NCBI RefSeq assembly: GCF_000400465.1
Contig: NW_008806288.1
Location: 150,001 to 182,000 of the forward strand
DNA from: Wallemia ichthyophaga EXF-994
Lineage: Eukaryota > Fungi > Basidiomycota
Reading direction: 5' to 3'
Length of the DNA stretch: 32,000 nt
Position 1 is the first letter of the stretch; every line of letters begins with the position of its first letter. Both the position numbers and the translations under genes were made by a program. This document shows positions 1 through 32,000 of the stretch, one piece after another. Under the pieces are notes generated by a model. The model ran no database searches. It saw only the letters and a list, made by a program, of their open reading frames with translations, and was not told the origin of the DNA.

Positions 1-161
1 CTACCCAGCTTCTCCCGCCATTCTATAATGTGTATACGCACGACGATGTCTGGATCACCCTTCACGCCGACTGTCTCAAACATATTCAATCACATCTTGT
101 CTAAGACTGGAATAATTGCTTTCTACATACGTACATGTAAAACTCCGAGGCTATACTATTA

Positions 162-2822
162 TTACTGTCCTACTTCCGATTGCGCCAGGTACTGTTGTGC
201 TACTCTCGCCAAAAGCATCCCTGAGTCCTCGCTTGCAGCTCTTGACTTGCGATGGCGGGGTGTGCGAGTATTGGTGTGGGTGTCCATAGAAGAGGAGCTT
301 GAGATGGATCCATTAGCTGTGTTTGGAGTGCTAGAGGTGTTTTCATCTTCTTTATCTTCTTCACTATGCTCACTATGTTCACCATGCTTAGCCTTCTCAG
401 CCTTGTCAAAAGTAGCAGTCTTCACACGATTCCCGTTTTTGTCATTTTCATCATTCCTATCGTTAACGCCACGCGGCAGCTTCTCATCGTACAACTGCAC
501 TCTTTTGCGCTGCACTTTACCCGACGACCTATTAACGGCATCCAGTTTCGCCCTGCTGCTAGTAGGTGGGGGTTGTGGGGTGAGGGTCCTATGAACAACC
601 ACCTCTTTCTGCGCAGGTTGTCCAGCTGTCGTCGCCCTACTCGATGGTCTCTCATGCACCACGTTAATGCTCGTCTGGCTCGCATTAGATGGTCGCAGAC
701 GCGTACCAAACTTGGCCGCTGCACGTCGTTGCTCTTGCTTCCGCTGTTGTTCTAATCTCTCCGCCTCATTTTGTCTCCGTTGTTCCTGCTGATCTTGTTG
801 TTTTTGGTGTTGCTGTTGCTTTTGTTGCTTCTGCTTTAGCTTCACCATCTGTTTCTGTTGCTCCTGGAAACCTCCGCCTTCCCGGTTGCCCTCTCCCTCC
901 CCCTTCTCCTCCTCCTCCTTGTTATCCTCCTGTTCACTCACACCCCCACCCACGCCACCACGCGCAGGTTTGGGACGCAGGCGGACGCGCGGGACCATTT
1001 CATCACCACGCTCATAGCTGAAGGAAACCTTAGTCTTGATGGAGGCGTGGCTCCTAGCGTCGTCGCTATACTGGCGTTGGAGGGTGGATGAGCGCGGCGA
1101 TGTCGACGGGAAGGGTGATGGTGATGGAAAGGGGAGTTGTTTCCTATGCAGTGGTGACGTACTGCTTGCATCCTCTGAGCCAGACCGATTGCGCATTATA
1201 GCATTCATAGATACTATCCCCTCCTCCGACTGGTCTGCTATGTTCCACTTGGAGATCTGATGAGCGGTCTAAGTTGGTGACTCAGATTGTAAACAGTAAT
1301 AGCGACACACCTTTATGAAACGGTAGAGGTTGCGTCCGGTCACTCCCACTCCCGCACTCGTGCTGTCGCTCCTGTTGGACGTCGACGTCGACGTCAGCGA
1401 GGACCGCTTCGCCGTTGGCTTCTCGCTGACACCTTTGCCCTGACTATTGCTGGCGATGGGCAAAGTCGTTCTGCCACTGCGCTGACAAAGCAGTGTCACA
1501 TCATTAAACTCCACCTGCCACAAATCCTTCTTGGTGTATTTGTTCCTGTCTTCCGCATTACTTCCTTGTGACAGCGGTGACTGTGAGTTTGAATTAGGCA
1601 GTAGATCCGAAAGACGTCTTAAACTTGATTTCTTTATCACTTGTGGTCGTTGTGGAGGAGGCATCGAACCATGTTTCACCTTGAAACTCGTTGGCGGATT
1701 TGTTGAGGGCGTTATACACACCTCTCTCACAAGCAGTCGACCTGGTTTGGGTGCCATCAGACTGCGCTCTTTCTCTATACCTTCAATCCGAGCCAATGCA
1801 TCGCGAGTTTTGTCGCGCTCTTCTATTTGGATTTTTTTATCTTCTATTGAACGAACAATGGATTCTACTTGCTCAACCATCTTCAACGTCGCTTCATACT
1901 CTATCATGGAGGGATCGCTGTTAAATAAGAGTCCGCGGAAGAGAAGGGGGTATTTCAGGAGTCTTTGGAAAGGGTGGAGGAGACAAATAGCCAGCGAAGC
2001 ACAACCGTTTGCTTGAGCTTCATCCTCTAATGCTATTAATCTCGTTCCGAGCTTCCAACGGTCATACTTTTCGCTGCGCTTGTTGACAACACCCTTGCTA
2101 GCCAAATTGATTGCGTCATCCACTACAGACAGTGTGTATTCGAGGTGAAGGACATACGTTGAGTAATACTGTAAATTATGGCTGTGTATGAGAAAGATAT
2201 CCGCCAATGATCTAATAAGAGGGTATTGAGCGTCGTGTCTCGCTTTCAAATCCTTCGATAGTGAGACATGGTTTGGTAATATATTGATAGCGAGGCTATT
2301 CATCAAGTTTTTCATCTTTTCAGGCAAATTAGCGTCCATTTTACTTATATAACGCTCATAGAGGCTTGTTAAATCATCAACAAATCTCATCTCGGATGCG
2401 ACTATTTCCCATAGAACTTCCTGCCTCGTTCTCTCTCTCTGGCTGAGATTCTCGACAAGATCAAACTGGACCATACCGGACCAGGTACCAGAAGCTGATG
2501 ACGACGTCGATGGAGACATTGGTAGACGAGAAGCCGAAGCGGAAGCGACGAGAGATGGAGGGTTGGGCGAGGCAGCTCTGTTCACATCAGAGGCGCTATC
2601 CACGATGGAAGTGTGTTTAAATTGAACGTGCTTTTCGTCTCTGGCTTCATTGGTCGACGACGTCGGTGTGGCTGTTGTCGTTGTTGTTGCTGTTGTCGCT
2701 GTTGTCTCTGCCGTGGCTAATGTGTTTGTAGAGGCATTCTCACGGCTGCTCTTCTCCTTGTCTTTATCTCTATCCTTGCCATAATGGAAGCTGGAGGTCA
2801 GAGCTTTCCTTATCGCTCTCAT
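162..2822 (-). CDS. Rho guanine-nucleotide exchange factor (DH domain plus PH-like region, long low-complexity/polyQ C-terminus); 2 exons, about 872 aa
   Basis: ORF 1269..2822 has DH-type motifs (RQEVLWEIVASEMRFVDDL; CLLHPFQRLLKYPLLFRGLL). A 42-nt GT..AG intron at 1310-1269 joins it in frame (RNLYRFIK|TAHQISKW) to ORF 162..1208. Confidence 0.85.
780..845 (-). repeat. Imperfect CAG/CAA repeat encoding polyQ/K in the RhoGEF C-terminus
   Basis: Encodes KQKQQKQQQHQKQQDQQEQ in frame. Confidence 0.6.
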
Positions 2823-3289
2823 CTGATCGCCGTGGGTATCTTGATGGCGGTGTGAGTTAAAGAGAGGATATTAATTTTGGTAGAAATAGTTCTGGATTGT
2901 GGGTGCTGTGAGTGGGCTGGTTCTAAGAACGGGAGTATGAGTATGGATGTGTCTCGCTCAGAGCCCGAGTGTGGATGTGCACACGTCGGCGAATACGAGT
3001 GGATCGAGGATATGGTGACTGTGTGAGGCTAATCAGGCAGCTGCAATTACACCAGTGTTGCCCATCTTTCAATACACAGTAAACCGAGCGAGATGGATAG
3101 ATTACCGCACAAATTGGTTTAGAGGCAGGTATTTATATGAATATACAATAACAATATCTTAGAAGCCATATATACCAAAATAAATTAAAATAAATTAAAT
3201 TGAATTTGCACTTGACTGTAATTTTTGATGATGAGCCTCAGCCGCTGGGCAGCGTTCTTCGTCTTCGTCTTGAGCACTCAGATTTAAAT

Positions 3290-3645
3290 ATGGTAAAATA
3301 GACGAAACAAAACCAATTAAATCTGACACTGTGTTCAGGACGCACCAGCCGCCAACAAGCAGCCAGTCAAGCTCGCAAAGGTAACCAAGGTGGGTGGATT
3401 GTTAGGCTTGTAGGCGCTGCTGATCCAAGCTATAAAGGTCCTTGGTAGAACTGGATCCCGTGGTGGTATCACTCAAGTCCGCGTTGAATTCTTGGACGAC
3501 ACCTCCCGTTCAATCATCCGTAACGTCAAGGGTCCTGTCCGTGAATCTGACATCCTTGCATTGCTCGAATCTGAGAGAGAAGCACGGTGAGTGTGTGTGT
3601 GTGTATCATAATCCAAACTAACTCCCTCCCAGTCGTCTCCGTTAA
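3290..3645 (+). CDS. RPS28: 40S ribosomal protein S28 (eS28); 4 exons, first exon is ATG only
   Basis: Introns 3293-3338, 3390-3437 and 3587-3632 give [71 protein letters not shown], a classic eS28 sequence. Absent from the ORF track. Confidence 0.97.
3591..3604 (+). repeat. (GT)n microsatellite in RPS28 intron 3
   Basis: gtgtgtgtgtgtgt directly after the GTGA donor bases. Confidence 0.7.
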
Positions 3646-3697
3646 AAATTTTATCCAAGATGTAAATTGGAAACGATGTATATTCTTTGAGCTCGGC

Positions 3698-3886
3698 ATG
3701 ATATTCGCTGCTTTATCTTTGTTTGTGATTGGTGTGGCTGGATTAGCAACAGGCTTAGTCCTAGTCTTCACGGCGAAATCAAATTTATACCTAGAAACTG
3801 TTGTATACTCTGTTGGTCTTGTACCGCTGCTGACGATCTGGGTCATTGCACACTACGTCGCCTGGGAGCTATTCAAGCATAACTAG
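3698..3886 (+). CDS. 62-aa two-TM microprotein, probable PIG-Y/Eri1 subunit of GPI-GlcNAc transferase
   Basis: MIFAALSLFVIGVAGLATGLVLVF...YSVGLVPLLTIWVIAHYVAWELFKHN*: two hydrophobic segments and a C-terminal (W)xLFxHN ending like human PIG-Y (WMGIKLFRHN). Recognised from memory of the family. Confidence 0.65.
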   Translation: MIFAALSLFVIGVAGLATGLVLVFTAKSNLYLETVVYSVGLVPLLTIWVIAHYVAWELFKHN

Positions 3887-3903
3887 TTGTCTCATTCACT
3901 AAT

Positions 3904-5054
3904 ATGGATACGTGTCCGTCGTTTCTCGGCGCTACTCCCACACCCACTCACCCCGCCCAGCCAGAGAATACATCGCCATCGGTTTAGAAGGCTCAGCTAA
4001 TAAATTAGGCGCAGGGATAGTCAGGCACAACAAAGATGGCTCTGTCGACGTTCTCTCCAATCCCCGCCACACATACATCACTCCCCCAGGCTCTGGCTTC
4101 CTCCCTGCAGACACTGCTCGACATCACAAAGCGTGGCTCGTGAAGATTATCCAGAAATCCCTCTTCGACGCTGAGCTCTCACTTGAAGACGTCGACTGCA
4201 TTTGTTTCACTAAAGGTCCGGGTATGGGTGCTCCCCTCACTGCCGTCGCTATGGTAGCCAGGACGCTCAGTCTGCTCTACAGCAAACCACTCGTCGGCGT
4301 GAACCACTGCGTTGGTCATATAGAGATGGGCAGACTCATCACAGGTGCGCAGAACCCTATTGTGCTCTATGTGTCTGGCGGCAATACTCAAGTCATCGCC
4401 TACTCCCAACAGCGTTACAGAATATTCGGTGAAACACTCGATATCGCAGTCGGTAACTGCCTCGATAGATTTGCGAGGGTTATCGGGTTGCCTAACGATC
4501 CTAGCCCCGGTTTCAACATCGAGCAAGCTGCTAAAAAAGGTAATAAACTGCTTAAACTCCCTTACACCACTAAAGGTATGGATATATCCCTATCTGGCCT
4601 CCTCACTGCCACATCCACCTACACCACCAAACCGCAATTCAAATCAGCTGCAGAGACTCAAGATGACTTTACAAAAGAAGATCTCTGCTTCACTCTTCAA
4701 GAAGTGGCATTCGCTATGTTGGTTGAGACTACAGAGAGAGCTATGGCACATGTAGGGTCGAAGGAAGTGCTTATTGTTGGTGGTGTCGGCTGCAATAAGC
4801 GTTTACAAGAGATGATGGCAATAATGGCTGAGGAAAGAGGTGGGAAAGTGTTTGCGACGGATATGAGGTGAGTTGTGGAGATTTTGGTATTTTATCACTC
4901 ACAAATATTCAGATTCTGCATCGACAATGGTCTTATGATAGCCCAAGCTGGTCTTTTACAGCATAGAATGGGTCAGGTGACACCACTTGAGCAATCCAAC
5001 TGCAAGCAGCGGTTCAGGACAGACGAGGTATTGGTGTCGTGGAGGAGTGACTGA
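3904..5054 (+). CDS. KAE1: tRNA N6-threonylcarbamoyltransferase Kae1/OSGEP (KEOPS); 3 exons
   Basis: Motifs [55 protein letters not shown] 3904 is brought into frame by intron 3914-3960 (MDTSREYIAIG); second intron 4868-4912; TGA at 5052-5054. Confidence 0.95.
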
Positions 5055-5155
5055 GTGAATAACTGAACAACTGAATAACGAATTGTACATATGCATTAAT
5101 AATATCCAAGCATTCTTGGTTTATTTACATCTTATCGTTTCTAACATCATCACGC

Positions 5156-5688
5156 ATGTCTTCCGGCTTTGTCAGTTCTGGCAGCGTAAACAGCAAAGAT
5201 GGCGACAAAGAGTGGAAAGAAGCGTACGAGAGGCTACAGAAGGAGCCAGAGGAGAACAAGGCCAAGGAAGAGGAGGATAAGCGACCACTAGCAGAGCAAC
5301 TATACGAACGCAAGGCAGAAAAAGACGCTGAATTTGAGCAGAAGACAAAGTTTTCGAGTGAGTAACGCATGCGAGTAACGCTCAGCTGTATCAACACGCT
5401 CACAACTCACCTCACACACCAGACCAGTTCCGCGGTCTTGAACCAGACGAAGCAGGATACCTCAATGATCTCAACGCAGGCAAGAACACCGAGACGAAGA
5501 GACGGCGAGAGGAGGAGGAGGAAGAAATAGCGCAGTTCAAGCAGGCGAGGACGAGTTCACAGCCCACGCATCCACCACGCTCACGCTCAACCAAACCACC
5601 ACCACCAGCCAACACACCCCGCACACCCAAACCACCCAAGACAAACAAGGTGAAAGGCAGTTTGAAAGGTGTAGTAAAGAAATTGTAA
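5156..5688 (+). CDS. FYV6: FAM192A/Fyv6 (NIP30)-family protein; 2 exons
   Basis: RPLAEQLYERKAEKDAEFEQKTKFS|NQFRGLEPDEAGYL resembles the FAM192A/Fyv6 N-terminal domain. Intron 5358-5422; frame stays open to ...LKGVVKKL TAA (5686-5688). Confidence 0.75.
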
Positions 5689-5689
5689 A

Positions 5690-7728
5690 ATGGCGATAAA
5701 TATCGACGACGAACATACACCGCGAGGACCGATTGCAATCAGCGACGATAGCTCAGATGATGATCAAGGTGATGTTGTAGTGGCGACGTACAAAGCAGCA
5801 GCCAGCAAGCGAGACGATGAGCGCAAACGAGAAGACAGACGCATGGGGTGTGAGGCGCGTGAGGCGCCTGGCGTTAAAGGGGAGACGGTCGATGATCGCT
5901 TGGAGAACAGCACACACACACGCACGCGGAAATCATCGAAACCTCCGCCATCGCCATCGCCGTCTCTCCCCAAGATGAAGATGAAGAAAATGGATACATC
6001 TAAGATACTGGGACAGCTCCTCAAAGAGAAGACAACAAATGATGAGCTCAGAGCGGGTGCTGCGGGCCAGGAGGATGCTTACAGGAGATTTCTGGAGAAA
6101 GAGCGGCAGCTTAATGAGGAAAAGAAACCTGAGGTTGAGGCGCTACAGGGTGAAGAAGACGCGGTTAGTTCAGACGACGATGAATTTCTCATCCACACAC
6201 CTCGATTGGAAGTGGATGGGAATGAAAATGAAAACGATGAAAATGAGCACATCAACACACACACATACAAAAATGTCGTAGCTAATGTGCTCACTACCGA
6301 CAAAGCTACGATGAAAAAGGACAAACAATACAAAAAGCACAAACCCAACTACAGCTTCTTCGATATTGCCCAATACCGCGATCCCAATACAGACACGATA
6401 ATCGACGCGTTGCTCGAGACGGTGCTAACTACAAGCGACCTTTCTCCCCTCCAAAAAGACTGCTTGGTGGAGTACAAGCGGGTGCGTTCAGAGGGTGACA
6501 TGGACAAAGAGCGTGTGTACATGTCAGTGATAGTGCGCACTGTCATTGCACACACTCGACCTCCAGTAAGTATAATGCACTTGATATTCCATTTGAGTGA
6601 GTTGCATTCTTTATGTAGTGAGTATGCTCAGCTGACGACCTACCCCTGTCAGTGATTATGCATGAACATATACCCTTCAAAGACACTGCTCTGCGCATCC
6701 TCCAAGATACCCTGCCTCAATATGACCGTGAAAGCGCTCCATTTGGATTAGCTGATCTGCTAGCACCCCTCACCTACCTCGGCATGTCGATTGCGACCGA
6801 GAGCCTTATCTACGGGGAGAGCAGGGAGAGTGGGAGGAGTGAGGAGATGGGAATGGACACACCAAATCTCACGAAAAAGGATAAAGCGGAGCTGATAGGA
6901 CAGAGTGCGCAGCGTATAAAGATACTCTCGCGACTGATCCCGCTAATGCATTCCATGACATCACTTTCGCTACTCGGTACCGGCGACACTAGCGGGCTCT
7001 TCACGACGATGGTGCTACTCTTGATGGACAGATCACTGAGCAGCATCTACCCCCAGATAGCGGCGTGTGCGAGCAATGCACTCGACTCCATCGGAAGCGG
7101 AAGGAGTGAGATTGTCACCCACAACACCCACGACGCCCTCAAAATTGATCTTCATGTCCTCGCAAATATCCTCAACGCGGCTTCGGGACATGCTCCCGCT
7201 TTCCAGCTCAGCATGTTGGAGATATTCCCGTCAGGTACACTACGCGCAATGCGCATGCGCAGATGGCTGGCATGGGCTATATTGCTCGATGGGAAACATG
7301 AGCCTATCGATACGCAGAAATATGAAAAATCACCAAACATCCAGCCCATAATAAAACAATTGAAGGATGTGGATGGTAAATTTACCGTCAATCAGCATAC
7401 AGACTATGACAATCTCACCGATTGCGTTGAAATACTTTCAATAGTGCTGACAGATTTGGAAACTTACCTCATCGAAGAGAGACATATGATAAAGTTCAAA
7501 CCGAGTATGAGTTTTGTAGATGGGGATGGTGATAATGATAGTGATAAAGATAGCATAGCCCTTCTCATCACTCTTCTCCGCTCACTCAGTGGGATGATCG
7601 TAGATACACGTAACGCTGATCTCGAAAAGAGCAGATGCAAGGATGTTTTACAAAGGCTGGAAATGAGGCTGTATTGGCAGCGCAAGACATTTGTGCAGAA
7701 TATGCAGATAGATTTGCAGAACAGGTAA
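5690..7728 (+). CDS. Uncharacterised protein of about 660 aa: acidic/disordered N-terminus, alpha-helical C-terminal half; 2 exons
   Basis: ORFs 5690..6655 and 6652..7728 are joined in frame by a 56-nt intron 6597-6652 (GTGAGT..CTGAC..CAG; HLIFHL|MIMHEH). Confidence 0.75.
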
Positions 7729-7818
7729 CTTGTCCAGTGTGTAATTTGTTTAGTTTGCATAAAGTATTTATTAGTCTTTCATACCACTAAAACTTGCAAA
7801 CCATTGGGAAAAAGCATG

Positions 7819-9179
7819 CTAAGAAGATTCGTTATACAACACTTGGTGTAATCGCACACGCTCGTAAATCCTATAAAGACTGACAATAAGGTTGACGAGG
7901 TCTGAGGGTGTGTGTTAGTAGTGAAAAAGATACTAGACTGCAATTGCAATTGCGTTTACGTTTGCAAACTTACACAAAACCATCCCAACAAACACCAGTC
8001 CTATGAGAGCACCGAGATAGTTGCACATGGTACCCTGCTCAATTTCATTGATGAGAGAGTCGGTAGTACGTTCGTTAGCCTGTGTGACATTAGACCACCA
8101 GCTTTGTAAAGACATGAGCTTATCATAACACCGCTAAAAATACCACAACTCACGCTGACTTGGTGCTGCAACTGAGGAGGGAAGTGAAGTAATTATCAAA
8201 CACAAGCGACAGCTCAGCGGACCAGAAGCAAATAAATACCAAATCGAGAAGAGTGTGAGCCATTTTAGAGCGAATGCCCCAAATACCGATAGGACGACCG
8301 TAGAAATACTCCAGATATATAGACACCATAACGTGTGTGAGAGTCATAGGTGCGAAAATGATGCCGATGATAGCGCCCGCGCCAGAAATACCGACTACAC
8401 CATGTCTGCCCTCGAGCAAGCGAAGACGAATGCACACAGCGAGTGTAGCAGTAGTGAAACCGAGATTCAAGCTTCTGAACAAAAGAGGTACGTATGCGGA
8501 ATGAAGAAGAAATTTACGCAGCTTATCTTTTTTAGTACGTCTTCCCAATTTGCGTCGTCGATAGAGAGCTGCATTGTCGAGTTCCTTTTTCGCTAGTCTG
8601 TTGTGTGATCTCAGCGTGGGGTGTTGCTGGGAAGACGTGCTAGGACGTTCAATGAAGCTATCGTCGAAAGAGGACAGCTGGGAGCGGGGAGGATGCATCT
8701 GGTGCGTCTGGTCGTGCAATTGGGCCAGATTTGAAGGCCCTATTCTAGCACTAGGACTTGCGCTGCCATCGTGATCGCTATCGGAAGACGCTCGCATCGG
8801 GTTTATCGGGCTCGACGTAGGCTTCTCTCTTTCCCTGTCTCTGTCTCTTTCTCTGTCTCTCTCCTTCTCTTTTAGCTTCGCAGGTAGCGTCAGCTTCCAC
8901 CACTTGAGATCGGCACTGGTCGCTTGCGAATGCGTTGGGTATAGCTGGTGGGTGAGGTCTGTGGTGGAGGCGTGGAAGAGCTCAACAGGGCCAGTGCGCC
9001 CATGCTCTTCATACTCGTCGTGCGGCTGGCTCGTTGACGGTTCATCACCAGCCCATGCTTGAAGACTATGTCAGCCGTGTGTTCGTGCTGGCGTACACCA
9101 CAATTAACGCAGACTTACGCGGGACGAGTATTATTTTGTCATTTGTCGATTTATTCCCGCGCTGGCGCGTGGAAGACAT
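7819..9179 (-). CDS. SRF1: Regulator of phospholipase D, Srf1-like multi-TM protein; 4 exons
   Basis: Reconstructed with introns 9118-9058, 8153-8102 and 7973-7902. Contains VPPWA, KFLLHSAYVPLLFRSLN, YLEYFYGRPIGIW, LLDLVFICFWSAELSLVFDNY and a terminal IVSLYRIYERV, typical of fungal Srf1-like proteins. Confidence 0.75.
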
Positions 9180-9225
9180 AGTGGTAGTCGTAATCAACGA
9201 TGGATTTGGTGGGATATACAAATAA

Positions 9226-9921
9226 TCACAAATAGCCAAATAGCCACGAAGACGCGTCTTTTGATGTGTCCTGTGGCTGCTGCTTGTTTTTGTTGGTTTT
9301 TGGTTTGGGCTGCGTTTGCGCTGTTGGCTGTGTTTGCTGCGTCGGCTGCTTTTGCTGATCGTCAGTCTTCGCGCCTCTCCTTGTGAGCTGATTGGAGAGC
9401 TGGTTGGTTATGACTGTGGGTGTGTATGAGCTGATGAGCTGCGCGATATTTGAACTTTGTTCCTGATTCTGCTCCCGCTCTTGCTCGTCATCGAGTGGAA
9501 TGTACTCCTGCTGCTGCTGGGATATTGCGCTGTAAATTCGCTTAACGTAATTGACACCCAAATCATAGACGCCTCTCTTGAGCCCCCTAAGACCGTCTTC
9601 AATCTCCGTCTCGTGCCTCTGGAGCACCTCCTTCACTAAACTATCATAAACAACCTCCGAGCCTTGTAATTCGAGGTAAATAACAAAAGCTATCTTGATA
9701 TATCTGTATAATGGTATCCTGGGTTGATTGAGCTTTTATCATGTGTACACTCACAACACTCACCACCTCAACAATCCCTCTACGCAGCTCACACAGCCAA
9801 TAATCACCCAATACATCAACCAGTACGCCTGCCGCTCGGCATTCCCAACGTTGAGGCACTTGTACGACTTATAAATTGGTATCAAGAATGTGACGAGCAC
9901 GTTCAACAACGTCAAGATCAT
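9226..9921 (-). CDS. TB2/DP1/HVA22 (REEP/Yop1-family) ER-shaping protein; 2 exons
   Basis: MILTLLNVLVTFLIPIYKSYKCL...YWLMYWVIIG...|WIPLYRYIKIAFVIYL...GSEVVYDSLVKEVLQRHETEIE; 45-nt intron 9763-9719; exon 2 is in frame with track ORF 9226..9636. Confidence 0.85.
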
Positions 9922-9945
9922 CGTTATATATCAAAAAGTGTCTTT

Positions 9946-11946
9946 TTACATTTTGTCAGTGTATAAGTTGACTACCTTGTTCAAATAGCTTGGATAAATC
10001 TCTGTTAATATGCAAATACTGTAGAGATCCTCATTGTCCAACAACTTGACTGTTATTTTGGCTGTATTCCCCTTAATTCCCTCCGCCTTGATCTTCTTAA
10101 ACAGCCTCTCTCCTATTTTTTGCTTCTGTTTCTTACTTTCCAATCCCTGTAATCCTTCGAACCAATCCTGTGTGTGTCTGAAAATATCCTCATTGAGCAA
10201 TCCCATCTCATTAACTGCCATTTTGAGCGCATCTTGAGCCCTCATTTGCTCATCGTTTCCGCCTTCTTTATTCTTTTCATCCTTTGCATCTTTTTCGTTA
10301 TCGCACTCGACCTCGACGAGCACCTTGGCATCTCTCACCTTCTGTATGAGGTATTCATTCGAAAAAAGACACATGGCTCTCTCCTTCTTCCCGAGCTGGC
10401 CGAGCATTTCACCAATCTTCTTGTAATCACGTTCGCCAAGGTTCTGTACAGCGATGATGAGACGACCCGATTCTTCTGAAGCTGGTGTTATGACATCTGT
10501 TGAGCTGCCTACAACGCTGTTATCGATTCTGAGAGCATTCAAGTGTGCCTCAACAGGAGCCCCGTGTGTGCCCTTGTAGCACCTCAGCAAAGCGTCTCTG
10601 TTGTGCAAACATTCGACGAGATTATCCAGTCCGTACGTGCTTATCAATCTGTCGACAGCATCAACTACATCAATATCACTCACCCCCACATCGTGAAGTG
10701 ATCGCAACAGATGTCCACCGAGCATCTCACTGCGCATCGAAGCAGTCATCGTCTTGAATTCACCCAGCGATGGTGCCATATGAGCAGACAGCGCGGCTTT
10801 GAAATAGGAACCTGATCCGCGTCTGCCATTTACAGTAACACCACCACCACCACCACCACCACCCATGCTCGGCGTGGCTGATAGAGGTGGGGAGTTTAGA
10901 TTAGAATTCATCCCGTAGTCGCTGGGTATTGGACTGATAGGACTGCTCACACCCAGTCTGTCGTTTTTAGAAAACCTCGCAGCCAGTTTCTCCTGACGCA
11001 GTTGTTTAGGTTCGTGGAAACGTACTGTTATCGCTTTCGTCCTGACACCGACCCCGTTCATGGCATTCAGGGCCGCCTTGGCAGATTCGGGTGACTGGTA
11101 GCTGACGAAACCGAAGCCGCGCGACTGGTCGTTTTCGTCGCGCATCACCCTCGCAGAGACAATATGACCAAACGACTTGAACGCGTCGAAGAGATCATTA
11201 GACGCGAGGGAATGGTCAAGATTCTTCACAAAGAGGTTGCAGGGGTCTATAAGGTTGGAGCCTGTGTATTGCACCTGCTGACCTGGGCCGTGGCCGAAGT
11301 AGGAGGGTGTATGGGGTGTATGTAAGCCAGTGGTTGTGTTTGAGTGCGTGTTTGGAACAAAAGCAGCAGCTTTTGGGTGTAAATGGGAAGACTCCTTGCT
11401 GGAATCATACTTTGTAACTGAAATGGTGCAGTTCTCATACTCAGTACAGTGGAGATCCTCCTCCAAGCGCAAAGAAGTGCTTTCATCCCAAGCCCAGACC
11501 ACAGCGACACCTGAATTAACCATTTTGATCGAGTAGAGAGGGCCACACGTCCTACACAGATCATAAACCTCATTAGGCGTGATAGATTGTGGAAGATTTC
11601 TGAAAAAGCGGGGAGTAGTGGCTGGCGGTGGAGGTATATGCGCAACTTGGTCTTGGGAATCGTAAGGGAGAAGACCGAGCGTGGTTTCATGTTCAGGGAA
11701 TGTGATTTGGGGGTAGATAGTTAATGCCTTCTCCGCTGAATAGAGCTGCTTGAACTGTACATCGGCGTGGATGGGTATACCGATAGCATCTTGCTCTGTA
11801 TGCGCGACAACTCGCACTGGGAGACAGCCAACCAGCTGAGAGGCGATCTCCTGGGAAGTGATGGTATGTGAGCGTAGACCACTGATACAAAGCTTGGGCG
11901 TTTGGAGTATTGGGTGTGGAGGGTATGTGGATATATCACAGTCCAT
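9946..11946 (-). CDS. RRM4: Rrm4-like RNA-binding protein (3 RRM plus C-terminal MLLE/PABC domains), endosomal mRNA transport
   Basis: RRM3 DPCNLFVKNL...FGHIVSARVMRDENDQSRGFGFVSY...HEPKQLRQEKLAARF and terminal MLLE QKQKIGERLFKKIK...KITVKLLDNEDL match the Ustilago Rrm4 architecture as I recall it. Two further MLLE-like helical blocks lie upstream. Confidence 0.8.
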   Translation of the reverse strand: MDCDISTYPPHPILQTPKLCISGLRSHTITSQEIASQLVGCLPVRVVAHTEQDAIGIPIHADVQFKQLYSAEKALTIYPQITFPEHETTLGLLPYDSQDQVAHIPPPPATTPRFFRNLPQSITPNEVYDLCRTCGPLYSIKMVNSGVAVVWAWDESTSLRLEEDLHCTEYENCTISVTKYDSSKESSHLHPKAAAFVPNTHSNTTTGLHTPHTPSYFGHGPGQQVQYTGSNLIDPCNLFVKNLDHSLASNDLFDAFKSFGHIVSARVMRDENDQSRGFGFVSYQSPESAKAALNAMNGVGVRTKAITVRFHEPKQLRQEKLAARFSKNDRLGVSSPISPIPSDYGMNSNLNSPPLSATPSMGGGGGGGGVTVNGRRGSGSYFKAALSAHMAPSLGEFKTMTASMRSEMLGGHLLRSLHDVGVSDIDVVDAVDRLISTYGLDNLVECLHNRDALLRCYKGTHGAPVEAHLNALRIDNSVVGSSTDVITPASEESGRLIIAVQNLGERDYKKIGEMLGQLGKKERAMCLFSNEYLIQKVRDAKVLVEVECDNEKDAKDEKNKEGGNDEQMRAQDALKMAVNEMGLLNEDIFRHTQDWFEGLQGLESKKQKQKIGERLFKKIKAEGIKGNTAKITVKLLDNEDLYSICILTEIYPSYLNKVVNLYTDKM

Positions 11947-12500
11947 TTCTCCAGCTTTCGTCGTGGTGTTTATCAGAGAATGGCGTCTGTGCGTGGGGGA
12001 GAATTCGGGGGAACTGCTGATAATTTTAAACGTTTAATTGAATTTAACCATTGTATTACGATACGCGTATTCTTCATTCGATATCATTCATATCACTCTA
12101 CATCTCTATATCACCCACCTCTACAAGCAGAAGCACAACGAGCAAATGATTTAGAGATGAAGCCATACACAACAGTCACACCACTCTCATGATACCCATT
12201 CACGCACAAAAAATGAATATTATGCAATTTAAATTTTTCAATCGTTGCTCAAGAAGGATTTCACTAGGCGTGATTCTTCCCTTCGACTAGGACCCCAAGT
12301 ATCTAAAGGTAAGAGAGGAAACAATAGGGGGAGTATAAGTGAGTGTGGATTGTGGTAGCTGTGGATTTTATACGCATTTTAAGTTTTTAACTGGGCGAAT
12401 TGGAGGATTATCAGGTTTAAAAGCAGGTAGAAGGGAAGACACAATCCAGCCACTCCCACTCCCCCTAAATCCCCAAACAACCACTCACTCATATCCCAGA

Positions 12501-13138
12501 ATGCGTTCAATCTACAACGACGAGTTGCTCGAGGTTCCACAGGGTGTTACCGCTGACATCAAATCCCGTGTTATCACCGTCGAAGGTCCACGCGGTAAGC
12601 TCACCAAGGTGTGTTTTGTTGGTCTGTCTCTTTTTCCCCTTCTAAACTCCCCCAGGTCGTCCGTCACATCAACATGGACCTCCGCCTCGAGAAGGTTGGC
12701 CAAAAGTCTGACAGCTCCGCCATCGTAAAGATTGTCGTCTGGCACGGTGGCCGTAAGCACATTGCTTGCTTGCGTACCGTCAAGTCCCTCATCCTTAACA
12801 TGATTAAGGGTGTCACCAAGGGTTTCTTATACAGAATGCGCGCTGTCTATGCCCACTTTCCAATCAACATCATCATCCAAGAGAATGGTACCGCTGTTGA
12901 GATCAGAAACTTCTTAGGTGAAAAGGCTGTCAGAAACGTAAAGATGGCTGAAGGTGTCAAGATTGAAGAATCTCAATCTCAAAAGGATGAAGTCATCTTG
13001 ACCGGTAACGACATCCAAAACGTTTCTCAATCCGCTGCTTCCATCCAAGGTGTCTGTCGTGTTCGCCACAAGGATATCCGTAAGTTCTTGGATGGTGTTT
13101 ACGTTTCTTCAAAAGAGCAAGTCGTCCCAGATGAGTAA
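12501..13138 (+). CDS. RPL9: 60S ribosomal protein L9 (uL6); coding intron 12609-12655, plus a probable 191-nt 5'UTR intron 12309-12499
   Basis: [36 protein letters not shown]|VVRHINMD...[10 protein letters not shown]...EIRNFLGEK...[13 protein letters not shown]. Confidence 0.97.
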
Positions 13139-13260
13139 ACTCGTCGCATTCTTTTAATCCTTTTTGTATTTTGATTGAAATGCAAAATTTGTCCAGTATG
13201 ATCGACTTTCGTCTTTAATCAAAAGAGAGAAAAATTTCATTTCATTGTTTATTACAATTT

Positions 13261-14768
13261 CTACGCATAGTAGTAATGCTCTTGCTTTTTCTTAGCTTGC
13301 ACTTCAAGTATACCAGAGTTATAATGCTCATGTTCAATTATCTCACTGCCTTCCCTTAAAGCAATCATACCTGCTTCCACACATACTGCCTTCATCTGTG
13401 CACCGTTGAATTCATCTGTTGATCTCGCTAATTCCTCAAAGTTGACATCTGGACTAACGTTCATCTTCCTCGAGTGTATCTGCAATATCTGTGCTCTACC
13501 CGCTTCATTTGGTAATGGGAATTCAATCTTTCTGTCCAATCTACCCGATCTCAATAAGGCGGGATCAAGAATATCTATTCTATTAGTTGCTGCAATCACC
13601 TTTATACGGTTGTCTGAGCTGAATCCATCCAATTGATTGAGTAATTCTAACATTGTTCTCTGTACCTCTCTGTCACCTGATTTGTCGCTATCGAAACGCT
13701 TAGTACCGATAGCATCTAACTCATCAATGAAAATGATAGCAGGTGCTTTCTCTTTGGCCAATTCGAATGCGTCTCTGACCAATTTAGCACCATCACCGAT
13801 GAACATCTGTATTGAGTCAGTTGACAAATACTACGCGTAGTAATCACCCACCTGAACAAGCGATGGTCCTGCAAGCTTCAAATAGCAAGCATTTGTTTGT
13901 GCCGCACAAGCTCTAGCAAGCATAGTTTTACCGGTACCTTTTCAAGTTTAATAAGACAAAGTTGCATCTTAATTAGAACTCACCAGGTGGTCCATACATA
14001 AGCGCACCTTTTGGTGGCTTGATACCGAGTCTGACAAACTTATCAGCCTGTTTCATTGGCATGACGACAGCTTCAACGAGTTCTTCGATTTGTTTCTCCA
14101 ATCCACCAATATCCTGAATTATAGTTGAGTTGAGTGCTTACTTTATAACATTCCACTCACAGTGTAATTCTCAGTCGGCCTCTCGTCAACTTCCATAGCC
14201 TTGACACGAGAGTCAAATTCAGGTGGGAGAGTGTCGAGAATCAAGTACGAGTCCTTATTAACACCAATCAAATCACCAGGCTTCAAATCGTCAGCCTTGA
14301 CGAGACCAATGAGAGGAAGGAAGACTGTCTGTCTAGTGCTAGTCTTGATCACAGCACATTTGCCTTTACGCATTGAGTCCTGATCTTGAGCAGCGCCGTC
14401 GTCTTCGCCTTCAGGATCAACTTCAAGGATTTCAACGACGTTTCCAACCAAATAGGGTAACACTTTGTTCTGCCTAATCTTTTCTTGATTGCCACGAATC
14501 TTCTCCTCTAAAGCTCTCATATCATGACTGAGACGAAGCTGCTCTGATTTGAACATCTGAAAGAGTGTGAGGAGTGCGTGTAGAATACACTTAAACAACT
14601 CACCCTAATCTCATTATCAATCATTCTGCTGCGAGTCTTGACGCTGTCGATAGAATCATTCCTAATATCTTCAGGTATATCCTCGAATAGATCAGGCTTC
14701 TCTTCCTTCTCATCCTCCTTCATTGGAGCTGCTTCTGCTTCGATTCGCTCTCCATTCGGCTCAGCCAT
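13261..14768 (-). CDS. RPT5: 26S proteasome AAA-ATPase Rpt5 (subunit 6A); 5 exons
   Basis: Introns 14603-14557, 14160-14114, 13983-13938 and 13851-13807. Contains [38 protein letters not shown] and [19 protein letters not shown]. Confidence 0.96.
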
Positions 14769-15107
14769 CTTGACTGTCAGTGGTTAAGGCTCGGTTGATG
14801 ACGCGTAAGCAGATAATTTTGGATCAGCGATAATTGCGTTTGTAATTTCATTTTTCTTATTCCTGTTCGCACAACATAATAGCATTGCTATATCTCGCTC
14901 ACTCACCTCACAACCCTCTCTCACGCTTTCCGCCTGCGAGAAAACTGAAAGCACACCTACTCAACACACAACACCTAAATGATAGTTGAAATAAATTCAT
15001 TTCTTCTTTTATCAAGACAATATTAGAAATTAGAATTGAAATTGATTGATTGAGATTTGTTAAAGCGTTTCTTCATTAATTACGGGGTGAGCTGAGCTTA
15101 GCTGAGC

Positions 15108-18100
15108 TTAACGAATCAAAATACCCCTTTCAGCGGTTTTGTTAGATTTCCCAGATTTATCAATATGATCCAATCCGAGTGCATCTTGTTGAGCAAAGTT
15201 GTGATCGTGGATTACGTCACCGTCATCAATTAGACTTGGCTGCTTATAATACATCGATGTAATTAAGCTGAACTTGTACTTGGACAACTCCTTCTCTGGA
15301 ATGTTCAATCTGTTTTGTAATCTCAACTTTGTGTCAATAAACTTTTCACCTGGCTTGGTTACTAATTTAAATGGAATTCCATGCCACCGTTGTGGCTCAC
15401 GCGAATAGTGGAACACGTTGATGATTTTTTCACTCTCATTAGCTTCGGTTTCCTCCTTTGGCACTTCCTCTGCGAATAACTCTGCATTGTCTGATAAATT
15501 ACCAATTAACTCCAAACCATTGCATTCCTTTTGATGTCTTCCATTCCAGATCTCGAATATCTTTATCTTTTGCGATCCTTCTGCTGTTAACTCCACATTC
15601 TTAGCTAGTTGCTCAACCACATCATTTATAGTAGATGTCTTTGGCTGTAAAAATGGATACGTGCCTTCTTCTTTATTGTGGAGTCCCGTCCAAGTTACCG
15701 TGAATGATTTTTTCGTCTCCAATTCAACTATTGAGATATTCAACAACTCATAGAAAATCACATGGGAATTCTCTGTCAAATAGCCTGGTGTGATGAGATC
15801 CTGAACTGGTTGATTCATACTGCGCTTCACTATAGACTTTGGTGTTCCATTTGTATTTTGTGTCGTTGTGAATCTAATCTTGAGCGGATCCTGCTTCACC
15901 TTGGCGCCAACCAATTCAGCCATGCGATCGTAATTAGTCTTCTTGCTCAACAGCAAATTAAACTCGCTAACAGTCTCACTTATTTGATTCTTGTACTTTG
16001 GTCTAAATGTCACTTGTACGCGGTTTTGGAGGTAGTCATAGTGTGAGATTGGATCAGCGTTCATTCCTTGCGCTTCGTAATCCCTGACCTCAGAATCTGA
16101 GAGCTCTACTTGGAAACAAACAAGGTCACCATCCTGTAATTCACTTTGTGCAAGTGTCATCTTTGGCTTCATTGGTTCTATATATCCTGGTTTAATTTCC
16201 TGTAATATTTGTTAGATATGGATTCCACAACCCATATAATCAACATACCTCGTACAACCTCAATGGTAATCCAGGTGGCCACTTCATCTCCTTCTGTATA
16301 ATATCCTGTAAATCTCCAACCTTAGCCGATCTAGACACGTAAACCTTGCAAACACCAGTCAGTGTTTGTCTCGATACATCAAAATACTTCAAGAAGATCA
16401 TTATTGAATCTTCTGGTTTGCCGTACAGAGTGTCACTCTCTTTCTCAACATCTAAATAGAGCTTAAGGTCACTTTGTCTTGGTGAAAGCTCCACTCTAAT
16501 AGCATCAAGTGTCTTGGTTGGATCATTTTCAAGAATTGGCGTGTCTGGTCTGATAGTCTTGTTCTGTCTATTGACAAGCATCCACAGTCTAAATTTACGA
16601 TCACCTAAACCGAATTGATGTCTGAGTTGCTCTTTAAATTCATTGTATGGCATCGTTTTGAGTGCTCTAATTGTTGGAAGCTCTGTTGCTGGTACATTCC
16701 TATCTTCAAAGGTTGCAAGATCGAAGCCTTGATAAGTGGAGAAAGTGTTATCTGAAATAACTCTAGTCGTCAAGTATAAGTGTTGCTCATCACGTTCACG
16801 ACGCTTGCGCTCGTTTGCTTCACGCTCTTCATCTAATCTTTGACGAAGTAGTGGTGGTATGTCATCATTTGTGAATGGTTTCAATATATCGTCCGTCTTC
16901 TGTTCGCGAATATAAACAAGCATGTAAGCGTTGGTGAAGCGTTTCATGGCGCGTAATTGTGGTTTTGGTCCTTGCGCTGTGACGACGTTGCTGTGCATTT
17001 CTCCACCATAGTTATCTTCCAAAACTTCTCTATCAAGAGCCTTAGTGACTCTGTCATCGTCGAACTTTAGCCACTGTCCGTCACGCTCCGGCTTAATGAG
17101 TGCAAAGTAATGACCACCGTGTAAATCACCGGAGTGTACCAAAACGCCGTGTAATCTGTAAACCCAGTCCTCCTCCTTAGCTGGACCATCATCAAGGAAC
17201 TCCTTCAAGTCAATCTCGAATGGGAATTCATGGCGATCGTTGATTTTAACCATTGCATCGCGCTGGAGGTCATACTCGAAACGCTTCAATTGCAAGTTGA
17301 GGACTGGTGGGAAAGATTCAAAAATGCATCCCTTTTTAGCATCTTGCAAACCATGACCCTCAGCGTGGTATTTATTGTCACCCTCGAGTGTCTCTACCTG
17401 TATGTAGTCCTTAAATGACTCGTACAAGTTCTTCATTCCCTTGACATTGAGTTGAATGTCGTAAAAGTCTTCAATTCGTGATGATTCGAAATCTACATCC
17501 ACGCACTTGACGTACGACTTCATCTTACCAACAAACAAATCAGTAATAGCACCGTCTGCTACAGTGCCTTTCATTCTCTCCTCCAACTTGTCTTGGAGAA
17601 CGCGATTGAATTCTTGAACATCGTGTTGCATGAAAGAATCTAGCGACTTCCAACCGAACGAGCGGGTGAGTTCTGTTGTTCCAGCTGGCTGTAATGAGTT
17701 TTGAAGGTTATAGAAGACGCGCTGAAGAGCAAGAGCAACAGATTCAGATGGATGGTCTTCCTCTGTAGGAATTTGGTAAACAGCCCTACGGAAGTAGTTT
17801 GTACAGTAGAGGGATTGCAGTAGAGAGTTCATGTAGCAGGTAGCGCCCTGGTTCTTAAGACCAACGAATCCAGTCTCCTTCTTGGAGTCGTAGTTGACGA
17901 AATTGTGCCACAGAACGCCTGTAGGATCATCAAGAACTCTTACGAAGGCAGTGATGGTGGATCCTTCACCCTCAATGACTGGTCTCGAGAACTTGTCTGA
18001 TGGGATACATAGTCTGCGCAATTCGCTAAAGCGAGTAAATCCCCAGTCGCTTTCCTCGATTGTGAATCTGTGATGTGCTTGGTTGGTGACAAAAACAGTT

Positions 18101-18634
18101 GGGTCTGAAGGGTTGGACATGACGAGTGCGAACTGAGCACAAACGTGCCAGCCAGTAGGAGCGCCACGTGGGTCAGCGTACTCGAGATAAATGGAAACCA
18201 TTTCGTTGCCATTGCCATTCGTGTTACCGAAAGGAAAGAGAAGAATTCTCCTGGGAGGTGTGTGAGCCACTGGTGAGCAGACTACAGATAGAAACTTACC
18301 AAGGATGTCCTCCTACGTGGAAAACGGGACTCTGTATTCTCCTATCGAGTTGTGTCCAGTGCGCCAAGTTCCAAGTGTACGTCTGGAAATCGATGACTTC
18401 GTGGCCAAAGTCTGATAAGTTGCGTTCAACGAAAGCGGGTACTACGGTTGAGTGAGATTTAGCGTCTTCCCCGCGCCAATGTACGCACCGTCGTTTACGG
18501 AGAGTGTGTCATCCACCTCCATCTCAGAAACGAGACCAGCCTTTTCATCTTCTTGTGAGGAGTAATCTATGCTTTGTGGCTCCTGGATTTCCCTGTAAGC
18601 GTCATCTCCCACACGCTGCAATTTGCCTCACCAT
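15108..18634 (-). CDS. UBP15: Ubiquitin-specific protease USP7/Ubp15 (MATH + USP + UBL domains); 5 exons
   Basis: MATH (WRILLFPFGN, DWGF), Cys box GLKNQGATCYMNSLLQ, His box GVLVHSGDLHGGHY, and C-terminal LGLDH. Introns 18631-18583 (inferred, ATG-only exon 1), 18488-18442, 18299-18251 and 16248-16200. Confidence 0.95.
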
Positions 18635-18911
18635 CGTTGGAGATGATTAGAATATGATACGTCAGATAGAAATTGCGTAGAGATTGCTGTTCTGTGTACT
18701 GGCCCAAATATTAATATACATTGTCCACACCTTTTTGCTCGCTTTACTCACGACTCGCAACTCTGGCTGTTATGGTCGATTACAACCAGCAGCTCCAGCT
18801 TGTTGTTCAATTAAAATTTAAAATTTATTCGTGAGCTTTGTTGTGCTGTCTGCGGAAGAGATCTCAGGACTCTGTGTTGTCTTCTCTCGCTCCTCTCTCC
18901 CCGCTGTCAGT

Positions 18912-19027
18912 GTACGTAACTGTTGTGATTCCGATGTGAAGATCGATACCGAGGTGGGAAGTGGCTGTGAGGTGAATTTTATTACGATATAAGCCTTACC
19001 ACCTTGTCATTTCTCTGATTCCTCCAG
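18912..19027 (+). ncRNA. Candidate structured intron of a non-coding transcript (possible snoRNA host)
   Basis: GTACGT donor, CTGAT branch-like site and CAG acceptor; 11/12-bp hairpin 18950-19007; C-like GTGAAGA and D-like CTGA; no coding partner exons found. Confidence 0.3.
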
Positions 19028-19067
19028 TCTCCACGAATTGTAATATGATGCAATGTTTAACGTATGT

Positions 19068-20354
19068 CTACTGTGTATCCCTTATTTCAAATACTTGTAC
19101 AAATCTCTGCAAATTCGAAATAAATGCATATGTACAAGAAGAATCTGTGTACCGACCGAATCTGCTAGCGATACTCAACTTGGAATCTTTCATTCAACAA
19201 AAATTGTCGATTGTGAGCTTTTCATCATCGAGACTGAACGCCTCTTTGCATTTTTCGTCGACATCATATGCGCGATAACGACTGTGCTCTTTGATACTGT
19301 CATCGATGATGCTCCTTATTTCACTACGAAGCGCATTGATCGTGTAAGGCGAAGTAATCGGTACTCAATCTCTAAACATGTGGCCACGATGCGCATATCT
19401 TTGAACATCTTCATCAAGCATGTCAAATTCAGTTTCAGAAAGTGGATCACTGTCGGGCCTTCTCTTGTGCATGTGGCCAAAAGGCTTACCGAGACACTCT
19501 GAACAAATATCTGACAAAGCCTTACTGTTGCTCCTTGTAGCTTCCTTGTAGCCCTGTTTCTTATTCCATTTCTAAATATCGATAAAATTTGCTTCTGTTT
19601 ATGTTGTGTAGAAACGACGACCTTTATAGGATTTCAAATTGTAATATTTAATATTGTTACTTTTGGAACAGTTAGAAACCCATCTTTGTCTTTCTGAAAT
19701 GCTTCATAAACCTTAGCAATCAACCTCTCTTGGCGATCAAGGACTAAGCCAGGATTTTCAACTAAACCAGGTCTATGGAAACGAAGTGTTATAAGATTCG
19801 GGTATTAGATGAGAACAGCGCGAGCCAATTTATTAATACTAACGTCATCGACTTATTCGATGTTGATGGTGAGATCACTGCGGCTAAAAGACTCTCCGAT
19901 AAGCCTCGCTAAGTCATCATGGGGATCAAGCAGCCTGTGCAGTGTTAAAATTAACTTCTTGAGCTTAGGAAGGGAGCCGATGATATCAACGAGATTCATG
20001 CATTCATCCAGACGCGTCCAATTTTCAATGTATTAATCTTCAATAAATTGATTGAGATTGAGCTGGAGCTCCCTACAGTCTGTCAGCATCCACTTCCTCA
20101 TTTCTCACGAACTTGATGGTGTTTGCGTATATCGTATTAGGACTGAAATTGCATATGGAAGTATAATAATTGTGGATAAGCAGCTAGTTGGACCCACATA
20201 TCAGCGTCTTTGGGCTATAATGCTTCCCTGTGCAGAAGTCCTCGATGCCGATCTCGTAGAAACGGCTGCAGACGTGCAACAATTCAGGAGCCTTGTAGTC
20301 AATCATGAGGTATAAGATCAGCTCATTTGGAAGCGTGTCCATCGCTGCTCGCAT
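19068..20354 (-). pseudogene. Decayed F-box gene (F-box followed by an LRR-like region)
   Basis: ATG 20354 gives MRAAMDTLPNELILYLMIDYKAPELLHVCSRFYEIG (F-box-like). Protein-like reading continues (IIGSLPKLKKLILTL; YPNLITLRF; SETEFDMLDEDVQRY) through at least 7 in-frame stops (e.g. 20035, 19855, 19807, 19601, 19574, 19367, 19196) and about 2 frame changes. Confidence 0.7.
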
Positions 20355-20734
20355 CTCGTTACAATTTCGGTGTGGAGGAACGAAGCCACGCCCAATGATC
20401 TGTCTAGTCTTTGATCAAAAGATTAAAGCTTTGAGATCTCAAATATCCTCCAAGATAGACGGATGTCGCTAACGTCCATGAGAAAGCGACCAGCGAAAAA
20501 TTTGACACGAGTGAAGCCGACAATTCTTGCTTAGGAGATCTTCAAGAGCCTTCTACTTGAATTAACGGCGGATCTAGACTCTTTTTATATGCATTTTTGT
20601 TTACAATCGCACCGTTATCAAGACATGCGCACGAGCAGGCAGCGGAATTGATGTTACAACACGATACATATATAAGAAGCCACTTTTTCAATTCAAATAT
20701 TTTCATCGCATGCTCTCAGCTTCATTTCCGTGAT

Positions 20735-20996
20735 CCGTCTAGCCGCTATTGATTCATATAGCTCCCTGATTGGCCCCGAGAACATCCCTCGATAGCCGCG
20801 TGACTAGGAACAAGGGTAGCGGGTTCGTGAAGCACAAAGAAAGGCAAGGCACGAGTCACATGCTTATCGGCCGCCGCTGCGGTATTCAAGGGGTCCACAA
20901 TGAATTCCCAATCCTCGCGTTTCGCCGTCTTGGGGGCCATAGTAAGACGGGTATAACCCTTTCCGCGTAAATAGTCTGCGCTACTCCCAGTAAGCT
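20735..20996. ncRNA. Candidate structured non-coding RNA, family unassigned
   Basis: Several long-range complementary segments in an ORF-poor block (see findings); does not match the RNase P/MRP consensus boxes. Confidence 0.35.
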
Positions 20997-21129
20997 TTGT
21001 CTAACTCGTTTGACTCTCTCTGGCCTTCAAAAAGATCTGGCAGTCTGTTCAAAGTCCGCTTTGAGCGATACTATCATCACTTGGTCTCTCTGACTTCCAC
21101 CATCAAGACGAGGCAGTCCGCAGACATCG

Positions 21130-21864
21130 ATGACGCTACTTTTCCAAGAATTCCCAGAATTAGAATCATTATCGTAGGTGACGTGGTGATGTGACCAAGT
21201 GGGCTCGCAGCTAACATCGCGCCCAGACGACAAGATCTCGAGGAGCTTCTGCAGTCACCGAGCTATCTAGATGCGGTGTACTCGACGCTGCCTCGCACCG
21301 AAGCGCTTAAGAAGCGGGAGGAGTTGCTGATGCTCTCAAATGAGGATTTGGCGAGTGGGTGTAGGTTAGTCACGCAACCGCACACTCAAACACCCTCGCA
21401 GAACGGAATATGGAGCTGGGCGAGACGCTGATGGCATTGCGACGGGATACGCAGCACTCGTACGATGAAGCTACGGCGGCATACACGCGTTGGAATGAGA
21501 TAGAAAAGCAACTGAAAGATATCGATCATGTGCGTCGATATCTCCGTTAGCGTCAGCGTTAGCATCTATCTGCGCTGCGATAACAACAGCATCGACTCCG
21601 TCTGACGCACTTTTCCCACAGAAGACTTCAACTGCTTTCCTCACCATGCGTCTCAAGCAGGCTGTTTCGCAGCAGGACGATCTCAGCGAGACCATTGCGT
21701 CAGACTTCATTTCCTCCGCTAATATGGACGAATACAGTGACCCTAAAGAGCAGCAGCAGCATATAGATACCTTTGTTAAGGAATTCAAACAGATGCGGAA
21801 ACTATACCACAAACGCAACATTTGGGCAGACAAAGCCAGCCATGGCGATGTAATCTGGCAGTAA
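21130..21864 (+). CDS. VPS37: ESCRT-I subunit Vps37 (Mod(r) domain); 4 exons
   Basis: Introns 21174-21226, 21355-21401 and 21530-21621 give MTLLFQEFPELESLSRQDLEELL...AFLTMRLKQAVSQQDDLSETIASDF...FVKEFKQMRKLYHKR. Confidence 0.85.
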
Positions 21865-21893
21865 TTATAGTATGCATGTAGAAAGTAAGAATA

Positions 21894-23579
21894 CTAATCA
21901 AATAAATATCTCGTTGATTGCTCAGCGGCGGTATTTAGCAGTCCCTCATCTATTATATGCGATCGAGCCGATGTTACCATATCCCTACTATTGCGACGTC
22001 GTTTGTCTTGCGTCACTGGCCACGACTCCCGCTTGGTTGCGTTTTCCCGTAGTCTTATTTTCGTCTGGATGAAATCGGGTAGCTCTATCTTTGTGTTTGT
22101 GTGTTGCACTTCGCTCTCGTCGATGAATAAGTCTAGCACAAAGTGTACAACGGCTGAGCGTTTCTTTGTTAAATAAGTCCATCAATAAAGCACTGATCCA
22201 CCCACAATCTATACTTTCTAGATCTGTTCCGTACTCACTCAGCCACGTAGATGCTTCGTAAGCCTCAAACTTTTTTATTAGCTGCTTACTCGTCTCTTGG
22301 TGTTGGTGATCTGTTTCGACAAGTATACTCGTGAGATAAATCGACGACAGTGCGAGAGTATGGGGTGAATGCAGCAGTGGTGCGAGTGTCCGATGTCTAA
22401 GAAGTGTTTAGCCGCTTACTACCAATATATTACACCGCTTACGAGTCTGCAAGGACCTTCCAACAGGTCTTGGAGAAGTTCTTGGATACTAGCAGAGCTG
22501 TTAGAATAGTTTATGCCAGCAAAACAACCCACCTTTCAAAAGCCTGCAAAGCTTAATCAAAATATCAAATGGTCTCTTCAGTTTGAAAGAGAAGGATATG
22601 GATTCGAGGAGTAGTCGCTCAATCGGCAGTAATCGCTTTTTCTCTGTCTCAAAGACCTTGATTGTGCGAAATTAGTGAGATTAATTGTATAACTGCCACA
22701 GCTACTCACACTATCATCGATAGAGGGGCTTTTATACTTTTCAGGGAATCTTATGTGCATCGATACTGCTACCACCTGGTGAAGTTTCTTGAGAGTATCG
22801 TGCATCTTTGCAGAGATAAAGGTAGCCACGACAGCGACGTCCTTTAGTGGTTGTCAGTGTCGGAATCGTGGATTGCGACGATTGCACTACCTACATGCGG
22901 ATTAAAGTCTTTAATAGGGTAAAATAGATGGAATCTTGTATATAATGTCTGTGCTGTAGCTATTGTTCTTCTAGGGCTGTAATGCAGTCAGCGCGTACGA
23001 ATTTGCCAACACTCAAACTCACAAACCGAGTTGATTGCCCAATTTCTCTATAAAAGCCGTTGAAAACCTCTTAATCTCACCAGCTTGTCTATGGGAAAAC
23101 TTGCCATGCTGCCTTTGTGACAAAATTTCCGCCTCAGCCTGGTTGAAGTAAGGTTCAAAGTGCTTGATGTGAGGGTTAGTACGCGACAGCAGCAGTCTGC
23201 GCTCTTTCTCAAGAGCTATCAAATCGTCTCTACGGTCTTGCTCTTTTTTAACAGCTTGCGGGTCAGCTCTGCGCTTTTGCCTCTGTTGTTGTTGCTGGTG
23301 TTGCTGTTGGTGGTGGTGGTTTCCAGTATGCGACGGCTGTGATGAGTGTGTGGGGTGTTGTGGGCGGGATGAATTATACTGCTGTGTGCTGTGGTTGCTG
23401 TACGGTCGACTCCGAGCTACTGATCTGTCTGGGGGCGCTTGATAGTGAGGCTGGAAGCGCCAAGGAGACGGATAATCGTGAGGATAACCGTAGCCATTGT
23501 TGTAGCCTTGGTGGTGGCGTGCTTGGTACATCGCAGGTGGTTGCCGGTTGTACCCCTGCTGGCTTCCTCGATAAGCCAT
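21894..23579 (-). CDS. CTK2: CTD-kinase cyclin (Ctk2/cyclin K-like) with Q/H/Y-rich N-terminus; 7 exons
   Basis: Six introns (23022-22977, 22894-22842, 22709-22657, 22532-22489, 22442-22397, 22205-22154) join HFEPYF...LGFPRRTIATAQTLYTRFHLFYP...FISAKMHDTLKK...ERLLLESISFSF...SHRTLAPLLHSPHTLALSSIYL, a cyclin box. Confidence 0.85.
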
Positions 23580-24055
23580 GATGATGGTGGAAGATTAAGA
23601 AGACAGCGGTTGGAATATAAATTGAACGGCTATGAATAGATTGGAGAGGGATGCCAGCAGTTTTATTTGTAGCTATTCTACGCTGTAATTGCACCAATCG
23701 TAGTTCACAAAGGGACAGCTGGTTGGAAATACCTGCGACGCGATGAACAGCCCCTCAGGGATTCTCAATAACATTCAAATACACTAAGATTCTCACTACA
23801 GGCAGTCACAGAGCTGAACTCATCGAGAAGCGTTCAGCGCGTCAAGCGAGTATCATGAGGTTAAGAGGAGTGCGCTGATACTTATAAACGCAAGGCCTGC
23901 CGATTTGTACCGCGCCACCGCTTCAAACTTAAAAGCAATGATGTCAAATTGCCGAGGAAATCTTTTCCAAAGCTTGAGTGGGCCGTAGGAGGGTTACACA
24001 GGATACAATAGCAGCCCACTCAATCCACAAGCAATACCTCTAGGACTCTGTACTT

Positions 24056-24078
24056 TTCCAGCAAATTCCGGAATTTTG
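24056..24078 (+). promoter_or_regulatory. Probable heat-shock element upstream of SSE1
   Basis: TTCcaGCAaaTTCcgGAAttTTG: five alternating nGAAn/nTTCn units (3 perfect), about 65 nt before the Hsp110 ATG. Confidence 0.55.
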
Positions 24079-24141
24079 AAAAAATGCAAGTCGAAGAAGG
24101 CATCCTCTCGACTTCGCACAAACAACGAACAACATATTGAA

Positions 24142-26610
24142 ATGAGTGTAGTAGGATTAGATATTGGTAACTTCAGCAGTACGATTGCCTGTGCAAGATC
24201 TAGAGGTATCGATATCATCTGTAATGAGGTTTCCAACAGAAGCACCCCAACGATGGTTAGTGGTTGTTTTCAAGGCAGCAAGCAGCACCCGTTCACACCC
24301 CACGCAGGCTGGATTTAATCCAAAGAGCCGTACTCTCGGTGAAGCTGCGAAATCCGCTGAGACTAGGTGGGCTTCTCTCTTTTACCAAGGTTAGCCACAC
24401 TGACACGCGCATTCCTCAGCAACTTCAAAAACACCGCAAGCCAACTTAAGAGACTTATCGGACGCGCTTACGCTGACTCTGAGGTTCAAGCCGAGCAGAG
24501 CTACATCGGTGCTCCTCTTGTCGACGCTGGTGGTGAAGTTGGTGTAGAAGCCAGCCTCGCTGGAGAGAAGCAAGCATTCTCTGCTACCCAATTAATGGCT
24601 ATGTACCTCGGCAAGCTCCGTGACACTGCTCAACAAGACATTGGTACCAAGGTTTCAGATGTTGTTGTCTCTGTACCTGGCTGGTTCACCGACGCTCAAC
24701 GTAGAGCTATGCTTGACGCTTCAAAGGTCGCCGGTCTCAACTCTCTTAGAGTCATGAACGACCTCTCCGCCACCGCTTTGGGCTACGGTATCACCAAGCC
24801 AGAGCTTCCTGAGCAAGGCCAACCACCAAGACACGTCGTCTTTGTTGACGCTGGCCACTCTAACTTCCAAGTCTCCGTTGTTGCTTTCAACAAGGGCACT
24901 CTTGAAGTCAAGGGCGCTGCCTACAACCGTCACCTTGGTGGTAGAAACCTCGACAAGGTCTTGACTGATCACTTTGTCAACGAATTCAAGGGCAAGTACA
25001 AGATTGACGTCTACTCAAACCCAAAGGCAACCTTCAGATTGGCTGCTGGCTGTGAGCGTCTGAAGAAGGTCTTGTCTGCAAACTCTGTTGCTCCACTTAA
25101 CGTCGAAAACTTGATGAACGACATTGACGCCACTTCGATGCTCAAGAGAGAGGAATTCGAAGCAGCAGCTGCCGATGTTCTCAAGGGTGTTGAAGCACCA
25201 CTTGCTGAAGCTCTCCAAGCTGCTGGTATTGAACAATCTCAAGTCGACGCTGTTGAGCTCGTTGGTGGTACTTCAAGAGTACCAGCTATTAAGGAGAAGA
25301 TTTCTCAATTCTTCGGTGGAAAGACCCTCTCAACAACCCTCAACCAAGATGAGGCTGTTGTCAGAGGTGCAACCCTCGCATGCGCTATGCTTTCACCAGT
25401 CTTCCGTGTAAGAGAGTTTAGCGTCAACGACATCAACTTGTACGGTATCAAGGCTACTTGGGACGCCCCATCAAGCCTTCCAGCCGGTGAGAGCAACGAG
25501 ACAGAAATTGAAGCCTTCCCAACCAAGAACGCCATTCCATCTACCAAGATTCTCACCTTCTACAGAAAGGAGGCTTTCGACATCCACTTCCAATACTCAA
25601 ACCCATCTGCTCTTCCAACCGGTATTAACCCATGGATTAGCAAAGCAACCATCAAGGATGTAGCACCAACTGCCAATGGTGACTTCTCCATTGTTAAGGT
25701 CAAGGTCAGACTTAACTTACACGGTCTCGTTTCCGTCGAGGGTGCATACACCGTCGAGGAGGTTGAAGGCGAGGAGCAAGTCCCAGTTCAAGTGGGTGAA
25801 GGAGAAGAGCCAAAGACGGAGACACGCAAGGTCAACAGAACAGTAAAGAAGCAAGACTTGACTGTAATAGGTGGTACTACTGGCGCATCTGAATCAGTGC
25901 TCGCTACTTACCACGAGAAGGAAGGTCAAATGTACGCACACGACAAGCTCGTTGCAGAGACAGAAGAGCGTAAAAACGCCCTTGAGGAGTACGTTTACGA
26001 CCAACGTAACAAGCTCGATGACAGACACGCCGCATACGCCACCCCAGAAGAGAAAGAGACATTCAAGAAGGCACTCGGTGAAGCTGAAGACTGGTTATAC
26101 ACAGATGAAGGTGAAGATGCTCAAAAGTCAGCTTACGTCTCACGTCTCGACTCACTTAAGAAGTTGGGTGACCCAATTGTGAACAGATACAGAGAACAAC
26201 AGGAACTTCCAAAAGCAGCAGCTGTATTAAGAGAAGCCACCAATGACTTTCTCACAAAAGCTCAATCAGGGGATGAAAGATACTCTCACATCGCTGCAGA
26301 GGATATTCAAAAGGTGATTGACACAGCGGCTAACGCAGCTAAGTGGTTGGACGACAACATGTACAAGCAGTCAGAGAAGATGAAGACTGAGAACCCAGTT
26401 ATCACTTCAACACAAGTATTGAAGACTGCTGAGGAGATGTGAGTGAGGATTTGAGAGGTAAAATTTTGCTAACAAAGACTTTGCAGTGGATACACTTGTA
26501 ACTCAATCCTCAACCGTCCAAAGCCAAAGCCAAAGACTGAAGCACCAGCACCAGAGCCACAACCAGCTAAGGAAGGTGAAACACAGAAGGACAACATGGA
26601 CGTCGACTAA
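24142..26610 (+). CDS. SSE1: Hsp110/Sse1 chaperone (Hsp70 nucleotide-exchange factor); 4 exons
   Basis: [10 protein letters not shown]...[48 protein letters not shown] and C-terminal MDVD*. Introns 24256-24307, 24367-24419 and 26439-26486. Confidence 0.96.
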
Positions 26611-27169
26611 AATGAACAAGACTAAGATATCGATTAGACTATCATTATAAAATAACGTTTCTTTCATAAATTTTTCATATGTAGTTTACAAAGGTTTAAT
26701 GTCTGCCTGGCTTTGGTTGCGATGAAATGAAGAGAATTGGGCACTTCATCACAAGCAAATGGGGCTGGAAAGGTGCCGCATGACAGACACTCAAAACGAG
26801 TGCTGGATGGGCGAATAGGGGTTACTATTGGACCGTTATGACTCGTGCAAAGCTCACTACGCAGCCTGAAAAGCTGGTGGTGCATCGCGTGGATGACCAG
26901 AGCTAAGCGCTTAAGGACGATCCGTGTACATCAAGTAGAGCGTGGTGTATTGGTTGCTCAAGTCAGACACAATACGACACGCACTCGGCTGAGCCAGTTG
27001 ATGGTGAATGTCGAGGATAAGGAGGATTTGTAGAATTTAAGGGGTGAAAATTAATATTTCAATTGAGATTCTAATAAACTGGAGTTGGCCTCTATTCTGT
27101 GACTCTATAGTGGCGTTCATTTACTCAACCACACACGTCTCAAACGTCTCTTCAACAAGGACCGTGAAG

Positions 27170-28233
27170 ATGAACAAGCCTAATTTTGGACAATTTATAT
27201 CACAATTACAGAGAGTGCGTTGGATGCAGCACACCCTTCACAGCTCACACACCTCCCAGCAAGCTAGAGCCTCTGGTGGTGGACGAGGTGGTCCCGGTGG
27301 CAGCAACTTCAACACAGGCGGTGCATTCGCTGGTGGCGGTGGTATAATTCTCTTAGCCCTCGGTGCATTCGCAGTGAACTCGAGTCTTTTCAACGGTGCG
27401 TTGATTGCTGCGAATGTCTCTGTCTGCTGACTTGGGTGCAGTCGACGGTGGACATCGTGCGATCAAGTACAGTCGTCTACATGGAATAATGAGAGAGGTA
27501 TATGGTGAAGGTACACATATCAGAGTGAGTTGAAGTCGTTTTCAGTACTCTAAGCTCACAAAATCAGATTCCTTGGCTCGAATCAGCTATTATTACAGAC
27601 ATTAGAGCCAAGCCACGCAATATTGGCTCATTGACAGGTACAAAGGATCTTCAAATGGTTAACATCACCGTCCGTGTCCTCTCCAGACCTCGTCAAGAAG
27701 AGCTTTCAACCATCTACAGAGAGCTCGGTACAGACTTTGACGAGAGAGTATTGCCTTCGATTGTCAACGAAACTTTGAAGGCTGTTGTTGCTCAATTCAA
27801 CGCGTCTCAACTTATTACTCAGAGAGAAATGGTCTCTAAACTCGTTAGAGATAATCTCACTAAACGCGCATCGAGATTCAACATTGTCCTCGATGATGTC
27901 AGTTTGACGCATGTTACTTTCTCACCAGAATTTACAACCGCTGTTGAGTCTAAGCAGATCGCCCAGCAAGTCGCTCAAAGAGCCGCTTTCTTGGTCGACC
28001 AGGCTATTCAAGAGAAACAAGCTATCATCGTTAGAGCAAATGGTGAAGCTAGATCAGCTGAGTTGATTGGTGAGGCTTTGAAGAGCAACAAAGGTTTCTT
28101 GCATCTGCGTAAATTGGAAGCTGCGAGAGATATTGCTGATGTTATTAGCAATTCTAGTAACAGAGTTATGTTGGATTCTGGTAGCTTGTTGTTGGATGTT
28201 CAAAACCTCGAGTCTAGCGGCCCTAACAAATAA
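27170..28233 (+). CDS. PHB2: Prohibitin-2; 3 exons
   Basis: SLFN|VDGGHRAIKYSRLHG...EGTHIR|IPWLE...LTGTKDLQMVNITVRVLSRP...KQIAQQVAQRAAF; introns 27396-27441 and 27525-27567. Confidence 0.95.
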
Positions 28234-28281
28234 AATGACTAACATTAATGCACTTCTCATTTAAATACAAATTGTCAAACC

Positions 28282-29316
28282 TCACTTCTTGAATGGCGTC
28301 GTGAACGAATTGGAATTTGGCTTGAAGAGGTTTGGCTCGAATGGAGATGCCAAATCTATTGGACCGTTTGCGTTTGCGTTTGCATTAACATTTGCTGCTG
28401 GAGCAGCTTCATCATTCGCAATTGTACTATTCACAACTTGCCTATTTGTGCCGCTTAGCGATTCGTAATATTGCTCAATAAATGCACTGAACGATTCTGT
28501 ATTCGATGGCGCGAGAGTTTCCGTCACCGGACCTATTTCATTAGTCTGAGTAATGAGAGTAGGAACCGCGCGTCTGCCCACCACGCTGTCTTTCATGATT
28601 GTATGCTGAGGACTCAGGCATAACGACCAGTCTGCCGCTGTTGGCGAGGTTCCATACGGAAGCTGCAAATGCTTTGGACGAAATGGTCGCCTGAAGGTTG
28701 AGATAGACGTGCAGTGGTGTTGGGTTGGCGATGGCCTGAGTGTTTGCTGTGTTTACTGTATTCGCTAAATTCGCTCTACTCGCTATATCCCTGGTACTCG
28801 CTAAATTCGCCGCACTAGCTACTGGCTGGAAGGGGAACGAGTTGCTGTTCGCATCAAAAGCACAGGCGGCGCTTGTTCCCAAACCAGAATTGCAAAAGCC
28901 ACTTGATATATATGGCTGGTGCAGTAATTGGAATGGGATAGTCGAGCCGTCTGTGCCGAAGAAAGGCTTTCTATCCTCCAAATCCAAATTATCAGACATC
29001 AGCTCAGCCTTTTCTTTAACAGTTTGAGATTCAGCTGGCTTGGACGCAACCAGGCGCTTCTTCTCGCTTGTCCAGCGTTCAACTTTGGAGATATGGAAAT
29101 TGTTGTCTAAAAATGAATTTAACAGGAGATAAGCGGAGATGTGAGTAGATACCCAATGCAAACTCCTTCCTGAGGGATTTGTTGTTCAATAAGCCATCAT
29201 TGAACGCTTTGGTGATCTTCTGTACGCTTTCTTCGCCTAAAGCGTATTTAGCAGGAAGAGAACAACAAGACTTGCGTACTGCTCGTTGGATCCTTGCTTT
29301 TGTCTACTCCAGGCAT
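28282..29316 (-). CDS. Uncharacterised protein with N-terminal divergent homeodomain-like helix-turn-helix and low-complexity Ala/Asn-rich tail; probably 4 exons
   Basis: Introns 29279-29237 and 29152-29107 give MPGVDKSKDPTSSEESVQKITKAFNDGLLNNKSLRKEFALDNNFHISKVERWTSEKKR. A 52-nt GTATGG..CAG intron 28657-28606 would join track ORF 28541..29161 to ORF 28282..28668 (inferred). Confidence 0.6.
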
Positions 29317-29505
29317 TTCTCAATCGCTAATTTGTTTATTTGCTCGTTGTGGTTGCTAACCAAAGTGGTGCTGCTGCTGCTGCTGATGCTGCCACTGCCG
29401 CTAACGCTGGTGGAATTGGAATATAAAATTTTATAAAGATATACAGATAGCCTGTATTATTGCCCAGTTAAACTCAAATTAATTCCTTGAGTGGTTGCAA
29501 CCAAC

Positions 29506-31970
29506 ATGGATTTGAAAAAGCGCAAAATCGCAGATGAAGAAAATAACGAGATAGACAGCGACGACGCTTTATTAGAGGTGAGCTTTGAGAATATCCCCAT
29601 CTCCCTTCTCACTCACTCTTCCCAAGGCTTTCAGGAAAGAAGCAATCTGGAGGCAGATGAGGGAGTATAAGAGGCAGTACGAGCTCGCTGTTAATAGACT
29701 CCAGGCGCTGGAATCAAAGTCGAGCTCGCTGCAGTCCTCGCTATCCTCCGTAGAGGTGTGCTGGAATGAACTAATCGATGTTCTCCAGCTAGTCATCGTG
29801 CCTTCATCCTCTGTACAATCTAACGACGCTCTCAAAGACTTTCTCGATTATTCAAACAGCCAAGACCTCGCTCTCCTCAACTCTGCTCTTTCCGTCAGAT
29901 CAGGGGCTACCAAGGAGCTAATCGGCTCAGTACTCACTACTGCAACACGCAGCCTATCCCCAGACGCTGTACAGCTTCAGAAACAAGCTCATATGTATCA
30001 GCAACAGTCTAATTCCTATAAACAGGAATTGCGGCTGACGAGGCTGCAGCTTGAAGAATGTCAGTCTCAATGGGAAACCACCAAGGATAGATTGCTAAAT
30101 GCAGAAAAGCAAGTTGATAGAGTTAAATCATCTCTTATTCCAAAAGTTCATCAAGAAGCCGCTCCTGCAAAGGCTGATTCTCCAATACACATTCAAAAAG
30201 CTGACTCTGTTGATCACGTCAAGTCTGAACCTAGTCAAGCACCTTCACCCGCTCCCAAAGAACCATCTCAGCCTCCACCGCCCGGTCCGACGAAAGAAGA
30301 ATTGGAAGATGCACGCAAGTTAGCTATGCAGAGAATGACGGAATCTGTTGAATTGAGAGCTGATAGAGTTAAGCTTTGTCAGGAGATTGACAGTCTTAGA
30401 GTTACGCTCAAGCGGCCTAACGATGAAGCTATTATTGAGTCAGGGCTTTACAAAGACCTTCAACACCAGATAGATCATTTTCAAACTGATGCAGATACTG
30501 CTAAAGCACAATACAATCAATTACAGAAACAAGTGGAATCAATTCTCACATCGAGGGGAGAATACGAAGATGGTTTGAAATCAGAGATCAACTCTCAAGT
30601 GGAAGACGTTTTGCAAAGATTACAGGCAAAGGAAGCTGATATCAATAGGCTAAGAGGTCAGCGAGAAGAACTTAACAGCGAACTTAACGTTAGGCGTACA
30701 AAAGATTATGGCAAACTGCAGTACATTGAACAAACTCAGCAACTATCTGAATCAAGACTAGAACGAATAAGCTGTCTAAAATCCGAAACACAGCGTTTGA
30801 AAGGACGTATTGCTGCTGGATATGGAAATCAAACTGCTTACCACGCTATCATGGGCGATAACGTGAATGAGGATGATTTCAATTTGACTATTAAACTCGA
30901 TACCCAATTAAAAATTGCTAGTGAAGAAATAACAAGTTTGAAGAGTCAAATTAGGAATCTCCAACAAGAAGGTGATGTACATCTTAGGCTGGAGCAAGCT
31001 GAGAAAAAGCTGAGTGCATTCGAGAAAGCTTTCGGTGAAGCAGCTGATCCTGAAGTCCAAAAGCTAGTTAATACAATTAATCAGAGAGATGAACGGATAA
31101 GAAAACTTGAACTACAAAATACCGAATCTGAAACTACATCGAATGCAATATACGGCGAGATTGAGAGATTATCGAAAGCATGGGAGGTTCTTGATGAGCA
31201 GAACAGATCGAAGATATTTGACTTGCAACATCTCGAAGAGAAAGTGACGAGGCTAATGACAGAGAAGGCTAAAGCTGACAACAAATATTTTGCTGCAATG
31301 AGAGCCAAAGACGCAATTGATATTGAGCGGAAGACGGCTCAAAGGACACATGAAAAACAGTCAAAAACAATTGAAAAGCTACTTGAAACGGAAAAGCAAC
31401 TGGAAAATCAAGTGTCAATTCATGAAAAAGAGCTTGTGGTGTATTCAAATAAAACCAAAGCATTGGAAGATAGAATGTTCTCAACTGAACGAGAATTGAG
31501 CAGTGCGAGATTACTGTCTGACGAGTCAAAGAGAAGGCTAATGGAGGTTTCCACCAAGTTGAATGAAAGGCACGTCATGTACGAAGATGAGAGAGCAGCA
31601 AAAAGAAGACTAGAAGAGGACAATACGAAGCTGCGCAGTGATTTACAAAGGATTCCAACCAATGGACAAGTAAGTAGTGGTGTAATGAACGGCATTCACA
31701 CAGCCAAAGAGGAGAATTTGCAGAGAGAGCGTGACCAGCTGTTTGTGAGTTGAGAGTTTAGCGTCAACATCACTAGCTAACCAAACAAATCAGTTCTTGC
31801 TTCGTTGCTCGACTTGCAAAAACGAGCTGAAATCACATTGCATAACTAGATGTATGCACACATTCTGCAAATCGTGCATCGACGCGCGTATTGAAACCCG
31901 ACAAAGAAAATGCCCAATCTGTCAAATAGGTTTCTCTGCTTCAGAAGTCCAGAAATTGCAGTGGGCTTAA
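29506..31970 (+). CDS. BRE1: E3 ubiquitin ligase Bre1 (H2B ubiquitination); 3 exons
   Basis: AFRKEAIWRQMREYKR, long coiled coil, EKAKADNKYFAAMRAKD, and C-terminal RING CSTCK...CMHTFCKSC...RQRKCPIC. Introns 29578-29626 and 31745-31793. Confidence 0.94.
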
Positions 31971-32000
31971 TTACCCATGGCTATTTGAATAAACACCTAA

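Follow-up and report, generated by a model that had tools for sequence, protein, structure and literature searches.

Five genes lie head-to-tail on the + strand at positions 3290 to 7728 of the window, as we call the whole 32,000-nucleotide stretch of the Wallemia ichthyophaga EXF-994 genome that was analysed. They encode functionally unrelated products: the ribosomal protein RPS28, a small membrane protein resembling the GPI-anchor subunit PIG-Y, the tRNA t6A enzyme KAE1, an FYV6/FAM192A protein and a protein of unknown function, g5. We conclude that the run is probably a real, conserved product of extreme Wallemia compaction and consists of successive RNA polymerase II units that abut or overlap, not of one polycistron. 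An earlier note on this DNA had described a same-strand run of these five genes, and models rebuilt on the + strand bear it out, with stop-to-ATG gaps of exactly 52, 17, 101 and 1 nt. All five models are open, start with ATG and have GT..AG introns of 45–65 nt.

We compared the run in five Wallemia lineages, namely the window, L004, L005, L002 and L012, together with a second strain (L001) whose gaps are identical to those of the window. Equally small gaps are kept in all five lineages, ranging over 49–59, 1–17, 46–101 and −1 to 4 nt at the successive junctions; those between PIG-Y and KAE1 are 17, 1, 9, 1 and 1 nt. The synteny of the run is common to the window and W. mellicola, and the composition of the window agrees with that of W. 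ichthyophaga-like genomes. Wallemia genomes are about 9.6 Mb in size and about 74% coding, the average spacer between coding sequences works out at ~370 nt from the figures published for W. ichthyophaga, and the annotated same-strand spacers elsewhere near the W. mellicola locus measure 171–584 nt, one of them hiding an unannotated gene. Because the gaps are conserved across lineages with saturated synonymous sites (pS 0.5–0.87), and typical spacers are far larger, the comparison indicates that the tight-gap pattern exceeds chance. Synonymous sites at the gene ends showed no excess conservation that would mark embedded promoters or poly(A) signals.

The head gene, RPS28 (3290..3645, + strand; exons 3290-3292, 3339-3389, 3438-3586 and 3633-3645), encodes 71 aa (Pfam Ribosomal_S28e, E=1.9e-31) with 99–100% amino-acid identity in the other lineages, and its exon 1 is the start codon alone. 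A block located 55–90 nt before its ATG (3200..3235, + strand), TTGAATTTGC.C.TGA.TGTAATTTTTGA.GA, is near-invariant in five lineages though the flanks are unalignable, and is likely to be the RPS28 core promoter. The 52-nt spacer that follows the gene contains a 21-nt block, TGGAAACGATGTATATTCTTT (3668..3688, + strand), which is identical in five lineages except at one position (G/T) and is as conserved as the adjacent RPS28 coding exon. No supported RNA structure and no Rfam match were found for this block. It is probably the RPS28 3′-end signal, of the UGUAUAU type, and/or a TATA-like promoter element of the next unit; TGTATAT-type motifs occur directly past the stops of RPS28, KAE1 and HVA22, the last a gene on the opposite strand.

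The second gene (3698..3886, + strand) encodes a small membrane protein of 62 aa, with two predicted hydrophobic helices and the C-terminus WELFKHN. Its length is exactly 62 codons in five lineages, and the dN/dS values of 0.09–0.18 against the nearer lineages L004 and L005 indicate purifying selection in those comparisons, the values against W. mellicola-type lineages being 0.46–0.50. Pfam PIG-Y (PF15159) was the top family for three of the four orthologues and was matched over its full length (profile positions 4/5–69 of 69), with scores of 9–20.5 bits that lie below the Pfam gathering score of 25 bits (E 8.6e-4 to 3.4; 8.6e-4 to 0.049, still sub-threshold, where PIG-Y was the top family). 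As the match is sub-threshold, we keep the label ‘PIG-Y-like’; a profile search for a PDB relative of this protein found none.

KAE1, the tRNA t6A synthase (3904..5054, + strand; exons 3904-3911, 3965-4867 and 4913-5054; 350 aa; Pfam TsaD, E=2.4e-80), is 72–77% identical to Agaricomycete KAE1 proteins among the matches listed. Its exon 1 is an 8-nt micro-exon, and all lineages have a counterpart of 8–10 nt followed by an intron of 45–53 nt. Only with this exon spliced in does an in-frame ATG precede the essential GLEGSANK N-terminus. The micro-exon is also present in the JGI model XP_006959681.1.

FYV6 (5156..5688, + strand; exons 5156-5357 and 5423-5688) encodes 155 aa matching Pfam FAM192A_Fyv6_N from residue 5 (E=1.5e-24), and the model is conserved in L004, L002 and L012. 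The last gene, g5 (5690..7728, + strand; exons 5690-6596 and 6653-7728), encodes 660 aa; the acidic stretch IAISDDSSDDD in its N-terminal part resembles a SIM, and its C-terminal half is helical. Its dN/dS is 0.28; it matches only W. mellicola (the best match, 40% identity within a fused model) and, weakly and C-terminally, Trametes punicea. Searches returned no Pfam family for g5 and no Foldseek match in the PDB, its AlphaFold model being poor (pLDDT 54). Conservation of the N-terminus, M[AV]INID...GPI[AV]ISD.SD, begins right at the first ATG; the reading frame is closed by a stop 5 codons upstream, and no other in-frame ATG is found ahead of the conserved block. The stop/start junction between FYV6 and g5 (5686..5692, + strand) has a 1-nt spacer, TAAaATG, in the window and in L001, and reads TAGtaaaATG in L004, TAATG in L002 and TGATG in L012. 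The window and L004 share a frame offset of +1, L002 and L012 one of −1, and the relative frame of PIG-Y and KAE1 likewise varies. Programmed frameshifting or stop read-through as a source of FYV6-g5 or PIG-Y-KAE1 fusions was rejected on the ground that the frame relation is not fixed across lineages.

These features bear on whether the tight gaps could be annotation artefacts, with the real starts at internal ATGs or with neighbouring ORFs joined by frameshifting or read-through. Automated W. mellicola models do fuse neighbours: 24 genome annotations carry a 1077-aa chimera of RPS28, KAE1, FYV6 and g5. The fused models, however, leave PIG-Y out and bridge stop codons with spurious introns. 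An internal start would deprive KAE1 of its conserved N-terminal 90 residues, and the conserved g5 block lies ahead of any internal Met; the KAE1 and g5 start codons are thus shown to be correct. As the micro-exon splice is also seen in RNA (contig L011, below) and the frames vary at both tight junctions, an artefact is extremely improbable.

The RNA evidence comes mainly from L011, an RNA-seq contig (SRR23314750) from a W. mellicola-like species, which is a sister lineage and not the window species. Aligned to positions 5773–7085 of genomic L012, it has 2 mismatches and the 45-nt KAE1 intron removed, and it runs unbroken from PIG-Y codon 3 through all of spliced KAE1, the ORFs being 1 nt apart, so that the leader of the KAE1 RNA is the PIG-Y ORF. 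Its first base lies 2 nt past the second PIG-Y ATG, the PIG-Y start codon itself being absent, and it shows no extension into RPS28. At its other end, ~18 non-templated A residues stand where the genome has AACAGTCATG; the tail begins 5–7 nt before the FYV6 ATG and ~30 nt downstream of an AATTGTAYAT-type element. The corresponding element past the KAE1 stop in the window, AATTGTACATAT (5081..5092, + strand), occurs as AATTGTAYAT / TTGTATTTATACATA in all lineages and is likely to be the KAE1 poly(A) efficiency element. Since a non-templated tail precedes the FYV6 ATG, KAE1 and FYV6 are separate messages in the W. mellicola-like lineage, and transcription of FYV6 must start within the 3′ end of KAE1 or directly at it. 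PIG-Y and KAE1 appear to share an RNA in that lineage and look dicistronic; L011, like the contig L019 described below, is a short-read assembly, which merges overlapping transcripts, so its continuity is no proof of single molecules with both ORFs.

The earlier note had implied a single operon-like unit, which would be one mRNA that begins at the RPS28 promoter and covers the whole run, with ribosomes getting to the downstream ORFs by leaky scanning or reinitiation. An obvious conserved promoter block upstream is seen for RPS28 alone, no spacer has room for both a conventional terminator and a promoter, and gene order and gaps are conserved, all of which would fit such a unit. It is nevertheless contradicted by the poly(A) tail that L011, from the W. 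mellicola-like lineage, carries just ahead of FYV6, and by the fact that this contig stops short of RPS28, though RPS28 mRNA should be far more abundant. Moreover, the internal ATGs of KAE1 (17–19) and FYV6 (2–4) would block scanning to later ORFs, and the five genes, which are functionally unrelated, need very different expression levels. The single-operon reading is therefore largely refuted, and we consider it highly improbable. The two alternatives that the note had offered, polycistronic mRNAs and promoters embedded in upstream coding sequences, fare better when taken junction by junction: the evidence suggests that each applies at a different one, the former at PIG-Y/KAE1 and the latter at KAE1/FYV6.

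The start codons of the PIG-Y/KAE1 pair differ in context. The PIG-Y AUG has g, c, g, a and a at −3 and never G at +4 in the five lineages, whereas the KAE1 AUG is preceded by A at −3 throughout and followed by G at +4 in three lineages. The PIG-Y ORF of the window has no internal ATG in any frame, and neither do those of L004 and L005, which makes it AUG-free in three of the five lineages; L002 has two. This scarcity was not significant against synonymous shuffles (P=0.22–0.43).

Alternatively, all five genes might be strictly monocistronic, with cap sites in upstream genes and poly(A) sites in the next gene, the contigs being products of the merging of overlapping RNAs in short-read de Bruijn assembly. 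Overlapping units are a known outcome of compaction in microsporidia and nucleomorphs, and the KAE1 poly(A) site does map directly against the next ATG. In L019, furthermore, HVA22 is continuous with the next ORF, and its 188 codons, with internal Met codons, make leaky scanning implausible there. On the other hand, a PIG-Y poly(A) site inside KAE1 should break the contig, as happens at the KAE1 3′ end, but L011 is unbroken, and a PIG-Y ORF that is AUG-free in three lineages, with a weaker AUG context than KAE1, fits one shared leader. We regard strict monocistrony as unlikely.

For the FYV6/g5 junction, a two-gene mRNA might be considered, from which g5 would be translated by coupled termination-reinitiation at UAAaAUG, UAAUG or UGAUG. 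Across the lineages the junction sequence changes but the stop/start distance stays within −1 to 4 nt, FYV6 has no internal Met codon, and the g5 AUG, always with a purine at −3 and mostly with G at +4, has a stronger context than the FYV6 AUG, which never has G at +4. Coupled termination-reinitiation at UAAUG is known from segment 7 of influenza B virus. For hypovirus CHV1, as presented in PMC2699510, coupling at UAAUG is documented and the stop and start likewise overlap or abut; the W. mellicola FYV6/g5 junction has the same UAAUG. The viral UAAUG cases, however, need defined upstream RNA elements, and none was detected at FYV6/g5; nor is there extra nucleotide-level conservation upstream of the junction. 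FYV6 is also ~150 codons long, and ribosomes that have translated a long ORF normally reinitiate very inefficiently unless a dedicated upstream element assists them. Deletion bias alone would shrink a neutral spacer between constrained ORFs to ~0. On this comparison, coupling appears rather doubtful.

A second tight run is present on the opposite strand of the window, where an RRM/MLLE gene is followed after 24 nt by HVA22 and after a further 46 nt by a gene for a 348-aa membrane protein; junctions of 3–59 nt occur in this run. The sister-species RNA contig L019 is continuous and spliced; its first base lies at the stop codon of the preceding gene, 6 nt ahead of the HVA22 ATG, and it crosses a 13-nt junction from HVA22 into the fully spliced 348-aa ORF. 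Neither L011 nor L019 reaches into the large upstream gene. Given this second run in the same window, tight packing looks like a local habit or general feature of this very compact genome and not a special operon, which qualifies the earlier description of the arrangement as unusual.

The chain of abutting or overlapping units that we favour is in keeping with spacers too short for a 3′ UTR, a promoter and a 5′ UTR (−1 to 101 nt at the four junctions, 3–59 nt in the second run) and with RNA ends that map inside or against neighbours (the KAE1 poly(A) site, the PIG-Y ORF leader and the start of L019). RPS28 would be made from its own conserved promoter and end at or just inside the PIG-Y start, via the invariant UGUAUAU-containing spacer block. 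The PIG-Y/KAE1 RNA would start in or just past that spacer, with a very short leader, and ribosomes would either use the weaker-context PIG-Y AUG or scan past it to the KAE1 AUG, which they could reach because three of five lineages have no AUG within the PIG-Y ORF. FYV6 transcription would start in the last part of KAE1, no further downstream than the KAE1 cleavage site, so that only KAE1 transcripts carry the full KAE1 poly(A) signal. The g5 RNA might come from a start site embedded in the FYV6 coding sequence, which we slightly favour, or from an FYV6-g5 two-gene RNA.

Overlapping transcription units are reportedly a feature of the compacted genomes of microsporidia and nucleomorphs, in work attributed to Williams and co-workers in 2005. 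As there, spacers in Wallemia are too short for UTRs, transcripts begin or end in neighbours, and the neighbours are functionally unrelated, the arrangement being a by-product of genome shrinkage. Wallemia differs in being a free-living basidiomycete that splices normally and has ~5,000 genes, and in that its poly(A) site lies precisely against the next start codon instead of deep in the next gene. In Agaricomycetes, same-strand neighbours likewise appear on one RNA, but these polycistronic transcripts represent read-through between genes that have independent transcripts as well, and the configuration dwindles beyond that group (Gordon et al. 2015, PMC4503453). The Wallemia spacers, in contrast, are 1–17 nt long and conserved, and the gene pair is absent in Plicaturopsis crispa and Ceratobasidium, whose KAE1 loci have no PIG-Y ORF upstream and no adjoining FYV6.

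Green algae have dicistronic nuclear loci (Gallaher et al. 2021, PMC7896298; leaky-scanning study, PMC11291117) that resemble the run in having a small, often membrane-protein ORF first (OST4 and TOM22 there, PIG-Y here), conserved inter-ORF distances from overlap to <100 nt, and, apparently, a weaker start context for ORF 1 and few or no AUGs ahead of the second start. Single-molecule reads and in vivo mutagenesis have established in the algae that mRNAs are shared and that leaky scanning takes place, whereas the Wallemia case draws on a short-read contig of a sister species, and AUG depletion is not significant in Wallemia. A fungal counterpart of the green-algal polycistronic system is possible but not likely: Wallemia would as a matter of routine express core genes from two-gene mRNAs that are conserved and obligate (PIG-Y+KAE1, FYV6+g5, HVA22+membrane protein), and ribosomes would get to the second ORF either by UAAUG/UGAUG-coupled reinitiation or by leaky scanning that begins at a cap site with almost no leader. 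A human bicistronic PYURF-PIGY transcript is cited in PMC13303939. In that account, PIG-Y, of the tiny GPI-GlcNAc-transferase subunit family, shares an mRNA with an unrelated protein, as it may in Wallemia (where the family match is sub-threshold), and is the downstream ORF, whereas the Wallemia ORF is upstream with KAE1 as its partner. The two arrangements must be independent.

Tight packing of this kind makes gene finders fuse neighbours and miss small genes; neither the PIG-Y-like nor the HVA22 ORF has an entry among NCBI-sourced records. Fusions and missed small genes probably explain part of the reported difference in gene count, 4475 versus 5284, for the species. With a poly(A) site as close as 5–7 nt to the next start, and with stop/start distances that have stayed at −1 to 4 nt through deep divergence, the question arises of how a normal Pol II and cap-scanning system separates or shares adjoining messages, and whether the same AT-rich elements act as both 3′-end signal and promoter. 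If the two-gene RNAs are real, Wallemia would offer a fungus that is tractable and can be cultured as a model of dicistronic translation in eukaryotes, and a second, independent case of PIG-Y produced from a shared mRNA.

We rebuilt the models of the five plus-strand genes at 3290-7728 by translation and splice-site inspection. The run comprises RPS28 (71 aa, supported by Pfam S28e), whose first exon is the ATG alone (3290-3292); a 62-aa PIG-Y-like ORF encoding a two-helix membrane protein (hereafter PIG-Y); KAE1 (350 aa, Pfam TsaD/Kae1), which has an 8-nt first exon (3904-3911) followed by a 53-nt intron; a FYV6/FAM192A-family gene (155 aa, Pfam FAM192A_Fyv6_N; hereafter FYV6); and g5 (660 aa), which starts at 5690 and stops at 7728. 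The stop-to-start distances in these models, 52, 17, 101 and 1 nt, agreed exactly with those from which the earlier note had read the run as operon-like. The Pfam match of the PIG-Y ORF was full-length and below threshold, and a PDB profile search gave no match. For g5, neither Pfam nor Foldseek gave a match, and the AlphaFold model was poor (pLDDT 54); in a protein search, the best match of g5 was a Wallemia mellicola protein, and beyond this only a weak match of its C-terminal part to Trametes punicea was detected. At the N-terminus of g5 (5690-5780) a hydrophobic-acidic stretch is conserved (GPIAISDDSSDDD; in W. mellicola IVISDSSDEEDD) that in sequence looks like a SUMO-interaction motif; the remainder of g5 is helical. 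Elsewhere in the window, another start-codon micro-exon may exist in a UBP15-like gene on the minus strand, which possibly begins with ATG followed directly by gtgagg (about 18634-18632), and the RPL9 5′ leader seems to hold an intron (about 12334-12499).

The run was recovered from another strain of the window species (L001, L003) and from four further lineages, namely L004 (Logan SRR25399871), L005-L007 (ENA metagenome contigs covering the RPS28-KAE1 part only), L002 (W. mellicola, syntenic with the window across the whole neighbourhood) and L012 (a W. mellicola/sebi-like strain). Nucleotide identity to the window was about 73% for L004 and about 78% for L005-L007. Comparison of spacer lengths at these orthologous loci, as the earlier note had suggested, showed that the small gaps are kept in five lineages, the window included. 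In the order window, L004, L005, L002 and L012, the RPS28-PIG-Y gap measured 52, 54, 49, 59 and 59 nt, and the PIG-Y-KAE1 gap 17, 1, 9, 1 and 1 nt; for the window, L004, L002 and L012, the KAE1-FYV6 gap measured 101, 46, 49 and 49 nt, and the FYV6-g5 gap 1, 4, -1 and -1 nt. Synonymous sites between the lineages are near or at saturation (pS 0.5-0.87). The dN/dS of PIG-Y was 0.09-0.18 against L004 and L005 and 0.46-0.50 against the W. mellicola-type lineages; the purifying selection seen against the nearer lineages indicates that PIG-Y is a real gene. In two Agaricomycetes, Plicaturopsis crispa and Ceratobasidium, no PIG-Y ORF was found upstream of KAE1 and, judged on these two KAE1 loci, the gene arrangement appears to be absent outside Wallemia. 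KAE1 and RPS28 of P. crispa lie about 1.9 kb apart on opposite strands (L008 8001-11756), a proximity that may be left over from an older linkage of the two genes.

The start codons that define the gaps hold up. In all five lineages, the KAE1 ATG lies 1-17 nt past the PIG-Y stop and opens an exon of 8-10 nt, after which an intron of 45-53 nt restores the frame; the JGI model of W. mellicola CBS 633.66 begins likewise (MHNSKDYIAIG). KAE1 cannot start elsewhere: if the micro-exon is left out, translation from the next in-frame ATG loses about 90 conserved N-terminal residues. The g5 peptide M[AV]INID...GPI[AV]ISD.SD..D is conserved starting at the first ATG; no earlier in-frame ATG is present, and a stop codon lies five codons upstream. 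The conserved N-termini thus rule out the reading, named in the earlier note as a refutation, in which the downstream genes begin at later, internal ATGs. Fusion of the abutting ORFs by frameshifting or read-through is also excluded, because their relative frames vary among the lineages.

RNA evidence came from P0137, a 346-aa KAE1 ORF readable only from spliced RNA, which lies in the 90%-identity cluster of a fused W. mellicola protein (see below). Its source is L011 (Logan SRR23314750_41240, 1284 nt), a short-read RNA contig that derives not from the window species but from its W. mellicola-like sister lineage and that bears on the PIG-Y-KAE1 and KAE1-FYV6 junctions. L011 aligned to its genomic counterpart (L012 5773-7085) with two mismatches and with the 45-nt KAE1 intron absent, showing that the micro-exon splice is real in this lineage. 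The contig starts 2 nt past the second PIG-Y ATG, and hence lacks a PIG-Y ATG, and continues through TAGaATG into KAE1; the leader of the KAE1 RNA in this lineage is the PIG-Y ORF. L011 ends with a stretch of about 18 A in place of the genomic AACAGTCATG. In this lineage, cleavage and polyadenylation of the KAE1 RNA thus take place 5-7 nt ahead of the FYV6 ATG, leaving a 3′ UTR of 42-44 nt that contains TTGTATTTATACATA.

A poly(A) tail at this position means that the run is not one transcription unit, and the single operon-like unit implied by the earlier note is not borne out in the sister lineage. The two alternatives proposed there, shared polycistronic mRNAs or promoters embedded in upstream coding sequence, appear to apply to different junctions: RNA continuity from PIG-Y to KAE1 speaks for a shared RNA, and KAE1 and FYV6 do not share one, so that FYV6 transcription must initiate separately, at or within the 3′ end of KAE1. 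Since short-read contigs merge overlapping transcripts, the RNA continuity is no proof of single molecules. Long-read data for W. mellicola are public: a PacBio Iso-Seq run from Planococcus citri females (SRR15093694) reportedly includes W. mellicola contaminant transcripts by the thousands (PMC10960109). Exact look-ups of the spliced RPS28, KAE1, FYV6 and g5 sequences of three lineages returned no match, nor were the spliced RPS28 3′ end and the RPS28/PIG-Y spacer block detected when JGI metagenome contigs were scanned for each; with FYV6 exon 1 as HMMER query, a library of representatives at 50% identity yielded a single, unspliced genomic ORF. In W. mellicola (L002 11691-11739; P0140), an in-frame ATG 1 nt past the KAE1 stop (TAAaATG) would lengthen FYV6 by 16 residues; this ATG precedes the mapped KAE1 poly(A) site and is conserved neither in the window nor in L004.

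Two non-coding plus-strand blocks are essentially invariant among the lineages: one about 60 nt 5′ of the RPS28 ATG, and the RPS28/PIG-Y spacer block, TG[G/T]AAACGATGTATATTCTTT. For the spacer, RNAalifold gave a weak helix with zero covariation, and Rfam a chance-level match only. A motif scan indicated that the RPS28-promoter-like motif is not general within the window, and synonymous conservation at gene ends, examined for embedded promoters or poly(A) signals, showed no clear excess. TGTATAT-type motifs come after the stop codons of RPS28, KAE1 and an HVA22-family gene, in agreement with UGUA and UAUAUA being upstream elements of fungal poly(A) signals. In the window species only, the words AAGATGTAAAT and GAAACGAT in the KAE1/FYV6 spacer (5100-5131, minus) are shared with the RPS28/PIG-Y spacer (3655-3690, plus), which may be chance. 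In the window, L004 and L005, two very short ORFs, ATGTAA and ATGTATATTCTTTGA, also lie in the latter spacer (3655-3697); the second of them ends TAAaATG against the PIG-Y start in W. mellicola. These ORFs are relevant only if transcripts begin upstream of them.

We propose that RPS28 is a stand-alone, highly expressed unit whose 3′-end signal would be the invariant spacer block, and that the PIG-Y/KAE1 RNA would begin within or just past this block. The start of L011 lies about 43 nt past TGTATATT, which would be plausible as the distance from a TATA element to a start site. Given the proposed near-absent leader, a PIG-Y ORF free of AUGs (in three lineages), the weaker context of the PIG-Y start and the optimal context of the KAE1 start, both PIG-Y and KAE1 could then be produced through leaky scanning or start-site heterogeneity. 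Synonymous shuffling showed no significant ATG depletion in RPS28, PIG-Y or FYV6. At the FYV6-g5 junction, either the g5 start site would be embedded in FYV6 exon 2, or one RNA would serve both genes by termination-reinitiation at UAAaAUG/UAAUG/UGAUG. We slightly favour the embedded start site, since FYV6 has about 150 codons and 2-4 out-of-frame AUGs and lacks a conserved upstream element.

Scanning of the window for other tight junctions revealed a second run, on the minus strand: an RRM+MLLE protein gene (11946-9946), a TB2/DP1/HVA22-family gene (9921-9226, intron 9763-9719) and a gene that encodes a multi-pass membrane protein of 348 aa (from an ATG at 9179 to a stop at about 7819), with spacers of 24 and 46 nt in the window and 3 and 13 nt in the W. 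mellicola lineage. The 188-aa HVA22 ORF (L002 16378-16944) has no NCBI-sourced entry and occupies an annotated 584-nt intergenic gap in W. mellicola. L019, an RNA contig from the same RNA-seq run and sister lineage as L011, opens with TAGacaATG, at the upstream gene's stop codon, and contains the entire HVA22 ORF, 13 nt and the 348-aa ORF with 4/4 introns removed. Tight same-strand junctions with RNA continuity thus recur here and are not peculiar to RPS28-g5. Published figures put Wallemia genomes at about 9.6-9.8 Mb, of which about 74% is coding, with introns of 55-61 nt; the G+C content of the window, 44-50%, matches the W. ichthyophaga side of the genus better than W. mellicola. The convergent g5 and 348-aa genes have stops only 90 nt apart (7728-7819), so close that their 3′ UTRs must be very short or else overlap; in W. 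mellicola, g5 converges across 42 nt on another gene, of 257 aa, that is absent in the window.

A full-text literature search on polycistronic or overlapping expression in Wallemia found no relevant paper. Among known situations, the nearest are green-algal dicistronic loci, which the leaky scanning or start-site heterogeneity proposed for PIG-Y/KAE1 would resemble, the human PYURF-PIGY transcript and overlapping transcription in compacted genomes. Agaricomycete read-through transcripts are less close; their genes are transcribed independently too (PMC4503453). In MAKER models of W. mellicola population genomes, four of the five genes (RPS28, KAE1, FYV6 and g5) are fused to give a single 'hypothetical protein' of 1077 aa (TIB99212.1 and relatives; L002 10001-14092), the PIG-Y ORF is omitted and the HVA22 ORF is left unannotated. 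This mis-annotation, a practical consequence of tight packing, probably reflects how such spacing systematically affects MAKER/Augustus models.

What the first reader, a model, noticed from the sequence alone, without database searches (positions are those of the whole stretch)
5680..5695. Stop-start junction TAA-A-ATG between FYV6 and the unknown 660-aa gene
Seen: FYV6 exon 2 is open to ...GGT GTA GTA AAG AAA TTG TAA (5686-5688), then a single A, then ATG GCG ATA (5690), which opens a 321-codon ORF. Known: termination-reinitiation at overlapping or adjacent stop-start signals is used by fungal viruses and caliciviruses but is rare for nuclear genes. Inference: candidate cellular translational coupling.
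Basis: partly seen in the sequence, partly recalled or inferred. Interest (0 to 1): 0.7.

Follow-up and report, generated by a model that had tools for sequence, protein, structure and literature searches.

The report
Two fungal genes abutting stop-to-start
In the salt-loving fungus Wallemia ichthyophaga the stop codon of the splicing-factor gene FYV6 is followed one base later by the start codon of a separate conserved gene; five Wallemia lineages keep this arrangement (overlap of 1 base to a gap of 12) and both reference genomes annotate it as one fused gene, but sequence alone cannot show whether the second protein comes from ribosomes restarting on a shared mRNA or from its own transcript starting inside FYV6.

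Summary
FYV6 (5156-5688, one intron) ends TAA at 5686-5688. One A follows, and ATG 5690 opens a 660-aa two-exon gene, here called X. The window is W. ichthyophaga EXF-994. The junction is kept in five diverged Wallemia lineages: TAA-A-ATG, TAG-TAAA-ATG, TGATG, TAATG and TAA-N12-ATG. The FYV6 tail is conserved up to its stop, and the X N-terminus, a SUMO-interaction-like motif, is conserved from Met1.

Both reference annotations fuse the two genes by inventing a 58-59-nt intron. That intron lacks the splice signals of 20 real neighbouring introns, so I judge the fusion an artefact. Frameshifting, readthrough, a downstream start and leaky scanning are not supported. No reinitiation-promoting RNA element was found.

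The junction is the extreme of a local pattern. Five of eight tandem gene pairs nearby have gaps of 52 nt or less, and two other pairs reach 1-3 nt in sister species.

My best reading (about 0.5) is two separate genes, with X translated from a transcript that starts inside FYV6 and has a 222-nt AUG-free leader. A bicistronic mRNA with termination-reinitiation remains a live rival (about 0.3). No transcript data could be reached.

The parts
5156..5357 (+). FYV6 exon 1 (ATG 5156)
   Evidence: ORF and splice model; PF10187 E=1.5e-24 on the spliced 155-aa product
5358..5422 (+). FYV6 intron (GTGAGT ... CTCAC ... CAG, 65 nt)
   Evidence: Restores the conserved NQFRGL motif; signals match other local introns
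5423..5688 (+). FYV6 exon 2 including stop TAA 5686-5688; tail KVKGSLKGVVKKL*
   Evidence: Tail conserved to the stop in window, L001, L002, L014 and L010, and in the part of L003 that is available
5468..5689 (+). 222-nt ATG-free stretch inside FYV6 exon 2 directly upstream of the X start codon (candidate 5' leader of X)
   Evidence: Last upstream ATG is 5465-5467; a random site in the window has 220 or more ATG-free nt upstream with P=0.035
5689..5689 (+). Single-base spacer (A) between stop and start
   Evidence: Spacer is 4 nt in L001 and 12 nt in L003; stop and start overlap by 1 nt in L002 (TGATG) and L014 (TAATG)
5690..6596 (+). Gene X exon 1; start ATG 5690-5692 in context gtaaaATGg (A at -3, G at +4)
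   Evidence: N-terminal half conserved in four species
5693..5764 (+). Two SUMO-interaction-like motifs at the X N-terminus (AINIDDE, GPIAISDDSSDDD)
   Evidence: Conserved as M[AVI][IV][NS]ID.D... KGPI[VA]ISD[DS]S.D with synonymous changes and a 3-nt indel; function is inferred from motif shape only
5669..5726 (+). 58-nt 'intron' (GTGTAG...GCGAG) that, added to the two real introns, gives exactly the annotated product length of the fused 797-aa EXF-994 model; judged not real
   Evidence: Reconstruction gives exactly 797 aa; no G at +5 and no CTNAY branch motif, unlike 17/20 and 18/20 real introns
6597..6652 (+). Gene X intron (GTGAGT ... CTGAC ... CAG, 56 nt, phase 1)
   Evidence: Same position and phase in L001 and L002
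6653..7728 (+). Gene X exon 2: all-alpha helical-repeat domain; stop 7726-7728
   Evidence: 102 homologues at E<=0.001, mostly the C-termini of 900-1200-aa Agaricomycete proteins; AF2 pLDDT 79, pTM 0.80; no PDB fold match
3290..5054 (+). Upstream members of the same-strand array: RPS28 (3290-3645), a 62-aa two-TM ORF (3698-3886) and KAE1 (3904-5054). CDS-to-CDS gaps are 52, 17 and 101 nt

Best explanation
FYV6 and X are two separate protein-coding genes packed end to end in a hyper-compact genome. FYV6 really stops at 5686-5688 and X really starts at ATG 5690. The fused FYV6-X gene models in the W. ichthyophaga and W. mellicola reference annotations are gene-prediction artefacts.

X is most likely translated by ordinary cap-dependent scanning on a transcript whose 5' end lies inside FYV6 exon 2 or its intron. 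The 222-nt AUG-free stretch before ATG 5690 would serve as its leader, and ATG 5690 would be the first AUG, in a good context. FYV6 mRNA would then end inside the first codons of X, so the two transcripts overlap.

Shown:
- the anatomy of the locus;
- conservation of both ORF ends;
- the non-intron character of the bridging segment;
- the general tightness of tandem gene spacing here.

Inferred: where the X transcript starts.
For: 1. Both ORF boundaries are conserved. The FYV6 tail KVKGSLKG[VI][VI][KR]K[LK]* runs to the stop in the five lineages where it is fully seen, including the outgroup with a 90-nt spacer. X is conserved from Met1, the only conserved Met.
2. Between stop and start the length varies by non-multiples of 3 (-1, 1, 4, 12). 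Inside the X head the only indel is one codon.
3. The bridging 'intron' lacks +5G and CTNAY (0/4 and 0/3), against 17/20 and 18/20 real introns. Seventeen different in-frame intron sets reproduce the JGI product length. Strain annotations bridge the junction differently from one another.
4. Agaricomycete X homologues carry no FYV6 domain.
5. Tight tandem spacing is general here: 1, 17, 24, 46, 52 and 101 nt, against divergent gaps of 189-787 nt. One case follows a 666-codon ORF: 24 nt here and 3 nt in L002. That calls for a mechanism independent of upstream translation.
6. Long AUG-free stretches precede three of the tightly packed starts: X 222 nt (P=0.035), KAE1 203 nt (P=0.048) and the SRF1-like gene 309 nt (P=0.012).
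7. The genome is about three-quarters CDS (PMC3849046).
Against: - No transcript start, poly(A) site or read coverage could be examined.
- No spliced FYV6 or X product exists in the 15-billion-protein collection.
- Nothing in FYV6 exon 2 was shown to be a promoter.
- Persistence of spacing of 12 nt or less across lineages as far apart as about 65% nucleotide identity, including precise TGATG and TAATG overlaps, is also what translational coupling predicts.
- Divergent gaps are long and tandem gaps tiny, a pattern that looks operon-like.
Confidence: 0.5

Rival explanations
1. Bicistronic FYV6-X mRNA with termination-reinitiation. Ribosomes that finish FYV6 at the stop keep the 40S subunit on the mRNA and restart at the adjacent or overlapping AUG. 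X would then be made at a fixed low ratio to FYV6.
For: - Stop and start stay within -1 to +12 nt in five lineages, inside the roughly 20-30-nt range that viral termination-reinitiation needs (PMC10275272).
- W. mellicola has exactly the UAAUG of hypovirus CHV1 (PMC2699510).
- Fungal ribosomes support this mechanism for mycoviruses (PMC2699510).
- The five-gene same-strand array has tiny spacers behind a gap of roughly 470 nt to the divergently oriented RhoGEF gene.
- In the outgroup L010 the FYV6 TAG is followed at once by the ATG of a 28-codon ORF that stops 3 nt before the X ATG.
- Polycistronic transcripts exist in other basidiomycetes (PMC4503453, PMC11590231).
Against: - The upstream ORF is 155 codons, and reinitiation after long ORFs normally needs a cis element. 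No UGGGA motif lies within 120 nt upstream. Predicted RNA structure is no stronger than shuffled sequence, with z from -0.6 to +0.7.
- The same tight spacing follows a 666-codon ORF upstream of HVA22, where reinitiation is unlikely to give enough product.
- Co-transcription is untested.
Confidence: 0.3
2. One fused gene, as annotated. A short intron (5669-5726 in the window) removes the FYV6 stop and the first 12 codons of X, giving a FYV6-X fusion protein. This could be alternative to the unspliced FYV6-only form.
For: - Both reference annotations carry a single model: 797 aa in EXF-994 and 720 aa in CBS 633.66.
- In-frame GT..AG pairs joining ...SLK(G) to GPI[VA]IS exist in the window, L001 and L002.
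- In L010 a 105-nt in-frame candidate has a CTCAT motif near its 3' end.
Against: - The candidate donors lack +5G and there is no CTNAY motif in the three Wallemia candidates.
- The donor GT of the window and L002 is absent in L001 (GGC). Acceptor phases differ between species.
- The segment to be removed is conserved at the amino-acid level in two frames.
- Seventeen alternative in-frame solutions exist for one species, and strain models disagree.
- X homologues outside Wallemia have no FYV6 domain.
- The predictor behind the population annotations also fuses other neighbours (1077-, 1163- and 1547-aa models).
Confidence: 0.1
3. Leaky scanning on a bicistronic mRNA, as in green algae. Some 40S subunits skip the FYV6 AUG and all intervening AUGs and start at ATG 5690.
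For: - The FYV6 AUG has a weak context in the window (C at -3, T at +4).
- FYV6 has no internal Met, and only 2-4 out-of-frame AUGs occur.
Against: - With a synonymous-codon null the AUG count is not depleted (P=0.17, 0.90, 0.08).
- The first internal AUG in the window has a strong context, aagATGg.
- The FYV6 AUG has a purine at -3 in L001, L002 and L010.
Confidence: 0.05
4. Recoding (frameshift or stop-codon readthrough) gives a fusion protein, or X starts at a downstream Met and the junction is irrelevant.
For: None beyond the proximity of the two ORFs.
Against: - The frame offset of ATG relative to the stop is +1, +1, +2, +2 and 0 in different lineages. L001 and L003 have a second in-frame stop.
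- Downstream Mets of the window (M52, M96, M98, M101) are not conserved, while residues 1-35 are.
Confidence: 0.03

Closest known systems
Coupled termination-reinitiation at UAAUG in hypovirus CHV1 and AUGA/UAAUG in victoriviruses (PMC2699510; review PMC10275272)
   Same: Two long ORFs are joined by an overlapping or adjacent stop-start; W. mellicola has literally UAAUG. The host kingdom is fungi.
   Different: This is a nuclear gene pair, not a viral RNA. No upstream stimulatory sequence or structure was found. Co-transcription and dependence on upstream termination are untested.
TURBS-dependent reinitiation of caliciviruses and influenza B (PMC10275272, PMC2793014)
   Same: Stop and start lie within 20 nt after a long ORF.
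   Different: The defining UGGGA-type 18S-complementary motif is absent within 120 nt upstream, and the RNA structure score is no better than shuffles.
Polycistronic transcription units of Agaricomycetes (Gordon et al. 2015, PMC4503453; Ganoderma lingzhi, PMC11590231)
   Same: Basidiomycete tandem genes of normal size with conserved adjacency, which gene predictors tend to merge.
   Different: Mean inter-ORF distances there are 364 and 434 nt, and the genes are also transcribed independently. Here the distance is -1 to 12 nt. Wallemiomycetes were not studied. How downstream ORFs of those units are translated is unknown.
Polycistronic loci of green algae (PMC7896298, PMC11291117)
   Same: Conserved nuclear gene pairs with short inter-ORF spacers.
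   Different: Those use leaky scanning. Here the upstream ORF is not AUG-depleted under a synonymous null, and one internal AUG has a strong context.
Overlapping transcription in compacted eukaryotic genomes (microsporidia, nucleomorphs; cited in PMC2803860 and from my own knowledge of Williams et al. 2005)
   Same: Intergenic spacers are too short to hold terminators and promoters, so transcripts start or end inside neighbouring genes.
   Different: Wallemia is a free-living basidiomycete with 9.6 Mb and normal introns. Overlapping transcripts have not been reported for it in the library searched.

Membership tests
Termination-reinitiation after a long ORF (viral type) | Stop of ORF1 and start of ORF2 overlap or lie within about 20-30 nt | tested here: met
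   Spacing is -1, -1, 1, 4 and 12 nt in five lineages
Termination-reinitiation after a long ORF (viral type) | Both ORFs are on one mRNA | not testable with these tools
   No transcript data; no spliced products in the protein collection
Termination-reinitiation after a long ORF (viral type) | Upstream cis element that tethers the 40S subunit (TURBS UGGGA motif, pseudoknot or hairpin) | tested here: not met
   No TGGGA within 120 nt in any lineage; fold z-scores -0.59, -0.25, 0.09 and 0.72. Complementarity to Wallemia 18S rRNA itself was not tested.
Termination-reinitiation after a long ORF (viral type) | ORF2 translation depends on termination of ORF1 nearby | not testable with these tools
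   Needs a reporter or ribosome profiling
Leaky-scanning polycistron (green-algal type) | Upstream ORF has a weak start context and is depleted of AUGs in all frames | tested here: not met
   2, 4 and 2 internal AUGs against 3.9, 2.9 and 4.3 expected under synonymous resampling (P=0.17, 0.90, 0.08); one in strong context; the FYV6 AUG is weak only in the window
Fungal polycistronic transcription unit (Agaricomycete type) | Same-strand adjacent genes with adjacency conserved between species | tested here: met
   The order RhoGEF(-) / KAE1 / FYV6 / X is kept in the window, L001, L002, L014 and L010; RPS28 was located upstream of KAE1 in all of these except L010
Fungal polycistronic transcription unit (Agaricomycete type) | Full-length transcripts spanning both ORFs | not testable with these tools
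   No long-read data accessible
Single fused gene with an intron over the junction (current annotation) | Intron carries the splice signals used in this genome | tested here: not met
   +5G in 0/4 and CTNAY in 0/3 candidates, against 17/20 and 18/20 real introns
Single fused gene with an intron over the junction (current annotation) | Splice sites are conserved and the removed segment is free of coding constraint | tested here: not met
   Donor GT is lost in L001; acceptor phase differs; the removed segment encodes a conserved FYV6 tail and a conserved X head with a codon-sized indel
Single fused gene with an intron over the junction (current annotation) | Homologues elsewhere combine both domains | tested here: not met
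   Nine X homologues of 647-1229 aa have no PF10187 hit
Programmed frameshift or readthrough | Constant frame relation between the ORFs and a single stop | tested here: not met
   Offsets are +1, +1, +2, +2 and 0; there are double stops in L001 and L003
FAM192A/Fyv6 family (upstream gene) | N-terminal FAM192A_Fyv6_N domain | tested here: met
   PF10187 at 86.6 bits against a cutoff of 20.2, covering profile positions 1-104 of 104; human PSME3IP1 chain 7w59_X at E=5.5e-7

The most novel reading that the evidence does not exclude
Wallemia expresses part of its genome as operon-like arrays. One example is RPS28, a PIG-Y-like ORF, KAE1, FYV6 and X; another is the RRM protein, HVA22 and the SRF1-like gene. 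Tandem genes separated by -1 to about 50 nt would be co-transcribed, and downstream cistrons would be translated by stop-start coupled reinitiation after full-length ORFs without a TURBS-like element. This would be a cellular counterpart of the mycovirus UAAUG mechanism.
Probability: 0.25. Interest if true: 0.85.

Novelty: new variant of a known kind. Interest (0 to 1): 0.55.

Why it matters
If X is made by reinitiation, this would be a conserved cellular example of coupled termination-reinitiation after a long ORF. That mechanism is otherwise documented almost only for viruses and retroelements. Here the stop-start spacing also varies naturally (TGATG, TAATG, +1, +4, +12, +90), which gives a ready-made test series.

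If X has its own transcript, the locus shows how far a free-living eukaryote can compress tandem genes. A promoter and 5' leader would lie inside one coding sequence, and a 3' end would lie inside the next.

In either case both Wallemia reference annotations carry a fused gene model here that I judge wrong. Other fusions occur nearby, and an apparently unannotated small ORF sits next to KAE1. These errors affect orthology tables, proteome counts and any gene-family analysis that uses these genomes.

Tried and rejected
- Whole-protein searches with the spliced 660-aa X found nothing. Exon-level ORF searches worked instead.
- Exact look-ups of spliced FYV6 and X from three species found no entry, so they gave no transcript-derived evidence.
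- A metagenome scan with the X N-terminal alignment found no relative.
- The supplementary tables of the W. ichthyophaga transcriptome paper contain nothing for FYV6, KAE1 or this locus.
- A mononucleotide-shuffle test suggested AUG depletion in FYV6. The more appropriate synonymous-codon null removed that signal, so leaky scanning was dropped.
- The GTA and ATA codons around the junction looked like nucleotide-level constraint. They are ordinary codons here (GTA 17-27% of Val, ATA 29-44% of Ile).
- No significant RNA structure and no TURBS motif were found.
- Pfam, a PDB sequence profile and a PDB fold search did not name X.
- I could not work out which intron set JGI used for its 720-aa model, because 17 sets fit.
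Full report
**Observation.** The sequence reads ...GGT GTA GTA AAG AAA TTG TAA (5686-5688), then A (5689), then ATG GCG ATA (5690-), exactly as described. The ATG opens a 321-codon ORF.
- The upstream gene is FYV6: exon 1 5156-5357, a 65-nt GTGAGT...CAG intron, and exon 2 5423-5688.
- Its 155-aa product matches Pfam FAM192A_Fyv6_N over the whole profile (E=1.5e-24). It also matches the human spliceosome-associated PSME3IP1/FAM192A chain 7w59_X (E=5.5e-7).
- The downstream gene, X, continues after a 56-nt phase-1 intron (6597-6652) into a second exon ending at 7728, giving 660 aa. The same intron position and phase occur in two sister species.

**Source.** Exact look-ups of neighbouring ORFs place the window in Wallemia ichthyophaga. 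It is identical over 15,361 nt to scaffold KE007238.1 of strain EXF-994. This genome is 9.6 Mb, with about three-quarters coding sequence (PMC3849046).

**Conservation of the junction.** The exon-1 ORF of X found relatives in Logan and ENA assemblies, and their contigs were fetched.

| Locus | Relation to the window | Junction |
|---|---|---|
| Window (EXF-994) | W. ichthyophaga | TTG TAA a ATG |
| L004-L009 | same species, 99.5% nt identity (measured on L004) | identical, with one A2V polymorphism |
| L001 | 72% nt identity | TTG TAG taaa ATG |
| L002 | W. sebi complex | AAG TGATG G, stop and start overlapping |
| L014 | W. mellicola CBS 633.66, 92.6% identical to L002 | AAG TAATG G |
| L003 | metagenome contig | TTG TAA + 12 nt + ATG |
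| L010-L013 | AT-rich outgroup with the same gene order | 90-nt spacer, and 14 extra N-terminal residues on X |

- The FYV6 tail KVKGSLKG[VI][VI][KR]K[LK] runs to the stop codon in every lineage, including the outgroup.
- X is conserved from its first residue: M[AVI][IV][NS]ID.D..., then KGPI[VA]ISD[DS]S.D. These are two hydrophobic-then-acidic motifs of the kind that bind SUMO.
- Met1 is the only conserved Met.
- Between stop and start the length changes by non-multiples of three. Inside the X head the single indel is one codon.
- The frame offset between the two ORFs differs between lineages (+1, +1, +2, +2, 0). Two lineages have a second in-frame stop. This excludes a conserved frameshift or readthrough.

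**The public annotations.** Both reference genomes annotate one fused gene: 797 aa in EXF-994 and 720 aa in CBS 633.66.
- Adding a 58-nt 'intron' 5669-5726 (GTGTAG...GCGAG) to the two real introns gives exactly the annotated 797-aa length, joining ...KVKGSLK to GPIAISDD.
- I compared this segment and its counterparts with 20 real introns from the window, L001, L002 and L010. Real introns are 43-65 nt. They have G at +5 in 17 of 20 cases and a CTNAY motif 12-27 nt from the 3' end in 18 of 20. The candidates have neither (+5G 0/4; CTNAY 0/3 in Wallemia).
- The donor GT of the window and L002 is GGC in L001, and acceptor phases differ between species.
- Seventeen different in-frame intron sets reproduce the JGI product length.
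- Strain-level annotations bridge the junction in mutually inconsistent ways. They also fuse KAE1 and even RPS28 into the same 'protein' (1077 and 940 aa).
- X homologues in Agaricomycetes are 900-1200-aa proteins without any FYV6 domain.
- I conclude that the fusion is an artefact of ab initio prediction in a genome without intergenic space. I leave about 10% for a real, perhaps alternative, splice. The 105-nt in-frame candidate in the outgroup L010 is the least implausible case.

**What X is.**
- Its C-terminal 357 residues have 102 homologues at E<=0.001.
- The predicted structure is a confident all-alpha helical repeat (pLDDT 79, pTM 0.80). It has no convincing PDB neighbour (best E=0.076), no Pfam family and no PDB sequence match.
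- Agaricomycete homologues begin with a K..ITDFF.R motif that looks like a PCNA-interaction box, followed by repeated [VI][VI]S[SD]-type motifs.
- X is therefore probably a SUMO-binding (and, in Agaricomycetes, possibly PCNA-binding) chromatin or repair adaptor. That is inference from motifs only. No functional link to FYV6 is evident.

**How X could be expressed.**
- *Leaky scanning.* A mononucleotide shuffle suggested AUG depletion in FYV6. A synonymous-codon null does not (P=0.17, 0.90, 0.08). The first internal AUG in the window sits in a strong context. I reject leaky scanning as the main route.
- *Termination-reinitiation.* The spacing requirement is met in all five lineages, and W. mellicola even has the hypovirus pentanucleotide UAAUG (PMC2699510). 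But there is no UGGGA-type motif within 120 nt, and predicted structure around the junction is no stronger than in shuffled sequence (z from -0.59 to +0.72).
- *Local context.* In the EXF-994 annotation plus my corrections, the tandem CDS-to-CDS gaps are:
  - 559 nt;
  - 339 nt;
  - 101 nt (KAE1 to FYV6);
  - 52 nt (RPS28 to a 62-aa ORF);
  - 46 nt (HVA22 to the SRF1-like gene);
  - 24 nt (RRM protein to HVA22);
  - 17 nt (62-aa ORF to KAE1);
  - 1 nt (FYV6 to X).
- Divergent gaps are 189-787 nt, and convergent stop-to-stop gaps go down to 48 and 90 nt.
- Two other pairs become as tight as FYV6-X in sister species. TAG-a-ATG lies between the 62-aa ORF and KAE1 in L001 and L002. TAG-aca-ATG lies between the 666-codon RRM gene and HVA22 in L002.
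- A start codon 3-24 nt after a 666-codon ORF can hardly depend on reinitiation or leaky scanning. Transcripts that begin inside the upstream coding sequence must therefore be a normal solution in this genome.
- Consistent with scanning from such internal starts, the ATG-free stretch upstream of the start codon is unusually long for three of the tightly packed genes: X 222 nt (P=0.035), KAE1 203 nt (P=0.048) and the SRF1-like gene 309 nt (P=0.012).
- *Weights.* By parsimony I favour a nested transcription start for X (about 0.5). I keep bicistronic reinitiation as a serious rival (about 0.3). The long-divergent, tiny-tandem pattern also looks operon-like, and basidiomycetes are known to make polycistronic transcripts. 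Those have 364-434-nt spacers and an unknown mode of translation (PMC4503453, PMC11590231).

**Limits.**
- No RNA evidence of any kind was reachable.
- The protein collection holds no spliced FYV6 or X product from three species, and the transcriptome paper's tables do not list the locus.
- The literature library has nothing on polycistronic or overlapping transcription in Wallemia.
- All statements about transcripts are therefore inference.

**Verdict.** The junction is real, conserved and currently mis-annotated as a gene fusion. It is the extreme case of a general end-to-end packing of tandem genes in Wallemia.
- Translational coupling is neither shown nor excluded.
- I rate it a new variant of known kinds (compact-genome overlapping transcription, or fungal polycistrons), with interest 0.55.
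- The most novel reading not excluded is cellular stop-start reinitiation in operon-like arrays. I give it a probability of about 0.25.

Noticed in passing
window 3698-3886 (+); L001 4109-4297; L002 about 4173-4361: A conserved 62-aa two-transmembrane ORF lies between RPS28 and KAE1, with a C-terminus GL[VL]PLLT.WVIA.Y.AWELFK.N. Neither reference gene list has a gene called there. It has weak full-length Pfam hits to PIG-Y (PF15159, E=0.003-0.05, below the cutoff). Its stop is 17 nt before the KAE1 ATG in the window and 1 nt before it (TAGaATG) in L001 and L002. This is a second stop-start junction in the same array.
   Followed up: partly
window 3904-3960 (+): KAE1 starts with a 10-nt first exon (ATGGATACGT) followed by a 47-nt intron with a weak donor, GTCCGT. 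The same 10-nt exon structure occurs in L001 and L002, and the JGI model MHNSKDY... fits it.
   Followed up: partly
window 9921-9948 (-); L002 10702-10710 (-): The 666-aa RRM-protein gene stops 24 nt before the HVA22 start codon in the window, and 3 nt before it (TAGacaATG) in L002. HVA22 stops 46 nt before the SRF1-like gene. Tight tandem junctions are therefore a regional, probably genome-wide, feature.
   Followed up: partly
window 2937-3645, 5156-7728 and neighbours; proteins P0125, P0142, P0155, P0161: Public gene models merge neighbours repeatedly. FYV6+X is merged in both reference genomes. In strain annotations RPS28+KAE1+FYV6+X is a single 1077-aa model, the RRM protein is merged with downstream genes (1163 aa), and the proteasome ATPase gene appears to be merged with a neighbour, apparently the ubiquitin hydrolase (1547 aa). 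RPS28 is annotated as 96 aa in EXF-994, against 68 aa in W. mellicola.
   Followed up: partly
L010 4908-5003 (also L011-L013): In the AT-rich outgroup the FYV6 TAG is followed at once by the ATG of a 28-codon ORF whose TAG lies 3 nt before the X ATG. FYV6, this ORF and X share one frame. In shuffles of the spacer, an ATG start plus 27 or more open codons occurs at P=0.003, a post hoc figure. The same 105 nt could instead be an in-frame intron (GTAATC...CTCATTTAG).
   Followed up: partly
window 3646-3697 (+): The 52-nt spacer between the RPS28 stop and the 62-aa ORF holds two mini-ORFs: ATGTAA at 3660-3665 and ATGTATATTCTTTGA at 3676-3690. The second is kept in L001 and nearly so in L002. The first is kept in L001, and L002 has ATGACTGTAA at that place. 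They may be RPS28 3'-end signals or uORFs.
   Followed up: no
window 7729-7818: The stop codons of X (+) and the SRF1-like gene (-) are only 90 nt apart. Another convergent pair in the scaffold is 48 nt apart, so 3' UTRs of convergent genes must overlap.
   Followed up: no
proteins P0008, P0010, P0019, P0021, P0025, P0028 (Agaricomycete homologues of X): The long homologues begin with a K..ITDFF.R motif (PIP-box-like), followed by several [VI][VI]S[SD]-type SUMO-interaction-like repeats. Wallemia X keeps only the latter. The family has no Pfam model and no solved structure.
   Followed up: partly
window 5693-5695: Codon 2 of X is GCG (Ala) in EXF-994 but GTG (Val) in six other W. ichthyophaga assemblies. 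Val or Ile is the state in the sister species.
   Followed up: yes
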